A DNA stretch of 64,000 bases from Candidatus Bathyarchaeia archaeon (GTDB lineage Archaea; Thermoproteota; Bathyarchaeia; 40CM-2-53-6). Numbering within the stretch: the stretch's first letter is position 1; the number at the start of each line of letters is the position of its first letter. The DNA lies in NCBI GenBank assembly GCA_050013255.1, contig JBEKFP010000001.1, positions 1,248,001 to 1,312,000 of the forward strand. Direction: 5' to 3'. Shown piece by piece: positions 1-64,000 of this stretch. Below the pieces are notes generated by a model. That model had not been told where the DNA came from, did no database searches, and worked only from the letters and a program-made list of their open reading frames with translations. The position numbers were made by a program, and so were the translations under genes.

Positions 1-2
1 CG

Positions 3-554
3 TTGAATGAACTTCATGCGAGGCATTGGGGTGAAAATTTGACCCGCCACGAATTGGAAGTCTTATTCCTTGTGCCATTAATAGCCGCGGTCTCAATTGG
101 AGCATACGGCATGCTCATCCTATACGACGCGTCCCGTTCCCTGATTGTCCCTCTGATGCTCTTGGTTTTCATTTCCATGGAAACTTTCTTTTTGGTCGCC
201 TATAACTCGGACATTGCGAAAGGAAGGTTCCACAGCACGGCTTCATTCGCCTTCTCATGGGCGGCTCTGCCCGTCATAATTAGCTTCTACGTGAACGCTC
301 TAACCATAACGCTCTCCGCTGTCCTCGTAGCCTCCGCGATGGCCGCAACCGCCGCCATAGAAATTACCCTCTCCCGGTGGTGCAAAGATTTCAGGCGAAA
401 GAACCCCACTGTCGAGTTGCAGTTTGCAGACAGAACCAAACAAAATTTGAACGCACCCGAACTTATCGCCAGCCCTGAGAAGGCTCTGAAACTAATCGTA
501 GTTGCCGTCGACCTCCTCAGCATAGGCTTGATTGTTCATAAATTGCTAACTTGA
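3..554 (+). CDS. Multi-pass membrane protein, 5'-partial (possibly UbiA-like)
   Basis: ORF runs from the window edge; several hydrophobic helices. Confidence 0.5.
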   Translation: MNELHARHWGENLTRHELEVLFLVPLIAAVSIGAYGMLILYDASRSLIVPLMLLVFISMETFFLVAYNSDIAKGRFHSTASFAFSWAALPVIISFYVNALTITLSAVLVASAMAATAAIEITLSRWCKDFRRKNPTVELQFADRTKQNLNAPELIASPEKALKLIVVAVDLLSIGLIVHKLLT

Positions 555-730
555 ACCGCAGACTTACGCAGCGAAAGCGTTCCAGCAGATTCCGACTGGA
601 TTCGTGGAAAAGGCTAGGTAACTTAGTCGTTTTGGTGGGAGTAGTATTTCCATTCGGTTTTCTTAGACAAGCATTATAATCCTGGGGGAAGCCCCGTTTG
701 CGCAGGGTTTCGAGAAGGGGCTCGTTCGGT

Positions 731-2698
731 TTGCTAAAGAGCACACCGATGAAACGATTCTACTTGGCCCTGCCTACGAAGTATGAGGACCAGGTAATCG
801 AAACCCTCGGCGGACTCGGGACCGTCCAGTTAATCACGGATTATACGATCAACGGCTTCAAGAGAGTCGACACCGTTGAGAAATGTGAAAAATATGTGAA
901 ACTTCAACAGAGGATTAGATCCATCTTATCGACCCTCCCGCCTGAGAAAGTTACGAAGAAAAGCCTCTTGCACTTCCTGAAGAAAAGCGCCGCCAGCCCG
1001 ATACAGAAAGGAACCGGCTCTTCAAACGCTAGCTTAGAGCAGATTGAATCACGAGTCCTCGAGACAGAAACGCAGCTAGACACCTCAGTCGGAAAATTAG
1101 AGGCGCTACGCTCCAACCTGAAAGAACTCAAAACCCTAGATGAGACCCTCCTAATTCTCAAAAAACACGAACTCAGGGCAGACGCACTCGGTGGCTTCGA
1201 AAACATCTTCGTTAAGGCCGGTTTCATAAATAGAGCATTTTCAGAGAAACTCGAGAAGTATGTCGAAGGAACCGAGGTGAAATTTGTAAAGTGGCCTGAC
1301 AAACGCGAGGAGGATTTTGTTTTTGTTCTAGGCCTCAACCGTGATAAGCAGTACATGGAAGAGACTCTAACACGACTCAACTTTGCGGAATTAACAATCC
1401 CCAAAGGAGTCTCACCCGATCCTGTAGAAGCCCTAGATAAGAATCGGGCATCTATGGTCAAGCTCCAGCGGGAGATTGGTGATGTTGAGAAAGACGTGAG
1501 AAGTATTTGTGAAGAGTTTCAGAACAAGGCGGCGGGATTCGAGCCAGTGGTCCGTAGGGCCCTTGCAGTTGAGGGCGCCAGGTCGGCTTTCGGGCGAACC
1601 GAGACGTTAAGCTTGGTTCATGGCTGGGTTCCCGCGGAACAGGAAGCGCCCCTTAGCGAGACAGTTGTAGCGTCATCGAATGGCGCCGCCGTTCTTAGAT
1701 TCAGTGACCCAGCACCTGGCGACAAGCCCCCTGTTCGAATTAACCATAGGGGGATCGCGGGGTCTTTTGAACTGTTTACGAAATTAAGGGGAACACCTGC
1801 ATACAATGAAATTGATCCCACTCTGATAGTCACCGTTCTCTTTACGATCATGTACGGAATGATGTTCGGGGACATCGGGCAAGGTGCCCTGCTCTTGGTA
1901 ATGGGCTTGGTCTTCAGCCGACTTCAACGGAGCTTCTTGGGAATTCCTGCCGGGGCAATGAGGAAGTTGGGAGGTATCCTAGCGACATGTGGCATATCTG
2001 CTATGTTCTTCGGGTCGCTTTACGGTGAGTTCTTCTTATCCGAGGCTTTCCGCCCCATCTTTGTGAATCCAATCCAGGGCCAGGCCACTATGATCATAGT
2101 GGCGCTCTTGTTCGGAGTCGTACAATTATCCCTAGGACTGGTTCTCAAAATTGTGAACCTGGTTAGGGCAAGGGCGATGATCGAAGCTGCTTTCGGAGGG
2201 GTTAGGCTCGTTTACTACGTAAGTGGCGTAGCGCTAGCTGTAAAGTACGCAACGAGCATGTCACTAGCAGTTTTCGCCGAAAACCTATGGCTTACAACTC
2301 TTGCACTTACCTGTCTCCTAATTGTCTTCCTCTCCCCCACAATTGAGGGCGTTATGAAACACGAGTTCAGGTTTGGTGAAGGTATAATGAAGGGCGCTTC
2401 GGAGTTCATCGAGACGTTCCTCTCATACTTGACCAATTCGATTTCTTACGTGCGGTTGGCCGCGTTCGCGATAGCTCATTCAGCTCTCGGCATATCAGCG
2501 GTCATAATGGCAACGACAATCGGTGTCATACCCGGCTTTCTTGTAATGAATTTCCTGGGAATGACAATCGAGGCGCTCGGGGTTTTCATACAATGCATGA
2601 GGTTAACATACTACGAATTCTTCACCAAGTTTTATTCTGGGAACGGAGTCCCATATCGTCCGTTCTCGCTCCCGAAAATCCTCGGAACCGTTAAATAA
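731..2698 (+). CDS. atpI: A/V-type ATP synthase subunit I (a)
   Basis: P..YNEIDPT, YGMMFGDIGQG, SYVRLAA, RLTYYEFFTKFY motifs; TTG start at 731 (MLKSTPMKRF) preferred over 698. Confidence 0.95.
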   Translation: MLKSTPMKRFYLALPTKYEDQVIETLGGLGTVQLITDYTINGFKRVDTVEKCEKYVKLQQRIRSILSTLPPEKVTKKSLLHFLKKSAASPIQKGTGSSNASLEQIESRVLETETQLDTSVGKLEALRSNLKELKTLDETLLILKKHELRADALGGFENIFVKAGFINRAFSEKLEKYVEGTEVKFVKWPDKREEDFVFVLGLNRDKQYMEETLTRLNFAELTIPKGVSPDPVEALDKNRASMVKLQREIGDVEKDVRSICEEFQNKAAGFEPVVRRALAVEGARSAFGRTETLSLVHGWVPAEQEAPLSETVVASSNGAAVLRFSDPAPGDKPPVRINHRGIAGSFELFTKLRGTPAYNEIDPTLIVTVLFTIMYGMMFGDIGQGALLLVMGLVFSRLQRSFLGIPAGAMRKLGGILATCGISAMFFGSLYGEFFLSEAFRPIFVNPIQGQATMIIVALLFGVVQLSLGLVLKIVNLVRARAMIEAAFGGVRLVYYVSGVALAVKYATSMSLAVFAENLWLTTLALTCLLIVFLSPTIEGVMKHEFRFGEGIMKGASEFIETFLSYLTNSISYVRLAAFAIAHSALGISAVIMATTIGVIPGFLVMNFLGMTIEALGVFIQCMRLTYYEFFTKFYSGNGVPYRPFSLPKILGTVK

Positions 2699-2713
2699 TG
2701 AGGCCCAACGCCA

Positions 2714-3070
2714 ATGGCCACGATCTTGTTGAACCCTCAAAGAAGTTCGCACTGGAAGAGAAACCTGCTACTATTGTCGCCCTTTCTCGTGGCCCTGTTC
2801 TTGTTCACGTTTTCTGTTGCAACCACATTCGCTCAGCAAACAGCCACACCACAGACGACGGGGAGTTACGATATTCTAGGCGCTGGCTTAGCAGTCGGTC
2901 TTTGCGGCATTGGCGCGGGCTTGGCGATTTATGGGTCTACTTCAGCCGGTCTAGCAGCTATGGTCGAAAGGCCTGAGCTCACCACATGGGTTCTTGTTTT
3001 TGCTGGTTTAGGCGAAGGGATCGCTATCTACGGGTTAGTCGTTGCTATCCTAATTCTAGGTAGACACTAA
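2714..3070 (+). CDS. atpK: A/V-type ATP synthase proteolipid subunit K (c)
   Basis: GAGLAVGL..IGAG and GLGEGIAIYG hairpin with conserved Glu; signal-like N-terminal extension. Confidence 0.93.
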   Translation: MATILLNPQRSSHWKRNLLLLSPFLVALFLFTFSVATTFAQQTATPQTTGSYDILGAGLAVGLCGIGAGLAIYGSTSAGLAAMVERPELTTWVLVFAGLGEGIAIYGLVVAILILGRH

Positions 3071-3084
3071 AGTTAATAGACCTA

Positions 3085-4116
3085 TCAGTCCTGGACTCCG
3101 AACAAATCTTTCGGGATAACTTCCTCGCCCAAGTTCAATTGTCTGCCTGTTACGATTGAAATCAGGTTCTTCGCCTCACACTCACACAGGAGAAGGTATG
3201 CGATTATGTATCCAACCTGAAGCGGGTGCGTTGTCAAAACTGCTGAAGCGTCGCCGTAGAGCTGCTTGAAGAAAACCCGTTCGAGGAGCAATGAAGAGCC
3301 CTTCTTGAGCAAGTTTGCGGCTTCTGAGGCGAGCTTAGAATAGTCTGTCCTCAGTAGGTTCGGGGCCTCCTGTAGTTGGCTTTGGAGCAAGGCTCGCAGC
3401 GTTGTCTTCGGAAGGGCATAGGATACCGGGATTGTGGATTCTTCTATGAGCTTTGCAGAGACGTCTCTCGTCTTTAAGGAAAACACAGTGAGCAAGTTCC
3501 TCAGGTCTATTTCTTCTCCTATTAGATTCCTGGCTCCCTGCATCTTTCCTGCCAGCTCCCAGACTCTGCTGAAGTAGATCTTATCGAGAGCTGCCTCAAG
3601 GATCATGGTTGTTCCGCTCTCTTCGTATGCTTGAAGCTTCGCCAGAATTGGGCGATACTGGCTATCGCGGAGAAGCGATGCTACCTCGTCCACGTCTTTC
3701 GCTTTGAGGAGCGCAGGAAAGTTCACGAGCGTGTACTCTCTTTGTAGAGGAATGAGGTTCAGTTCTTCCGCGTTTTGGCCGCCGTGTTTCGCCCTGATGA
3801 TCCTCTTTATGTTCTCTACTTCGAATCTAGCGGAGTATCTGGTGAGCAGATCCTGCATCTTCCCTTGGGCGGAACGACGTACGAAAAAGAACCTCTCCAC
3901 GAGTTTCTTGAGAATGATGTTTTCTAATGTTGTTGCGTCCTGTTCTTGCGTGGGTAGTTGACCGATCTCAACGGCGTAGTCTGTCTTGAGCAGGTTATCG
4001 TAAACGTCTCTCAGGGTTTTTGCCTTGGCTAGAATTTGCATGTCACGCGGGGTTATGAGATGGGTTCGTAATCCATGTGTTCGGGTGACGAGGTAAACGC
4101 TCGCTCCTCGTCGCAT
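3085..4116 (-). CDS. atpC: A/V-type ATP synthase subunit C (d)
   Basis: FEVENIKRIIRAK, EIDLRNL, E.EAKNL motifs; operon context. Confidence 0.88.
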   Translation of the reverse strand: MRRGASVYLVTRTHGLRTHLITPRDMQILAKAKTLRDVYDNLLKTDYAVEIGQLPTQEQDATTLENIILKKLVERFFFVRRSAQGKMQDLLTRYSARFEVENIKRIIRAKHGGQNAEELNLIPLQREYTLVNFPALLKAKDVDEVASLLRDSQYRPILAKLQAYEESGTTMILEAALDKIYFSRVWELAGKMQGARNLIGEEIDLRNLLTVFSLKTRDVSAKLIEESTIPVSYALPKTTLRALLQSQLQEAPNLLRTDYSKLASEAANLLKKGSSLLLERVFFKQLYGDASAVLTTHPLQVGYIIAYLLLCECEAKNLISIVTGRQLNLGEEVIPKDLFGVQD

Positions 4117-4725
4117 CTATTTTGTTCCTCTGATTAACGCTTTTACACGTTTGGCTCTGAAGAATTCTTCGAGCGTTTCCTCTTCAAGTCTCCCCTCAAT
4201 GTATCGGAGGGTTTCAATTATGTTTGGTAGGATGACTCTTTCTAGGGCGTTTACTTTGCGGTTTGTTAACATGAGTTCTTGGGCGATGCTTTCTATCCTT
4301 GCCTCGGCTTCGGCTATGCTCAGCAACTCTCCCATCGAGCTTGTCAGTTGTTCTGCAGCGGCGTAGGCTGAAGGGTCTGTGATTGAATTAATTGCTGGCT
4401 TCTGTCCCTGCACAATCTCAGGCACCAAGACGCCCATAACGCTGCGTAGTCTTACTTTGGCCTCTAGAGGTTTGACGGTGAAGGCTTGCGATTGAAGCCG
4501 CGAGTAACCGAGCGTCACGTAGGCTGCTCTCAATGAACCATAAGCTTCCATGAGCCGTTGTTCAAACTCATGTCGAACCTTGATTTTGGCGAGGAGCCTA
4601 TTCGTCTCCGCGGCTAAGTTGTCTCGTTTCATCTCGAGAAGTTCTTTGCCGCGTTTTGTGAAGTCTAGTTGCTCGCGTAGTCTGAGCAGAACTCCTCTTG
4701 TAACGGCGACTCTTCCAAGGCTCAT
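4117..4725 (-). CDS. atpD: A/V-type ATP synthase subunit D
   Basis: [34 protein letters not shown]. Confidence 0.95.
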
Positions 4726-6149
4726 TGTGGCTTAGGCGCCTGTTCTTTGTTTGCTACGTGTTTGGGGTGATACTTCTGAATGTATTCTTCATGAATTCGA
4801 GTCAAGGCATCTTCTGGCAGTATCCCTAGCAATGACCACGCTATGCCAAGGCTCTGTTCTATCGACCTATTCTCGAACTCGCCTTGTCTTACCAGCCGTG
4901 ACTCGAAATCGTCAGCGAATTTAAGGTAAAGCCGCTCTTCCTCACTCAAACCGACGTTCCCAACTATCCTCGCAAGGTCGCGAGCCTGTCGTCCCCTTGC
5001 GTAGGCCCCGTACAGTTGGTCGGCCACATCTCCGTGATCCTCTCTCGTCTTGCCTTTCCCTATGCCCTTCCTCATCAGTCTACTTAGGCATGGTAGGACG
5101 TTGATCGGCGGATAAATTCCCCTCATGAATAGTTCCCGGTCCAGGAAAATTTGGCCTTCCGTTATGTACCCAGTCAAGTCAGGGATCGGATGTTGAAGGT
5201 CTCCCCCGGGCATTGTCAATATGGGCATCTGAGTCAAGGAGCCGCGTGAACCTTCGATGACTCCTGCCCTCTCGTATATGGAGGCCAAATCACTGTAAAG
5301 ATATCCCGGGTACCCTTTTCGACTCGGGACTTCCTCCCTCGCAGCGCTCAATTCCCGAAGGACCTCCGCGTAGTTCGTCATATCGCTTAGGATTACCAGA
5401 ACGTGCATACCAAGGTCATAAGCCATGTACTCCGCAACAGTCAGCGCTATTCGGGGAGTGAATAGCCTCTCGATTGCTGGGTCATCTGCCAGGTTTAGAA
5501 CGACTACAGATCGTTCCAGCGCCCCAGAGGTTCTGAATTCATCTATGAAATATTCTGCTTCGTCATGGCGCAAACCCATTGCCGCGAATACCAGCGCGAA
5601 CTCTTCTTTTTCCCCGAGGACGGTTGCTTGTCGAGAGATTTGTGCGATCAGTTTGTTGTGGGGTAAGCCGCTCTCCGAGAAGATTGGGAGTTTCTGGCCT
5701 CTCACTAGGGAGAGCATTCCATCGATGGCCGAGATTCCGGTTTGGATGAAGTTGTTCGGGTACACTCGAGCTTTGGGATTGATTGGAGCTCCATTAATGT
5801 CCCGTGATTCGTCGGAGACGATTGCAGGTAGGCGGTCCACGGGTTCGAATACTCCGTTGAATACTCTTCCAAGAAGTTCGTTGGACAAAGGTATCTTGAA
5901 GGCCGATCCCGAGAAGCTCAGGATTGAGTTGGATTCAAGTCCCATCACTCCGCCGAAGACTTGGATAACGGCTTTGCCCCTTCCAACCTCCATGACTCTG
6001 CCCATTCTGTCGATTCCGTCTGGGGCACGAACCTTGACTAGCTCGTCATATCCGACGTTCTCCACATTGTCAACCATTACTAGGGATCCTTTGATTTCGC
6101 TGAGTCCCTTGTGGATTAATCCATACGTCTTTCCTAGCATCGTTTCCAC
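4722..6149 (-). CDS. atpB: A/V-type ATP synthase subunit B
   Basis: [48 protein letters not shown]. Confidence 0.97.
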
Positions 6150-6155
6150 AAACTC

Positions 6156-7988
6156 CTAGGTTTCGAGGTCATACTCCCGTCCGATTTTGACGAGTGCGTC
6201 TTGGACTTCTGCTGTGAGCTTGGCGATTCCTTCCACGCCGCTCTTTTCTTCTTTGGCTCTCTCCATTCTCTTGATGTAGGGTAGTTCCTTTATTTTCTCG
6301 GCGGGAACTCCGTTCCGCACGAGAATGCTGGATCTTTCATAGAAGTCTATGAGCATCTGGAGCAAAGCTAGTTGTTTCTCCATATCGCAGAAGGCGTCGA
6401 CTTCGTGGTAGGCGAACTGCCTGAGAAAGGCCTCTTTTATCAGCTCGGCTGAGAGGAGCATTAGTCTTTGGTCGTCGGGTAGGGCGCGTTCGCCCATAAT
6501 CCTTGCTATGGATTCGATCTCTGAGGATTCGCTTAGAATTCTGAGGGCTTTAGTCCGCAATTCTTCGAAATTGCCACTGAGCTTTCCTTTCCAGTAAGCC
6601 GCGATTTTTTCTGAGTAGTCACTGAAGCTCTCGGCCCAAGCACCCGAAAGCCTGTCCACGTATAGGCTGTAGCTCTTCAACCAATGTATGGCTGGAAAGT
6701 GTCTGCTGTAGGCAAGGTCGCGGTCTAGAGCCCAGAATACTCCAGTGAATCTCAATGTGTGGATAGTGACTGGTTCATTGAAATCTCCGCCAGGAGGCGA
6801 TACGGCTCCAATGATCGATACTGAGCCCGTTCTTTTCGGTTCTCCCAGCGCTACTACCTTCCCCGCCCTCTCGTAGAACTCAGCTATTCTATCCGGGAGG
6901 TATGCGGGGTACCCGCCTTCGGCAGGCATCTCCTCCAATCGGCCCGAAATTTCACGCAGAGCTTCGGCCCACCTAGAAGTCGAGTCAGCCATTATTGCGA
7001 CGTCGTACCCTTGGTCACGGTAGTACTCGGCCATGGTTACGCCTAGGTATATGCTGGCCTCTCTAGCAGCTACTGGCATGTTACTCGTGTTCGCGATGAG
7101 TATCGTTCTCTCCATGAGGGGTCTACCGGTCCTCGGATCGGTCAGTTCTGGAAAGTCCGTGAGTACTTCGCAGATCTCATTTCCTCTTTCCCCGCATCCG
7201 ATGTACACGATGACTTTGGAATCACTCCATTTTGCGAGGGAATGCAACATCACGGTCTTTCCTGTTCCAAATCCTCCCGGGATGCTGGCCGTTCCACCTT
7301 TGGGGAGGGGGAAGAACGTGTCTATCACCCTCTGCCCCGTCACAAGTGGTTCCTCCAGAGGGATTCTTTCGCCAGGCCTAAATGGCCTCGGAATTCTGAT
7401 GGGCCACTCTTGCATTAATCTAAGGTCTATTTGGACTCCATCGGGAGTTTCAAGTCGCCCAATCGGTTCGTCCACCGTGTAGTCGCCCTCATTTATCGAG
7501 AGCACCTTGCCCTTGCTGCCTGGAGGAAGCATTATTCTATGAACGACCGCAGGCGTCTCCTGAACAAGGCCAAGAACAGTTCCTCCCTCGATCTTGTCAC
7601 CCGTTTTCACTTCGGGTTTGAAGTGCCACTTCTTTTCCCTGGACAGTGTGTTTACCCGAACGCCTCTGCCAATGAAGGGCCCCATCAACTTCCTAATGGT
7701 TTCCAGCGGCCTTCCTATTCCATCGAGGATGCTGTCAAGAAGTCCTGGGCCAAGTTCTGCCACAAGTCGCTTACCTGTTGCATTCACCATTTCTCCGGGG
7801 CGAAGTCCGGTCGTCACTTCGTAGACTTGAATTGTGAATTCTCCGGCGCCAACTCCTATGACCTCTCCAGCTAAGTGTTCGTTTCCCACTTCAACTATCT
7901 CGCCCATTTCAATGTCTGAGATTCCGGTTGCGATGATGACGGCGCCACTAATCCACCTGATCTGGCCCTTCCTGCTTGACTTACTCAT
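6156..7988 (-). CDS. atpA: A/V-type ATP synthase subunit A
   Basis: Walker A GGFGTGKT, GCGERGNE, DSTSRWAEALRE, VSPPGGDF; no intein visible. Confidence 0.97.
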   Translation of the reverse strand: MSKSSRKGQIRWISGAVIIATGISDIEMGEIVEVGNEHLAGEVIGVGAGEFTIQVYEVTTGLRPGEMVNATGKRLVAELGPGLLDSILDGIGRPLETIRKLMGPFIGRGVRVNTLSREKKWHFKPEVKTGDKIEGGTVLGLVQETPAVVHRIMLPPGSKGKVLSINEGDYTVDEPIGRLETPDGVQIDLRLMQEWPIRIPRPFRPGERIPLEEPLVTGQRVIDTFFPLPKGGTASIPGGFGTGKTVMLHSLAKWSDSKVIVYIGCGERGNEICEVLTDFPELTDPRTGRPLMERTILIANTSNMPVAAREASIYLGVTMAEYYRDQGYDVAIMADSTSRWAEALREISGRLEEMPAEGGYPAYLPDRIAEFYERAGKVVALGEPKRTGSVSIIGAVSPPGGDFNEPVTIHTLRFTGVFWALDRDLAYSRHFPAIHWLKSYSLYVDRLSGAWAESFSDYSEKIAAYWKGKLSGNFEELRTKALRILSESSEIESIARIMGERALPDDQRLMLLSAELIKEAFLRQFAYHEVDAFCDMEKQLALLQMLIDFYERSSILVRNGVPAEKIKELPYIKRMERAKEEKSGVEGIAKLTAEVQDALVKIGREYDLET

Positions 7989-8619
7989 TCGCGTCACCAG
8001 GTCCAAAGAGGATTTGGCGAATCGTTCCCTCCAGCTTCTGCGATGCGGCGGCTAGTCGCGCTTCCAAAGTGTTGTTGAAGTATTGAACCTGGTCTTCTGT
8101 GGAAACTACTGCTCCGCCTAAGGTTTTTGTCTGCAGCGTCTCGAGGTGAAGAGTGACCTTGTCATTCTTGAGCTTGCTAGCTCTTTCCGTGATAGTTCCT
8201 AGAAGGTTGCTAATCGCTTCCTTGTCTCGCAAGCTCGTTTCGATAATGAATTTGCTTCCGTTCATCTTGCTGATTCCTTCAAGGGTGAGGTTGGCAAGAA
8301 GTTCATTGTATTCCCGTCCACCATTCTCCGCCATTTTCGTGATTCTCTTCTCAACCTCTTCGAACACTCGGTTCGTCCATCCGGATTTGACTCGGAGGAG
8401 GTCTCCCTTTCGGTCCATTCTAGCGATGGCTAGCTCCGCCTTCTCTTGGGCGTCTATTTTCCTACGTAACGCCTTCGTTCTTTCATCTCTAAGGTTCGCA
8501 GTTTTTGCGTTAGCTTCAGCAACTATTTTCTCGGCTTCCGCTCTGGCGGTTTCAAGAATGTTGGAAGCTTCTTCCTGAGCCTTTCTCTCGATCTCAGACT
8601 GCAGTGCTTGTAGGCTCAA
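7981..8619 (-). CDS. atpE: A/V-type ATP synthase subunit E
   Basis: N-terminal Ala/Glu-rich coiled coil, LGG.VV...NNTLEARL C-terminal motif; operon position. Confidence 0.88.
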   Translation of the reverse strand: MSLQALQSEIERKAQEEASNILETARAEAEKIVAEANAKTANLRDERTKALRRKIDAQEKAELAIARMDRKGDLLRVKSGWTNRVFEEVEKRITKMAENGGREYNELLANLTLEGISKMNGSKFIIETSLRDKEAISNLLGTITERASKLKNDKVTLHLETLQTKTLGGAVVSTEDQVQYFNNTLEARLAAASQKLEGTIRQILFGPGDANE

Positions 8620-8936
8620 AGTTTTCCTCTCAATGTCTCTTCATATAGGCGTGCAATGGCTTTCTCTAGGTTCTGCTGTGCGATCTTCTCTAGGGAAGAG
8701 CTGTTTCGCTTGTACTCTTCTCGTATCTCTGCCTTCTTGCGTGCAATCTCATCGTTTCTTGCTTGTTTCAGTTTTTCCCAAGCGGGATCGGACTCGATTG
8801 CCCCTAAGGCAACTTCTGCTTTCTCGCGGGCCTGCTTCAGAATGACCTGCGCTTCTTCCTTGGCCTTTCTGACTTTTTCCTCAGCATTTTTCTCTCTAGC
8901 GATTAGGTCTTGAAGCTCCTTAATGTCGGTCGACAA
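8616..8936 (-). CDS. atpH: A/V-type ATP synthase subunit H/G (peripheral stalk)
   Basis: Short charged helix (EKNAEEKVRKAKEEA) overlapping the atpE start. Confidence 0.75.
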   Translation of the reverse strand: MSTDIKELQDLIAREKNAEEKVRKAKEEAQVILKQAREKAEVALGAIESDPAWEKLKQARNDEIARKKAEIREEYKRNSSSLEKIAQQNLEKAIARLYEETLRGKL

Positions 8937-8945
8937 GTGTCCGAT

Positions 8946-9284
8946 TCAACTCTCGAACTTTAGTTCTGCTCCAACCGACTGTGTGACTAGCGCGCGAAGT
9001 TCACGGAGTCTGTCTCCCGTTGGTCCGCCAAAATCGGGGATTACCGCTATCACCGGCCGTTGCCTCTCTCTTGCTAGGAGTGCCTCCCTTTGCTTTTTTA
9101 GAGAGCTGGATAGATTCTCAGTAATGATTATGACATCATACTTGTCCTCTTCAAGAATTCTATCAAGGGCCGCAGCCGCTTCTGCGGCATCTCGAACCGG
9201 AAACGCAATGACCCCCGCCATCCTGAATCCGAGTGCAAGATACTTGTCAGCAATTATGGCTACTCGATCTTCATTTTGGCCCAT
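8946..9284 (-). CDS. atpF: A/V-type ATP synthase subunit F
   Basis: VAIIAD...GFRMAGV, IIITE, P.IAVIPD, SVGAEL; ATG at 9284. Confidence 0.92.
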   Translation of the reverse strand: MGQNEDRVAIIADKYLALGFRMAGVIAFPVRDAAEAAAALDRILEEDKYDVIIITENLSSSLKKQREALLARERQRPVIAVIPDFGGPTGDRLRELRALVTQSVGAELKFES

Positions 9285-9380
9285 CTTCTTCTCTCCCGTC
9301 CCGCCATTAAGTCTCGTTTCACGTATTGGCATCCTTAGTGGCCAGAGGCGTGTTCGACCCGTCACTCTGGCTACGTAAAG

Positions 9381-9590
9381 TTACCGACCTGAAACGCCAT
9401 GTGAAAGAACGGAACCCCAGTACGCCAATATGGCAATCCCAGCGAGGATTAGCAATACGGCTAAGAGCCAAACCTCGAATGGGGCAACGTAGGGTACCGC
9501 GGCCGAGTACACAAAGTAAAGCACTGTACTCGTGATAATCAGCCCCAGAATCCATAGAAGTATTCCAGCAACACGTGAGATGTATCCCAC
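9381..9590 (-). CDS. Small two-TM membrane protein
   Basis: Two hydrophobic segments; co-oriented upstream of atpF. Confidence 0.55.
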   Translation of the reverse strand: MGYISRVAGILLWILGLIITSTVLYFVYSAAVPYVAPFEVWLLAVLLILAGIAILAYWGSVLSHGVSGR

Positions 9591-9720
9591 TATAATGGTC
9601 TCCTGAATAGGCTGCTAAACTTCCTGCTGAAGCGTGTCAGTTCGGTAGTTAGAAGGATACTTCCGCTAAATAACGTCAATGTTGTCCGAAGAAAACGCTC
9701 TTTGTTAGCGGGGCCCTCTG

Positions 9721-10614
9721 CTAGGCTCCACCTAGGGTGACTACTAGGTCTGTTATGAATCCCGCAGTTAACCCGACAAAGATGCCGAGCATTAGAATGT
9801 CGTACGTGACTTGCCTTCTTCCCGAATTGTACATCAACATGGTGACGTAGATCAATGCGCCCCCAGCTAGGCTGAGGAAGAAGATGTAGGCGAAAGGCGA
9901 GGTCCAGAAGCTGCCCAGCAAAGTTCCAATGAAAGTAGGCCCACCCCCAATCAACCCGGCTAACAGAATGAACCTGTTACTCGGTCTCTTCGAAAGCCCA
10001 GTTAGGGGGGCGGCTATTCCGAATCCTTCAGTCGCATTGTGGGCTGCGAATCCAATGATCAGCATCATAGCTAGCCCTAAAGATCCTGACGCATACGACT
10101 GGCCTATTGCGAGTCCTTCACTCAAATTGTGTGCTCCAATGCCGATGGCTATCATCATTGAAAGCCTGTAGCTGCTCACTTGCTGCAACAATTGCAACTC
10201 GTGCTTCTGATTACCGCCACTCGAACCCCTAACCCTGCTTCCAGCTGGGGTCGGTTGCGGGGTGTCCCTCATGTAGCGGCATCCGTACCGAGTCAATCCC
10301 AACAGACCGAGGGCAAGTCCTCCGAACAATGCGAGAAGGTCAAGCACCCCGTCACTCACGGGCGATTTTCCAACGAAGGCACTGAAGGTCGTGTCTAGGG
10401 TTGATTGCCACGCGTGGCTGAACACATCAATAATCAGAAAGACCAGAATCCCAATCGCAAATGCGTTGAAGAATCCCTTCGCCTTTGAGCTCAATCCCTG
10501 AAGAACTGCGATTGGCAGCCCAAGAAAGATGGTTAGGCCAGCAAAGGCGCCGAGGATGAGGAGTTGAGGATAGTTGACCAATCTACTTGGAACCTGCCAC
10601 GCACGATATGACAT
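9721..10614 (-). CDS. ZIP family metal transporter
   Basis: IGAHNLSEGLAIG and AAHNATEGFGI motifs. Confidence 0.9.
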   Translation of the reverse strand: MSYRAWQVPSRLVNYPQLLILGAFAGLTIFLGLPIAVLQGLSSKAKGFFNAFAIGILVFLIIDVFSHAWQSTLDTTFSAFVGKSPVSDGVLDLLALFGGLALGLLGLTRYGCRYMRDTPQPTPAGSRVRGSSGGNQKHELQLLQQVSSYRLSMMIAIGIGAHNLSEGLAIGQSYASGSLGLAMMLIIGFAAHNATEGFGIAAPLTGLSKRPSNRFILLAGLIGGGPTFIGTLLGSFWTSPFAYIFFLSLAGGALIYVTMLMYNSGRRQVTYDILMLGIFVGLTAGFITDLVVTLGGA

Positions 10615-10642
10615 ATGGCATACTTAATGTTGACTCAACTCA

Positions 10643-11032
10643 CTAAAGCCCGTTTTCCTGCCCATTGGGCCGCTGGCTCTTGTCTAATGACAATATCCGC
10701 TTGACTTCAGATTCTTGGATTTGCAATTGCGAGGACAGTAGCTCAGTGGAAACTGTCGGGTTGTGGTTTCTTATTTCTGAAAGCACTTCTTTGAGATACT
10801 GGTCGTACGCCGTGGCCTCGTCCCATCTGCTCTGGAATTGGCGTAGGAATACTTGGGCAAGTCCCTCCGAGGGGATTACGTAGCCTTCCCGGGTGGGTTG
10901 ATTCTCACCAGCGCTGCTCGGTAATCCTAACACTGTGTAATCGTTGGCTATCACAGTATACCTCAAATCACTAACGAGTATACCCGGATGAAATCTTATT
11001 TCTGCCCCAACCTCCCGGTACCTATTTGCCAC
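10643..11032 (-). pseudogene. C-terminal part of a TrmB-like regulator, probably 5'-truncated
   Basis: Resembles the PLD-like effector domain ending F...W..A; no N-terminal HTH in frame. Confidence 0.35.
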
Positions 11033-11142
11033 AACAACTTTGTCAGGTGTTCTCGGTAAGGGGGTTCACTATCAAGGAATCAAGTAGGGCTGAGGGAGTT
11101 GAAGTAATGCTTAATGCCGATTGCGATAAGCCTAGAACATGA

Positions 11143-12069
11143 TTGGGCGAACGTGATAATATGCGATCAACAGGCCACGGCGGTCTCTTTCTCCACACCC
11201 TTTCTGATTACTTCAGCATGACCAAGCCTGCTATCGCGTCGTTGAATGTGTTCGTCGGTCTAGCAACAATGCTTCTGGCCGTAGGACTTCATGTTGTTAC
11301 CGCGAACTCACTGCTCTTGCTTGGCGTGGCTGGGTTTCTGTCAGCCGCCGGCGCAGGGGCCCTGAACTGCTTTATTGAAAGACGCATTGATTTTCAAATG
11401 AACCGGACTCGGCACAGGCCGCTCCCATCCGGGCGAGTATCCGCCAACGCCGCATTTTCATTCGGCCTAGTGCTTTCGGTTAGCGGCGTAGGGTTAGCGG
11501 CATTCTTCTTGAACGCTTTAACCGCCTCATTCATCGCGTTGGGCGTATTCTGGTACGTTTTTGTTTACACGTTATGGCTGAAACCTAGGACGAAGTGGAA
11601 TATTGTCATAGGCGGAGCCGCCGGCTCCTTCTCTGCACTCGCGGGATGGGCTGCTGTTACGGGATCAATCAGCCTGGTGGCGCTTCTCGTCGCGTTTCTG
11701 ATCTTCCTTTGGACACCGGGCCATTTCTGGGGGTTGGCGATAGCTAAAGCGAAAGAGTACGCGAAGGTTCAGGTCCCAATGCTCCCCGTCGTTGACGGCG
11801 TGCAGAAAAGTGCCGTTTACGCAGCCGTTTCAAATATAGCTCTCTTCCCGTTCACCGTCGGACTCTTCGTCTTGACCGCTTATCAGGGCAATATTTGGGC
11901 ATTCATTCTCCTTGGGGGTATCCTAATCGCGTACAACGTGAGGTTTCTGGCCGCGAATCTTAGAATGATAAAACATCCAGCGCCAATGAGCGCGTGGCGC
12001 GTGTTCAAGATGTCGATCGTCTATTTGTTCGTGGTTCTCTTGCTCATCGTTGCGGCTCATCTAGTGTAA
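11143..12069 (+). CDS. cyoE: Protoheme IX farnesyltransferase (heme o synthase)
   Basis: MTKP, N..IE..ID..M.RT..RPLPSG, YT.WLK.RT.WNIVIGG.AG, WTP.HFW.LA. Confidence 0.95.
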   Translation: MGERDNMRSTGHGGLFLHTLSDYFSMTKPAIASLNVFVGLATMLLAVGLHVVTANSLLLLGVAGFLSAAGAGALNCFIERRIDFQMNRTRHRPLPSGRVSANAAFSFGLVLSVSGVGLAAFFLNALTASFIALGVFWYVFVYTLWLKPRTKWNIVIGGAAGSFSALAGWAAVTGSISLVALLVAFLIFLWTPGHFWGLAIAKAKEYAKVQVPMLPVVDGVQKSAVYAAVSNIALFPFTVGLFVLTAYQGNIWAFILLGGILIAYNVRFLAANLRMIKHPAPMSAWRVFKMSIVYLFVVLLLIVAAHLV

Positions 12070-12200
12070 TGTCGTTTTCCTCGTCATGCTGTGACCTGCA
12101 GCGTCACGTAAGTGCCAGGATACGGCACACCACGAGATTCCTTCCAACCTTGGGGACCTAATCACGTTACAAAATCGAACCTAATCGAATCCAGACACTG

Positions 12201-12695
12201 TTATACAGCAACAATGAGCAGCGCACTTAACATGTAAGGGTGAACCGGGCAGAATATGTTACAGTACATGGTGAAGTTCCCCGTCTGATCTGCTGTGAAG
12301 GAGACGCGGAAAGTTTCATGCGGCATCAGGGCCACGCCAGTGTCTAGGTAATGTTCGATGGCGAACCCGTGAGGCGAGTAATCATCAGTATTACAGACCA
12401 TAATGTTCACCCTGTCGCCCTTATGGACCCTGACGACAGGCCACGGCTCGTTGGGGGACTTCTGTAGGTGGGTGACACTGTCATTGAAACCGCCTAGGTT
12501 GGCAATGATGAGAAAGTAACCCGGAGGCTTCACGCAATCTGTCGCTCTTTGAGTTACTGGCGGCTGATTCGCGGGAGAGCTCAATGAAGGCCAGTAAAGG
12601 CTTGCCACTGAACCTACTACTACGGCTGCTAAAATGCCGACTACGAGGAACTTGTTCAGCAGACCTCGGCCTCTCGACGCCTTCGTCACTAACAC
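12201..12695 (-). CDS. Membrane-anchored cupredoxin with CuA-like site
   Basis: N-terminal TM; HGFAI and CNIFCPVHPYM motifs. Confidence 0.8.
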   Translation of the reverse strand: MLVTKASRGRGLLNKFLVVGILAAVVVGSVASLYWPSLSSPANQPPVTQRATDCVKPPGYFLIIANLGGFNDSVTHLQKSPNEPWPVVRVHKGDRVNIMVCNTDDYSPHGFAIEHYLDTGVALMPHETFRVSFTADQTGNFTMYCNIFCPVHPYMLSALLIVAV

Positions 12696-12798
12696 TATAT
12701 TTCCTTATTGACTGAGAGAATGGACCGAGACTCACAGGTTTTCTAACCGAATCCCTGAACTGTGAGTGATCTTGCTGAGTGAGGCACGTGGCCTTCCT

Positions 12799-13179
12799 TC
12801 ACTTATGCCCCTTACAGGTCGGCGAGGTCGAATAATGCGTTTTACGTGCGTCTTCTAACGCCTCGGCATCAAACCCCTTGTCAGGTCTATAGATAACCGT
12901 GTGACATGTTCCGCATTCGATGCCATTAGACTCCTCAACCCTCGCTTGCTTTCCCGGGTTAGCTAGAAGGAGCCCTCTAGGAGCAATCTGTTTCAGTGGG
13001 CCTGAGAGCTCCGTCAAATCCTTCTTGGGGACGGGTTTCCAAATCAAGTTCCCACAGTTCGGGCACTTCTGCCGATTCGTTCTTGCTTTCCAACCGCAAG
13101 ACGCGCAATGCCAATTCATTGTAGACTCATCACGTCCCTCGGTGCGAAACTTGGATTCCATTCCTGCGTAACCTATCAA
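12799..13179 (-). CDS. Zinc-ribbon protein
   Basis: CASC, CPNC, CGTC and H..C pairs. Confidence 0.55.
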   Translation of the reverse strand: MIGYAGMESKFRTEGRDESTMNWHCASCGWKARTNRQKCPNCGNLIWKPVPKKDLTELSGPLKQIAPRGLLLANPGKQARVEESNGIECGTCHTVIYRPDKGFDAEALEDARKTHYSTSPTCKGHK

Positions 13180-13518
13180 TCATGAGGTACGTCATAATCT
13201 CTGACAGAGAACGAGAGTGATCGTTTGTTGTGGGGATTTCACGTTTGCTTTAACGTTGGGCTTTATCCCCGACCCCGATTCAAATCCGGTTGTCTTGTAT
13301 CACGCCTTTCTATTCTGCGCTTGTGGAAGATAAACAGCTCGTCGCGGCATTATGGTATCGTCCACCCGTTCCCCTGCCGCGCACGCTGGCTAGGCTACAG
13401 TGATTTCTACTAGGTAGAAGAACCGTTACGAAAGTAGGGGCGTGGGACACGCAGTTAAGCGGCTGGAAACCGCGTTCACAAATCGCGTGAAGAACGGGGA
13501 AAGGAGGTGTCGATGTAA

Positions 13519-13623
13519 TTGAGGAAGCAAAGAGTTTGGGTGCCCAGCTACGTCTACGCCTGCGACCCTTGGTACGGATATTACCCCGCACTGGAATGGC
13601 AGGAATACGAACTAGACTACTGA
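13519..13623 (+). CDS. Small Tyr/Trp-rich peptide (34 aa, MRKQRVWVPSYVYACDPWYGYYPALEWQEYELDY), not in the ORF track
   Basis: GGAGGTG at 13503-13509; TTG start; translated by hand. Confidence 0.45.
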   Translation: MRKQRVWVPSYVYACDPWYGYYPALEWQEYELDY

Positions 13624-13671
13624 GCTGGAGACCGTCGTCAAGAATTTCCTTTTCCGGGGTTTCTCAACTTC

Positions 13672-14499
13672 TCAAGGAAGAACTATGAGTTTGCCCGACT
13701 GAGAATCGTGGATTCGTTGAAGTATTTTGACTTCAGCCTTCCTCATTCCAAGGTACATGCCGAGGGAGAAGTGGAGGCTGAACCCGAGGAGTGAAAGGAT
13801 GCCAAAATGGTATGGCAGAGGTGCTCTGTTCAGCCATAAAGAACGGTAGAACAGACCGAGTAATGTGAGGAGAACTCCGAGCCCCGCCAACGCACCGACT
13901 GAGGAATAAAGCAGGGATGTGTGAAACTGCCCCGCGTTAACCCCTGTTATCTTGAATTTATCAAAGTATGGGAGCACGAGGGCAGGAACGAAACCTGCAA
14001 GAACTGTGACTATGAGTAGAGCAGGGATCAAGTCACGTGAGAAGAGTATAGGCCCTACGCCAGAAGCGGGCCTAGAGAAGACATCGAGCCGATGGAGAAT
14101 GGGCTGGAACATACCCGCCTCAGGGCCATCCCCATTGTGAACGTCCCAGGCCAGCCCAACCGCGGAGATGAAAACCAGTCCGGGCATATACAACCAGTGC
14201 ACACGATCAAGCAACTTCGAGGTCCTGCTCGATATGGTCGGGGTCTTCGACAGCTCAATGACTTGCTTCGAGTGTGTAACACGGGAAATGAAACTCGCTA
14301 AGCCCAGCGAGAACGATCCACCCAGAATCAGAATCATGACGTAGCCAAGAGCAACCGCCCAAAGGCCTACGAGGGAGGTGGCCCCGATCATGAACAGGGG
14401 GCCGAATGTTGGCCCCAAGGTTGAGCGTTCCCAGAGTGTCCGGCCGAAGGTTGTGAGGATGGCGGTGGCGTAGAAAATGATTCCAACGATTACATACAC
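13672..14499 (-). CDS. Hypothetical multi-pass membrane protein
   Basis: Long ORF with about 6 hydrophobic segments. Confidence 0.65.
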   Translation of the reverse strand: MYVIVGIIFYATAILTTFGRTLWERSTLGPTFGPLFMIGATSLVGLWAVALGYVMILILGGSFSLGLASFISRVTHSKQVIELSKTPTISSRTSKLLDRVHWLYMPGLVFISAVGLAWDVHNGDGPEAGMFQPILHRLDVFSRPASGVGPILFSRDLIPALLIVTVLAGFVPALVLPYFDKFKITGVNAGQFHTSLLYSSVGALAGLGVLLTLLGLFYRSLWLNRAPLPYHFGILSLLGFSLHFSLGMYLGMRKAEVKILQRIHDSQSGKLIVLP

Positions 14500-14680
14500 A
14501 ATAACCGCGTAGTCTATCTTAACCAGATTGGAGCACCTTTCGAATTCGAAGATTTTCTCATACTAATGTAACTATCGATTGGTACGTTGTTTTCTCAAGT
14601 GAAGCGCAGCCAGCATAGTTCTTTAGTGGTCAAAGTCTCCCTGCAGCAGCGCTAGATCAATTGTGGGATAAGCGGTCGGT

Positions 14681-15868
14681 TTGAGGCGTGTACTTAATCG
14701 CGGCGCGGTTGTTTCTCTCATTCTCTCTAGAACAGCATACGCGATTAATTGGTATAATATTGCTGCAGTATTTGCATTCATAGCCATTGATTTTGGACAA
14801 AATGTTTCGGGCCTTGGCGTATTGACTGCAAGTTTCTACATCGGGCTTGGATTGTTTCAAATCCCGGGAGGAATCGTGGCGGCAAAGTTCGGGCCGAGGA
14901 AAACTGCCATCTACGGAATGCTACTATCCTCTGCCGCTGCAGCTCTTACGGCTTTCACCTTTCAATTCTACCAATTGGTTTTGCTAAGATTCCTAGTGGG
15001 AGTGGGAATGGGTCTATTCTTTGGGCCTGGGGTTACGTTAATCGCCAAAGCATTTCGAGGGGAATCACAGGGGCTCGGGGTGGGAGTCTTCAACGGCGCC
15101 TTCTATGTTGGGTCAGCTTTAGGCCTCTTTGGATGGTCGGTTCTCGCCGAGTTAACCGGTTGGCGACTGAGCATAGCCGCAAGTGGTGGGTTGGGAATTC
15201 TTGGGAGCCTACTTCTTTTGGCTTATCTGCCAAAGGACGAGTTGCGGAAAGAGTTCACTGTTAAGTTGGCAGACCTACGGCGGGTTCTTTCAAGCCGATG
15301 GCTACTCTTGCTCTCGCTCGAACTACTCGGAATTGGTAGCGGCCTAATTCTCGTGAACACCTTCATGATCTACTACCTTGAACAGTCCCTCAAGCTTGGG
15401 CCCACCCCTGCCGGAATAATTGGAGCTCTTAGCCCGCTTTGCGCAGTTTTCGCTTGCCCACTTTTCGGCATCTTATATGATAAGACGAAGAGAACCCGCC
15501 TCCTTCTGTTCATTCTTGGAGCGGTGTTGGCTATCGCCGTCGCAGTAGTCTCAATAGGAACCGTTTACTCTGCAATTGGCGCAAGCCTGATCGCGGGTTC
15601 GAGCAGCGGCGCCTTTACGATAACTTATTTGGCTGCCCGGAAAGTTCGGGCGGCTTCGGCTGAGTACGAGACGCTCGCCGTGAGTTGGGTCAATACCATG
15701 CAGATGTTTGCCGGCTTCTGGTCACCTGTCGTATTTTCCCTGCTCGTCATATCGTTCGGCTACGGGACATCGTGGATGGTTGGGGCGCTGTATACCTTTC
15801 TCTTGATTTCAGTCATTCTAGTGGCCAAGGAGCCGCGGAGTGGCGTGGCTGGTTCTAAGGGTGACTGA
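14681..15868 (+). CDS. MFS transporter
   Basis: About 12 TMs; GIVAAKFGPRK motif-A-like loop; LRFLVGVG. Confidence 0.9.
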   Translation: MRRVLNRGAVVSLILSRTAYAINWYNIAAVFAFIAIDFGQNVSGLGVLTASFYIGLGLFQIPGGIVAAKFGPRKTAIYGMLLSSAAAALTAFTFQFYQLVLLRFLVGVGMGLFFGPGVTLIAKAFRGESQGLGVGVFNGAFYVGSALGLFGWSVLAELTGWRLSIAASGGLGILGSLLLLAYLPKDELRKEFTVKLADLRRVLSSRWLLLLSLELLGIGSGLILVNTFMIYYLEQSLKLGPTPAGIIGALSPLCAVFACPLFGILYDKTKRTRLLLFILGAVLAIAVAVVSIGTVYSAIGASLIAGSSSGAFTITYLAARKVRAASAEYETLAVSWVNTMQMFAGFWSPVVFSLLVISFGYGTSWMVGALYTFLLISVILVAKEPRSGVAGSKGD

Positions 15869-15917
15869 CGTACTAAGCTAAGCTCGTAAGAAAGCTAGTT
15901 CGGGGGATTCCTCCAAG

Positions 15918-16718
15918 CTACCCTGTCATTTGTGATGATGCCTGACCCCTTCGCAACGAGTAGAGCAGCAGGCCTTGCAGAGTCAACGCCACAACTACTC
16001 CTAAAGCAAATGTTTGGAATGTGCCCATTGTTACTACGAACGATGCAATTAGGGAAAAGAAAACGGCGGTTGTGAAACACCCGACGATCACGCCGCGAAG
16101 GAATTGCGCACTTGCATCTGGGCCTTCGAATTTGTGAATGAACACCGCCAATATGGTTGCGTAAACTGGGAACGGGGTGAGGAGGCCACTGAAGTGAGGT
16201 CCTAGGAATGTCGCAGTCTCAGTGATGAGGAAGACCATAGCGGTTGCTGAAACTATTCGAGCTGGGATCTCCCATGCCGGAGGCTTGCGAGAACTCCTTC
16301 CAGCCGCGCCTGGGGGCATAACTCTCCAGACAAATGCTAGGAATGCGAGAACACTAACTAAGGACAAGACGAGTGGGGCTGATACAAAATACAAGAACAC
16401 CGACGCAGCGAAGTAGGCTGTGCAGCACCCAACGAAACTAATCCGCCATCTGAACCTGAAAGAAAGCAAACTGTACGCTAGGCAGGAACTTGATAGTGAG
16501 ATCAAGCCCATCAATGTTCCCTGCGCGGCTACCGACGCAAAGTTACTTCCCTGCTCCAATGCCAAGAAGAACAGGACTGGGCCGGAGGTCAGCGGAAGGC
16601 CGATTATCAACCCACCGACGGACGCGCCCCATCGGCGAGTCACGATACTCACCGCGGAAATGAAAATCGGAACACTAACCAGTTTCAGCCCGAGAAACGC
16701 CCACGTGCTCATCAGCAT
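15918..16718 (-). CDS. Conserved membrane protein with internal duplication
   Basis: RRWG..VGGL..GLPLTSGP and LGP..SGLL.PFP repeats. Confidence 0.7.
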   Translation of the reverse strand: MLMSTWAFLGLKLVSVPIFISAVSIVTRRWGASVGGLIIGLPLTSGPVLFFLALEQGSNFASVAAQGTLMGLISLSSSCLAYSLLSFRFRWRISFVGCCTAYFAASVFLYFVSAPLVLSLVSVLAFLAFVWRVMPPGAAGRSSRKPPAWEIPARIVSATAMVFLITETATFLGPHFSGLLTPFPVYATILAVFIHKFEGPDASAQFLRGVIVGCFTTAVFFSLIASFVVTMGTFQTFALGVVVALTLQGLLLYSLRRGQASSQMTG

Positions 16719-16842
16719 AGTTTCTTTTCAAAACATGGGGATAGATATTGTTGGGGTTAGATTGCCGCGGGAGCGTTTCCTTAGTCTAAACTGAACCAAG
16801 CAGAGATGAATTATGACGTCCCCTGATATTTGGGGACTAGTA

Positions 16843-17334
16843 ATGTTTGAGATTTCTGAACTCTACGCCTACGCGTCCCGTGTCCGGCGAAGGTTTGCGG
16901 ACAAGCTTGCCGAATTACCTTGGGCAGAGGTTGAGAAGAACAGGGAGGCGAGCTTCTACAGCATGAAGAATATTCTGCTCCATATGGCGGACAATGAGGA
17001 TTGGGTCGTTAACTGGGTTATCCCAGGGCGGGGTGGAGAGTACGTGCGGAGGAAGTGGGCTGAGTATACGAGCATGGGTATGGTGCTCATGCATTTGGAA
17101 GAGGTTGAGGGGAGAACTCGGGCTTGGCTCCCGGGCTTGGATGAGAAAGCTTTGAAGCGGAAGGTGAACTTCACGCTCTCCTCGGGAGCAACCTTCGACC
17201 TCACGGTTGAAGAATGCCTCATCCAATCTTTCACCGAGCAAATGTATCATATGGGCGAATTGATCGCGTTAATGTGGCAGGACAATGTTGAACCGCCTCA
17301 GATGCAATGGTTCTGGAATAACCCTAGAACCTAG
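16843..17334 (+). CDS. DinB family protein
   Basis: SM..ILLHM..ED.W and E..YH.GEL..L motifs. Confidence 0.8.
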   Translation: MFEISELYAYASRVRRRFADKLAELPWAEVEKNREASFYSMKNILLHMADNEDWVVNWVIPGRGGEYVRRKWAEYTSMGMVLMHLEEVEGRTRAWLPGLDEKALKRKVNFTLSSGATFDLTVEECLIQSFTEQMYHMGELIALMWQDNVEPPQMQWFWNNPRT

Positions 17335-17503
17335 GAATATGACACTGAATGGTAGTGGGGGTAGGCTCCTTTGGCTCAAACTACTTCGAAACTTTTGGTT
17401 TTCCTCGCAGATGAGTAATGGCAGGCGTTCTTGTCCGATGAGCCGGTCTTCGCGATTGCCCTTGGCGACCGGCGGTACGACGACAAGCTCCCAGACATAA
17501 GGT

Positions 17504-18568
17504 CTAGATTCGAGAGTATATGTTCGAGGTTCCTGTACCTCTACTTTGGATTTCTTGCTCGATCTGTCTCAGCAGGAGTATTCTTTTGAATGTTGGCGGG
17601 TGTGTGGCGAAGGCTTCGTTGATGGAACGCCAATGGGACTTTGCCTCTTCCTCCATCGCCAATTCAAGTTCATGTTCATCAAGCACGCCATTGTGATCTA
17701 GATCGTACTTGCTCTTTTGTTGTATAATCCCAGCAACTTCCTGTTTAGCTAACGCAGGGTCCGCGATGAAGAGCGCACGGGCGCCGTGGGTATCCTGCGG
17801 GGCTATGGACAGGCCGTACGTTATCCTCGTAAGCGCACTCTCTAGGTTCCTAGGCGATTCCGTCAGGTAAGCTGAGAAGACGTCCGCGAAACTCTCCCGA
17901 AGTCGGCTAAGGCGAAGGACCAGGAGTTGGGAAATGAAATAGACCGCCAAAGCAACAATCCCAGCCAGAAGAATGTATGCAAACCCATTTTCGCGTTCGC
18001 CCCTCCGGCCGCTTCCACCGTATACTTGGAAGCCAAAAGCCGCCCGAACCACAACATAGGCGATCAACGGGATCGCAGACATGAATGTCATCACGATCGA
18101 ATCCTTATGCCGCACGTGGCCGAGCTCATGCGCAATCACCCCTCGAATCTCATCTTCGCTCAGCTGCGATAGCAGGCCCTGGTGCACGGCCAAAGTCATA
18201 TTCGAGGATGAGTTGCCGAAGACGAAAGCGTTGGGCGTCTGGTCGGGAACAATCGCCAAGCGCGGTTGCTTCACGCCCGCTTCCTGGGCCAGCTTCCCTA
18301 CGGTCTGTTCCAACCAAGCATTCTCGCCAGGCCGCAAATATCGCAGCCGAGTCGTTAACCGAACAATAGACGGGCTAATGGCGAATTGGATCAACATGAA
18401 AATCAAAGCCAAAACAAGAGCCCCCGAAAGTATTCCTACCGGCGAGAAATCCACGCCCACCGCAGCGCTAATGAAGACTGAGACTACGGCGATAAAGGCG
18501 ACAAAGATGAAGAGCGTAATGATTACGGTCGAATACATGGTGCCTTTGAGTTGTCCTAAATTCGCCAA
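17504..18568 (-). CDS. htpX: HtpX-type M48 zinc metalloprotease
   Basis: PNAFVFG, HELGH, SRLRE..AD, THPP...RI. Confidence 0.92.
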   Translation of the reverse strand: MANLGQLKGTMYSTVIITLFIFVAFIAVVSVFISAAVGVDFSPVGILSGALVLALIFMLIQFAISPSIVRLTTRLRYLRPGENAWLEQTVGKLAQEAGVKQPRLAIVPDQTPNAFVFGNSSSNMTLAVHQGLLSQLSEDEIRGVIAHELGHVRHKDSIVMTFMSAIPLIAYVVVRAAFGFQVYGGSGRRGERENGFAYILLAGIVALAVYFISQLLVLRLSRLRESFADVFSAYLTESPRNLESALTRITYGLSIAPQDTHGARALFIADPALAKQEVAGIIQQKSKYDLDHNGVLDEHELELAMEEEAKSHWRSINEAFATHPPTFKRILLLRQIEQEIQSRGTGTSNIYSRI

Positions 18569-18653
18569 TGCCTATCAGGCCTCTAGTTTCCGCTTGCGAG
18601 GAGAAATAGAGACCATTAAACATTAGCTCTCACAAACCACGGAAGGATTAGGC

Positions 18654-19409
18654 TTGGTTGCGATCACGAAGGAAGTAGCCTGCCCTCACTGTGCAGCACC
18701 TCTACAGGTCCAGCCTGGAGAGATTATCGTAACCTGCAAGTATTGCGGGTTCACAAGCTTCATTGAGACCGGCAAGGCCTTCGAGTTCGAGCACTCTCTT
18801 ATCCTCAACTCAATTCAGGCACCTCAGGTTTTCAAACTGGTTCAAAGCTGGATGACCAACAGCTTCATTGCCTCAAAGGACCTACAGAAGAAATCCGCAC
18901 TCGCAGAACAGAATTTGACCTACCTCCCTATCTGGGTCGTCAGCGCCGAGGCCCAAACACACTACAAAGGCATCATAGAACGAATCGCACCGCCCGCGCA
19001 GCAAGAAGGCGACATCTCTGACCGATACGACTGGCTGGTGTTGGCTAGGAGGCAGAGCAACTTCCCAATCCGCTCCTACCACCTTTCCCTAGCTGGAAAG
19101 ATTCCTTTCGATGCGGCCAGAATAGAAAGCGGTGCGAAAATCCTAAACAGCGAGATGGATTCCGACGAGGCAGTTGCGCAGGCACGGGACGAAATTGAGC
19201 ATCTGCACGAATACCTTGCCAAAGAGAAAATCGACCGGATCGAAGACACTAAGACCTCGTTCAACGTAGCAAGTAGCTTCTACCTACACGCTCCCGTTTG
19301 GTTCGTGACCTACGTCTACAAGAATTCCCGATACCAAGTCCTGCTTGACGGTTCCTCATCGGAAGTAATCACGGGAGACTTGCCCAGCACAGATTTCAAA
19401 ATGCTCTAA
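18654..19409 (+). CDS. Zinc-ribbon protein (CPHC..CKYC) in SPFH operon
   Basis: N-terminal Cys pairs; YLP.W and PVW..Y.Y...DG motifs. Confidence 0.7.
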   Translation: MVAITKEVACPHCAAPLQVQPGEIIVTCKYCGFTSFIETGKAFEFEHSLILNSIQAPQVFKLVQSWMTNSFIASKDLQKKSALAEQNLTYLPIWVVSAEAQTHYKGIIERIAPPAQQEGDISDRYDWLVLARRQSNFPIRSYHLSLAGKIPFDAARIESGAKILNSEMDSDEAVAQARDEIEHLHEYLAKEKIDRIEDTKTSFNVASSFYLHAPVWFVTYVYKNSRYQVLLDGSSSEVITGDLPSTDFKML

Positions 19410-19470
19410 TTCTATTCAAAGATGATGAATCCTTAAAAGCCAAGCCAGACGTGAGTTGAGGAGAATTTCC

Positions 19471-20007
19471 ATGGCCGCAAAAACGCCACTCGAACGAGTA
19501 CAGGAAAGCGACAGGCCCCTAGAACGTATAATGCTGCAGCTCCCTGGCTTCCGTGGATACAAGGTTAGGGAGGAAAGAAGGGAAGCGGACAGAATCGTAA
19601 GGGACTACACCTACCGTGCCCTCAAAGGCGCACGAGACGACCTCATGGGCTGCTTCCAGTTGCTCAGTAACGCCGGGACGCCGGAGTTAATGGAGCCCAC
19701 AAACCAGCTCATCGCAAAGTTGGACCGAGTTGCGGAGAAGGTAAACCGCGCCTCATACGGGTACAGCGGGTTCTTTGACTCCGTACGCATCGAAGCCCCT
19801 CAGCTAGATCAAATGGTGGCCTACGACACGCAGATGATTGAGGCTGCGCGAAAATTGGCTGATTCAATTTCAAGCTTCAAAATGCAACTTAGTCAGGGAA
19901 AATTCGAAGATACTCGGAACGTGGAAAGTGGTCTGGGGACTTCAATCTTGCAACTTGAAGCCACGTTTGACAAACGTAAGCAGGTAATCGAAGGGGTGGC
20001 CGTCTAA
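19471..20007 (+). CDS. Conserved helical hypothetical protein
   Basis: LPGFRGY...E.RREAD..VR, YGYSGFFD; stop overlaps the SPFH start (TAATG). Confidence 0.75.
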   Translation: MAAKTPLERVQESDRPLERIMLQLPGFRGYKVREERREADRIVRDYTYRALKGARDDLMGCFQLLSNAGTPELMEPTNQLIAKLDRVAEKVNRASYGYSGFFDSVRIEAPQLDQMVAYDTQMIEAARKLADSISSFKMQLSQGKFEDTRNVESGLGTSILQLEATFDKRKQVIEGVAV

Positions 20008-20990
20008 TGCCTCAAGTTTTAGAATGGGTCAACGCGGGTCCCGACGATATTGTGTACCGTTACCCGGACGAGAACATTATGTGGGGGGCGCAACTGGTCG
20101 TTCACGAGTACGAGTACGCTGTTTTCTTCCGCGACGGCAAAAGCTACGACACCTTCGGCCCGGGGAGGCACACGCTAACAACACTCAACCTGCCTCTCAT
20201 TACGAAAGTTTTGTCCAGGATCGCGGGTTTTCAACAGACACCCTTCAAGGCGAACGTTATCTTCGTCTCCAACAAGCAGTTCGTAGGAAAATTCGGCAAC
20301 AGAGCCCAAACAACCGAACTTGCCCCGCTTATGACCTTCGGTTCTTTCTGGTTCAGGGTTGAAGACGCATCCATTTTCGTTAACGAGGTTGTGGGTGGGC
20401 AGAATGCGTATACCACAGCGGATGTCAACAATTTCCTGCGCGGATTCGTCAACGAAAAAATGATCGACGCACTCTCCAAGTACGACCTTCAGACCGTATT
20501 CACTAAGCTTGACGAGACGTCAAATGAGGTGAAAGCCAACCTTGTCGACTACTTCAAACGAATAGGGGTTCAGATGATCGACCTCAAGTTTGAAGGAATC
20601 GACACTACGCCCGAATTCCGGGACAGGTTGTTCTGGTTGAAAACAGGCCGCGTGTCACCTGACGAGGTCATTAGGATGGAGACCGTAAAGGACGCTGCCG
20701 CGTCTTTAGGTAAATCTACGGGCGGGGGTGCAGCCTTCGGCGCCGGCATGGTCCTCGTCCCACCACTATTCCAAACATCAGGCGGAACAGCCCCTGCCAT
20801 TGCATTAGTCGTTTGCCCCAACTGTCAAGCACACATTCCCTCAACGTCGAAGTTCTGTCCCAACTGCGGCACAAGCATTAGTTCCGAAACGCAGCCCACC
20901 GCCGCTCCAGGAAAGAAATGTCCCAAGTGCAACAGCGTGGCCGCCGCAGGCGCAACCTTCTGCCAAAACTGCGGAGCCAAACTTCCCTAA
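20007..20990 (+). CDS. SPFH domain protein with C-terminal zinc ribbons
   Basis: QLVVHE...AVFFRDGK..D.FGPGRHTL.T.NLP; four CxxC pairs at the C-terminus. Confidence 0.88.
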   Translation: MPQVLEWVNAGPDDIVYRYPDENIMWGAQLVVHEYEYAVFFRDGKSYDTFGPGRHTLTTLNLPLITKVLSRIAGFQQTPFKANVIFVSNKQFVGKFGNRAQTTELAPLMTFGSFWFRVEDASIFVNEVVGGQNAYTTADVNNFLRGFVNEKMIDALSKYDLQTVFTKLDETSNEVKANLVDYFKRIGVQMIDLKFEGIDTTPEFRDRLFWLKTGRVSPDEVIRMETVKDAAASLGKSTGGGAAFGAGMVLVPPLFQTSGGTAPAIALVVCPNCQAHIPSTSKFCPNCGTSISSETQPTAAPGKKCPKCNSVAAAGATFCQNCGAKLP

Positions 20991-21018
20991 AGGACCATAA
21001 CAAGGGAAAAGTGTCGAT

Positions 21019-21465
21019 TCAGCCGCGGATATGAATTAAGCGTCCTAACTCCCAACGTTTCCTCTCCGCATCGTCACCTCGAGCGATCTGGGGTTCCGTT
21101 GGGTTGGCAATGTCTCGAATCGCCTTGGCCTTAATTATTTCCCAATGATCAGAAAGCTGGTAGCCTCGAACGTCGACAAATTCCCAGCCGAGTTTCTTGT
21201 ACATGGTCTTTGCAATCGCCCTGCCAACTGCTTCACTTCCCACACCGATGGCCTCGTACAAGACCCTGAGGAACTCGCCGAGGCGGTCAGGAATCTCCGT
21301 TCTCCCCATGTGGTATTGTCGTTCTAGATGATCATAGAGCGCCTCTCTGACACGAGTTCCGAGAATGTCACTTAGACTATCATCGATGGATTCGAGCAGC
21401 AACGCCGTAGGGTAGCCTTTGAGGACCGGACTGAAAACGGCTTCCTCGCGCTCTTCGAGTGACAA
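21019..21465 (-). CDS. DUF3227-like archaeal protein
   Basis: IDDSL..ILG.....LY.HLE...EIP.R...F...L...G pattern. Confidence 0.55.
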   Translation of the reverse strand: MSLEEREEAVFSPVLKGYPTALLLESIDDSLSDILGTRVREALYDHLERQYHMGRTEIPDRLGEFLRVLYEAIGVGSEAVGRAIAKTMYKKLGWEFVDVRGYQLSDHWEIIKAKAIRDIANPTEPQIARGDDAERKRWELGRLIHIRG

Positions 21466-21839
21466 AGTGAACTCTATAATCAGACCTGTGAACTAATCAT
21501 TGAATATAGCGTCACTGCAGACAATTGGGTGCAGTGACATCGCCATGAAATAGCCCAACTTCCTCTATCTACGCTTGACTATACCTAGATTACCTTACAG
21601 TTTGGCGAGGCGGGCTCGTACTGGGCAATGCGCTCTAGGTTGTAGGCACACCTCCCGCACACATTGTGCCCGCACTTCTGGCTAAGGCTAGAATGCAAAG
21701 GCTGCAAGGAAACTCAATTACGACTCAGATGGTCTGGCTAAATGTACTTCTTGCGGGCTCGAGGCTAAGCAGCTTTTTTGCTGACACTTCCGAATGCAAT
21801 TCTGTAGATTTGAGCTAGCGCGAAGTAGAGTCCTAACCT

Positions 21840-22115
21840 TTGAACAGTGTCAACAAGGCCCGGCAGTCGGGTAGAAAATCTCAGGTTCAGATAAGATTCG
21901 AAATTCTCGAATTCCTATTCTACAATGCAGGTTCCCATTCTAGGACTTCTCTTTGGCGGCGGGCGACTCAATTATCATACGACGATTTCCAAAAATATTT
22001 GGAATATCTGAAACAGAAGGGATTCGTCGAAGAAACAGGTGATGGGATTCGCCTAGCCACATCAGGAAAGGACGTTTACCTGAAACTGAGGGAAACACTG
22101 CCCTCGATACTCTAG
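21840..22115 (+). CDS. Winged-helix DNA-binding protein
   Basis: RKS...I.FEIL, QLSY..FQKYL.YL..KGFV..T.SG. Confidence 0.8.
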   Translation: MNSVNKARQSGRKSQVQIRFEILEFLFYNAGSHSRTSLWRRATQLSYDDFQKYLEYLKQKGFVEETGDGIRLATSGKDVYLKLRETLPSIL

Positions 22116-22185
22116 AGCGGGTATGTGCACCAATGGTGAGCTATTCCTATACCACGAACCAGGCAAATTACCGGGGAAGTTGACT

Positions 22186-22584
22186 ATGACAGAGAAGCGA
22201 GACGAATACCCCGTTACGACTTTGCATCGGTTCCTGGAGGAAGCTTCGAAAGAGTTCAAACGATTCCGTTTCCAAGCCAAAGTGAACCTCATAGGGTCGA
22301 TCATCTTACTGGTCCTCGTTTCACGTTTCCTCCTCTTCGCTTTCATAAGTTTCGGGCCACCACCGTTTAACGAGGAACGTACCTTCAACCCCGGTCGTCC
22401 ACCTTCAATGATGCACTTTTTCCTGCCAGATTGGCTACTTCTGTTCGCGTCTCTCGCTGCGGTCCTCTGGTCGCTCGACGTTTGGATCAGTCAGCGCAAA
22501 TTCGTTTCCCGGTGGGGTGGGAGATTCGAGAAACTCGAGGCGTTGGAAAGGCGGTTCCTTCACGACGACACGCCCCAGAGTTAA
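22186..22584 (+). CDS. Two-TM hypothetical protein
   Basis: Two hydrophobic segments; W..RF..L...E tail. Confidence 0.6.
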   Translation: MTEKRDEYPVTTLHRFLEEASKEFKRFRFQAKVNLIGSIILLVLVSRFLLFAFISFGPPPFNEERTFNPGRPPSMMHFFLPDWLLLFASLAAVLWSLDVWISQRKFVSRWGGRFEKLEALERRFLHDDTPQS

Positions 22585-22633
22585 TGCAATTGGAATCACA
22601 GTGATGCCTGGGCTCGGTTCACTTTTTGTTTCC

Positions 22634-22792
22634 TCAACTTCCTTGAAAGTCCGGTATGGCCTCTTGGTGTAAGTTGCAATAATGCCGCTTCAGCCGTAGC
22701 TTTGTGCTAAACCTTCTTTCACACAGAACGCATGTGTAGACTCCAATGATTGGCCTGAAACATGCGGCACGATGCCTTTGTTGCTGGTACAT
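22634..22792 (-). CDS. Small C2H2 zinc-finger protein (52 aa), not in the ORF track
   Basis: Hand translation contains YTCVLCERRFSTKLRLKRHYCNLH = C-x2-C-x3-F-x5-L-x2-H-x4-H. Confidence 0.7.
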   Translation of the reverse strand: MYQQQRHRAACFRPIIGVYTCVLCERRFSTKLRLKRHYCNLHQEAIPDFQGS

Positions 22793-22996
22793 CTCGGTCA
22801 ATTCTTGCACTGAAATCTGACGAGTGACGTGGCTGGCTTATAATTGGGATTCATCTCCGGTGTGCACCAAGAATTTTCCTTGGGCATCGTCTAACGGTTT
22901 CCACTGTTAACCTCTGGTGCATACCAGAAGTGCCGCCTGTTTAAATCGCGAAGTCGCGGGGTTACGCAGTGTCGGTATGAGAGGTGATTAGCAGAA

Positions 22997-23206
22997 ATGA
23001 ATTTCGCAGAAACCATTTTGCAGGCAGCGTCGCATGGCCAATTCCCAATGCAGAGAGGGCCCCTTCCCATGCAAAATCCGTGGTTCGGTGCCTTCGGAGT
23101 AATCGCATTCGCTCAGCTACTGCTAGCCTTTGCAGCAGTCGCGGCACTTGTCTTCGTTGCTTGGAAGGTTGGCGGCTACTACGATGCCTTGAGGAAAAAA
23201 CTCTAA
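22997..23206 (+). CDS. Small single-TM protein
   Basis: GAGGTGA RBS upstream; one hydrophobic helix. Confidence 0.6.
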   Translation: MNFAETILQAASHGQFPMQRGPLPMQNPWFGAFGVIAFAQLLLAFAAVAALVFVAWKVGGYYDALRKKL

Positions 23207-23390
23207 ATGGCAAGCGCTCGTGCTTGAGAGATAAATTCCTCTTTCCCTCTTTTCATTGTGGGTACTTATGCTCAGCTTCCGCGTGTTAATCACATTCGAT
23301 GGCATCTGCATACGATGCAGGTGAGTGAAAAAAGGAGAGCTGATGAACCAGGGTGCTCCAGGTTCATCGAGTTGGATCCGGAGGCTTCGT

Positions 23391-23810
23391 TTACTTGAAC
23401 TTCTTGAGGTTCGCGTTATCCTCGTTGAAGACCATTTCAAACATGCCCAAGACTGCTTTCTTGGTTGAAGCCTCATCCATGCCTTGCGCTACGAATTCGC
23501 CTTCAACTTCGACCTTAGTCTTTTCGCCCATTGGGGTGTAGGTGTGCGTATGCTTTGAGCCTTTCATTGGCCCAGAGAGCACTTCAGTTGACATTGATTT
23601 GGGGGGGCTCATGGTGATCTTCCATGATTCCGTGTGCTTAGATCCGTCTGGGTTTTTGACTTCAAGGTCGAGTGTCAATCCGTTCGCTGATTGGTCTCGC
23701 ATGCCTGCTACTTTGACCGCGCTGTGGGAATGTGCGTGCTCGTCGTTGATGTATCTCCAGATTTTTTCAACAGGGGCGTCGAAAACGCCATCGTCTTTTA
23801 TGTGAACCAT
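23391..23810 (-). CDS. SRPBCC (START-like) family protein
   Basis: FDAPVEKIW.Y, GPMKGS, T.V.VEGEF pattern. Confidence 0.75.
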   Translation of the reverse strand: MVHIKDDGVFDAPVEKIWRYINDEHAHSHSAVKVAGMRDQSANGLTLDLEVKNPDGSKHTESWKITMSPPKSMSTEVLSGPMKGSKHTHTYTPMGEKTKVEVEGEFVAQGMDEASTKKAVLGMFEMVFNEDNANLKKFK

Positions 23811-24066
23811 TTTCGTTCATCAGTACATTACATATGACATGAATTTAACCATTGTAAAGGCTTCAAGCTCTTTCCATATGACCAACCATGCACGGGAATA
23901 GTCGTTCGTTCTGTCTATGACTCGCGCCGCTTTGCCTTCGATATGGATGCCGAAAGCAAGCAAGGTTCTATTGAAGATTGAGTCGGAGACATGACAGATT
24001 TTCCTCTTCTCACTCTATGCGGAAGCGAATTATGTGGCTTGAAGGTAGTCTAGTTTTCGTGTTCAA

Positions 24067-24720
24067 ATGGGCGACGAGAAGTTCGAAATCGACCTCGGGA
24101 ATCTTCTCACAAGACTCATCCCTGACAAGAACGGCTCGGCATTCACCAAGCTGGACGCTATCAAGGCGAAGCTGGTTAGGATGCACGATCAGAATCTGGT
24201 GAAAATCAACCACTCGGCTATGGAGATCATCTGTGCTAAGGATTTGATTATGAGGGGATATGATGTCGATGTTGAACATCGCTTGGAAGAATCCCTTGTC
24301 TGCGATCTGCTGGGGATCAAGGGTGACGGTAGGGCTATAGTTGAAATTGAGACGGGGTTCGTACCCCCAGAGCATGCATTGGACCCTACAGCATTTTGTT
24401 CGGCCAAGATTGCCAGCAAGATAGCTAGGTACAGCAAATTCGCTGACAAATTTACCCTAGCTTCGCCGCTCTACCAAATCCTGCCCATCCCCCTAACCTT
24501 CCTGAAACCCCCAAGAGTGAGAGAGCCCGAGGAGGTGAGGGAGACGAAGAGGCTATGCGACCGCTACTACGACAATCCACCCATACCCCTGAACGAGATA
24601 ACCACAGGCAGACTTCACTCGCTCTCCTTCATTGACGTGGACGCAGGAACAGTAAGGGAGGTCGACCCTGAAACCTACGCGGAATCGCTGCTCGGCATGT
24701 GGGATAAGATAAGGCAGTAA
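24067..24720 (+). CDS. Conserved archaeal protein with PD-(D/E)XK-like nuclease fold
   Basis: NHS.ME, GY.V.VE, CDL..K, VEIETG motifs. Confidence 0.65.
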   Translation: MGDEKFEIDLGNLLTRLIPDKNGSAFTKLDAIKAKLVRMHDQNLVKINHSAMEIICAKDLIMRGYDVDVEHRLEESLVCDLLGIKGDGRAIVEIETGFVPPEHALDPTAFCSAKIASKIARYSKFADKFTLASPLYQILPIPLTFLKPPRVREPEEVRETKRLCDRYYDNPPIPLNEITTGRLHSLSFIDVDAGTVREVDPETYAESLLGMWDKIRQ

Positions 24721-24953
24721 GTTGCCGCCCAACTTTCGAGGCAGATGTGGCTTTCCCTTCGCGAGGGACTTTCGACCCTCCCCTCGTCCAACGCCTTGGT
24801 TTTCCCTCACTCGGGCCTCACGGAGTTTCTGCGGTTTCCCGCTAGCGTCGTGACGCTACACCCGAGCGCTCATCGATCCACGTAACGACCCAAGGCAAAC
24901 CCTGGGACGGAAGCCGACCGACGAATCTACCCCTGTCTCGGTTGGGCAGCACC
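24721..24953 (-). ncRNA. Unassigned highly structured RNA candidate (~230 nt)
   Basis: Nested helices: 24723-33/24941-51, 24785-89/24905-09, 24793-99/24890-96, 24810-15/24861-66; GAAA-capped hairpins; mismatches become G.U pairs only on the minus strand. Confidence 0.6.
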
Positions 24954-25587
24954 ATAACATTGTCATCGCAGAGATAAGGGGGTTGCGGCTGGATTCCACA
25001 CGTCAAATGCGTTTTCCAGTGGAACATAGCAAGGTCGGGCTGCTCGCTACCTTCAAAAGGCCAAAACGCCACGACTCGATCAGGGTGCATGAACCATGTC
25101 TAACCCAAACACTCACCATTGCACCAAAAGCTCTCTCACGATGGAATTTTCCTGGGCAAGGTTGCAATGGCTGGGGTTCAAGAGATCCTACCTCATAGGC
25201 GTTGGGAAGGTTTCCTGCGAGAAATGCGGACGGATATTTCCGATCGAGGAAGGCGCTGTTCAAAAGGCCTTGGCGAAAAGGGCGATTGAGTTCAAAGACG
25301 ACCTTCGAAAAATCGCGCTCGAAAACGGAAGTTAGCTTGATTGGGTCGATTAACTCCAGTACCTATGGCCGTTCTAATGTGCCCAAGCTCTCGTTAATGC
25401 TCCTTGCTGGGTCAACACTCAACGCAAGATCATGTGTTGGTAATTTTCATGAGCATGAAACCTTTCGATTATCAACCAGCTGTCTTGCGGTTTTTCGGTT
25501 CAGCAGAACCATGAGCAGGTCTTTGTGAATCTTAATAGTTGAGTTCGCAGTGAGTTAGAGAGTCGCTTTACTTTGGATTGATGATTA

Positions 25588-26058
25588 ATGGCTGAAGATA
25601 AGATTGGCCAAATAATGAGTAAACCTGTCCGAACAGTGAAGCCCGACGAGAAGCTCACCGCGGCAGTCGCAGCAATGGACAACAACAGTATCGGTAGCGT
25701 CGTTGTTCTTGATGGCGAGACCGCTATCGGAATCATTACCGAGGGTGACGTAGTCGAGCAAATCTCGAAAGGAGCTCAAATCCTTCTTGAACCAGTAAAG
25801 CAAGTTATGTCAAAACCGCTCATCACAGGGACACCTGATATGGCCGTTCAGGACGCCGTGAACCTGATGCTCGAGAAAAGGATTCGTCAACTTCCCATCG
25901 TTGAAGGAAGCAAATTAGTTGGCATAGTTACCGATCGAGATTTGATGCGGTCGGTTCTCCGCGCCTCATACGAGAAGCTAAGCAAACCTAAGCTGCGGGA
26001 ATTAGAGCTTGAAGCGGCCAGGATAGCAGCCCAGATAGTTACACTGCTGAATCTCTAA
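25588..26058 (+). CDS. CBS domain pair protein
   Basis: IMSKPV.TV, IGIITEGD, VMSKPLIT, LVGIVTDRD. Confidence 0.92.
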   Translation: MAEDKIGQIMSKPVRTVKPDEKLTAAVAAMDNNSIGSVVVLDGETAIGIITEGDVVEQISKGAQILLEPVKQVMSKPLITGTPDMAVQDAVNLMLEKRIRQLPIVEGSKLVGIVTDRDLMRSVLRASYEKLSKPKLRELELEAARIAAQIVTLLNL

Positions 26059-26076
26059 GCACTCTGATTCAACGTT

Positions 26077-27414
26077 TCATCGTCGCCGCGACAGAACGAC
26101 TGCGGCTACAATTGCAATGGCTGCCACTAATCCCGCAATTAGTACGAGCCCCGAGGGTTTGTCGGTTAAGGAAACTGTCGTTGCGGTAGGTTGCGTAGCT
26201 GCCGCGGTTGTTGTCGTCAATCCATTTCCTGCAAGCTGTCCGTAAAATGTGCCTGTGGGGGAGAACTGGTTGTTCAGAATATTCTGGGACGCAACCCTAC
26301 CTAGCGCTGTTGCGAGGTCCTGATAGGATAAGCCCGCAGTACTCGAGGTGTAATCGACGTATCCAAAGAATTGCATGCTCCAGAAGGGCGAGATGTAACC
26401 AATCCCCTCAACCTTCGCCGCCGTAACCATCACCGCCAAGAACTCTTGGTCCAACGGTACCCAGAAGCTGAACGCATCATTGCGAAAAACGTCGACGTTT
26501 GAGACTATGCTCGAGGCCTGCAGCGTCCCAACCTTATACAACCAAGCCTCATCCAACACCACGCGCTTCCCGTATTGTTTGGCGATGTCAGAGAACGTGA
26601 GGAGCCGCTGAAGAGTTGGGCCGACGACCGGGTAAACGTGTAACGAGATAAAATCTAGGCTGGTGTTCACCCCAAGGCTCTGCACATACGTGTTGCTAAG
26701 CCATGTCCCACTTCCAGCTCCGAGCTTAGTGTGGCCTCGATTCAAATCTTCCAGAATGTGGTTTACATACGTCGTGTAGGAGTTGGGGGAATTGAACTCA
26801 GTGAAACCGGTCAGCTTATACTGCGTGTCAGGCTCCGCGCCCAAATCCAAGTAGTCCGGTTGCAGGTCTTGAATGAACGCCGAAACCATTTCCTTCCTCT
26901 CCGCTTCGAACTGCTGCGGAGTCAACTTCGAGTAATCGAAGGTTATCGGTGAAAATGCCGTATTCGCGAACAGTATAGAGGATTCAATTTCAACCATCCC
27001 GCGCTTCCTAACCTCTTGTACAACCTGCTTGTAGAACTGCACGTAGGCCGAATAGTCGGGAAAGCTAGGTGTGTATAAGGGGAAACCAATTGGGAAGGTG
27101 ACGCCGCCTATGCCCAGTTCCTTAAGCCGGTCCAAGTACAGGATCACGGCCTGCATCGTATTCGGCGCGAGCAACGCATCCTCCCGATTCGAGTTCGCAG
27201 GTAACAGCTCTGCACCGAAAATTGGCGAACCTGTCCCAGGGCCCATGGTGGCTAGGGTGGCGTTGAAATCGTCCAGACTCGATTTGAGCGTTGAATAGAG
27301 CTGCTGGTACTCCGGCGGAACTTGAGCAGTCTGAGCCGCTCCAGAGAACGCAGAAGCAGTTGGAACTGCGAGCAAACCAAGCAGAAACAGGACACTAACC
27401 TGATAGGCGTTCAA
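26077..27414 (-). CDS. Secreted, C-terminally anchored glycoside-hydrolase-like protein
   Basis: Signal peptide after TTG 27414; GAEPD, DFISLHVYP, VLDEAW motifs; Thr-rich linker, TM and RRR tail. Confidence 0.6.
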   Translation of the reverse strand: MNAYQVSVLFLLGLLAVPTASAFSGAAQTAQVPPEYQQLYSTLKSSLDDFNATLATMGPGTGSPIFGAELLPANSNREDALLAPNTMQAVILYLDRLKELGIGGVTFPIGFPLYTPSFPDYSAYVQFYKQVVQEVRKRGMVEIESSILFANTAFSPITFDYSKLTPQQFEAERKEMVSAFIQDLQPDYLDLGAEPDTQYKLTGFTEFNSPNSYTTYVNHILEDLNRGHTKLGAGSGTWLSNTYVQSLGVNTSLDFISLHVYPVVGPTLQRLLTFSDIAKQYGKRVVLDEAWLYKVGTLQASSIVSNVDVFRNDAFSFWVPLDQEFLAVMVTAAKVEGIGYISPFWSMQFFGYVDYTSSTAGLSYQDLATALGRVASQNILNNQFSPTGTFYGQLAGNGLTTTTAAATQPTATTVSLTDKPSGLVLIAGLVAAIAIVAAVVLSRRR

Positions 27415-27484
27415 GTAGACTCGACCGCGAGAGGTCAGCTGGAGATTTTCAATATTAGGGGTTGTGAACGAATCGTCCTCAATT

Positions 27485-27850
27485 CTACGAGGTTTCAATT
27501 GCGATGAGCGTGGACAGTGAGAACCAGTCGTCGATGATTTCTTTCGTTGCCTTCTCGTAGTATTTTTCGTAAAGTGCAACTTTGCACCGCCATGCTTCAT
27601 CCGGGTCTTCGTTGATGTAGTGGCCTTTTCCCGTGAAATTTTCTCCACCTATCTCGAATGAGACCTCGCAGTTCTGCTTGATGTTCTTCATCCAATCCGT
27701 CTCCTTCCCCTCGTGGCTGAGGAAGACCTTACCATCACTGGCTGCAAACCACAACTCTACACTGTGCGGTCGCCCCGTCTTTCGTCCCTTCGTCGTGAGG
27801 TGAATGAGTTTCTGAGATCTGACTTTCATCAAGTTGTCTGCATAGGCCAT
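27485..27850 (-). CDS. Deazaflavin (F420)-dependent nitroreductase (DDN-like)
   Basis: LTTKGRKTG.P....WF and DW.KN motifs. Confidence 0.85.
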   Translation of the reverse strand: MAYADNLMKVRSQKLIHLTTKGRKTGRPHSVELWFAASDGKVFLSHEGKETDWMKNIKQNCEVSFEIGGENFTGKGHYINEDPDEAWRCKVALYEKYYEKATKEIIDDWFSLSTLIAIETS

Positions 27851-28100
27851 CTGCTTTCACATTCGAGGTGCTCTACAACGTATCCGTATTAATTCTGCGC
27901 GGACACACTCCAGCGGTGCCGATTGCACCACGGGAGACAAGGCGAGGTCAGTCGGTTTCTTGGAAAGTCTCCCTACAAGATGTTCTTACGAGTTCCTCTA
28001 GGCGTGTTTCTTATTGTCCTACCTTATACAACGAGAGCATTGACACAATAAAAATCCACTTACTTGATTCGCAAAAAAAGAGGGAAAAGGTCGTAGTCTT

Positions 28101-29435
28101 CTATGCCTTTTCATGATCCAGATCTTTGAGCGTTTTCTGGTATTCTTCGCGTGAAATTTCTCCGGAGGCGTAGCGTTTTCTCAGGATTTGCGTCGGTGTT
28201 TCCTCAGTTCGTTGTGGTTTCAGTTTCAGTTTGGTTTTGGTGAGCGTCGTGCCCATGTTTGTCCCTATGCCTCTTCTTCTTGCCAAGACGGCGGCAGCGA
28301 TCAAAGCCAGCAAGAGCAGAATAATGACAACGGTTGGGGTGGTCATATCTTCTCTAAAGATGGCTGCGACTGTCTTAGGTGAGTCAACGGTGATGGATGC
28401 AGGATTCGAAGTAGCCCCGACACTCCAATGGTCGAAAACCAGCTTCGCCCCCAATGCCTGCCAGGCATCGTGTGTTGGACCTTCGCTTTCTACTTGAACA
28501 GTGGCTTTCGAGCCTTCGTCATACCACCCTGTTCCAGTGGGATTTCCGTAGTCTGACTTGACTTCTACGTAGTATTGTTTATGGTAAACGGCGGCGGCCG
28601 TGTAGGACTGGTCCATTGTGATCGTAGTTTGCGGAGAATTCACATCCGCACCATTCAGGTTCCACGCAACGAACATATCTCTAGTGTCTGACGTAACCTG
28701 TACCATCGGGTCTGTGCTTAGACTCACGGATGAGCCTTTGGCATACCACCCCGAGGGAGAGCTGGTTCCACCCTGAGCATTTTGGACAGTCAGTTGATAT
28801 TGGTTTTCGTAGGTGAATGTGTAGCTTTGGTCGAAGGGTTGGGTTACTGTCTGTGTGGTTGGAACATAGTACGGATAGTAGTAGTACCAAGAGTAGTCTG
28901 GATAGGAGTAGTACCACCAGTCGTAGTAAGGCGAGTAGTACTCTGTGTAACTTGTTACGGATACGTCCTTTCCTTTCTCGCTCGTCCACGAAGTTCCCTT
29001 GGCGTAGAACCTCTCACCACTCTTTCCGCTAACGTAGGAATCGACTTGGTACGTGTGGATGTCGTCGCCTTTGATCTGGAATTTTGCTGTGCCTCCACCT
29101 GCGATTGATGCTACACTCTTTCCGTCGGCCAGAAGGGTAGTCGAGTAATCAGACGGGAATCCTTGGATGGATATTGTAATTGTCGCCGTTGTGACTTTCA
29201 CGGTCTGCCCTTGGTAATTCTCAGACCAGTAAGAAGGAAACGGCCCGGCCCATGGGATGTAAGTTCCAGACGTGTTATAGCCAAAGTAGCATGGCGAACT
29301 TGAACTGCAAGTTGTGCCGTCCGCCCTGACAGGGATTGGGGCAAAGGCGAAAAGCACTAAGATAACTGCGACGATCACGGGAGAACTAAATAGCGTACGC
29401 AAAGTATATCGCGATTTTGTTCTGACCTCAGGCAC
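28101..29435 (-). CDS. Surface protein with InlB-B-like repeats, TM anchor and C-terminal SHOCT domain
   Basis: Signal peptide; QY.L.V..G..GWY..GS repeats; ILRKRYASGEISREEY. Confidence 0.75.
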   Translation of the reverse strand: MPEVRTKSRYTLRTLFSSPVIVAVILVLFAFAPIPVRADGTTCSSSSPCYFGYNTSGTYIPWAGPFPSYWSENYQGQTVKVTTATITISIQGFPSDYSTTLLADGKSVASIAGGGTAKFQIKGDDIHTYQVDSYVSGKSGERFYAKGTSWTSEKGKDVSVTSYTEYYSPYYDWWYYSYPDYSWYYYYPYYVPTTQTVTQPFDQSYTFTYENQYQLTVQNAQGGTSSPSGWYAKGSSVSLSTDPMVQVTSDTRDMFVAWNLNGADVNSPQTTITMDQSYTAAAVYHKQYYVEVKSDYGNPTGTGWYDEGSKATVQVESEGPTHDAWQALGAKLVFDHWSVGATSNPASITVDSPKTVAAIFREDMTTPTVVIILLLLALIAAAVLARRRGIGTNMGTTLTKTKLKLKPQRTEETPTQILRKRYASGEISREEYQKTLKDLDHEKA

Positions 29436-29587
29436 TTAGAAATTGTGTTAATAGAGTACACTTTCATGACTCCTGATATTTACTATTCCGACGGCATATA
29501 CACAAATGGGTCGACGAATCTAGCGGGTCGAGCAGGGTGTGATGCCAACACCTGTCTCTTGCTAATGGAATTTCGTGTGAATGTGGG

Positions 29588-30115
29588 CTAGTCGGTTTGT
29601 GGGAAGTCTCCTTGAAAGATTTCCTCAATGGCCCTTCTAGGCGAAGCTTCGGGTTGTTCCGCCGCGTAACCTACTGAGAACATTGCGACTGGGCGAGCCG
29701 ACTTTAACCCTAAGACTTGCTGCACCTTCTTCTCGTCAAAGTCTCCCACCCAGACTGTTGCCAAGCCGAGGTCCACGGCGGCAAGCATGGCGAAGGCTCC
29801 AGCGATCGTCGCGTCCTGCACGCTGTAAAGTTCCGTACCTCTCTTCCCATATTTTGCGGCTGAGCGGTCAGGGTCTGCGCAGAAGACCAAGCAAACGGGG
29901 GCCTGGGCGATGAAACCTTGACCATGCGCCGCTTTCGCCAGAGCATCCTTCTTCGCCTGGTCGCGAACCACCTGTACCTTGTACGCTTGCAGGTTCCCCG
30001 CCGAAGGCGCCATGTTCGCTGCCTCGAATAGTCGTTTCAGTTTACTCTCCTCAACTGGCTGAGGTTTGTACGCGCGCACCGAACGCCTTTGAGCTAGAAC
30101 TTCAACGAACTCCAA
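29588..30115 (-). CDS. Nitroreductase family protein
   Basis: RRSVRAY, APSAGNLQ, LGLATVWVG.F. Confidence 0.92.
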   Translation of the reverse strand: MEFVEVLAQRRSVRAYKPQPVEESKLKRLFEAANMAPSAGNLQAYKVQVVRDQAKKDALAKAAHGQGFIAQAPVCLVFCADPDRSAAKYGKRGTELYSVQDATIAGAFAMLAAVDLGLATVWVGDFDEKKVQQVLGLKSARPVAMFSVGYAAEQPEASPRRAIEEIFQGDFPQTD

Positions 30116-30232
30116 CTGGAATCATTCTGGGGTTGGCGGCGGGCGGATTAAAGGGGAATTCTTGGCACCCAGAATTGCAACCCAGCGAACCATCGAATTT
30201 ACCATCAGACCTCTAGCTCAGCAGGATTTGCC

Positions 30233-31279
30233 ATGCCGATTCGTTTCGAGTCAGTTACGAGAGAAGCACGCCTCCTTAGCCCTCTCCAGAACTTTGAGCC
30301 GGTGAGCCAAGTAATCGAGCACAGGCGGGATCCGCTAACTGGCCGAAGAGTAATTGTGCTCAAAGGCCGGTTGGATTATGTTAAGCGGTTCATCGAGTCG
30401 GATGAGACCGCCATTGACGATCTAGCAAATTCAACCCTTGAGGGATGTCCCTTCTGTCCCAGTTCGTTGGAGACTAAGGCGCCAAAGTTCATTCCGGAAA
30501 TCTCACGTAAAGGCCGAATTCGCGTGGGTGAAGCGGTGTGCTTTCCAAGCCTCTTCGCCCATGAGGATCATAACGCGATCGTGGTCCCAACACGCTCGCA
30601 CCGTGTCCCGTTAAATCAAATCCAACCGGCCATGCTTGCTGACGCATTCAATGCATGTGTAGAGTATTTTCGCCGACTTAACACCTGGCAACCCGCGGTG
30701 AAGTACAATGCGATTATCGTGAACTTCTACCCGCCCGCGGGTTCAACCGTCGCCCACCCACACGTGCAGGCCCTCGCGAGCGACCTGCCTCTGCAAGGAA
30801 CAGAGGAGCTCACAGACGCGAGCCGCGCGTACTTCCAGAAGCATGGTGCTCCATATTGGACTGAGTTGGTTGAGGAGGAGAGGCGTATCGGGATCAGATA
30901 TCTTGGGGCGACGGGGAGGGTGCATTGGTTAACCCCGTATGCACCGTTTGGTTTGAATGAGGCCCAGGCAGTTGTATCTCATGCTTCAAGCCTAAGTTCA
31001 CTTTCTGATGAGGACTTTCGTGGCCTCTCTGAGGGCCTCGTCAAAGTTCTCAAGTACTATTACGATGTCGGTATCAGGAGCTACAATATCGCGATTTATT
31101 CAGGGCCGTTTAGTGAAAACCTTGACTACTTCGACGTTGGCCTTCGTGTTGTCTCCCGGTATGGGTACAAGCCCAAGTTTGTGAGCGACGTTTGGGCGTT
31201 TCAGTATCTGCTCGGCGGACAGGAGGTTTACGAGGCGCCTGAGGAGACTTGCAGCAAGCTTAGGAAGTACTTCGAATAG
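30233..31279 (+). CDS. Galactose-1-phosphate uridylyltransferase-like (GalT/HIT)
   Basis: RRDPLTG, CPFC, AGST..HPHVQ, PEE....LR. Confidence 0.85.
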   Translation: MPIRFESVTREARLLSPLQNFEPVSQVIEHRRDPLTGRRVIVLKGRLDYVKRFIESDETAIDDLANSTLEGCPFCPSSLETKAPKFIPEISRKGRIRVGEAVCFPSLFAHEDHNAIVVPTRSHRVPLNQIQPAMLADAFNACVEYFRRLNTWQPAVKYNAIIVNFYPPAGSTVAHPHVQALASDLPLQGTEELTDASRAYFQKHGAPYWTELVEEERRIGIRYLGATGRVHWLTPYAPFGLNEAQAVVSHASSLSSLSDEDFRGLSEGLVKVLKYYYDVGIRSYNIAIYSGPFSENLDYFDVGLRVVSRYGYKPKFVSDVWAFQYLLGGQEVYEAPEETCSKLRKYFE

Positions 31280-31394
31280 CCCAGGCCAAACTCCATGAGC
31301 CATCAACACATCGAGTTCACCTCACCCAAAGAAGCTCACAACATAATAGTGATTCTAATCTAGGAGACGGCAATACTAGTTCTGTCAGGTCTCT

Positions 31395-31646
31395 GTGATG
31401 ATTTATTGCAAGTATTGCCTCTCTCGCTTGGAAGATTCAGCAACTGAATGCCGGGTTTGTAGGAACGCAACTAGTTACGGCTCGTATCTCGCGTACTATT
31501 ATCCATACGTTCCCTGGGACTTCCCTACTCCAGCTGTTTTTCAGCAAGGACAACAAACGACTGCCTTCAGATCATGCCATTCCTGTTGGCGTCAAGTCGA
31601 CCCCAACGATCGTTTCTGCCGTTATTGCAGAACCTATCTAGGTTAG
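31395..31646 (+). CDS. Double zinc-ribbon protein with Tyr-rich linker
   Basis: Four CxxC pairs; YLAYYYPY linker. Confidence 0.65.
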   Translation: MMIYCKYCLSRLEDSATECRVCRNATSYGSYLAYYYPYVPWDFPTPAVFQQGQQTTAFRSCHSCWRQVDPNDRFCRYCRTYLG

Positions 31647-31764
31647 GTGCCAACAAAAAACCTTAGACGTGTTTTCAGATCAAACGGAGATACTGCAAAG
31701 TTTCCCTCGGTATCTAGAAGAGTGGGACGGATACGTGAAACGCTTGCGTGGATGAAAGCGCAGC

Positions 31765-32742
31765 ATGACTAGCGTTCTGGTTACTTTCCGCGCTGAGAGC
31801 GAGCATAGGGAGACGCTCACCAAAGCTCTGGGCAAAGCTTCGCGGATAGTCTTTCTCTCCGACGTTTCGCCGCAGAACCGTGCAAAAGAACTCGCCAACG
31901 CCGACGTGCTAATCTCTTGGAGTGTGGAGGAGGAACTGCGGCCTGAGGAATTCAAGTTGCTCGACCACGCTAAGATGTTGCAATTGGTCTCCGCGGGCGT
32001 AGACCACCTACCCTTCAGAGACCTCCCGCTGGGCCTAATGATTGCTAGCAATGCCGGAGCCTATGCAGAACCTATGGCGGAGCATGCAGTCGCCATGATC
32101 CTAGCCATTACTAAGAACCTCTTCGACCGGCAGGTGAAACTCAGGAACGGGACATTTGACCAAACCAATGTGAACCGGATGCTACAGGGCTCCACTTGTG
32201 CGATCTTGGGTTTCGGCGGTATAGGAAAGGCGGTTGCACGCCTCCTGCGCTGTTTTGATGTCAAGATCTATGCGCTCAACACGACCGGGCGAACCGATGA
32301 GCCAGTCGACTTTATTGGAACACTCAGAGACCTCGAACATGTGCTGCGCCTCGCCGACATCGTCATCCTCACCCTTCCATTAACGAATTCAACTCGAAAG
32401 TTAATCGGGAAGGAGCAGTTGGGATGGATGAAGAATGATGCTGTCCTTGTGAACGTTGCGCGCGCGGACATCATTGACGAGGCCGAACTATACCAGAAGC
32501 TGAAGGAGAAACCTCAGTTCACAGCCGCGATTGACGCTTGGTGGATTGAACCCCTACGCCACGGGAGGTTTTCCACAAACTATCCCTTCCTAGAGTTGCC
32601 CAACGTTCTGGGCTCACCACACAACTCCGGGATCGTCCACAATTCTTTTCAAAAGGGCACGATGCACGCAGTTGAGAACGTGAAACGATTCCTGAACCAC
32701 GAACCCGTACTGGGCGTGGTCAGGAGAAGTGACTACACGTAA
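31765..32742 (+). CDS. D-2-hydroxyacid dehydrogenase
   Basis: SAGVDH, GFGGIG, VNVAR, D.WW.EP, SPHN. Confidence 0.92.
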   Translation: MTSVLVTFRAESEHRETLTKALGKASRIVFLSDVSPQNRAKELANADVLISWSVEEELRPEEFKLLDHAKMLQLVSAGVDHLPFRDLPLGLMIASNAGAYAEPMAEHAVAMILAITKNLFDRQVKLRNGTFDQTNVNRMLQGSTCAILGFGGIGKAVARLLRCFDVKIYALNTTGRTDEPVDFIGTLRDLEHVLRLADIVILTLPLTNSTRKLIGKEQLGWMKNDAVLVNVARADIIDEAELYQKLKEKPQFTAAIDAWWIEPLRHGRFSTNYPFLELPNVLGSPHNSGIVHNSFQKGTMHAVENVKRFLNHEPVLGVVRRSDYT

Positions 32743-32829
32743 CCTATAGGCTCCCGGCCATTGCTAGGCCGCGACCCCATCTTGGGTGAATAGAAAACAT
32801 GAAAAACCTGCACACCCGACGTATGGAGT

Positions 32830-33123
32830 ATGCTTAGCTGTTCAAATTGCCAGACGACCGTTAGCGAGCAGGCTCTCTTCTGTCACCGTTGCGGCGCAAG
32901 ATTCACCGCTTCGTACGCGCCTTCCGCATACAATGTTCAAGCAGACTTGGTTCAACAATCTCTCGGCCTGCTCTCACGCCTGTGGCCATCGTTGTCCACG
33001 CAGGAGAGAGCTAGTACGATCGCCCTACTGCCGTACGCGTTCCAGGGGTACCCGGCCGCCCTTCAAAGCCTTCGAGGGTGGTTCGCCGATCGCTCAAGAT
33101 ACGACACGCGACCCTACACGTAA
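32830..33123 (+). CDS. Zinc-ribbon protein
   Basis: CSNC...FCHRCG at the N-terminus. Confidence 0.55.
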   Translation: MLSCSNCQTTVSEQALFCHRCGARFTASYAPSAYNVQADLVQQSLGLLSRLWPSLSTQERASTIALLPYAFQGYPAALQSLRGWFADRSRYDTRPYT

Positions 33124-33325
33124 CATTGCAGACACGTTAGTTGGGCTCATGCGAGAATAAAAGCACGGAGGCGTGCGCCCCATGATGATAGACTGTGCCG
33201 TGACGCGCGTAGCGACATATGCGTTCACATTCGCTTAGGCGCTATACTTTCTTTCCCTGCATGCTTCAAATATACTGTTCATTGCTTGGTTGGAGTTATC
33301 TGGTTTAGAGGAGGTGTGTGATGAT

Positions 33326-33697
33326 ATGGATAGGACGATTGTTCACTTCGAGATCCCCGCCAACGACCCGGCCAAGCTTTCGCAGTTCTATTCGAAACTT
33401 TTCGGATGGACCTTCGAGAAGTGGGGTGGCTCCGAGACGGAGTATTGGATGATTAAGACGAAGGCGAAGGATGAGGATGTGGGGGTTAATGGTGGTATGA
33501 TGAAGAAAATGGACCCGAACCAAAGGCCGCTTAACTACGTGCTTGTTGAGTCGGTTGACGATTTCAGCAAGAAGCTGGTTCAACTGGGCGGGAAGATTGT
33601 GATGCCTAAGAGGGAGATACCGAACATGGGCCAGTTTGCTGTGGCGCTGGATCCGGAAGGGAACGGCTTCGGGATTTACGAATCCGGCGAGAAATAG
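33326..33697 (+). CDS. VOC (glyoxalase) family protein
   Basis: IVHFEIPA, FY..LFGW, NGG, DPEGN; GGAGGTG RBS. Confidence 0.92.
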   Translation: MDRTIVHFEIPANDPAKLSQFYSKLFGWTFEKWGGSETEYWMIKTKAKDEDVGVNGGMMKKMDPNQRPLNYVLVESVDDFSKKLVQLGGKIVMPKREIPNMGQFAVALDPEGNGFGIYESGEK

Positions 33698-33913
33698 GGA
33701 AAATGGGACGTGCCTAGCTCGCCAGCTCACCTTTTTTAAAACAAAACTTCCAGTCGACTATTATTCTAGTCGCTTATTATCGTGGCGACCGCGATTGTCC
33801 TCTACCGAAAACGTAGTCAAACACCCAAGCCGGAAGCTTTCTGGAAGTGGTAGTTCAGTTCAATATGAATAAACGTAAGACGGGCATTCTTTGCTGATAG
33901 GTCGTGGCTTGAT

Positions 33914-34927
33914 ATGAATTATGTTAGACTTGGAGACAGCGGATTAAAAGTTTCTGAGATTTGTCTTGGCACTTGGCATCTTCCGAGGTTGAAGGAAACT
34001 GATTCGTATGGGATACCGAAAGTGGACGCTGAAGAAACAAGAAGGGTAGTGAATCTGGCTTTTGATCATGGTATAAACTTCATTGATACTGCGAACCGAT
34101 ACCATGGAGCGATGGCTCCAGTTGATTTGAACCATTATGGGAACGCCGAGAAGATCCTGTCAGAAATACTCAGAGACCACGAAAGAGAGAGCTTTGTGTT
34201 GGCAACAAAGGTGGGGAACGAAATGGCACCCTGGCCGAATGGACGCGGCCTGTCAAGGAAACACATGTTCTGGCAAATAACCGAAAGTTTGAAGCGATTA
34301 AAATTGGAATACGTGGACGTATATTTGGCTCATCTCCCAGATGAGGAAACTCCGCATCTAGAAACTTTGCAAGCTTTCAGTGACCTAGTCGCAATGGGGA
34401 AAATTCACTATATCGGTTGTTCCAACTTCACGACAGAACAGGTCATAGACTTCATGGAGCTTTCCAAAGTGCATGACCTAGTCAGTTTTGTTACACTCCA
34501 AGACCCATATAGCCTAGGTAACCGAAGCATCGAATCCAACATGCTACCTCTAGCTCGCAAGTACAACTTCACAACAATGGCGTATTCTACGCTAGCTGAA
34601 GGATTACTATCCAGCAGATACCTAGACGGAGTTCCAGTTGGATCAAGAGCAACATATTCCCAGAGCCTCAAGAAAGCATTATCTGAGAAAAACCTAGAGT
34701 CCTTGAGAAAACTATCCACCTTAGCCAGCGAGAAGGGCATCTCGTTATCCCAACTCGCGATTGCATGGATACTTCACAAGCAGAAAAAACTTGGCGTCAA
34801 CATAATTCCGATCATCGGAGTATCGAACAAAGAACAACTACTAGAAAATCTTCAAGCATTAGAAGTCCACCTATCCGAAGATGACATGTTAAAAGCGGAA
34901 CAGAGTGCGCTCCCAATCCAAGTCTAA
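33914..34927 (+). CDS. Aldo/keto reductase
   Basis: LG.SGLKVSEICLGT, IDTANRY, ATK, GKIHYIG.SN. Confidence 0.93.
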   Translation: MNYVRLGDSGLKVSEICLGTWHLPRLKETDSYGIPKVDAEETRRVVNLAFDHGINFIDTANRYHGAMAPVDLNHYGNAEKILSEILRDHERESFVLATKVGNEMAPWPNGRGLSRKHMFWQITESLKRLKLEYVDVYLAHLPDEETPHLETLQAFSDLVAMGKIHYIGCSNFTTEQVIDFMELSKVHDLVSFVTLQDPYSLGNRSIESNMLPLARKYNFTTMAYSTLAEGLLSSRYLDGVPVGSRATYSQSLKKALSEKNLESLRKLSTLASEKGISLSQLAIAWILHKQKKLGVNIIPIIGVSNKEQLLENLQALEVHLSEDDMLKAEQSALPIQV

Positions 34928-35080
34928 CTTTCACTAATGCATGTTACGAAACTCTGGACTTGAGATTTCATTTAGTTTCACGCAGCACTCACACTGGCCT
35001 TTCATTGAGGTCGTGATGCTACAGTTGCTTTCTCGACCACTCGGCCACGCCACACGTTCTTCCTGTTTAGCTCTTGTCGC

Positions 35081-36166
35081 TCAGAACGTGAGTTTTCCGT
35101 TCCGGGCGATGGCATTGCCCTCTACTGTTAGTGTAGCTTTCGTTATGACCCCGGCGAAATAGAAATCGGTTTTGTTGGCGCCCCCTATGTCGTCGTTGCC
35201 GCCAATGCCTACGGTCACGACACCGGAGGCTAGGCTATCTTGAAGGAACCCCGTTCTCACCTGCGGGTTCACGCCAACGCCGATAACTGCAATCCTATCC
35301 CTCTCACCTGAGGCTTTGTCATAGGCTGCCTTCAGAAGGTTCGCGTTCAAACGGCCTCGATAATTCGACAGCAACCCATTCCTGAAATCTAATCGAACTC
35401 CGCCAACCCATTTACCCATGAATGACGTTGGCCTGTCGAAAACGACGCTCCCCTCCGCATAAGTCTCATCTGGGCATGCCAAGACATCGCCGCCCGGTAT
35501 GTTAGCAACGTTTCGGCCATGATCAAGATCCTCTGAGTCGACGATGCAGTCGTCCTGGAACGCATCACGACCTGCCAATCGAAGGGTAAGGTTGGTGCCA
35601 TTGGGGGCGGTGAGTTTGACCTCGCCGTTGCGCATGAGGGATGCGAGCTTCGCCACCTTGCCTTTGAGCTCCGCAAAGTCCACCCCGGAGGCTGCGATCA
35701 ACATACGCTGCCAGGAGGCGAGTGGGATTTTGTAGGCGTGGGCACGCTGTTGTGTGGCGTACCCTAATGCTATCCGTGCTCCTTTAAGCCGGCACTTTTT
35801 CGCCCTTTCATACCATTCTTCGTTGTAGCTAGTTGCGGCGCCGAATTTTTGGCGGTTCTTCCATATTTTGAGGAAGTCCGCTGGGCCGGTGATGAAGACG
35901 TATCCTTTGGCTTTCTCGACCGCCGCCCACTCATGCTCTCCAACTTTTCCCAGCTTCTCTTCGGGAAGCGTTTCAGCACTTTTCCAGAAGGTTTCTTCAT
36001 GCTCGAACAGTAGCATTGGGCGCGCTCCGAGTTCGCGAAGCTTGTAGATGAATGCGTCTGCTATGGGAAGGCCGTGGTCCCAGGTCTCAACGATTACGTC
36101 ATCGCCTGGCTGGATGCCGAGGGTTGATGAGAGAACGTTTGTTGCTAGGGCATCATAACTGAACAT
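35081..36166 (-). CDS. M29-like (thermophilic) aminopeptidase homolog
   Basis: GT.L, NIPGGDV..P, IG.GVN; some metal ligands look substituted. Confidence 0.75.
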   Translation of the reverse strand: MFSYDALATNVLSSTLGIQPGDDVIVETWDHGLPIADAFIYKLRELGARPMLLFEHEETFWKSAETLPEEKLGKVGEHEWAAVEKAKGYVFITGPADFLKIWKNRQKFGAATSYNEEWYERAKKCRLKGARIALGYATQQRAHAYKIPLASWQRMLIAASGVDFAELKGKVAKLASLMRNGEVKLTAPNGTNLTLRLAGRDAFQDDCIVDSEDLDHGRNVANIPGGDVLACPDETYAEGSVVFDRPTSFMGKWVGGVRLDFRNGLLSNYRGRLNANLLKAAYDKASGERDRIAVIGVGVNPQVRTGFLQDSLASGVVTVGIGGNDDIGGANKTDFYFAGVITKATLTVEGNAIARNGKLTF

Positions 36167-36325
36167 AGTTCAAGCACCACGCAGCCACCCACCCATAAGA
36201 CTTTACCTCGTTTGGAGTAAAGCAGAGAAATAACATGAGAAGACCATGAGGCAAGCAAGTCCGATGGACGCCGCAAAGATGCACGAAAGAAATAGTGACG
36301 CGACGAGTACTGCCGATGCTGCTGG

Positions 36326-36499
36326 TCAATACAACGATCTGTTGCACTTGACACACCATTGCGCCGCTCTAGGGTTTACGGCGCCGCAACTTACACAAGT
36401 CTTCATCGTTTGTGTTTGACTTTGTGCGATCGGGTTGAAGCCGCAATACGGGCAAGGGATTTGCGCTGAATACTTTCCACATTTATCGCAAAACGGCAT
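36326..36499 (-). CDS. Small double zinc-ribbon protein (57 aa), not in the ORF track
   Basis: Hand translation MPFCDKCG...CPYCG...CVSCG...WCVKC. Confidence 0.7.
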   Translation of the reverse strand: MPFCDKCGKYSAQIPCPYCGFNPIAQSQTQTMKTCVSCGAVNPRAAQWCVKCNRSLY

Positions 36500-36674
36500 G
36501 CTTCGAGAAGTGTCGGGTCAAGGTAATATTCTTTGGTCATCATAACCAACGAATTATCGAAAGTCAGGTGTGAAAGCGCGTGGCAATGGAGATTATTGAT
36601 TGATATTCCAAGAATTGTTGCGATGAGAAGCTTTGCTGACGCCCCGTAAGTACAAGTTGTCCATCTCTCGCCGG

Positions 36675-37865
36675 ATGGCTACGCTTGGCTCGAGGGTTTT
36701 CTCTCCAGAGCCGGCTGTTCGTTCGCTGATCGTTTACAACCTGCTCCAGGGCATGTATCTTGGTTACATCAGGATCTTTTGGCAGCCCTGGATGGTTTCT
36801 CTAGGGATCTCTATCGCGATAATTGGAGTTTTGGAGAGTGGGGCAGGAAGAAACGGAGCGATATCCGGTTTAATGCAAGTGGTGGGAGGAAGGTTTTCGG
36901 ACCGCCGGGGACGCAGGAGGCTGATTCTTGCAGGAAGTGGTTTCCTCATCGCGTGCTGGCTGACATCCGCGGGGGCATTCTTCTTCGGTTCCTCAGCGCT
37001 CGTATACCTCGCCTACCTCCTCTGGGGTCTCAGTCTGCTGTCGCTCCCGGTAATTGACGCGATGATGGCCGACTACATCGAGACGCCTGACCGTTCAAGA
37101 GTATACAGCACTATGCTAGTTGCGAATTTCATACCAGGTTCAATAACCGGATTCCTTGCGGGAGAGTACGGGGCTTCTCTGAGTCCCCCGCTTCTTCTTG
37201 TACTCGCAGCTGGGCTCGAGACCGTCGGCTTCGCTTTGCTCTTCGTCAAGGTTCGAGACAAAGGCGTAGCGAGTGTGATTCATAGGGCTCCAGTCAGTCT
37301 TAGGGCTACGTGGGAGTGTATCAGCCAGTTCCGGGGGTTCTTCAGCATCTTCATGATGGACGCAACAGCTTGGTCGCTCGCAACTGGAATCTTGTACGCC
37401 CTTCTCTCAACTCGGGGCTTCACCCAGTTTGAATTCGGGGTTGTCGCCCTCACGCAGCCCATCGGAGTTGTGTTCGGCACCGTTCCCGGTGGGTGGTTGA
37501 CGCACCGCATCGGGGCGAGAAGGCTGCTTATGACATCGGAAATCCTAGGAGCGGTCATGGTATTGGGATGGGCCTTCTACCCGGTTGAGCCTCTGGTTCC
37601 TCTATATGGGATCGTGTGGGGTTTCGCGATCTCAACTTGGGTGCCGGCACAATTCCACCTGTCGGCGGCCATGTTCCCCGAAGGGAGGAGGGGAGAAATG
37701 CTTGGGGCTCTAGCAACATCGGTCTACTTCGTCCGCTTCGCTGGCCCCATAGTCGCCGCCGGGCTGTATCTCACCTTCGGCTACCCCGCTCCCATGGTGG
37801 CCGGTGGCCTTGCAATATTCGCAACAATCATTTTGATCAGGAGATTCCTGCCGCAGGACGATTAG
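36675..37865 (+). CDS. MFS transporter
   Basis: GGRFSDRRGRR motif A; GGWL..RIG.R repeat. Confidence 0.88.
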   Translation: MATLGSRVFSPEPAVRSLIVYNLLQGMYLGYIRIFWQPWMVSLGISIAIIGVLESGAGRNGAISGLMQVVGGRFSDRRGRRRLILAGSGFLIACWLTSAGAFFFGSSALVYLAYLLWGLSLLSLPVIDAMMADYIETPDRSRVYSTMLVANFIPGSITGFLAGEYGASLSPPLLLVLAAGLETVGFALLFVKVRDKGVASVIHRAPVSLRATWECISQFRGFFSIFMMDATAWSLATGILYALLSTRGFTQFEFGVVALTQPIGVVFGTVPGGWLTHRIGARRLLMTSEILGAVMVLGWAFYPVEPLVPLYGIVWGFAISTWVPAQFHLSAAMFPEGRRGEMLGALATSVYFVRFAGPIVAAGLYLTFGYPAPMVAGGLAIFATIILIRRFLPQDD

Positions 37866-38065
37866 GCTGCATCAGATGTGGCTTCCTTTTGGGGTTCCGC
37901 CGCAACCGCTCGTCCCGTTCGCGTTTCTAGCGATACTTTGTTCGTCCGAGGCTCGGGTCGGTGGGATTCGGACTCGTCGGTGCTTCGGATTAGCCCCTTT
38001 GAAACCTAACTGCTAGGTATGAATTATAAGCGCAACCACGATACGATAAAATTGGGGCGATTCTA

Positions 38066-38395
38066 TTGAGTGATATTGACGTTCATCAGTTGCCCTCAAC
38101 GCTGAGGAAGTTCATCGAACGGAACCCGAAGGTCTGGGAATCCCACGAAGCATTAGGACTAGCCTGCAGAAAAGCAGGGCCCTTATCTGACAAACACATT
38201 GAATTCATCAAGATGGCGATCACGGCGAGTCAGACGCTTGAAACCGCGTTCAAGACCCACGCCAGAAAAGCCGCTGAGGCTGGTGCCAGTCGTGATGAAA
38301 TGGAGCATGTAGTGATTCAATTGCTGCCAATTATGGGTCTGGGCCGCACTATGATGGCGGCGAAATGGTTGGAAGAAGCAGCTGGACCGAGATGA
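38066..38395 (+). CDS. Carboxymuconolactone decarboxylase family protein
   Basis: GPL..K..E.I, H...A...GAS..E. Confidence 0.8.
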   Translation: MSDIDVHQLPSTLRKFIERNPKVWESHEALGLACRKAGPLSDKHIEFIKMAITASQTLETAFKTHARKAAEAGASRDEMEHVVIQLLPIMGLGRTMMAAKWLEEAAGPR

Positions 38396-38411
38396 AGCCA
38401 TCTAATTATTC

Positions 38412-38849
38412 TTGTTTTTGGATTTTCAACCCTCTCTGATCACTGTAGGCGTTAACGTTTTGCTGGGAACTCAGCGGTGGGAACGGCGATTCAAAGAGGC
38501 CGCTCAGCATCATGGAGGTAAATGCGTTGGGCTGGCTATCGGAGTCAGAGCGGTAGATGTTGTAGAGCGGGAACTTGACATCTCCGATAATACGTCAGCT
38601 CTTGAAGTAAAGCTGGGAACGAAAAAATGCCTTGGGGATGCTTTCAAGTCCCTCCTAGGCCTTCAGAAAAGGCAGGTCGAATATGTGAACCCCCGAAACG
38701 ACGTTATACTTGTGACTTTGGGAACAGACGCGATTGAGCTTCACCTTACTCCAACGAAAATCATGGAAGTCGCAAACGTGTTTGAGAAGTCCGACGAGGA
38801 CCTCTTTCCAGTCATCAGGAGACTGAAGCTTAACGCGGGGAGTCACTAG
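38412..38849 (+). CDS. FmdE-like protein
   Basis: HHG.KC.GLAIG.R and C..DA motifs. Confidence 0.55.
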   Translation: MFLDFQPSLITVGVNVLLGTQRWERRFKEAAQHHGGKCVGLAIGVRAVDVVERELDISDNTSALEVKLGTKKCLGDAFKSLLGLQKRQVEYVNPRNDVILVTLGTDAIELHLTPTKIMEVANVFEKSDEDLFPVIRRLKLNAGSH

Positions 38850-38862
38850 TGCGGCTTGAGCC

Positions 38863-39510
38863 TCAATGAGGTTCGCGTTTCAATTTGCTGATGATCTTTT
38901 TGAGATCTTCCGTAGTGTTGATGTTGGCAAAAGTGTCGAGGTCAGGATCTAACCCTCGAAGCTCGTCGATGTCAACGTAACGCACGTTACTGATTGACCT
39001 TACCAGGGAGATGACCGAACGACGACCTTCTCGAATAAGTCGTTCAGCTTCCCTCGCCGCGCTTTCCACTCTGTACACTCCATGTAGAGGTTCTAGTCGT
39101 CCATCTTTCCACATCGGGACGGCCGCTTCAAACCCGCGAACAGAAGCAAGTAGCTGCTGAAGGACTTCTCGGATTGGCAGGGGAGAGTCGACGGGGAGAA
39201 CCTGACAGTACTCATAGTGAGTATGACGTGCGCCGGTCAGAATCCCTCCTAAGGGGCCGATCCCTGCTATTTGATCGGTAATGACGTTCGTTTGGCCCAA
39301 TCGTTCCCGTATTTGTCTTTGTTGCAACTCGGTTCCTGCTACTACAACAACCTCTCCGTACAAACCCTCTATTCGGCTCTCTAAATGTTCAAGAATGGTT
39401 CGGCCCAAGACAGTGAATAGCGGCTTGTATGAGCCGAATCGTATTCCAGCACCACCGGCAAGGATTACCGCCGATACGGAATCGTTCTCCGCATTGGTTG
39501 TTTCAGGCAT
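38863..39510 (-). CDS. mobA: Molybdenum cofactor guanylyltransferase
   Basis: ILAGG...RFG..K, GPLGGI, D.P, EPLH.VY, NINT.EDL. Confidence 0.92.
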   Translation of the reverse strand: MPETTNAENDSVSAVILAGGAGIRFGSYKPLFTVLGRTILEHLESRIEGLYGEVVVVAGTELQQRQIRERLGQTNVITDQIAGIGPLGGILTGARHTHYEYCQVLPVDSPLPIREVLQQLLASVRGFEAAVPMWKDGRLEPLHGVYRVESAAREAERLIREGRRSVISLVRSISNVRYVDIDELRGLDPDLDTFANINTTEDLKKIISKLKREPH

Positions 39511-39533
39511 TCTAAGCCTTCCGCTGAGCCAGA

Positions 39534-40070
39534 TCAGCCTATGAGTCTCAGGAATTTCACTGTGTCCTTAGGAAACTCGATCAATGGAATCTCATGGAAT
39601 GATTTTCCTGACTGCCCCTTTGCGACCCTCCCCGAAATGTAGTCTGGCCTAGGATTCATGTTCTCGAGGAAGCTTTCTGCGTCGCGTTTCGAGGAGACGC
39701 AGAGTACTCGATTGACGTCGCGCCGCGTTGAGAGTCGTCTATAGAAGCCTTCTATGAGAACGTAATTCGTTCTTTCCTTCCTGAGCATACTGATTATCTT
39801 GTCCAGTTTCACGTGGGTCGTATCTTCTCTCCGTATCACAGCGAGCTCCTTCGGGGCGAGGGAGACAACAATAGAGGCTCCTGCAGCGGCGTGGAGCCAA
39901 GTATCCTTGCCAGGAGTGTCAATCGTGAAATTCCTGTCGTGGATGTGTTTTATGGTGGCGACCTTCCTTCCGCGTTTCTTGAGCGCCCCAGCGATAGCCG
40001 TGATTGCTGTGGTCTTTCCACTTCCACTGTAACCGAGGAATAGGATAATTCGCAAATCCTTCCAGCCCAA
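39534..40070 (-). CDS. mobB: Molybdopterin-guanine dinucleotide biosynthesis protein B
   Basis: GYSGSGKTT, VATIKH.H, D.PGKDT..H..AGA, LIEGF. Confidence 0.93.
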   Translation of the reverse strand: MGWKDLRIILFLGYSGSGKTTAITAIAGALKKRGRKVATIKHIHDRNFTIDTPGKDTWLHAAAGASIVVSLAPKELAVIRREDTTHVKLDKIISMLRKERTNYVLIEGFYRRLSTRRDVNRVLCVSSKRDAESFLENMNPRPDYISGRVAKGQSGKSFHEIPLIEFPKDTVKFLRLIG

Positions 40071-40178
40071 GTCAGCGCGTAACTACCATAGGTCTCATTA
40101 TTGGTACCAGAAATATCGCATATAGAGTATTTGCACACGTTCTAAGAACGCCCAAGACCGCATTTTTCACTGGTCTCA

Positions 40179-42623
40179 TTGGCAGAAATTAAGAAGCCTG
40201 TAACTGTAATAGACCGCAGGGACTTCCTCAAATTATCAGCGATAACAGGAGTTCTAGCGTATGGCGCACTCTCATCCGACAACATCGTGCTAAACGCCCT
40301 TGAGCGTGTCTCTTCCGAAGTACCATTTCAGAGTAGCAGTAGTCAACCCACCCTCTTCAGAACTGCACATGCAAATAATTGCGATGGATCCTGCGGACTC
40401 ACAGTCACCGTAATCGACGGCAACATGACGAAGATAAGCAACGCCAGCTTCAACAACCCCGACTTTCCACCTAGGATATGCCTCCGAGGACTATCTAACC
40501 TCCAATACGTCTACCACCCTGACCGATTGAAGTACCCCATGCAGAATGTCGGCCCCAGGGGAAGTGGTCAATGGAAACGGATCACGTGGGATGAAGCGAC
40601 GACCATTATCGCGAATAAGTTCAATGAAGTTGCTCAGAAATACGGCCCCACTGCAGTCTACATCGCCCCCTACACGGGTAGCCTTACCGCGCTCAATGGT
40701 GTGATTGGAGCCGGTTACAGGTTTGCAAGCGTGATTGGTGCAAGCGCCGGCGATTTCGAAGGCGACAACGAAGGCGATTCAGCAGGGCCTTGCGGCGCGG
40801 TGGAGGCGCTTGGTAATTTTGACGGCCATGACCTTTCAGACCTGCGCAATTCACGCATGATCATTCTTTGGGGGAACAACCTTGCCGAAACCGACGTACC
40901 CGACATGCGATTTGTACTAGACGCCAAAGAAGCGGGAGGGAAGATAGTCTACATTGACCCTAGGTACACATCTACAGCATCTCTCGCTGACGAATGGATT
41001 TCCATACGGCCAGGAACCGATGGCGCCTTAGCACTCAGCATGATCAACGTGATCATCAGCGAGAACCTGTACAAGGCCGATTACGTAACGAATTACACTG
41101 TTGGTCCTTTTCTTGTGCGCCAAGACACGCAGATGTTCCTCAGGGAGAAGGACGTCGCCGGTGGAGACTCAACCAAGTACATGGTTTATGATTCCAATAG
41201 CAAAACAATTGTTCCGTCCGACAAAGACGGCATAGCGCCCTCACTCACTGGCTCATACAGCGCTGCGAGCACATCCTGCAAGCCCGCTTTTCAGCTGCTC
41301 ATCGATTTGGTGAGTCAGTACCCAACTTCTGAAGCTGAGAAAATAACTGGAGTTGCCGCCGCGGAGATTGAGAGCTTAGCCAAGGAGTTCGCGACGACGT
41401 CCCCAGCAGCAATCAAGGCTGGGTTCGGAGGAATCTCACACTGGTTCTACGGCGACCTGACATACAGGGCCATGATAACCCTCTCCGCCATATGCGGCAA
41501 CATCGGAGTACACGGCGGTGGTGTCACAATTTACAATGGCGCCCTACTGGACGCGGCTCTGGACCTTCCGGATTGGATGAACCCCGACAAGAAGACGTAC
41601 ACATACCTTGCACCCATCTTATTCTGCGATGCAGTACTGAACAGTAAGCCATTCCCAGTGAAAGCAGCGTGGTTCCCTGTGGACAACTTTGTGAACCAAC
41701 AAGCTGACACTAACCGCGTCATCTCCGCCCTTAAGGCGTGTGATTTCGTGGTTGTCTCGGACGTCTTCATGACTGCCACAGCGCAGTACGCGGACATCGT
41801 TCTACCAGTCGCCACACAATACGAACGCGAAGATCTGCTTGCAGGCGGAAACTACTACCTACAATACATGCCAAAAATAATCGATCCCCTGTGGGAAACC
41901 AAAGCTGACCTGGACATGTTCGCCGAAGTCGCCCAGAAGATGGGCCAAGGACAATACTTCGACAAAACTCCTGACGAATACATTAGCCTCCTCCTCAGCG
42001 GACTCCCCTCGGGACTAACGTTGGACACGTTGAAGAGCAAGGGTGTCGTGGCTTTGGCGGACGAAGATTTCTACACTTCCTCATTCCAACCAATCACACA
42101 CCCCTACGTTCCATACTACCAACAACACTTCCCCACACCGTCAGGCAGAATCGAATTCTATGTTGAATCCCTCATCCCCTACAACATGCCGCTACCCATC
42201 TACAAGGAACCAATTGAAGCGTCACCATCCAACTCGCTCTACCAGAAGTACCCTCTCGTAATGATAACATCACACACAAAATTCAGAACCCACACGCAGT
42301 GGAATAACTTGCCTTGGCTACGAGAGATCATCCCAAGGTCCTTCCTCGAAATTCACCCAACCGACGCTCAAGCACGAGGGATCAGTGATGGTGACACTGT
42401 GAACGTGTTTAACGACCGCGGCTCAATCCAACTCATGGCCAGAATCACAAACGGAATCAGACCGGGCGTTGTGAACGCATACCAAGGTGATTGGCAGGAA
42501 TTTCCCACGGCCGCAATCAACATGCTAACGCACCAGAAAGTGAACGAAGCACAATCCGTAGTCTTCCTGTTCCAATCCAATACCGCGTACTATGATATCC
42601 TGGTTGATGTTAAGAAATCATGA
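40179..42623 (+). CDS. Tat-exported molybdopterin oxidoreductase catalytic subunit (DMSO reductase family)
   Basis: DRRDFLK twin-arginine; H-x3-C-x3-C...C; RLKYPM; WG.N..ET; PGTD.ALAL; ADIVLP; TPSGRIE. Confidence 0.93.
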   Translation: MAEIKKPVTVIDRRDFLKLSAITGVLAYGALSSDNIVLNALERVSSEVPFQSSSSQPTLFRTAHANNCDGSCGLTVTVIDGNMTKISNASFNNPDFPPRICLRGLSNLQYVYHPDRLKYPMQNVGPRGSGQWKRITWDEATTIIANKFNEVAQKYGPTAVYIAPYTGSLTALNGVIGAGYRFASVIGASAGDFEGDNEGDSAGPCGAVEALGNFDGHDLSDLRNSRMIILWGNNLAETDVPDMRFVLDAKEAGGKIVYIDPRYTSTASLADEWISIRPGTDGALALSMINVIISENLYKADYVTNYTVGPFLVRQDTQMFLREKDVAGGDSTKYMVYDSNSKTIVPSDKDGIAPSLTGSYSAASTSCKPAFQLLIDLVSQYPTSEAEKITGVAAAEIESLAKEFATTSPAAIKAGFGGISHWFYGDLTYRAMITLSAICGNIGVHGGGVTIYNGALLDAALDLPDWMNPDKKTYTYLAPILFCDAVLNSKPFPVKAAWFPVDNFVNQQADTNRVISALKACDFVVVSDVFMTATAQYADIVLPVATQYEREDLLAGGNYYLQYMPKIIDPLWETKADLDMFAEVAQKMGQGQYFDKTPDEYISLLLSGLPSGLTLDTLKSKGVVALADEDFYTSSFQPITHPYVPYYQQHFPTPSGRIEFYVESLIPYNMPLPIYKEPIEASPSNSLYQKYPLVMITSHTKFRTHTQWNNLPWLREIIPRSFLEIHPTDAQARGISDGDTVNVFNDRGSIQLMARITNGIRPGVVNAYQGDWQEFPTAAINMLTHQKVNEAQSVVFLFQSNTAYYDILVDVKKS

Positions 42624-42635
42624 AGGTGAAATGAG

Positions 42636-43304
42636 TTGACCAAGTTAACCATGATAATTGACCTAAGCAGATGCTTAGGTTGCTGGACTTGTGCCCTCGG
42701 CTGCAAGGAGGAGAACAATGAACCCATCGGAATCTGGTGGAACCGCATCCTAACCAATGGCGGTAAGGAAATCGACACACCATCGGGAACCTACCCAGAC
42801 GTCAGAATGACCTACCTACCCATCAACTGCCAACACTGCGACAATGCCCCCTGCGTCAAAGTATGCCCCGTCGGAGCCCTCCAGAAACGAAATGATGGCA
42901 TCGTGTTCCTCGATTGGGGTACATGCATTGGTTGCCGCTACTGCCTCGTGGCGTGCCCATACGGAATCCCCGCCTTCAACTGGCACCCACCAACACAATC
43001 ACCGCCCAGCTCGCAAGTCAAGATAGGAGCTCCTGAAGTCCCACTCAGACCAGTGGGCGTTGCGGAGAAGTGCACTTTCTGCTTCCACAGAGTTGACAAA
43101 GGCAACCTCACACCGGCATGCATCGAGGTTTGCCCCGCCGGGGCACGCTTCTTCGGAGACCTCGACGACCCCACCAGCCAAGTCTCACAGATAATCCAAT
43201 CAAAGCCGACCATGAGGCTCCGGGAAGAGTTAGGCACAGAGCCTTCAGTGTACTATATTCCACCACGTAATCCTTTGAAGAACTTTGAGGTGACTCAAAC
43301 ATGA
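42636..43304 (+). CDS. 4Fe-4S subunit (DmsB/NrfC-like)
   Basis: CLGCWTC..C, CQHC..PC..VCP, CIGCRYC..CPY, KCTFC. Confidence 0.93.
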   Translation: MTKLTMIIDLSRCLGCWTCALGCKEENNEPIGIWWNRILTNGGKEIDTPSGTYPDVRMTYLPINCQHCDNAPCVKVCPVGALQKRNDGIVFLDWGTCIGCRYCLVACPYGIPAFNWHPPTQSPPSSQVKIGAPEVPLRPVGVAEKCTFCFHRVDKGNLTPACIEVCPAGARFFGDLDDPTSQVSQIIQSKPTMRLREELGTEPSVYYIPPRNPLKNFEVTQT

Positions 43305-44620
43305 AGAAGGGATCTAATATGACTAAGAACGAAGAGAGGATTCTCCAGCCCCTCGTCAAAACCGGGACCGCCTTCTACATCTTTGTAGGCGTTCTGTTGG
43401 TGTTGACGGGATGGTTCCTGTACTGCTGGTACACGCAAGTTAGCGAGGGACTTGTAGTAACGGGAATGCGTAGCGTCTACAATGCGCCCAACTACATGGG
43501 ATACAATATTTCCGGCGGTTCTCCCTGGGGAATCTACGTTACAAACTTCATCTTCTGGATAGGCATCAGCCACGCTGGAATCGCCATCTCAGCCTCAGTC
43601 AGGCTGATGAACCTGAACAAGTACAAAGTCGTAGCAAGAATGGCTGAAGTCCTGACCTTGGTAGCGTTGCCCATGGCGGCGCTCTCAATAGTCTTCGATG
43701 TCGGACGGCCAGATCGACTATTCAACCTCCTATCGGTGGGCAGATTCCAAGCACCCCTACTATGGGACCTTTCTGCAATTACAACATACTTCATGGGAAC
43801 GATCATCTACCTCTACCTCAGCCTCCGAGGCGACATTGACAAACTAGCCAGCAGACTGCCAAAGCGAGAAAAGTTCTACAGACGCCTCGCGATGCACTAC
43901 GAGGGAACAGCGACTGAGAAAGAAATACACACAAAGACCCTGTGGTGGCTTGCAGTGGCGATCGTTCCAATCATGGTCACCGTCCACAGCGTAGTCTCAT
44001 TTGTCTTCGGCCTTATGGTGGCAAGAGCCAGCTGGTACTCAACAATATTCGCAATCTACTTCGTCGTCGGCGCAATCGTCAGCGGTGTCGCCGCCGTTTA
44101 CTCGTTGGCCTGGATACTTAGGTGGCTCTACAAATGGCAGACATTCGTTACGGATGAAGTTTTGAAGGGAATCTCGTGGGCTCTTCGAAACGTGCTAATC
44201 ATATACATCTACCTCTGGATTGCAGAAGAACTCACGACAAGATACCAAGGCCCTGCCGCCGAGTTGAGGGTATCAGACTTCCTCTGGAGTGGACCCTACG
44301 CACCAATTTTCTGGCCTTTGGCAATCATTGGGTTCGGTATTCCCGCAATAATACTACTCGCGCCAGTCTTCAAGAAACGGGCGTTCAATCCGGCTCTAAT
44401 CTTTGCAGCCTCAATAATTCTGAACGTGGCCCTATGGGTTAAGAGATTCACAATAGTGGTACCCTCCCTACTCAACCCGCCACTCTACTCCACTGGGATC
44501 TACATCCCCACTGTGACCGAAGTGTCCATCATGCTGGGAACGTTTTGGATGGCAACTCTGTTGTACTTGGCTTTCCTGAAGCTATTCCCAATCATCGAAT
44601 TAGACGTGGTGGAGGCATAG
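43301..44620 (+). CDS. NrfD/PsrC family membrane anchor
   Basis: WG.Y..NF.FWIGI.HAG, D.GRP.R, PL.WD, VHS. Confidence 0.9.
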   Translation: MKKGSNMTKNEERILQPLVKTGTAFYIFVGVLLVLTGWFLYCWYTQVSEGLVVTGMRSVYNAPNYMGYNISGGSPWGIYVTNFIFWIGISHAGIAISASVRLMNLNKYKVVARMAEVLTLVALPMAALSIVFDVGRPDRLFNLLSVGRFQAPLLWDLSAITTYFMGTIIYLYLSLRGDIDKLASRLPKREKFYRRLAMHYEGTATEKEIHTKTLWWLAVAIVPIMVTVHSVVSFVFGLMVARASWYSTIFAIYFVVGAIVSGVAAVYSLAWILRWLYKWQTFVTDEVLKGISWALRNVLIIYIYLWIAEELTTRYQGPAAELRVSDFLWSGPYAPIFWPLAIIGFGIPAIILLAPVFKKRAFNPALIFAASIILNVALWVKRFTIVVPSLLNPPLYSTGIYIPTVTEVSIMLGTFWMATLLYLAFLKLFPIIELDVVEA

Positions 44621-44624
44621 AACA

Positions 44625-44921
44625 ATGACAAACATCAAGGCCGTTTCGGTTGCGTTGCTCGGGCTTCTCTTGATCGTGTTGGGCGTAGGATTCTGGGTGT
44701 TAGGTGACGCTACAAGCTCTGTCGTTACGCTACCTTTGGCTAGCACAGGTGCGCATTGGGCTCCGTTGATTTGGTTGCTTGGAATTATCGTGCTGCTTTC
44801 AGCGGCCTTCGCGAACACAATGCAAGTCAAGCACTACTTTGTTTGGCTACTTGTACTGGTCGTCGGTTACCTGGCCGTGTTCGTCGTACTGGTTGGTGTA
44901 ACCTCAGTAATCATCCCATAA
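44625..44921 (+). CDS. Small three-TM protein in the oxidoreductase operon
   Basis: Three hydrophobic segments; 4 bp after the NrfD stop. Confidence 0.65.
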   Translation: MTNIKAVSVALLGLLLIVLGVGFWVLGDATSSVVTLPLASTGAHWAPLIWLLGIIVLLSAAFANTMQVKHYFVWLLVLVVGYLAVFVVLVGVTSVIIP

Positions 44922-44985
44922 ACCTTCAAAACCCCTCTCACACTACCCCCCCTTCCAACGGGCAACGTGGCTAGAGGCGAGACTA

Positions 44986-45648
44986 ATGCCTAGCTCCATC
45001 GACTCCAATGCTAATGCGAAAGCTAACTTCAGGACCAATGTATACGGGATCCTCGCCCTAGCGTTCTCTCCCCCCCAATCCGAAGCCAAGAATCTTTACG
45101 CAGCAATCTTAGACGCACATTCATCTCTCCGCTCGCCTGAGGATACTGCAGCTCCAGACGTGAACTTCCCGGAAGATACAACGTCCACCGACCTGGGCAG
45201 AGAACACCTGAGGCTATTTGTGGGCCCAGGCCACATTCAATGCCCCCCATATGAGGCGGTTTACCGAAAAGACAGGCCGGGTATGGAAAAGGGGCTTCTG
45301 ATGGGCCCATCAACGGCCGATGTGCGCCGAAGATACGCCGAAGCCCACCTCGCTATGTCTAAGAAATTCACTGACCTACCAGACCACATAACCGTCGAAA
45401 TGGAATTCATGCATTTCCTATGCGGTGAAGAATCAAAGTTCGCAGAACAGGGGAACCCTCAAGAATCGGTGAAAATGAGGAGGTTTCAAAAGGAATTCCT
45501 TAACCAACATCTCAAACCATGGGTGAAAGATTTCGCTGACTGCGTCTTACGATCAGCCAATTCATCCTTCTACAAAGCGGCTGCAAGCCTGCTGAAAACA
45601 TTCATTGAAAGCGAGTCCGAAAACTTCCTGGAAAGCGACACGCAATGA
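44986..45648 (+). CDS. TorD/DmsD family chaperone
   Basis: LFVGP, PPYE.VY, PDHI..E.EFM, FL..HL..W. Confidence 0.9.
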   Translation: MPSSIDSNANAKANFRTNVYGILALAFSPPQSEAKNLYAAILDAHSSLRSPEDTAAPDVNFPEDTTSTDLGREHLRLFVGPGHIQCPPYEAVYRKDRPGMEKGLLMGPSTADVRRRYAEAHLAMSKKFTDLPDHITVEMEFMHFLCGEESKFAEQGNPQESVKMRRFQKEFLNQHLKPWVKDFADCVLRSANSSFYKAAASLLKTFIESESENFLESDTQ

Positions 45649-47048
45649 GAGTCACAGTTCACCTAAACAACCTGGACCCGGAACTCAGAGAAAAAGTCAC
45701 GACACACATCCACAATAACTGGAGCAAAGCCACAATCACCAATGAAACAAACGCTAATTTCCGGAAGAGAAATGAGGCGACACTAGTCATCAGCGGTGAG
45801 GGGTTCCCAGCCGTGGACACAGCGGCTCCACTCCACGACACAATCATAGTGCGAAGCTCAGCTTCAACCGAACAGATTCTTTTCCTGGTAGATGCGAAGC
45901 TCGGCAGGCTCACGAACTCAGACATTGTAAACGCAAAGCAGAGCACCTCGCCGAAGCCCACAATATCAAGGAGAGAATTCCTACTTGGACCATTTAGCAG
46001 ATCTCCCCACCCCCAAAACCTGCCCGTGGTGGCAAGCGATTCATGTGAAGCGAAGTTCGGTTGTTCCAAATGCGTTGACGCATGCCCGGCACTGGGTGCG
46101 TTGAGAATCGAGAATGACTCAGTTATTGTGTCGAGTGAACACTGCATTGAGTGCGGAATATGCGCAGGCGTTTGCCCGGTCGCGGCTATTCAGATGCCCA
46201 ACTTCTCGGACGACGCCTACCGCGGCCTCTTGAAAGCCGTGCACGGCTCATCGGCCCCAAAGAAGACAGTAGTGATCACCTGCAACAAATCAAGCGTACC
46301 CCAACAGCCATGGATGGACGTGGAGGAGGTGCGTGGAATTGGTTGCATGGGTGTTAGGCAACTCGCAATGGCCGCTGGCTCGTCGATTGGTGCACTGCTT
46401 GTTTACTGCCCTGACGGACTGTGCGCGGGCAAAGAGAACCCGAAACGAGCAGCGAACCTCATCTCCTTGATTGTAGGTGAGAATGGCCCGATAGTTGCTT
46501 ACTTAGAGGGGAGCGCGGGCACCCTTCAAATGAACCAGATTCACGAGTCAGCTCGGGCGCATGACAGACCATTAACCCCAGCTGGGGCTCCGTGGAAAGA
46601 CTACGTGAAATCTCTCAAATCCATTTCGAGACCGGAAGCTCACGTAAAGGGGTTTGGCCTCACGCAGATGGAGGTGGCTGACTCATGCACGCTCTGCTAC
46701 GCATGCGTGGAATCCTGCCCCCACCAAGGAGCACTCGCAATCCAAGAGGACAAACTAATCTTCGGGCCGGAGGAATGCACTGGGTGTGGTTACTGCGAGC
46801 AAATCTGCCCTGAACGCTCGATAACCCTCTCTGAAATGGTTGGGCCGATGAACCTGCCAGCACGAACTGTCTACAGGGATGAAATGATGAGATGTGCGAA
46901 GTGCAACACCCCCTACGTTTCAGCAAAAATGTTCAAGAAGGTTTCGGAAACCCTTCAGAGCGACGAAAGTACCCTGAGGCTCTGCCAGAGTTGCAGACAG
47001 AAAGAAACATACGATAAGATACTTGGAAGCATTCGCGGACCCGCGTAG
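45645..47048 (+). CDS. Polyferredoxin-like 4Fe-4S protein
   Basis: Multiple CxxCxxCxxxCP motifs. Confidence 0.85.
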   Translation: MRVTVHLNNLDPELREKVTTHIHNNWSKATITNETNANFRKRNEATLVISGEGFPAVDTAAPLHDTIIVRSSASTEQILFLVDAKLGRLTNSDIVNAKQSTSPKPTISRREFLLGPFSRSPHPQNLPVVASDSCEAKFGCSKCVDACPALGALRIENDSVIVSSEHCIECGICAGVCPVAAIQMPNFSDDAYRGLLKAVHGSSAPKKTVVITCNKSSVPQQPWMDVEEVRGIGCMGVRQLAMAAGSSIGALLVYCPDGLCAGKENPKRAANLISLIVGENGPIVAYLEGSAGTLQMNQIHESARAHDRPLTPAGAPWKDYVKSLKSISRPEAHVKGFGLTQMEVADSCTLCYACVESCPHQGALAIQEDKLIFGPEECTGCGYCEQICPERSITLSEMVGPMNLPARTVYRDEMMRCAKCNTPYVSAKMFKKVSETLQSDESTLRLCQSCRQKETYDKILGSIRGPA

Positions 47049-47101
47049 CGAAACCCGCTATGCCATCACATTCAGAGATTTCACAATTGGAGGCTACTGG
47101 C

Positions 47102-48295
47102 CTAAATGAGAATAGCTGCCAGAGCAATGACACCAGACGCCACAACAAGCACTAGACTGACCCAGTACGCAGCACTCCACCCCAAACCAGACGATAACTT
47201 CCCCATAACCCGTTTCTTCCTCGTGATCAATCCAACCATTGCGCCCGGTCCGATGAGAACGAAAACGAACAGAACCATCATACCGATTGCTAGATGGAAC
47301 AAATCCGGGAAGAGCATGGGAACAAAAAGAGCTGGAAGAGATTCAATCAAATAAATCCAGAAGAACTTCTGCCTACCCCAACCTATCGCCTCAGCCACAC
47401 CCCAGGCACTACCTAGAGAAACAACAACAAGGGCCAAGAACGAAGCTGCTATCAAGCCTATGCCAAAAAGATACGGAGCGTAGGACCCGGCAAGAAAAGA
47501 CAACGCCTGCGAAAGCTGCTTAGGTGAACTCGTTTCGATCAAGACGCCGTTCAAACCAATTGTAGCCAACAATATCACGACCATTCCAACTTCACTCGCT
47601 ATGGCGCCCACCAAAGTCTCAAGGCGAGAACTCCATACGCTCTTAACCCGCTTCTCAGCCGTAGCCGCAGCCTGGTAAAATAGCATGAAAGGCATTACCA
47701 CAGCCCCCGCAGTCGCCGCCAATAAGTAAAGGAACCCCGGCTTCCAACTCCAGAAAAAGAACATGTACTCACGAACGGGAGGCAATCCCCTAAGAAATAG
47801 CGAACCACCGTACGAAACGATGAGAACAACAGAGAAAACGACCAGGAACCTTTCCACGGTCGTGTACCCTCTCTTCCAAACAATAGCGAGGTAAACCACG
47901 TAGATCACGGGTAGGGAGAGAATTGGTGCAATTCCCAGAAGTTGAAAACCTATGGCGATTCCCGTAAACTCAGCAACATAACTAAGAATGTCCGTACACG
48001 CCATTGGAACACTCGTCAGCAAGGCGATTCTCCGAGAATAATTCTCCCTGATAATCTCACCCAACCCCTTACCCGTTGCGACCCCGATTCTTCCAGCAGC
48101 CTCCTGGATGAAGAACAATGGTACAACCAAAAGGAGCAGAAACCAGACAAGCGAGTACCCGTACAGGGCTCCATCAGCGGCCGCAGTCAATATGCTTGCA
48201 GCATCCACGTCTGCAATCATCACAACCCAAGCGGGACCGAATGAATGGACAAACGTCCGCCACCTGCCTAGTCCAAAGATGTCTCGCCTTTCCAT
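47102..48295 (-). CDS. NRAMP family divalent metal transporter
   Basis: GPAW.VM.AD.DA, QE...R.G..TGKG, GA..MP.M.FYQ. Confidence 0.88.
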   Translation of the reverse strand: MERRDIFGLGRWRTFVHSFGPAWVVMIADVDAASILTAAADGALYGYSLVWFLLLLVVPLFFIQEAAGRIGVATGKGLGEIIRENYSRRIALLTSVPMACTDILSYVAEFTGIAIGFQLLGIAPILSLPVIYVVYLAIVWKRGYTTVERFLVVFSVVLIVSYGGSLFLRGLPPVREYMFFFWSWKPGFLYLLAATAGAVVMPFMLFYQAAATAEKRVKSVWSSRLETLVGAIASEVGMVVILLATIGLNGVLIETSSPKQLSQALSFLAGSYAPYLFGIGLIAASFLALVVVSLGSAWGVAEAIGWGRQKFFWIYLIESLPALFVPMLFPDLFHLAIGMMVLFVFVLIGPGAMVGLITRKKRVMGKLSSGLGWSAAYWVSLVLVVASGVIALAAILI

Positions 48296-48421
48296 GTGGT
48301 CATTCAGTCCTAATCCAATCAGCCGCTTGCGAAATCTACCATTTGAACTCTTTCTTGTTGTGAATGAATTTGCGACCGTGCACTTGTCCGCTTCGATGGT
48401 GACAAGATTGTTGAGATGTGG

Positions 48422-48447
48422 GACCTTTAGTTACGACCTTTAGTTAC
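48422..48447. repeat. 13-bp tandem duplication GACCTTTAGTTAC x2
   Basis: Directly visible at the left edge of the accessory island. Confidence 0.8.
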
Positions 48448-48459
48448 GCTCTGCTCTCG

Positions 48460-48900
48460 TCAATCCCCGCGTCGCGATCGTGAAACGGCGACCGCAGGTG
48501 TCAGGACTTGAACGCCCAGGCGCAAGAGTTCCCTGGATTTGAAATGTTTCTTGTTGTAGGTGATGATTGTTGACGGCGACCTCGCTAGGGCTAACGCTGC
48601 AAACGGCGCATCTGTCTCATCCCGCACTAATTTCAGCGCTCCTTTGAGGCTGCTATTGTAGCCCGAAAGTGGGACGAATTCAACGTTCTCCAAGAGACGG
48701 TCCAAAGCTTCTTCAAGCTGCTGGTGCGTAAGACCTGCCTTGGCAGATATTTCTTTGCTATGAGCCCTGAGCTCTTCGGATAATTCAGCTGGAGCTACGA
48801 CTTCGCAATTGTCCGTATGGAGTAGAATCGCAAGGCTGGTTCTTGTGATTCCTTCCGTGCTTACCAGAGAAGACATCAAAACGTTGGTGTCGAGAATCAG
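48460..48900 (-). CDS. PIN-domain (VapC-like) toxin
   Basis: Frame extends upstream to ILDTNVL; D..D.PF.ALAL and T.N..HF; overlaps the antitoxin stop. Confidence 0.85.
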   Translation of the reverse strand: MILDTNVLMSSLVSTEGITRTSLAILLHTDNCEVVAPAELSEELRAHSKEISAKAGLTHQQLEEALDRLLENVEFVPLSGYNSSLKGALKLVRDETDAPFAALALARSPSTIITYNKKHFKSRELLRLGVQVLTPAVAVSRSRRGD

Positions 48901-49130
48901 TGTTTGTATGGGCTAAGCCTCTTCCAGGCCGCGATCTTGATTTCGCGGGAGAGCTTGTCAGCTTCTTTCTTGCTTAGTTTGGATGAGGACGCTAAGACCT
49001 CCAGCACAGCGAAACTTCTCAAGAGGGCGCCCATTTTCTCACGAGAGATGCCGCTGCGCTCTGCAAGTTCAAGAATCTCGGCTGGGATTTCCACGGGAAC
49101 GGTTTCCGTGACCATGGTTCCACACGACAT
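48897..49130 (-). CDS. Probable antitoxin partner of the PIN protein
   Basis: Small ORF overlapping the PIN start; SKLS..EA..L...IK...WKR pattern. Confidence 0.65.
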   Translation of the reverse strand: MSCGTMVTETVPVEIPAEILELAERSGISREKMGALLRSFAVLEVLASSSKLSKKEADKLSREIKIAAWKRLSPYKH

Positions 49131-49303
49131 TGCATATCTTGACCATTTGAAAAAGGTTCCCAGGCGCCAGCTTCAATCACCCGACGCGACCCCGCTATTC
49201 ATTGCGTAGCCTGAGCCGTAGCTGGATCGAATCGGCCGGATTATCAGAGCATTTTCGATAATACTTCCTCGTACTCTTTCTCGAGTGTCTGTGCCGTGCG
49301 GTG

Positions 49304-49340
49304 GCGTGCGCGCACGCTTGGAGGGACCCCCCAGGGGGGT
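49304..49340. other. Palindrome pair (GCGTGCGCGCACGC; ACCCCCCAGGGGGGT), candidate cos/pac region
   Basis: Two perfect dyads about 600 bp upstream of terS; function inferred. Confidence 0.4.
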
Positions 49341-49536
49341 GGTGCATCTTCTGGGGTCAGGAGGGGTTGATTTTGCGGTTTCCCTGGGACGTGAGTAATA
49401 TGGGGCTGAGCGGACGGATGGATTCTCGAGGTGTGGCGCACGCGAATTGCCTGGTCCCGTTTTGAGGTGGGTGAGTGTTTCAGCTACCTCCCTACCCGTA
49501 CGCGTGGCGGCAAACGTCAATTCTCCTTGACGAGGC

Positions 49537-49920
49537 ATGCGACGCGGGTGTGTGAAGGAATCGGCCGAGCAAACGAGCGACGAGGCTACGACGGGGAAGG
49601 CGAAGCTGAGGATTGGGTTGTCTGCCGATGAGCATGCTGAACTGCGGAGAGCGGCCAGCGAAAGCGAGTTCCCGAACATGGCGCTTCTTGTTTTTCAGGC
49701 AATTCACGCGGGGCTTGAGGGTGACGAGGTCGTCGGTGTGCAGAGGAAGCACACGAAGAGCGTTACCATCCACATTTCTAGAGAGTTCAAGCAGAAAATT
49801 CGGGCGAGAGCACGCATGTACCGGGTGACCCAGCAAGCACTCCTCCACAGCCTACTCTTCCAATACATACGCAACAGACCATGGCTGAGGACGCAAGCAG
49901 AGAAGACGGAGGTGGCCTGA
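49537..49920 (+). CDS. Putative ribbon-helix-helix-like DNA-binding protein
   Basis: Two beta-helix-helix-like units (LRIGLS.DEH..L; SVTIHIS.EF..KI...A); abuts terS. Confidence 0.5.
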   Translation: MRRGCVKESAEQTSDEATTGKAKLRIGLSADEHAELRRAASESEFPNMALLVFQAIHAGLEGDEVVGVQRKHTKSVTIHISREFKQKIRARARMYRVTQQALLHSLLFQYIRNRPWLRTQAEKTEVA

Positions 49921-49922
49921 AA

Positions 49923-50327
49923 ATGAAGAGCGAGACAGAACGAGACGGCAAGCCAACGGTCCACAAGGTGCCACTGATCACCGAGAAGGACGCGAAGGAG
50001 TACGAAGCCGTTAAGGCTGGCTTAATCGGCGAGTTGAAGAAACTGGGAAGCTACGAACCGGAAGTAGACGACCTACAAATCGACGCCATCGCCCGAGCCA
50101 CAATATACATGAAAAACCTGGAAAAACTCCTCGACTCTGAAAAGGCGAATCCTGAAACCTACAGCCGCGTCACAGACGCCCAAGCCAAACTGAGAAAGAT
50201 CATAGAAGGCGCCTTCCATGAACTCGCCGTCACACGCAGAGAAAGAATCGCGAACCAGGCCGGCAAAGCCGGGGAAGAGGAGTTGGCGAAGCTTATCCTA
50301 GAGGCGCTGAAAAATAAGCCAAAGTGA
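49923..50327 (+). CDS. terS: Terminase small subunit (P27-like)
   Basis: Immediately upstream of TerL; L..LG.Y....D and ELAVTRRER resemble the P27-type TerS pattern. Confidence 0.6.
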   Translation: MKSETERDGKPTVHKVPLITEKDAKEYEAVKAGLIGELKKLGSYEPEVDDLQIDAIARATIYMKNLEKLLDSEKANPETYSRVTDAQAKLRKIIEGAFHELAVTRRERIANQAGKAGEEELAKLILEALKNKPK

Positions 50328-50352
50328 GCCCTTAAAAAAATATGCGCAATAC

Positions 50353-51642
50353 GTGGCGGAGTCGCTCAGAGACCCAGTCAATTTCGCACGCAACTTCCTA
50401 AACTTCGAACCCTTCCCATACCAGGAAGAATTTCTACGCGACGAGTCCCACCTCATCGCTGCCTGCTGCGGCCGACAAGTCGGCAAAACCACCCTAGCCG
50501 CAATCAAAGCCCTACACTACACCCTAGCCAACAACCCGGTTCGCACCCTAATCATCAGCGCCGGCCTAAGACAGAGCATGATACTCTTCGACAAAATCCT
50601 TGAGAAGACCGAGGCCGCTGTCCCAGCCAAGGTTCTAACGAGCTACAAATCCAGAACCAAGATTCGTTTCGCGAATGGGTCAGAGATTGTGGCCCTACCC
50701 TGCGGAAGGGACGGTTCAACGTTGCGGGGATTTACCGCGGATATGGTCATTCTTGACGAAGCGAATTTCATACCGAGAATTGTCATCGACTCCGTCATTA
50801 GGCCCACAATGATAACGCGCCCTAATTCGAGGTTGATTATGATTTCGACGCCTTGGGTGCGGGACCACCCGTTCTATGAAGCCATCAGCAAACCCGAGCT
50901 AGGCTTCAAAACGTACACTTGGCCCTCATCGATTAGCCCGCTAATTACGCCTGAGAAGCTTGAGGTGGAAAGGAACACGATTGGAGAATATGACTTCAAC
51001 CGTGAGTACAACGCCGCCTTCATTGACGACGAGTTCAGCTACCTACCTAGCAAATTAGTGCTAAGCTGTACCGACAGCTATGAGCTGAACGGAGAGCCAG
51101 GACCCGGGGAGAGGTACAAAGGCGAATACCTCATCGGAATAGATTTCGGAAAACACACCGACCACTCCGCAATCGCCGTCTTAGAGAAGGCTGGCGATGA
51201 TCTTCGCCTCGTCTACCTGAAGGAACTGCCGCTGGAGACCTCCTACACGGCGGTGATAGGCAGTGTGAGGAGGTTGAACGAGGCGTACGCCTTTGCGGCG
51301 GGATGCCTCGACAAGACGGGAGTGGGTGAAGGGCCCTACGAAGAGATCAAACAATTCATGCGAGGAATGGAAGGAGTCACCCTAACCGCACAAATGAAGG
51401 AAGACCTCATGGGCAAACTGAAACTCGCCTTAGAAAAAGGCAAACTCACCCTCCCAAGAGACAACCCACAACTCCTAGTCCAGATGACGGCGCAACAATG
51501 CGAAGCCACTAAGTCCGGGACGCTGAGGTTCAGCCACCCAGCCGGCACGCATGACGATCAATTGTGGAGCCTTGCATTAGCCATCTACGCATCACAACAG
51601 CAGACTCGACCGAACTTTAAGCCAATTACTCGATCTTTCTGA
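50353..51642 (+). CDS. terL: Terminase large subunit
   Basis: PYQ, Walker A GRQVGKT, Walker B ILDEA, STP, nuclease GIDFG..D and HDD. Confidence 0.92.
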   Translation: MAESLRDPVNFARNFLNFEPFPYQEEFLRDESHLIAACCGRQVGKTTLAAIKALHYTLANNPVRTLIISAGLRQSMILFDKILEKTEAAVPAKVLTSYKSRTKIRFANGSEIVALPCGRDGSTLRGFTADMVILDEANFIPRIVIDSVIRPTMITRPNSRLIMISTPWVRDHPFYEAISKPELGFKTYTWPSSISPLITPEKLEVERNTIGEYDFNREYNAAFIDDEFSYLPSKLVLSCTDSYELNGEPGPGERYKGEYLIGIDFGKHTDHSAIAVLEKAGDDLRLVYLKELPLETSYTAVIGSVRRLNEAYAFAAGCLDKTGVGEGPYEEIKQFMRGMEGVTLTAQMKEDLMGKLKLALEKGKLTLPRDNPQLLVQMTAQQCEATKSGTLRFSHPAGTHDDQLWSLALAIYASQQQTRPNFKPITRSF

Positions 51643-51859
51643 CATCAGCCCAAAAAGCACACAATCCAACTCAATCTCCCAACCAAATAACACAAGCATC
51701 TCACAACCAATGACGCTACTCGCCGCTGCCGGAGGCATTGGCGTGCTCCTCGGCGCAGCGATAGTTATTCTTGCCATTCATTCCAGGCAAGGAAATAGGC
51801 CGAAGACACGGAGAACACGGTCTCATACCTTGACTAGCCTGGCATCATCTGTCTGTTGA
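51641..51859 (+). pseudogene. C-terminal remnant of a membrane-anchored surface protein
   Basis: Ser/Thr/Gln linker (SISQP twice), TM (LLAAAGGIGVLLGAAIVILAI), basic tail; no N-terminal domain. Confidence 0.4.
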
Positions 51860-52072
51860 ACAAAATGACCGTTGTTTTGGCCTTCGCTGAGAGAGATGAA
51901 GAATGAATTGAGATCAGATCGTTCCGATGTTTGACCTGAGCGTAATGTTTTGTCAGATTCTTTCATAAATCGTCGGAGAAATATCTACTCAGCAGGATTC
52001 CTGACAGAACTGCCTGGTCGTAGGTCTGAGTGACAAGCGGCGCCCACGCCGACATTTCCATTAACAGAACCG

Positions 52073-52648
52073 TTAGTACTGAAAGCCTTTGACGGCTTTC
52101 TGCACACCGTGGTATTGACGAACCATGTCTGTCAATTCTACTAATAGGTCAACAACTATCTCGTCTTCAAGTTCAGCCAGTGTCTTGATTGCCTTGCGCT
52201 GGTAGTTCCCTCTTATGAGAGTTTTCGGCTTAACGTCCTTCATGAGAAAGGCGTACACCTTGTTTGAAGAACCTTTTAGTTCCTTCAGGGTGTGTGATGG
52301 ACGGGCATAGTACACGAGTGTAGTCATGCCACGTTTGATGGCGTCCAAGAACTCTAGCTTAGTCCGTTCAGAGTACTCTTTGCCGAACAGTCCGACATAC
52401 ATCTGACTCTTGTTCATCCCATCTGTCATTTTCTTTTCGATATCGCCTCCTCGACCATACTCGACGACCTCGGCGAAAAATAGCGGCTGGTAGTACGGCT
52501 CATCTGCTGCGCCCTTTTCATGCTCTCCGACTTTGCTATAGTTGACCACCTGCACCGAGTCAAGTGTTCTTTTGAGTTGCGCACGAAAATCTGAGAACTC
52601 GTCTTCGTGGGAGCTGATGAAGACGTGAATCGGTTCAGGAGGATTCAG
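52073..52648 (-). CDS. DUF4062 (TIR/NDT-like fold) protein
   Basis: Frame extends to CTG 52648, giving VFISS..EF...R; S.MYVGLFG.EYS..T..EF..A. Confidence 0.75.
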   Translation of the reverse strand: MNPPEPIHVFISSHEDEFSDFRAQLKRTLDSVQVVNYSKVGEHEKGAADEPYYQPLFFAEVVEYGRGGDIEKKMTDGMNKSQMYVGLFGKEYSERTKLEFLDAIKRGMTTLVYYARPSHTLKELKGSSNKVYAFLMKDVKPKTLIRGNYQRKAIKTLAELEDEIVVDLLVELTDMVRQYHGVQKAVKGFQY

Positions 52649-52670
52649 ATGTCCTCAGCCCGTCAGACGC

Positions 52671-52958
52671 TTAGCGCTTCTTCATCTTTTTAGGGCGCTT
52701 GGCTTTCTTGCGAAGCTTGTCCATCAGGACGCCTACATGATTGGGCGATATCCCTAGGATTCGGGCTATCTCTACATTGCGCAGAAGTGGTTCTTGTTGC
52801 TGGTCGTCCTCAGTGCCCGCAGAGCTTAGAAGTTCAACTCGCTGCAACAGAGTCAGTTTCCTGTCGTCGCTTGTGGGCAAAGAAAGAATCACACTTAGAA
52901 GGATATCTAGTCTCTTTACGACGTCTTCGAAATCAAATGACGCTTTCTTTGTAGCCAT
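52671..52958 (-). CDS. Small HTH protein, class B
   Basis: VVKRLDILL...QRVELLSSAG...EIARILGISPNHV. Confidence 0.75.
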   Translation of the reverse strand: MATKKASFDFEDVVKRLDILLSVILSLPTSDDRKLTLLQRVELLSSAGTEDDQQQEPLLRNVEIARILGISPNHVGVLMDKLRKKAKRPKKMKKR

Positions 52959-53042
52959 TGCAAACCCTTTTGAAATTAAATACACCAAGATGCTTTTAGG
53001 TTCTTGTATGTTTGTGCCAACAATTAGAAAGGAGGTGCTCAT

Positions 53043-53201
53043 ACGAAATCGAGCGAACTGAGGCAACTGACGACCGAATTGCGAGACGTGAAGAAACTAC
53101 TTGTCCTGATTGCCGTCAAGAACAAAGCCAGTCAAACGGAAGTCGGCAAACTTCTAGGGATTACAGATCGGCAAGTACGCAATCTGCTGGTCGGAAAATG
53201 A
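53043..53201 (+). CDS. Small HTH protein, class C, not in the ORF track
   Basis: Hand translation ..ELRDVKKLLVLIAVKNKASQTEVGKLLGITDRQVRNLL; GGAGGTG upstream; start codon uncertain. Confidence 0.65.
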   Translation, partial: TKSSELRQLTTELRDVKKLLVLIAVKNKASQTEVGKLLGITDRQVRNLLVGK

Positions 53202-53252
53202 CTTAGTCTTAATAGCAACACGAAGTCATCTTACTCCATTCAGTGAGGTGCT

Positions 53253-53351
53253 ATCCTGATTGCCTCTAAATCGGGTGCAACACAACCCGAAATTGGAAGG
53301 GCACTTGGTGTTAGTGACCATCAGGTTAGAAGAATCCTAGAGGGAGAATAG
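53253..53351 (+). pseudogene. 5'-truncated class C HTH paralog
   Basis: ILIASKSGATQPEIGRALGVSDHQVRRIL aligns without gaps to the preceding ORF; in-frame stop just upstream. Confidence 0.65.
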
Positions 53352-53389
53352 GTGACGGGAATCGTCAGCGAGGAATCAAGGGTGAAAAA

Positions 53390-53758
53390 GTGACAGGCCC
53401 ACTAGAGAAGGATGTAAGGGAGATAAGATGGCGAGTCGAGGGAGTTGAGAAATCAGTAGACCTTCTCGTTAGAGCCAATCGGCCAGAAATCATCGCAGAC
53501 CTGATGAAATTCTTCGGATGGTCAAAAGAAAGGGTGAAGGTGTTTTTGGCGGTGGATGGTGTGAAAACGGTAGAGGCAATCAAGAATGCCCTGAAAATGA
53601 AAAAGTCGCACGTCTCAGCTAGAATAACCGAACTCAAAGATGAGGGGCTGATCGAGCTGAAGAGGATCACACCAGAAGGCTACTACATATACACAAAGAC
53701 AGAGAAGGTCAAAATCCTAAACCTTGAACGCAAGCTCAGAAAGCAATTCCACCTCTAA
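53390..53758 (+). CDS. Winged-HTH protein, class A
   Basis: N-terminal amphipathic helix, then VFLAVDG.KT...I...L.M.KSHVS..I.EL..EGLI. Confidence 0.8.
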   Translation: MTGPLEKDVREIRWRVEGVEKSVDLLVRANRPEIIADLMKFFGWSKERVKVFLAVDGVKTVEAIKNALKMKKSHVSARITELKDEGLIELKRITPEGYYIYTKTEKVKILNLERKLRKQFHL

Positions 53759-53769
53759 CGGCACAAACA

Positions 53770-54525
53770 ATGTCTAGACTCTCAAACTCCGAAGCACGGG
53801 CTCAACTCCAATCTGATATTCTAAACATCTTTCACAGTAATGATTGGAAAGACACGGACGATTTCTCAGTCAAGCTAACAGCCAAGATCATGTCTGAAAA
53901 GGCTACTTCAAAACACGATATCAGAAGGTCGATTGATTCCATCCGAACTACATTCTTTCGAGCCAATGCAATCTCAAAGGAGAAAGTGTTGCGAACGCTC
54001 TTCGAGACTTTGAGCGAGAGTCTTCCATCCTACGTCTACAATGCGTCTGACAGACTCATGGTGAGCGACCTCTTCCCCGAGATCAGGAAAATATCGGATG
54101 AGGTAGCTGAGGGACGCCTAAGCAGCTTCCAGAAGGACGAAAGAACCCTTCAGGACAATCTGCGCCACGTCTTTAGGAGTAAACATGCGAGTATCCCTAG
54201 GAGAACCCATGATTCTTCTAAAGAGGTCGCAGACCTTGAGAAATTCGTTCTGAACCTCAACGGGAGGAACCTAAGTTTCGCCGTCGTTGTGAAGGGATAC
54301 AAGAGCATCAAGAAGCCAAAGCTGACTTGGGAGGATCTTGCTCATCAGATTACTAAGGCAAGGCGAGCCAATCCAGACCACATTCTTGTCATGAGCGCCA
54401 AGGAGCCTGTTGATGAACTCATCACGAGCATTGAGGAATATAACGAGGACATTTCTCGTCCAGGTTGCGTGATCTTCATTCCACCTCTCGACATGACTCG
54501 TATCTTTGTTGCGAATGGGTTTTGA
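53770..54525 (+). CDS. Putative PD-(D/E)XK-like (restriction-type) nuclease
   Basis: E...Q, E.ADL, F.VVVKG, HQI.KA arrangement; fold call inferred. Confidence 0.5.
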   Translation: MSRLSNSEARAQLQSDILNIFHSNDWKDTDDFSVKLTAKIMSEKATSKHDIRRSIDSIRTTFFRANAISKEKVLRTLFETLSESLPSYVYNASDRLMVSDLFPEIRKISDEVAEGRLSSFQKDERTLQDNLRHVFRSKHASIPRRTHDSSKEVADLEKFVLNLNGRNLSFAVVVKGYKSIKKPKLTWEDLAHQITKARRANPDHILVMSAKEPVDELITSIEEYNEDISRPGCVIFIPPLDMTRIFVANGF

Positions 54526-54671
54526 GCGGGGTGCGGCTAAGCGTCTACGATTAGAGCCTAGTGTTAGTGTGTGAGATTGGGGCTCAGCACGGTTCGCTTC
54601 TGCTAACGCCATGTATTGTTATATACACAGTTCAGTCTTATGACATCAGAGACGTCGGAGGTGTGAAAGTC

Positions 54672-54854
54672 ATGCCAGATAAGGAATCAGAAGAACTACA
54701 GAGTATTCGAAATCTGTTGATGTTATTGCTATTCAAGATGGGGGCAACTGACGACGAGGTCGCTATTGCTCTGAATGTGACGCAGGGGCGTGTGAGCCAA
54801 ATGATGCCAGCGAGGGGAATAAAGCCCGCGCACGTTGAATGCACCACGAAATAA
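54672..54854 (+). CDS. Small HTH protein, class C
   Basis: EELQSIRNLLMLLLFKMGATDDEVAIALNVTQGRVSQM; GGAGGTG RBS. Confidence 0.75.
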   Translation: MPDKESEELQSIRNLLMLLLFKMGATDDEVAIALNVTQGRVSQMMPARGIKPAHVECTTK

Positions 54855-55037
54855 CCGAACGACACGCTGTTCTGAAAAAGAGAGTTATTGCGAAGATCTC
54901 CGACATGGAGCTTTTGCGTCTGCGGGACAACCCTCCGAAGCCTCGCCCCTGTTGCTCAATGGGTAGTGGAATCGTCTACACAATATTGCTTGAGAGAAAC
55001 ACGGCTGGGCAACCAGGTTAGAGAGGGGGAAAGGTCA

Positions 55038-55328
55038 ATTTCTAACAGTGAACGAAATCATATTCAGAGGCTAGATGCTATCATTCAAAGATTGGATGTT
55101 TTGATTAGCCTGTCGATTCCGCCCCCGCAACCAACAGTCAAGCTTGGCAAGGTCGAACAAGCAGTGTACAGCCTGTGCGACATGCAACATGCTAGGAGAG
55201 ACATGGCCATGACCTTGAACAAAACTGTAAACCTCATAGATGTGACGCTCAATAGCTTAAGGAGAAAGGGCTTGGTCAAGCCGGTTGAAATTGGAGACCG
55301 GACATGCTACGTCCGCTTGAAAGGATAA
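55038..55328 (+). CDS. Winged-HTH protein, class A
   Basis: IIQRLDVLISL...VYSLCD....DMA..LNK....I...L..L..KGLV; start uncertain. Confidence 0.7.
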   Translation: MSNSERNHIQRLDAIIQRLDVLISLSIPPPQPTVKLGKVEQAVYSLCDMQHARRDMAMTLNKTVNLIDVTLNSLRRKGLVKPVEIGDRTCYVRLKG

Positions 55329-55352
55329 AATCGTGGAAGCTAGGTACAACAA

Positions 55353-55826
55353 TTGACTGATGGTCTGGTCGATATCGCAAAGATGGTGGGGACGATCTCG
55401 GTCGCAATTATGTCAATTTCAGTAGTCACCTATGCCCTTGCTGTTCCCAGATTGCAGACTGCACTCTCACTCAGCCTAAAGACGATTCAAGGGAGCAAAG
55501 CAGAGCTTGAAAAGAGAATACAGGAAGAGAGCCTTGCTCTCACAGAAATTGAGGGTCAGCTGAAGAACATCGCGGACGAACAGAAAGAAATGAATAAAGT
55601 CGTCACAAGGCTCAGCTGGAGCAGGGTTGTGTTCGTGCCAGTGATTATGGCTTTTCTCGCAATCGGGGTTACTGCCATATTGTTGGAATATCCTGACCTG
55701 TACCCATTACCACTTCTTCTTGTGTCGATAGCCCTTGTGCTGGGGACTTTTACACATTTACTGGGCAGCCTTCGGCTGATAGAACAGACAACGGTTAGAC
55801 CTGAAATAAGCGTTGGAGGAGGTTGA
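55353..55826 (+). CDS. Three-TM protein with coiled-coil loop
   Basis: TM, charged heptad region, two further TMs. Confidence 0.7.
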   Translation: MTDGLVDIAKMVGTISVAIMSISVVTYALAVPRLQTALSLSLKTIQGSKAELEKRIQEESLALTEIEGQLKNIADEQKEMNKVVTRLSWSRVVFVPVIMAFLAIGVTAILLEYPDLYPLPLLLVSIALVLGTFTHLLGSLRLIEQTTVRPEISVGGG

Positions 55827-55830
55827 AGTC

Positions 55831-56118
55831 ATGAGCGAAAGCCAGAAGGAACTTAGGGAAATCTCAACCAAGCTGGACATGATACTTGCACTAATGAGAG
55901 TTGCATTTCGTGACGCTATAGAAGCCGCAAAAGAAAAATCATTTGCTCGTTCTGACATAAAGAAGTCAATCTACGAACTGTGCGACGGCAAGAACACCGT
56001 TGATGACATGGCTAAGGAATTGAAGGTATCGTCAGCCTACGTGCGAGTCTATTTGGGAACGCTTGAAGAGGCGGGACTCGTCGTTAAAAAGGGGAGCATC
56101 TACGAGAAAGTTGTATAA
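55831..56118 (+). CDS. Winged-HTH protein, class A (ArsR-like)
   Basis: ELREISTKLDMILAL...IYELCDGKNT..DMAKEL.VS..YV...L..LEEAGLV. Confidence 0.82.
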   Translation: MSESQKELREISTKLDMILALMRVAFRDAIEAAKEKSFARSDIKKSIYELCDGKNTVDDMAKELKVSSAYVRVYLGTLEEAGLVVKKGSIYEKVV

Positions 56119-56186
56119 CCACTAGACCGTATGATCTTGTAATGTCTGATCAGCGGCAAACTGCGTTTCTATTATAAGGTGATTAA

Positions 56187-56405
56187 ATGTCGAATAATGA
56201 ACAAATCAACGAAAGCGAGATCGTAAAGAGACTTGATGCAATCATAGCATTGCTCGCACAAACCGGAGACAGAAAAATCGGTGAGAATATGGTAGTGCTC
56301 CGGAATGCTGGACTTAGACCGACCGAGATTAGTAAGATATTGGGCAAATCACTAAGTCACGTCACGAAAGAACTTGCACTCGCAAAGAAGATTGAAAAAA
56401 AGTGA
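56187..56405 (+). CDS. Small HTH protein, class B
   Basis: IVKRLDAIIALLA...LRNAGLRPTEISKILGKS. Confidence 0.8.
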   Translation: MSNNEQINESEIVKRLDAIIALLAQTGDRKIGENMVVLRNAGLRPTEISKILGKSLSHVTKELALAKKIEKK

Positions 56406-56459
56406 AACCGAAACGTCGAGATGTAGCTTCTGCACCAGGTTCTCTACGTCGGTGAAAGT

Positions 56460-56690
56460 ATGGACGCCAGACAATTTGCGGAACTCTCGAAGAAAATGGA
56501 CATTGTAATCAAGCTTCTGGCGTCGAACGTAGTTCAAGGCAAAAACCTCACACAACAAGCGGCAATGCTTTCCGCAATCGGCTTAGAGATAAAAGATATC
56601 GCTCTGATATTAGACAAAGATTCACATCTGATCAGTCAAACATTGTACCGGGTGAACAAGTCGAAAAGCGGTAAGGAGGAGACGAAGTGA
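56460..56690 (+). CDS. Small HTH protein, class B
   Basis: LSKKMDIVIKLLA...QQAAMLSAIGLEIKDIALILD. Confidence 0.8.
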   Translation: MDARQFAELSKKMDIVIKLLASNVVQGKNLTQQAAMLSAIGLEIKDIALILDKDSHLISQTLYRVNKSKSGKEETK

Positions 56691-56953
56691 GCGATCAGGA
56701 GACGAAGCTCGATAGATTGATTGAACTAGTTGAGGCGCTTCTTCGCACGAGGATTTCTGAACTGCTTGATAAGGAACTTGATGACCCGAAGAAGAGGAAG
56801 TTGTATGAACTCACAGGCAAGAAGAGCGTACGCGAACTCAGCGATTTAACTGAACTATCAACAGGTGCAATATCAAAAATCTGGCAAGGATGGCATTCTA
56901 AAGGTATTCTGAGGAAGCAAGGTATGTACTACGTCAAATTACTTGAAGAGTAG
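56687..56953 (+). CDS. Winged-HTH protein, class A
   Basis: KLDRLIELV...LYELTG..SVRELS..T.LS.GAIS..W..W...GIL; GTGA overlap with the previous gene. Confidence 0.8.
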   Translation: MSDQETKLDRLIELVEALLRTRISELLDKELDDPKKRKLYELTGKKSVRELSDLTELSTGAISKIWQGWHSKGILRKQGMYYVKLLEE

Positions 56954-56960
56954 ACTAAGG

Positions 56961-57134
56961 ATGGCTGAAAGGGAATTGAAGGAATTGCAAGCCATCAAGA
57001 AACTTTTGGTGTTGCAACTATTGAATGAGGACATCAAGGCTGATGCCATTGCCGATCTCTTGGGAATGGATCGTGCCGATTTTAGTCGAATGTTTCCGGT
57101 CAGGAAATTGTTGAAACGAACGCAGCGCGAGTAG
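56961..57134 (+). CDS. Small HTH protein, class C
   Basis: ELQAIKKLLVLQLLNEDIKADAIADLLGMD. Confidence 0.75.
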   Translation: MAERELKELQAIKKLLVLQLLNEDIKADAIADLLGMDRADFSRMFPVRKLLKRTQRE

Positions 57135-57135
57135 C

Positions 57136-57933
57136 ATGGTTGATCTTCAAGAACTGATAATCCGAGGCAGAATTATGTTTGATGGTGCAAACAGACGGCT
57201 CGAAGTTTTCGAATTAGTAAATGGGCGATCAACAAAAGAGATAGTTAGAAAATCTGGTAGAAGTTTATCTGCGATTGATCAAGACATAGAAAAACTCAGG
57301 GATATGGAACTAATCCAAGAAAAGAAGGATGGTAAGGGAAATGTCATCAAGAAAGACGGAAGCATAGTGTACGAAAAGTCGCCATTGATTAGGCATATAC
57401 CCATTTCGTATTTCAGAGATGTGGCCGATACCAGCAAGCTCGTCAAAAAGACGAAGAAGGGGCGAACGAGGATTTCCAAACCTGCAAATATCCACGTGCC
57501 GTCGGAGAACGAAATTCTTGACATCTGCAAGGAAGGAGAAGACCAATTGTATGAATTCAAAGCCCCCGGTGTGAGCACGGATAAGATAACGAAGGAAATC
57601 GCTGGATTCTTACATACAAAAGGTGGAGGTATACTCCTCTATGGAGTTGAGGACGACGGGAGTATTATCGGAGCCGATATGAGGAGACAAGACTTCGACC
57701 AGAAAATACAGAATTCGGTCAGGAACACGATTTCCCCACCACCATCGATAGAAATCAAAGAGCGGGCAGTAATGGGTTCCGCTGTGCTGCTGGTAGTTGT
57801 TCCTCCTTGGGATAGAAAGGCAATTTATCAAAATACTCTAGATGGAAGGTACTACATACGACGTGGCACGAATATTTTTGCGCTAAAACCTGATGAAATA
57901 AAGAAGCTTTCTCAAGGAATTTTCGTTGTTTGA
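57136..57933 (+). CDS. wHTH fused to AlbA_2 (Schlafen-like) domain
   Basis: N-terminal class-A-like wHTH; GEDQLYEFK, EIAGF...GG.LLYGVEDDG.I.G, YYIRRG. Confidence 0.85.
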   Translation: MVDLQELIIRGRIMFDGANRRLEVFELVNGRSTKEIVRKSGRSLSAIDQDIEKLRDMELIQEKKDGKGNVIKKDGSIVYEKSPLIRHIPISYFRDVADTSKLVKKTKKGRTRISKPANIHVPSENEILDICKEGEDQLYEFKAPGVSTDKITKEIAGFLHTKGGGILLYGVEDDGSIIGADMRRQDFDQKIQNSVRNTISPPPSIEIKERAVMGSAVLLVVVPPWDRKAIYQNTLDGRYYIRRGTNIFALKPDEIKKLSQGIFVV

Positions 57934-58010
57934 TTTGGATGGAACCGATATGAACCATGTTGGTTAGGCAGGCTAGGCAAAAGCGAGTATCGGATCGATA
58001 ATTACTCATA

Positions 58011-58568
58011 GTGAGGAAGTTGTTGGAGGCAAGTCGGAGAAAAGGGCAATGCTTCTTCTGTGGAGAGAAGGCTACGCAAGCCATTGACCTTCATCACAGA
58101 ATCCCTCAGAGCATAACGAGAAGAATCCCGAAACTCGTTCGAACCGAAGTGCTCGACGAGATCTTCGGAAAGAACTCGCAGAGACTCTATTCGCTGTGCG
58201 GAAGTTGCCATAAGAAACTTCACTCTGTCTTGAGACCGTTTGAGAAAAGCATCCTGCTATTTTCTGACATAACTAATCCGGAAAAGGAAGTGGTCTATCA
58301 GAAAATGAAGGACAGAGCTCTCATGATCATCAGCGCAGACGGAAGAAAGGAAGATACGGCTAATGTTGAACGAGTGGTTGCGAAACTTGAGAAAAAAGGG
58401 CTCGATAGAGAAGAATCTATCCGATTGCTGAAGGATCTTAGGAATGACGGGCCCATCTACTTTGTGCTGGTTGACGAGCCGAGTGCAGGGCATGATCTGA
58501 GTTTCATAAACAAGATCACATACGACTATGAGAGTGTCATGAAGGCTAGAAAGAGGCTCAGAGCGTAA
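58011..58568 (+). CDS. HNH endonuclease with C-terminal wHTH-like domain
   Basis: CFFCG...HH.IP...LCGSCHKKLH. Confidence 0.75.
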   Translation: MRKLLEASRRKGQCFFCGEKATQAIDLHHRIPQSITRRIPKLVRTEVLDEIFGKNSQRLYSLCGSCHKKLHSVLRPFEKSILLFSDITNPEKEVVYQKMKDRALMIISADGRKEDTANVERVVAKLEKKGLDREESIRLLKDLRNDGPIYFVLVDEPSAGHDLSFINKITYDYESVMKARKRLRA

Positions 58569-58696
58569 ATGGGCGCAGATGAATAAGTATCCTACTGCTA
58601 ATTCGAATCTCTATTATTAAGTAGAAATCTGTTCCTACGTGAGTAGAACGAGTTCGAGTGACACAACGGTCAGAATGCTGATTAGTCCCACGACTT

Positions 58697-58724
58697 GTGG
58701 GTTCAAATCCCACCGGCGCCACCA
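58697..58724 (+). other. tRNA 3'-end fragment (T-arm, acceptor strand, ACCA), att-site-like
   Basis: GTGGG-TTCAAAT-CCCAC-CGGCGCC-A-CCA; no matching 5' half upstream. Confidence 0.75.
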
Positions 58725-58892
58725 CGTCGAGTTGTGCAGGCCGGGGGGAGGCGGGTTTTGGTTGCGCGCGGAACCTGATGCGTTGAGGCCGAGAAATTGC
58801 GACTCGAACCCTCAATATCAAAGGTTCGTATTCATCAGGGTCCACCTGCAGTAGGTTCGACCGTTACACATAGTTGCAGTGCTTTTCGCTTT

Positions 58893-59639
58893 CTATTTCA
58901 GCCGTTTGAAACTCCATGTCCCGATTCCGATCATCACGGCCGCGAACCCGGTTAGGATTAGGAGGTTGAGTGCGATGGGAAGTTGGGAGGAGCCTAGGAT
59001 TAGGCCGCGTAGTCCGTCGACGGCGTAGGTGACTGGGTCGAGGATTGTGAAGATTAGTAGGTATTGTGGCAGGTTCTTGAGTGGGAACAGCGCGCCGCTG
59101 AAGAAGAACATTGGAAAGACCAGAAAGCTCACAATCAATTGGAAACCTTCCACGCTCTCCATATTCGACCCTATGATTAACCCTAGGCTTACGAGCGCCG
59201 ACGCGAGAACAAACATGAACACAAACGAGAAGAGCACGGAGAGAATCGTGTAATTTATCCCTAGAACCAATCCGAACACAAGCATCGCACAACCCTGAAG
59301 CAGCGCATCAATGCTTCCACCAACCATCTTGCCCGCGAAAATCGTTGTACGCGAAAGTGGGGCGACGAGCACTTCCTTGAAGAAGTCGATTTTCCTATCC
59401 CACACAATGTACAGGCCGAAGAAGACGGAGGAGAACAGAATCGACATGGCAAGGATTCCTGGAAAGATGAAGACTTGGTAGTTGACGCCACCCAACGAAA
59501 CCGCGGACCCCAAACCACCCCCAAAGACTACAATCCATAGCAGGGGAGTGATGAGGGACGATACGATGCGCGACTTTTCCCGCGAAAACACCTTCATCTC
59601 CCGGTACCAAAGCGCGTAGAACCCTTCAAGCTCACCCAT
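58893..59639 (-). CDS. ABC-2 type permease (DrrB-like)
   Basis: PGILAM..LF.S, DR...F.KE.LVAP, FFSGALFP, P.TYAVD.LR. Confidence 0.92.
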   Translation of the reverse strand: MGELEGFYALWYREMKVFSREKSRIVSSLITPLLWIVVFGGGLGSAVSLGGVNYQVFIFPGILAMSILFSSVFFGLYIVWDRKIDFFKEVLVAPLSRTTIFAGKMVGGSIDALLQGCAMLVFGLVLGINYTILSVLFSFVFMFVLASALVSLGLIIGSNMESVEGFQLIVSFLVFPMFFFSGALFPLKNLPQYLLIFTILDPVTYAVDGLRGLILGSSQLPIALNLLILTGFAAVMIGIGTWSFKRLK

Positions 59640-60610
59640 CAGCGCCCACTCCTCACCCGTGCAATTCGCTCGAAGACGCCGCCTTCACCCGACTCCTCCC
59701 TAATCTCACGCCCAGTATAGTGGAGGAAGACGTCGTTCAGGGTGGCCGTGCGAACCTCCACAGAATCCACCGCACCAACCATCCCGAGAATTTCCTGCAA
59801 ATGCACACTAGCATCCTTAACCGTCAATCGCAGCGTACTCCCCGACTGGTCTATGCTGAGTACATAATCCAAACCTTTCAGGCGTTCAATGTTTGGCGAG
59901 CGGACGCGGAGCTTGATGATTTCCCCGCCCACCTTCGACTTCAACGCCCCCGGGCTATCCAAAGCGGAAACCTTGCCGTGGTCGATTATGGCTACGCGGT
60001 TACAGAGCCTATCCGCTTCGTCCATGTAATGCGTCGTAATTATCACGCTAACCCTCTCGGATTTCACGAGGTTCTCAATGTACGCCCAAATGTGCTCCCG
60101 AGTCTGCGGGTCCAATCCCAACGTGGGTTCGTCGAGAAAGAGGATCCTAGGGTTATGCAATAACCCCCGCGCCAACTCCAGCCTCCTGCGCATTCCGCCG
60201 GAATACTTCTTCACGACATCGTTCGCGCGGTCCTGTAGGTCCACTAGGTTGAGGACGTAGTCTATGCGCTTCCGCCGCTCGTCCTTCGGGACGCCGAACA
60301 TAAGCGCATGCAGGTACAAGTTCTCCCGGCCGGTCAAGACGTCGTCGCTGCTGGGGTCCTGGAATACGATACCAATCGAACGCCGCACATCAGCCGGGTG
60401 GGATAGAATATCGTACCCGTTCACGCGTCCTGTCCCCGAGGTTGGCTTCAGAAGCGTGGCGAGCATAGAAAGCGTCGTAGTCTTCCCCGCCCCATTAGGG
60501 CCGACGAGCCCAAAGATTTCACCCTCCTCAATGCTCAGGTTCAACGAATCAACAGCCAGCAAATCCCCATACCGCTTCGTCAACCCTTCAGTTTCTACGG
60601 CGTGAACCAT
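59639..60610 (-). CDS. ABC transporter ATP-binding protein (DrrA-like)
   Basis: GPNGAGKTT, YSGGMRRRLE, LFLDEPT, TTHYMDEA. Confidence 0.95.
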   Translation of the reverse strand: MVHAVETEGLTKRYGDLLAVDSLNLSIEEGEIFGLVGPNGAGKTTTLSMLATLLKPTSGTGRVNGYDILSHPADVRRSIGIVFQDPSSDDVLTGRENLYLHALMFGVPKDERRKRIDYVLNLVDLQDRANDVVKKYSGGMRRRLELARGLLHNPRILFLDEPTLGLDPQTREHIWAYIENLVKSERVSVIITTHYMDEADRLCNRVAIIDHGKVSALDSPGALKSKVGGEIIKLRVRSPNIERLKGLDYVLSIDQSGSTLRLTVKDASVHLQEILGMVGAVDSVEVRTATLNDVFLHYTGREIREESGEGGVFERIARVRSGR

Positions 60611-60848
60611 TGAGCATCATTCCGCTACGCAACGGACTAGATTGCGTGCCTTAAATTGACTAGCTGGGGTGCCTCGTGATGTCATACTTGCAGATTTGCG
60701 ATCGCCGAGGGGGAAACCATCAGTATCACTGAGATGATCGCCAAGAATCCGATTACGAAGACGAAAACCCCGAGGAAGATGAGTTGCATTCTGTCGTGTG
60801 GTGTGAGTCACTTGGTAGCGCCGAAAACCCTGGTGGGGTTCTTAGTAG

Positions 60849-62291
60849 TTAGTCTTGCCTGCGACCGCATCTGAGACAGAATAGACTTCCTCGAGAAAGA
60901 TTGTGGCCACAGGTGAGACAGAACTGAACTTTACTACGTCTCTTGAGGGTGACAGCACTTACTAAGACGACTGCAATGATGATGACAGCGATTGCGGGCA
61001 GGATGATGCCAGGATTCAGTGACCACTCGGCATGAATTGTCATTGGAGCGTTAACGGTTATCAGAGAGGACCCGTCAGGTCGTGGGCTTCCGGTGTAGTC
61101 GCCTCCCCATCCACTAAAAGTGGACCTTACACCCAATAGTCCCAGGACGCCTTCAGCTTGGATTGATGTAGTCCTCACGCCGATTTCTGCTTCGCTGCCC
61201 GCGTCATACCAACCTGAGCCAAAGGTTGATCCCAGAGTTGAGGTGACTGTCACCAAGTACTGCTTAACGTAGACAGCTGAGAGAGACATGTTCTGATCGG
61301 CAGTGAATCCATTCGCTGTGTAGGTCCCGTCAGTCCAGCCTTCTAGGTAGTATCGTTCGCCATCACTAATTGGAATCGTCAACTGAGCTTGCGGCGCAAC
61401 CTCAGAACCTTCAACGTACCATCCGTTTCCTATCGCAGAACCAACTGCGGAAGTTACACTAACATAGAACCATGGCCAAAGGCCCTGCCCTTTAGTCTTA
61501 ATGGGCAGACCGCTTCCTGCTAACCAATGATTATTCTCTCCAGGGACGCTTTCGACTCCGTACGGAAAGGTACCACTGTAACTGGAGCTTGTTACACCGT
61601 AGCAGCATAATGACGCAGCGGCGGACACTTGATGCCAAACTCCAGTGGTCTCTCGGTAGGACAGGTTGCGGAACTCCACAGGACCAAGGACGTTGTCAGT
61701 CCAATACGTTTGCGCTGATTCAGCCACAGCGTATGGCCCGGAGCCTCTTGAGTCACCTACGCTGAGGTCGATCTGTCCGAGTTGTTTATCGTTCGCGAAC
61801 GCCGACCAAATCGTGCCCATACTTGTTAGCGAGAACTTCACCCATGTCCCATTCTTTCCAGCGGTCCGTCCTTCGTTTCCCAAGAATCCCCCCTTATTTT
61901 CATTAGCTGTTCCCGGAAGGAAGTACTCCCAAAATAAACTCGGATGTCCGCTGTTATATTGAGGATTCAACATGAAACCTACTTGGATGAACGCGTCGTT
62001 CGGAAGGTTGACGCCTACCCAGTAGGAGTCGTCAATATCAGCATGGTTGAGTTTCTGATCCAAAATTCTGATTTCAACGCTCGCCCCGGTGATCGGCTGG
62101 CCAAAGTGATCTCCGTATCCTCTGTTGCTTGAAGCCCATGCTCCCACCTGAAACCAATACAAGTCGGACGTAACCTTGGCCACGTCAGCAGGTGAAGACG
62201 GGAGATGAGACTTCAAGCTAATGGGATCTATCTTTGGTATTGAAGGTAGAACTATCAGGATTAGCAGTAAGAGTAGTAATCGATGTCTCAT
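60849..62291 (-). CDS. Surface protein: G1-peptidase-like domain, InlB-B-like repeats, TM, cytoplasmic zinc ribbon
   Basis: Signal peptide; SYWVG...FIQVG; QYLVTV.S..G...GSGWY..GS; FCLTCG...FCLRCG. Confidence 0.65.
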   Translation of the reverse strand: MRHRLLLLLLILIVLPSIPKIDPISLKSHLPSSPADVAKVTSDLYWFQVGAWASSNRGYGDHFGQPITGASVEIRILDQKLNHADIDDSYWVGVNLPNDAFIQVGFMLNPQYNSGHPSLFWEYFLPGTANENKGGFLGNEGRTAGKNGTWVKFSLTSMGTIWSAFANDKQLGQIDLSVGDSRGSGPYAVAESAQTYWTDNVLGPVEFRNLSYRETTGVWHQVSAAASLCCYGVTSSSYSGTFPYGVESVPGENNHWLAGSGLPIKTKGQGLWPWFYVSVTSAVGSAIGNGWYVEGSEVAPQAQLTIPISDGERYYLEGWTDGTYTANGFTADQNMSLSAVYVKQYLVTVTSTLGSTFGSGWYDAGSEAEIGVRTTSIQAEGVLGLLGVRSTFSGWGGDYTGSPRPDGSSLITVNAPMTIHAEWSLNPGIILPAIAVIIIAVVLVSAVTLKRRSKVQFCLTCGHNLSRGSLFCLRCGRRQD

Positions 62292-62302
62292 TCACTTTGA
62301 CG

Positions 62303-63151
62303 CTACTCTTGGGCAGTGCCACATTTGTTACAGAACTTGGAGCCAGCAGGCAATGGTTTTCCACAATTTATGCAGACGTTCCCTTCATCATCCTTGCCCT
62401 TAACTCTTCTCGGCTTCCTTGTTGTCCTTGACCTAACAACGTACAATAACGCCACAACTGCAAAGACCACTGCGATAATTCCTCCAATAAGCTCAGGGTT
62501 GATGCTTAAGCCGAGCCCGGTAGGCATTTGCGTAACTTGAATCGAGGTAACAGTCTGCGTTGCCGTCGGCGTCGCCTGATTCGTAACCACATTGTAGACC
62601 GTGGAAGTTTGTTCTTGATTGAAGGTGGCGACTAGAACAAATGGAGTCGTGATTGCGCTATTCCCGCTTGTCTCAGTTGAAAAGATGAAGTAGTACCAGC
62701 CGGTTGGTGGGTTTTTCCAATCCAATGAATACGTTGAGGTTAAATCATATACCGCAAGTTCGGCCACATACGGTGTATTGCCGCATTCTGAATGATTGAA
62801 ATCAGAAAACTGTTTCTGGTTCATAATGTAGAAGTCGATTTTGCTGCTTGGTGGTCCAATTGTGCCGGTAACGTCTATGGTCCCTGGGTCGATGGTTATG
62901 TTCCAATAATCAAAAGTGCAAATATGCGTACCCGAATTGCCTATTGTGTCAGTCGTGCTAATGAAAGTGTTTGATGATACAATGGTTTGGGTTGTAGTTC
63001 CGATAGTGTTCGTGGAATAGACAGTTTGCGTGAGGAGTCCGGTGGTTGTCAGAACATCTGTCACAGTAGTAAAGGTCTGGCTCGCAGTAGATGGAACTGA
63101 AGCTATTGCAAACACGATGGATAGAATCAAAAGAAGCGTGCTAAATCGCAA
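62303..63151 (-). CDS. Thr-rich surface protein with TM and C-terminal zinc ribbon
   Basis: Signal peptide; DFYIM...QF..F domain; CINCG...FCNKCG. Confidence 0.75.
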   Translation of the reverse strand: MRFSTLLLILSIVFAIASVPSTASQTFTTVTDVLTTTGLLTQTVYSTNTIGTTTQTIVSSNTFISTTDTIGNSGTHICTFDYWNITIDPGTIDVTGTIGPPSSKIDFYIMNQKQFSDFNHSECGNTPYVAELAVYDLTSTYSLDWKNPPTGWYYFIFSTETSGNSAITTPFVLVATFNQEQTSTVYNVVTNQATPTATQTVTSIQVTQMPTGLGLSINPELIGGIIAVVFAVVALLYVVRSRTTRKPRRVKGKDDEGNVCINCGKPLPAGSKFCNKCGTAQE

Positions 63152-63200
63152 AAGAATCCGAATACTGGGTCAACAGATTTCGATTTAACACTTTACATTA

Positions 63201-63281
63201 TTACGTATGCCATCGGACTCGATGCTGGGAATTCTTGAGGACACCACGCCACGGGAGGACCGGCAGCTTAGAGGCTGACAG
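63201..63281 (-). pseudogene. hicA: Truncated HicA toxin (N-terminus only)
   Basis: SKLPVLPWRGVLK overlapping the hicB stop, then premature stop. Confidence 0.55.
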
Positions 63282-63489
63282 TCACTAGTTCCAGCTTGTC
63301 AGGCTTCTGTGCTTGGGCCCGAGTTTCCAGCTCCTCAAGAACTAGTTCAATTGCTTCTCTAATGTTCAGCAGGGCTTCCTTTTCGGTCTCTCCTTGGCTG
63401 ATGGCGGCGGGCAATTCGACGCATCGCACAGAATAGCCCCCAGTCTCCTCCTTCTTGAGAGCAACAGTAAACGTAATGGCTCTTGACAT
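63268..63489 (-). CDS. hicB: HicB family antitoxin
   Basis: GGYSV.C.ELP.AISQGET..EAL.NIREAI.L.LE. Confidence 0.9.
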   Translation of the reverse strand: MSRAITFTVALKKEETGGYSVRCVELPAAISQGETEKEALLNIREAIELVLEELETRAQAQKPDKLELVTVSL

Positions 63490-63843
63490 GGCCCTTCAAC
63501 AATCTCTTGTGGTCGGTGTCATTTATGCTTCACCTTCATGGGCAAAGGGTTTTGGCCCCTGGGATCGAGGAGTATCTGATCGGTCAACAAATTGCTTCTT
63601 CTCATGATGTGGGAAATTTCGAGAGAGTCCCCGGACTATGTTGCGTGGGTTAAATTGACTGGCTCTAAACGCCTCTCCAACCAGAAGAACTTTTTTTCAA
63701 TCTGTATCTTGAGGAGGCAGCGTGAAATATCGAAGATGGGATGTAAGAGTTTGCAAGGCGATGCGAATTGAGGACCCAGCCGCAATGTGTAATTCTTTGT
63801 ATGCAATAAGTAAGCTCAGAACCAATGAGAGGAGGATGATGAC

Positions 63844-64000
63844 ATGAAATTGGCACTCGCGTTTCTTGTTACCTCAGCGCTTCTCCTGTTAGTCTCCCTG
63901 TTCAGCCCAGCGTTCGCTCAGCCGACCCAGGTTTCATACGTCGTCAACCTGAACTCGTTCAGTCTACAGGTAATGTACCCATCAGAAGTTATGCCCGGCG
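63844..64000 (+). CDS. Secreted protein, 3'-partial
   Basis: GGAGG RBS; signal peptide MKLALAFLV...PAFAQ; runs off the window end. Confidence 0.7.
   Translation, partial: MKLALAFLVTSALLLLVSLFSPAFAQPTQVSYVVNLNSFSLQVMYPSEVMPG

Follow-up and report, generated by a model that had tools for sequence, protein, structure and literature searches.

A free-standing archaeal gene for a circular RNA with a bulge-helix-bulge junction and a probable partner of the PD-(D/E)XK fold

The window analysed here, a 64,000-nucleotide stretch of the genome of a Candidatus Bathyarchaeia archaeon, contains a region of about 230 nt, directly behind a protein gene, that raises the questions of whether it encodes an RNA, in what form that RNA exists, and whether it belongs with the protein next door. 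A sequence-only reading had proposed a structured, multi-branch RNA on the minus strand, and strand and structure are both borne out by folding: the minus strand of 24715-24960 reaches z = -4.5, the plus strand z = -2.2. The RNA gene is present in a single copy in the genome, and the features of the locus are collected in Table 1. The element had been placed 1 nt from the stop of the convergent protein gene; the adjacency stands, but the strict closing helix lies 2 nt from that stop.

Table 1. Features of the RNA gene and of the neighbouring protein gene (window positions)
Feature	Position	Strand	Basis
PD-(D/E)XK-fold protein, 217 aa, with E53, D80 and E93-x-E95; putative partner	24067..24720	+	Model, fold match, linkage
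Precursor RNA, P1 to P1	24723..24951	-	Folding, covariation; T-rich tracts after P1 in homologues
Mature 200-nt circular RNA, class A, four arms (predicted fold)	24735..24934	-	Back-joints in X1, X2, X4 and X6; circular fold
P1 5' strand, outer processing stem, removed	24941..24951	-	8/9 counted pairs compensatory; RNA cover almost nil
P1 3' strand, removed	24723..24733	-	Covariation and RNA-seq contig cover
BHB 5' half: CGAG central helix strand and ACA bulge; cut before 24934	24934..24940	-	
BHB 3' half: CUCG central helix strand and AAA bulge; cut after 24735	24734..24740	-	
P2 5' strand; partner in the circle 24738-24746	24925..24933	-	Covariation
Arm P3: long hairpin, NNNG tetraloop at 24896-24899	24870..24924	-	
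Arm P4: GAAA hairpin 24831-24842; predicted pseudoknot bulge 24847-24850	24808..24868	-	
Arm P5: basal A-rich internal loop, conserved; apical loop 24773-24776 predicted to pair with the P4 bulge	24749..24805	-	
Degenerate BRE/TATA promoter, ~25 nt upstream of P1	24971..24986	-	Position of the clear BRE-TATA in ~40 homologues

In homologues, a BRE-TATA promoter lies about 25 nt before the outer stem P1 and a T-rich tract follows it, an arrangement that marks the element as a free-standing gene; that the RNA is encoded by such a gene with its own promoter is shown, or nearly so. The weak TATA-like CTTATC that had been noticed in this genome falls in the same place as the clear promoter of the homologues. 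A 79-aa open reading frame with a CxxC zinc-ribbon-like segment (25096-25335, plus strand) is divergent from the RNA promoter and is common only to the two closest relatives.

The fold was tested on 23 homologous sequences, in terms of the stems P1 and P2 and the three arms P3, P4 and P5. This four-armed structure is paired in 89.9% of cells, with slid controls at 33-43%, and 38 of its 58 pairs show two-sided, compensatory changes, a count equalled by no shuffle; the covariation called for by the earlier reading is thus present in the homologues. The bulge of P4 and the apical loop of P5 carry words of 5-7 nt that differ between clades, and cognate pairings reach 14.4 against 12.3 for swapped ones, with 5 of 20000 permutations as good, among sequences that are related by kinship. 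Comparison of homologues thereby shows, or nearly so, a circle whose four arms would radiate from a single junction and which has a predicted pseudoknot between the P4 bulge and the P5 loop. The fully nested fold drawn earlier survives in part: its closing helix, GGUAGAU/AUCUGCC, CUCGGG/CCCGAG and the hairpin GCGG-GAAA-CCGC covary, but its other five helices (GGCUU/AAGCC, CGUCC/GGACG, GCCUUGG/CCAAGGC, UAGCGU/ACGCUA and GAGGGUC/GUCCCUC) are paired in 62% of cells (39-79% per helix), as against 90% for the four-armed fold, and their compensatory pairs do not exceed those of shuffles (298/500). Such pairings can be drawn in this one sequence and are not conserved in homologues. The base of P5 holds a conserved internal loop, GGMAAACC / GGRAAGCC, which we take to resemble the tandem-GA motif of c-di-GMP-I riboswitches; the element has no Rfam match to that class.

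Where P1 gives way to P2, the intervening bases make up a canonical bulge-helix-bulge (BHB): its 4-bp central helix, CGAG/CUCG, is flanked by two 3-nt bulges, ACA and AAA, with an outer helix on one side and an inner helix on the other. Pairing in the central helix reaches 98.9% of cells, G-C and A-U pairs replacing each other, and a script detected the BHB in 35 of the 43 homologues of class A, the class to which this RNA belongs. A generic scan for the motif is unspecific, finding it in 11 of 40 background windows and 51 times per genome, with this element folding best, and the BHB claims are therefore based on the homologous position of the motif and the junctions described below. A K-turn reading of the basal internal loop was dropped because the BHB geometry and the junctions account for the same invariant bases.

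The form in which the RNA exists is indicated by RNA-seq. A small share of the 1.5-kb stretch around the element is contained in 24 runs from 20 studies, and in the four runs that were aligned (X1, X2, X4 and X6, from four studies) contigs cover about 24733-24934 and little else. The discrete transcript anticipated earlier is therefore seen as contigs confined to the element; assembled contigs carry neither strand nor level information, and the RNA strand was assigned from folding, the promoter and the handedness of the BHB. In X4, position 24934 is joined to 24736 with one base in between; the joints run from 24928 to 24733 with 4 intervening letters in X6 and from 24915 to 24733 with 18 in X2, the letters in both cases being the homologue's own 5' bases; and a 61-nt record of X1 consists of 24902-24931 followed by 24732-24762, with a bridge of only 30/31 nt. 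All four are consistent with one junction, 24735|24934 (element positions 218|19); each of these positions is the second base of its bulge, where the splicing endonuclease cuts. Records of 230 nt in X2 and X6 correspond to the 200-nt circle plus an assembly overlap of 30 nt, a length that presumes k = 31. As the genome holds one copy, the back-joint is not explained by a tandem repeat. Contig depth rises to 3.8e5 within the circle and is 0-5 outside it, which is a hint only, the runs having been picked by this very sequence; depth of this kind cannot rank genes, and uncovered flanks do not imply silence.

The mature form is a 200-nt circle, as the contig junctions show, with a GNRA loop over the ligation site. 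In the circle, P2 replaces the central BHB helix and the joined ends make a C-GARA-G tetraloop, with a junction that reads GAG|A or GAA|A in 32 of the 43 class A RNAs; because the central helix yields to P2, both alternative pairings are conserved. The earlier length of about 230 nt thus holds for the precursor but not for the mature RNA, the BHB and the circular form having gone unrecognised.

The genome encodes EndA (two subunits) and RtcB, and processing of a BHB by these enzymes is an established pathway for tRNA introns, for rRNA and, in Thermoproteus, for a permuted SRP RNA (PMC4731332, PMC7714728, PMC12918454). Given the motif and the presence of these enzymes, we have high confidence that EndA and RtcB produce the circle, and its biogenesis as a BHB-derived circle is hardly in doubt. 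The reading frame of RtcB extends to 1039 aa (C1:110968-114084) and its Pfam match falls into two parts, apparently on account of an intein in the ligase that would close the circle.

Known RNA families offer no home for the element, which has no match in Rfam 15 at E<=10, in line with the earlier view that it was unassigned. SRP RNA, including permuted forms, was rejected for lack of an Rfam SRP match at E<=10 and of any SRP motif such as that of helix 8, and RNase P RNA for lack of an Rfam match and of the CR-I/CR-V P4 pseudoknot; canonical genes of both lie elsewhere in the genome (E 8e-40 and 2e-52, respectively). The sequence-only reading had likewise seen no SRP helix-8 or RNase P CR-I/CR-V motifs. 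A permuted 5S rRNA is countered by complete 5S genes in this genome and in four other RNA-carrying genomes, and a tRNA intron by the absence of any tRNA found by ARAGORN, the 'exons' being a single stem. The boxes of a C/D box sRNA (C, RUGAUGA; D, CUGA) are absent from the circle and not conserved in the alignment, and the ACA that an H/ACA sRNA would need, which here comes after P5, is just 3 bp away from the internal loop and is missing in one clade. A coding circle was rejected, the longest rolling frame on the RNA strand being 54 aa, and a search of the element's own genome for antisense or guide targets gave only matches at chance level, the longest of 15 nt.

The neighbouring 217-aa protein has no match in Pfam, NCBIfam, PADLOC or the defence libraries. 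Its model (pLDDT 92) is closest in fold to MmcB (3dnx; Z 9.0, rmsd 3.0, 106 aligned), XisH (2okf; 8.8), AF1548 (1y88; 8.3) and NucS (2vld; 6.8), with which it shares the core fold at 9-15% identity, but from which it differs in having E-x-E instead of (D/E)xK and an additional N-terminal helical hairpin. E53, D80, E93, E95, K118, R121 and Y122 are invariant in orthologues. The core alpha/beta fold of the model and its acidic residues place the protein in the PD-(D/E)XK superfamily, as a predicted nuclease. Modelling also supports a homodimer, predicted with a score of 0.82 against 0.22 for the best control, at least 94% agreement in contacts between runs and a pLDDT of 90, a mark attained by 20 of 30 solved pairs and by 1 of 23 monomers.

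The protein occurs in 131 of 301 Thermoproteota genomes, as one gene in 129 of the 131, and is absent from the viral contigs searched. Orthologues include Ngar_c13990 of Nitrososphaera gargensis and those of the Nitrosopumilaceae, with APE_1113 of Aeropyrum as a distant one. Neighbouring genes (helicases, Tsr3, PAC2, GIY-YIG, 3HCDH) vary by lineage and indicate no pathway, and the recurrent neighbours include neither a reverse transcriptase nor a transposase. Side observations in the family comprise a lone 456-aa fusion of the nuclease-fold protein with a phosphoribosyltransferase domain (P0215; PF00156), an SNF2 helicase with a LAGLIDADG intein adjoining a Nitrosopumilus orthologue (L258:5754-8639), and a small GC-richer gap behind Nitrosopumilus-type orthologues, which has the look of a Cys-rich mini-ORF and not of an RNA.

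Whether RNA and protein belong together was addressed through their distribution. BLAST in 60 relatives returned six full-length RNA homologues, each directly behind an orthologue of the protein gene and with other flanking genes that differ; the set was then widened with metagenome and genome loci. Class A RNAs adjoin the protein gene in three orientations (convergent, tandem and divergent) in Bathyarchaeia, in Nitrososphaeraceae and related Nitrososphaerales, in hot-spring lineages of the Geocrenenecus and Calditenuaceae type and in one genome labelled Brockarchaeota, and can also be unlinked to it within a genome, where they number up to three. The RNA is near-invariant among close relatives, and its distribution at genus level is patchy (5/22).

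Many other orthologues, at some 40 or more loci, are instead accompanied by a divergent upstream RNA of a second class, B, which is rod-shaped, carries a BHB in 23 of 24 cases and is predicted to give circles of 106-141 nt closed by a cUUAGg loop; the two classes have no common sequence outside the BHB region. In a genome with four class B copies, two of the circles are 98% identical although their P1 stems differ, which argues that selection acts on the circle, the P1 stem serving for processing alone. Unlinked class B genes are present at four loci of the complete genome G212 and at two of G236, and in some of them, of about 235 nt, an arm is duplicated. On visual inspection, the 12-nt loop at the tip of each arm could pair with a 6-nt bulge further downstream, with a compensatory change from CGGC/GCCG to AGAC/GUCU, suggesting a kissing interaction that may be intra- or intermolecular. 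A third type was noted in family f33 (L206:3631-3828, on the gene's strand), downstream of the orthologue, as a very GC-rich BHB-closed rod with a predicted circle of about 153 nt that neither RNA model matches.

Across 61 order-level genomes, 18 have the protein, accompanied by class A in seven, class B in ten and neither in one, so that either RNA is present in 17 of the 18 protein-bearing genomes versus 1 of the 43 protein-less ones; the sole exception is a class B RNA situated 136 nt from a contig end. In the phylum sample, the protein is present in all 21 class B genomes, and no genome was found in which both classes score convincingly. Mapped on the protein tree, the two RNA classes form clusters, with 15 changes against 62.5 when shuffled, on a quick tree in which kin are not independent. 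Orthologues of the Nitrosopumilaceae and Sulfolobales show neither class with models R1 and R2. The expectation that homologues would be found near orthologues of the protein gene is matched by this tight linkage and co-occurrence, and a functional link between RNA and protein appears likely, with binding as a putative part of it. The proposal of a novel RNA that is possibly the partner of the protein is thus supported by Rfam, covariation, contigs and linkage, the partnership being putative.

In the mechanism that we propose, the free-standing gene would give a precursor of about 230 nt whose ends fold into a BHB; the tRNA-splicing endonuclease would cut both bulges and RtcB join the inner ends, yielding the 200-nt circle; and the circle would refold into four arms around one junction, with the GNRA loop at the ligation site and the P4-P5 pseudoknot. 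It may then bind the dimeric PD-(D/E)XK protein encoded next door and, in what is the least certain step, serve as a decoy or regulator that has no ends, resists nucleases and fills the duplex-binding cleft, and so stores or titrates the nuclease. This decoy or regulator role is the reading that we favour, albeit tentatively and at somewhat less than an even chance. It is suggested by two unlike RNA shapes serving one protein family, the lack of a variable guide segment, the three to four RNA copies in some genomes and the retention of the protein where no RNA is found; the orthologues of Nitrosopumilaceae and Sulfolobales without detectable RNA, however, also fit independence, and a pseudoknot and conserved internal loops exceed the needs of a simple decoy.

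The circle may instead be a required part of a new ribonucleoprotein nuclease, as its scaffold or specificity subunit, positioning the substrate or tethering factors for the dimer, for which RNase P/MRP and the Ro60-Y RNA are models. A compact tertiary fold with pseudoknot and invariant loops, the invariant active-site and basic residues of the protein, and a protein that is nearly always single-copy and conserved over a phylum all speak for such a role; whole families with the protein but no detectable RNA, the interchange of rod and cruciform RNAs, and complementarity to other genomic loci that is not above chance (longest 15 nt) make it unlikely, though a serious contender. Less probable again is an RNA with its own job, binding a ligand, metal or protein, for which the nuclease would be the dedicated opener or turnover enzyme of an end-less circle: the RNA hardly ever occurs without the protein, the protein occurs without the RNA, and enzymes that cut RNA, CdiA-CT for one, are known among PD-(D/E)XK folds, but lineages in which no RNA is found retain the protein and two unrelated RNA folds would require a common site.

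A real circle that lies near the gene for reasons of history or co-regulation, and does not physically contact the protein, would accord with the unlinked RNAs of several genomes, but is rendered improbable by adjacency in three orientations and by two RNA classes, and by joint absence in 42 of the 43 protein-negative genomes. Type III toxin-antitoxin systems were rejected on the grounds of variable orientation, the lack of a repeat array and the occurrence of the protein without detectable RNA, and a viroid-like replicon on the absence of a self-cleaving ribozyme match. Least credible is a selfish element, a circular RNA of the viroid or retrozyme kind that has a copy in the genome and is mobilised with the nuclease. 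The patchiness within the genus, the differing flanking genes and the multi-copy RNA genes might suggest it, but against it stand the one protein gene in nearly all positive genomes, its absence from viral contigs, the lack of a ribozyme match, recurrent neighbours without reverse transcriptase or transposase, and copies that retain promoter and circle while P1 drifts.

Whichever role applies, this is a real and apparently undescribed family of circular non-coding RNAs with a probable protein partner. It seems rather more plausible than otherwise that the pair forms a phylum-wide archaeal ribonucleoprotein, spanning Bathyarchaeia, soil ammonia oxidisers and hot-spring Thermoproteota, in which a dedicated gene without linear counterpart would borrow the tRNA-splicing machinery to make a circular RNA, cruciform or rod, as the partner that programmes or controls a PD-(D/E)XK dimer. 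A search of Rfam 15 and of an open-access library found no description of a gene dedicated to a circular RNA of its own fold, nor of such an RNA together with a restriction-fold protein, known archaeal BHB circles being introns, rRNA forms and permuted familiar RNAs. The host lineages are globally abundant soil and sediment archaea, and the presence of the protein in Nitrososphaera gargensis means that the system may be testable in cultured Nitrososphaera. The system provides a first handle on a conserved, unannotated protein family of Thermoproteota, and implies that a circular contig in a metatranscriptome, where it has no ribozyme, can be a housekeeping RNA encoded on a chromosome.

Structured RNAs that bind protein by shape include 6S RNA, CsrB, type III antitoxins and the Ro60-Y RNA. 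The present RNA has no sequence or Rfam likeness to these and differs in being circular, with a restriction-endonuclease-fold dimer as its putative partner. An OMEGA identity was rejected on the PD-(D/E)XK partner, the single copy and the absence of a variable guide in an RNA that hardly varies among close relatives. The circular omega-RNAs of IS200/IS605 elements (PMC12558985) are likewise circular structured RNAs linked to an archaeal nuclease gene; they, however, have no BHB, guide the RuvC-type TnpB and belong to multi-copy IS elements, whereas here a BHB, a PD-(D/E)XK fold, a single copy and no guide segment are found. Like the circular C/D guide RNAs from tRNA-Trp introns and other BHB-excised introns (PMC12558985, PMC7714728), the circle is released at a BHB and is possibly functional, but it has no host tRNA, rRNA or mRNA, its 'exons' are an 11-bp stem and it lacks C/D boxes. 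Circular archaeal 23S rRNA (PMC12918454) shares the BHB junction and a ligation that gives a GNRA-capped helix, whereas the present RNA is of 200 nt, non-ribosomal and of new fold. Closest in biogenesis is the permuted circular SRP RNA of Thermoproteus tenax, in which leader and trailer form a BHB and the splicing endonuclease and RtcB produce a stable circle (Plagens et al. 2015, PMC4731332): both are made from a free-standing gene with a BHB formed by leader and trailer, but that RNA is the only SRP RNA of its cell, whereas here the canonical SRP RNA is encoded separately and the circle has no known linear counterpart.

Follow-up and report, generated by a model that had tools for sequence, protein, structure and literature searches.

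Layout of the island

A 6.5-kb island of small HTH genes spans positions 52073-58568 of the window, the 64,000-nt stretch of Candidatus Bathyarchaeia archaeon DNA that was analysed. The island is strain-specific and low in GC (0.43-0.48 vs 0.50 genome-wide), and it consists of at least four to five putative conflict cassettes placed end to end. In the first-pass annotation the stretch was proposed as a single candidate system; it reads instead as several independent cassettes. As judged from sequence, each appears to follow one plan, in which one to several tiny helix+HTH genes of one superfamily lie just 5' of an effector with a killer domain. The HTH genes are often translationally coupled to the effector. 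Cassette 1 (minus strand) comprises a class B gene and, behind it, a TIR-like, DUF4062-type putative NADase (E2). Cassette 2 contains a class C gene, a class C remnant and a class A gene before a protein with restriction-endonuclease fold (E3). In cassette 3, a class A gene precedes a 3-TM protein, and in cassette 4 the runs A-B and B-A-C precede a wHTH-Schlafen nuclease gene, after which comes an HNH-like gene. Genes are co-directional and tight or overlapping in B-E2, A-E3, A-TM and B-A-C-AlbA, with gaps of -4 to 25 nt.

The right edge of the island is marked by a tRNA 3' fragment on the plus strand (58677-58724; T arm, acceptor and CCA). Further copies of this fragment occur elsewhere in the host genome and in the genus; no second copy was found within the window. 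The intergenic regions yielded no operator-like palindromes. Decay is visible in the left half of the island, where several genes are truncated or have no canonical start, so the locus may be partly inactive.

Small HTH genes

The first-pass annotation had listed about 11 short helix+HTH ORFs in three classes, which agrees with the ten ORFs and one truncated copy present. These sort into class A (53390, 55038, 55831 and 56687), class B (52958 on the minus strand, 56187 and 56460) and class C (53079, 54672, 56961 and the truncated copy at 53247-53351). The classes were recovered by all-vs-all BLASTP in a 17-protein database with within-class E values of 1e-4 to 2e-7; no cross-class or other pair in this database scored better than 0.01. 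HMMs gave the same membership. The proposed plan common to all classes was retained for A and B, which are homologous across N-terminal helix and HTH (hhalign 96%, E 3e-9 with 36 and 33 sequences; 85% with smaller alignments of 3-4 sequences) and have a (K/R)LD..I..L N-terminal helix in common. For class C it was reduced to the HTH, to which its match with A and B is limited (76-85%). The three classes are assigned to one helix+HTH superfamily, in which A is winged, B lacks the wing and C is the shortest. In the host genome, the class families were found in this island only.

The cognate partner of E2 is a 95-aa class B protein (52671-52958, minus strand), assigned by HMM, BLAST and gene order. 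All other small HTH genes lie on the plus strand. The first is a class C mini-HTH of 40 aa when read from TTG (53079-53201; BLASTP, HMM). The start at 53043 given earlier was not upheld: there is no canonical start at that position and the first ATG/GTG/TTG is at 53079, with helix-coding sequence extending upstream. Comparison with orthologs identified 53247-53351 as a second class C copy that has lost its N-terminus behind a stop codon; an intact ortholog of 52 aa is present in genome G275 (L038). The class A gene at 53390-53758 encodes a helix+wHTH protein of 122 aa that belongs to an E3-linked subfamily (BLAST, gene order), with 59% identity to L057_4 and 39-40% to L052_5 and L050_6. It is followed, behind E3, by a 60-aa class C mini-HTH (54672-54854; BLASTP, HMM, hhalign).

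The class A partner of the 3-TM gene (55038-55328, about 96 aa; BLASTP, HMM) has an uncertain start, ATT, preceded by a GGGGGAAAGG run. The protein is 76% identical to its ortholog in locus L001, where the TM gene is also next. The class A helix+wHTH protein at 55831-56118 (95 aa) matched Pfam HTH_5 with 28 bits, and its relatives form a full-length family of proteins of about 100 aa. Two class B genes follow (56187-56405, 72 aa; 56460-56690, 76 aa), both assigned to their class by BLASTP and HMM; the stop codon of the second overlaps the start of the class A gene at 56687-56953 by 4 nt. The latter encodes 88 aa with 70% identity to L046_4 and 93% to L001_6. The last gene of the run is a 57-aa class C gene (56961-57134), which ends 1 nt before the start of the AlbA_2 effector.

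Effector genes

Among the larger genes named in the first-pass annotation, the DUF4062-type, restriction-endonuclease-fold, 3-TM and wHTH-AlbA_2 assignments were supported, and the HNH call comes from a motif. E2 (52073-52648, minus strand) was identified by its AF2 fold and its homologs. The N-terminus conserved in the family begins at CTG 52648, where homologs have TTG; the first canonical start, GTG 52555, would remove the conserved strand 1 (IHVFISS). A TIR-like flavodoxin-type fold is predicted by the AF2 model (pLDDT 82.7), for which the top Foldseek matches (probability 1.00) were the TIR domains of RPS4, L6, ThsB and SPARTA and nucleoside deoxyribosyltransferases. The 160-aa ORF from GTG 52555, which is without the conserved N-terminal strand, had no Pfam match at E<=0.1, and the extended ORF had none in NCBIfam. 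Matches to DUF4062 are weak and sub-threshold and occur in E2 homologs only (precomputed ones are also 'weak'); the best homolog (L043) scored 20.6 bits against PF13271, below the gathering cut-off of 24.7. One Glu, within a (L/V)(I/V)E motif, is invariant in 8 sequences of the family, and in 8/8 loci the gene immediately 5' of the E2-family member is class B.

Phage defence is a documented role of DUF4062/NIR NADases (10.64898/2026.09.04.749371; 10.64898/2026.05.01.722283; 10.64898/2026.06.25.731849). In these 2026 preprints, the systems Swarozyc, Evangelion, Vulcan, Vesta and Avs2-NIR are described, with catalytic glutamates E98/E103 in Vulcan and VstA. E2 resembles them in its predicted TIR-like fold and its weak DUF4062 profile matches, and, like Vesta, it is a small protein of a two-gene operon; its invariant Glu, placed roughly where one would be expected, may correspond to the catalytic residue. 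It differs in its partner, a class B HTH protein of 72-98 aa in place of a phosphatase, HEAT repeats or AUX region, in Pfam scores under the curated cut-off, and in that the window copy has no canonical start.

E3 (53770-54525, plus strand, 251 aa) consists of a helical N-domain and a C-domain for which AF2 (pLDDT 85.6) and Foldseek predict the PD-(D/E)xK restriction-endonuclease core fold (alpha-beta-beta-beta-alpha-beta). Top matches of the two-domain model were EcoT38I, MspJI, AspBHI and BamHI (E 7.7e-4, probability 0.99, TM ~0.3); Pfam and PADLOC gave none. Conservation extends to K175 and the acidic residues of EVADLE, but the strand, VVVKG, lacks the acidic residue of D...(D/E)xK. In the L053 member, an HNH motif replaces the REase-like domain. 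One class A subfamily directly precedes E3 in the window, L057, L052, L050, L073 and L038/L071; the relative in L051 is divergent. The protein at 55353-55826 (plus strand), a possible membrane effector with an ortholog in L001, has by hydropathy three TM segments (hydrophobic residues 4-33, 86-112 and 115-140) and a central coiled segment.

The gene at 57136-57933 (plus strand) encodes a 265-aa protein with an N-terminal wHTH and a Schlafen/AlbA_2 nuclease domain (Pfam SLFN_AlbA_2, 68.6 bits, E 8.7e-19, cut-off 25.3). The Ex4ExK motif is intact (EDQLYEFK, residues 135-142). With both this domain and the pSlfn motif, defined as Ex4(E/D)xK (PMC13056530), the protein is a predicted pSlfn nuclease. 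The wHTH-AlbA_2 family comprises at least 424 proteins across archaeal phyla. A/B/C runs lie directly upstream of it in 5/5 loci (the window, L041, L079, L080 and L081), some of them from other archaeal phyla, and L081 has B-B-A then AlbA_2 as in the window. Prokaryotic Schlafens are phage-defence proteins, HTH fusions among them (PMC13056530). The window protein shares SLFN_AlbA_2, Ex4ExK and the HTH fusion with the HTH-fused class of that study, whose nucleases are fused to sensor domains; unlike these, it is preceded by A/B/C mini-HTH genes, as in all five loci. Behind it, the 185-aa HNH-like protein (58011-58568, plus strand) was called by motif only, CxxC...HH...CxxC with CxxC at 14 and 63 and HH at 28. 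It had no HNH match in Pfam, NCBIfam, PADLOC or PDB sequences, and its gene lies outside the homology with L041.

Related loci and effector exchange

Gene-order strings were compared across 27 loci. As the first-pass annotation had supposed, the small HTH genes are tied to effectors in conserved order in many genomes. Distant metagenome loci repeat A-B-A before wHTH-HEPN, four A genes before E3, and A-B before a nuclease; ordered arrays of 7-8 genes are common to L050, L051, L053 and L059. Its suggestion that effectors are swappable was borne out at positions 55054-57152 (2.1 kb), which are 90% identical to the metagenome loci L001 and L003. The homology stops after the first 17 nt of the effector ORF. 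Both effectors start with MVDLQE, and past this junction AlbA_2 and HNH in the window are replaced by HEPN_Swt1 and TIR. Recombination at the cassette junction has exchanged effectors downstream of an HTH block that stayed conserved. Effectors in relatives match PDC-M34B (3e-45), PDC-S35 (4e-47) and ThsB-like TIR; CAP12-type TIR, Ymh-HEPN and SIR2-TPR occur in further related loci.

Array copies are 59-93% identical to orthologs in other genomes and 24-35% to paralogs within the array. Since the orthologs elsewhere are closer, the array was built from separate modules rather than by recent duplication, as had been proposed. Class B has 44 homologs and occurs in 41/401 genomes of the host's taxonomic class, and sporadically elsewhere in the phylum; class A has 714 cluster representatives, the majority being full-length at about 100 aa. 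Related cassettes lie between housekeeping genes in L006, L009 and L072, and adjoin integrases, restriction-modification and STAND genes in L004 and L055. Subfamily-to-effector pairings are fixed in many genomes, and the distribution is patchy and horizontally spread.

Comparison with known systems

In a PADLOC search, no window protein matched a named system, in line with the first-pass annotation. Several of the effector families are already known from defence or catalogued there: in the window prokaryotic Schlafen-HTH and DUF4062/NIR NADases, and in relatives PDC-M34B and PDC-S35. PDC-M34 is a PADLOC computational candidate for phage defence whose component B is a Swt1-like HEPN. It resembles the present cassettes as a small mobile unit of partner and effector, and its PDC-M34B profile matches the HEPN of L001 (at the E value given above) and effectors of L053 and L072. 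No window protein matches PDC-M34A or PDC-M34B; the window has other effectors, and its partners are A/B/C mini-HTH arrays.

AbiE (wHTH antitoxin AbiEi with AbiEii) and regulators of defence islands such as BrxR/CapW are cases in which an upstream wHTH protein represses and/or neutralises a defence effector. These are single regulators of protein families other than A/B/C, and no matches to them were found in PADLOC or Pfam searches of the window.

With type II toxin-antitoxin (TA) modules that have HTH antitoxins, and with the hyperpromiscuous antitoxin domains of the Panacea network (PMC10440598), the cassettes share three traits: the gene for a toxic-domain protein is immediately preceded by that for a small DNA-binding-type protein, a single partner family is joined to many unrelated effector domains, and the modules are mobile and patchy. 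The partner is tight and co-directional with the toxin-domain gene, in an order kept elsewhere. The cassettes differ in having ordered arrays in which one effector may have as many as eight distinct HTH genes, and effectors that carry their own wHTH or helical N-domain. A one-antitoxin-per-toxin type II arrangement does not hold at most loci, where 2-8 distinct HTH genes precede one effector.

Proposed function and alternatives

Gene content and order suggest that the island is probably a concatenation of defence or addiction cassettes, with the small HTH proteins as putative cognate regulators or keepers. They would act as dimeric DNA-binding repressors, possibly antitoxin-like keepers, each silencing its own effector. 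Infection or cassette loss would lift this control, and the freed effector would arrest or kill the cell by depleting NAD+, cleaving RNA or DNA, or damaging membranes, resulting in abortive infection or addiction. Ordered arrays of 4-8 distinct HTH subfamilies before one effector speak against the keeper model; because classical type II modules have one antitoxin, a simple toxin-antitoxin pair fits poorly. Since single-gene Schlafen and DUF4062 systems defend on their own (PMC13056530; 10.64898/2026.06.25.731849), the need for a keeper is not obvious. The absence of operator-like palindromes and the decay in the left half also count against this reading.

The first-pass annotation had suggested that A, B and C hetero-oligomerise via their N-terminal helices into one DNA-binding sensor or regulator for the attached effector. 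The helix shared by A and B, the ordered arrays of distinct subfamilies kept across genera (L050, L051, L053, L059) and B-B-A before AlbA_2 in both the window and L081 are consistent with such a complex, to which the N-terminal wHTH or helical domain of the effectors could dock. However, loci with the same effector family carry anywhere from 1 to 8 array genes, and in minimal modules there is just one HTH gene (B before E2 and A before E3 in the window), which makes this assembly unlikely.

It is likewise doubtful that the cassettes are purely selfish TA addiction modules with no antiviral role, their arrays being partly orphan antitoxins kept as anti-addiction genes. The patchy distribution (41/401 genomes), the small cassettes inserted between housekeeping genes, the decayed copies within this island and the classical pairs nearby (at 48460-49130, PIN_2 and an Xre-like partner; in L001, MazE/ParE) would fit. 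However, TIR-like, Schlafen, HEPN and SIR2 domains are those with an experimentally demonstrated role in phage defence (papers cited above), and a conserved order of subfamilies is not what piles of orphans would show.

Small wHTH proteins abound in archaeal mobile elements, and the small HTH proteins of the island could be ordinary regulators of a decayed provirus or plasmid, with the effectors as superinfection-exclusion cargo and no dedicated HTH-effector system. Besides the tRNA fragment and the low GC content, terS/terL-like genes at 49881-51642 (Pfam Terminase_6N/6C; proteins 29-34% identical to tailed archaeal and bacterial viruses) and the integrases adjoining related arrays in L004 and L055 point this way. 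This is very improbable, however: the same cassettes occur without viral genes amid housekeeping genes (L006, L009, L072), no relatives turned up for class B in IMG/VR contigs or for classes A and B in GenBank phage records, subfamily-specific effector pairing holds across phyla, and the window contains TerL and a single tRNA fragment but no integrase. As the island adjoins the terS/terL genes and the tRNA fragment, the role of the array may nevertheless be regulation of the mobile element itself.

For the probable defence or addiction cassettes described here, no named system was matched in the sources searched, and their array layout recurs across archaea.

Classes of small HTH proteins

Every short ORF named in the first-pass annotation was present, and the proposed split into class A (winged HTH), class B (no wing) and class C (the shortest) was reproduced exactly by all-vs-all BLASTP. 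Here A55831 (named by class and start) was linked to the copies at 53390, 55038 and 56687 (E about 1e-6), B56187 to 52958 (minus strand) and 56460, and C54672 to 56961 and 53079. Class HMMs run against the whole host genome matched in this island only. Homology between classes A and B spanned the N-terminal helix as well as the HTH (hhalign 96%, E 3e-9, enlarged alignments), and class C aligned with B (85%) and A (76%) over the HTH only. The ORF at 53253, listed previously as a fragment, is a class C copy interrupted by a stop codon; in another genome (G275) the ortholog is intact.

Class B had 44 homologs in a large protein collection. Within the host's class, 41 of the 401 genomes carried it, frequently as tandem pairs, and it occurred sporadically elsewhere in the phylum. 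In the ESM Atlas, class B matched only unnamed bacterial clusters. Class A proteins are ~100 aa long and belong to a family of 714 cluster representatives, for which Pfam gave only a generic wHTH match. ORF artefacts or chance similarity were ruled out by many full-length homologs of each class elsewhere. The class A profile additionally matched P0045, P0046 and P0047 (580–890 aa, 8–12 repeated matches each), which are long proteins built of tandem wHTH repeats.

Larger genes of the island

The protein encoded at 57136–57933 combines a wHTH with a Schlafen/AlbA_2 domain (Pfam 68.6 bits) and carries the Ex4ExK motif that defines active prokaryotic Schlafens (PMC13056530). Its family comprises at least 424 proteins from Bathyarchaeia, Nitrososphaerota, Aenigmatarchaeota and Brockarchaeota. 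An ortholog in genome G327 (L041:1850–2638, 80% DNA identity) is open for 152 codons only, which could reflect a frameshift, a pseudogene or an assembly error. The adjacent gene at 58011–58568, annotated earlier as HNH, encodes a putative HNH protein by a CxxC/HH/CxxC pattern only; nothing beyond noise was obtained with this protein in PDB sequences.

The minus-strand effector E2 (52073) belongs to a family with a predicted TIR-like fold, as judged by structural comparison; DUF4062 hits were sub-threshold, and PDB sequences gave nothing beyond noise. DUF4062/NIR domains are described as NADase effectors of phage defence in 2026 preprints (10.64898/2026.09.04.749371; 10.64898/2026.05.01.722283; 10.64898/2026.06.25.731849). 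The effector E3 (53770) was predicted to consist of a helical N-domain and a C-domain with a restriction-endonuclease fold. One E3 family member in a related locus (L053:10234–10839) has kept the helical N-domain, with the REase-like domain replaced by an HNH-type motif, an effector-domain swap within one protein family. The product of 55353–55826 has three hydrophobic segments.

Canonical starts are missing from three genes. C53079 and A55038 have none at the onset of their family's helix: in the class C copy (53049–53079) no canonical start precedes the TTG at 53079, and in A55038 an ATT occupies the start position. E2 has CTG at 52646–52648 where homologs use TTG, and its first canonical start would cost it the first strand. 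These cases represent either rare start codons or decay. E2, C53079 and the class C fragment look decayed, A55038 perhaps as well; the right-hand block of the island is intact.

Gene order in related loci

Genes in 27 non-redundant contexts were assigned to the A, B and C classes by HMM and to effector clusters. The expected conserved gene order and effector linkage were found, in the form of HTH-effector units recurring across contexts. Class B preceded a DUF4062-like E2 in eight of eight loci, some of them between housekeeping genes. Arrays of A type were followed by E3, and the A proteins immediately upstream of E3 form one subfamily. Runs of A, B and C preceded a DUF2240-like N-domain fused to HEPN_Swt1 or to a CAP12-type TIR, B-B or A-C preceded E4 (an unannotated protein of ~245 aa), and A-A-B-A preceded a Ymh-HEPN protein adjoining a SIR2-TPR protein. 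For the AlbA_2 family, A or B genes lay immediately upstream in all three further contexts; the layout of one of them (L081, B-B-A then AlbA_2) is that of the window. Ordered arrays of 7–8 genes were common to loci L050, L051, L053 and L059 at 50–85% identity. The pattern was repeated around three remote members of class A on contigs from metagenomes: A-B-A followed by wHTH-HEPN, four A genes followed by E3, and A-B followed by a nuclease-like protein.

Behind an A-A-A-A-B-A-AlbA_2 cassette on a Nitrosotenuis-labelled contig (L079:4844–8801) lay an AbiV-type HEPN gene together with a pair of SbcCD-like Metallophos and SMC genes.

Effector exchange and array assembly

The suggestion that effectors are swappable was upheld by comparison of the window with two related loci, L001 and L003. 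Over the block at 55054–57152 (A, TM, A, B, B, A, C), DNA identity to both is 90%, and it ends 17 nt inside the effector ORF. Both exchanged effectors start with MVDLQE and continue as wHTH-AlbA_2 (with HNH) in the window versus HEPN_Swt1 and TIR in L001/L003. The class C gene with AlbA_2 was found again in L041 behind another upstream array. The sharp swap junction with L001 and L003 is a natural experiment on effector modularity. The evidence from gene order, the swap and the effectors is direct.

In L003 (2498–4125) the HEPN gene is disrupted. Its N-domain forms a separate protein of 130 aa, and its C-terminal HEPN portion has been joined to the next TIR gene (374 aa), apparently by deletion.

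Paralogs within the array are 24–35% identical, whereas orthologs elsewhere reach 59–93%. Recent tandem duplication is thereby ruled out; the array is an assembly of distinct modules, in agreement with the repeated acquisition proposed initially.

Island setting and borders

The host archaeal genome has 2.46 Mb and 50% GC, and in the window (G000:C1:1248001–1312000) GC drops to 0.43–0.48 in the 52–59 kb region. Homologs carry Bathyarchaeia labels. The right end is marked by a 48-nt tRNA 3' fragment (58677–58724), followed by an ABC-transporter operon with up to 91% DNA identity within the same genus; there, neither array nor tRNA fragment adjoins the operon. Left of the array lies a terS/terL-like pair (49881–51642; Pfam Terminase_6N/6C; 29–34% identity to tailed viruses). 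No integrase was detected in the window and no att pair with the terS/terL-like genes. Low GC, the borders, the array-free operon, the terS/terL-like pair and the missing integrase together indicate that the island is variable DNA, probably acquired, and possibly lies within what is left of an integrated element.

Five copies of this tRNA 3' end (T arm and acceptor) are present in the genome (window 58677–58724; G000 C1:124705, C3:122448, C3:134103 and C3:137329), and many more across same-genus genomes. Two copies are close to an integrase at C3:131514, and the sequence appears to be a preferred attachment site of integrative elements. ARAGORN found no full tRNA at these sites, and Rfam and ARAGORN found no RNA genes in the island. 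A second terL copy (80% identical) is located at G000 C1:398448–399741, with more in same-genus genomes. At the left island edge, a PIN_2-domain protein and a small Xre-like partner (48460–49130, minus strand) look like a classical toxin-antitoxin pair. Directly upstream of the terminase module, a G/C-rich element of ~75 nt (49303–49381) has more than 10 genomic copies, recurs in same-genus genomes at 80–96% identity and has no Rfam match. It may represent a MITE-like repeat or else a small RNA.

Known systems and interpretation

As the first-pass annotation had anticipated, PADLOC matched no window protein to a named or candidate system; only generic wHTH similarity to Csa3 and CasR was seen. 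Effectors of related cassettes, in contrast, matched the untested candidates PDC-M34B and PDC-S35 and ThsB-like TIRs. No operator-like inverted repeats were present in six intergenic regions. A sigma-70 promoter/terminator scan, whose model does not apply to archaea, gave no enrichment.

The locus is best read as a string of cassettes for defence or addiction; the mini-HTH proteins would be cognate regulators or keepers of their effector. Their regulatory or neutralising role is what we infer. One partner family likewise serves many toxins among hyperpromiscuous antitoxins (PMC10440598). Simple antitoxins do not fit multi-gene ordered arrays, however, so the multi-subunit complex suggested at the outset stays alive. 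In a bolder reading, less likely than not, the arrays would be a multi-protein apparatus, obligatory and ordered, for DNA recognition or regulation, a new archaea-wide immune class that senses invading DNA or transcription shut-off and licenses any plugged-in effector (Schlafen, HEPN, TIR, DUF4062, REase-like or membrane protein). A role confined to the regulation of a mobile element is less likely: the cassettes move about independently of viral genes and gave no match in the viral collections searched (IMG/VR for class B; GenBank phages by tblastn for classes A and B), although few Bathyarchaeia viruses are deposited and this limits the viral evidence.

To our knowledge, very little is known about antiviral systems of Bathyarchaeia. 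The locus and its relatives represent a cassette architecture that recurs and has spread horizontally, coupling defence effector domains validated by experiment to an uncharacterised tiny HTH family. E3, E4 and the 3-TM protein, all without annotation, are candidate new effectors. If the arrays are functional partners, they would explain effector silencing and triggering, their HMMs would serve as markers for new effectors, and a multi-regulator variant would be added to the toxin-antitoxin and abortive-infection repertoire.
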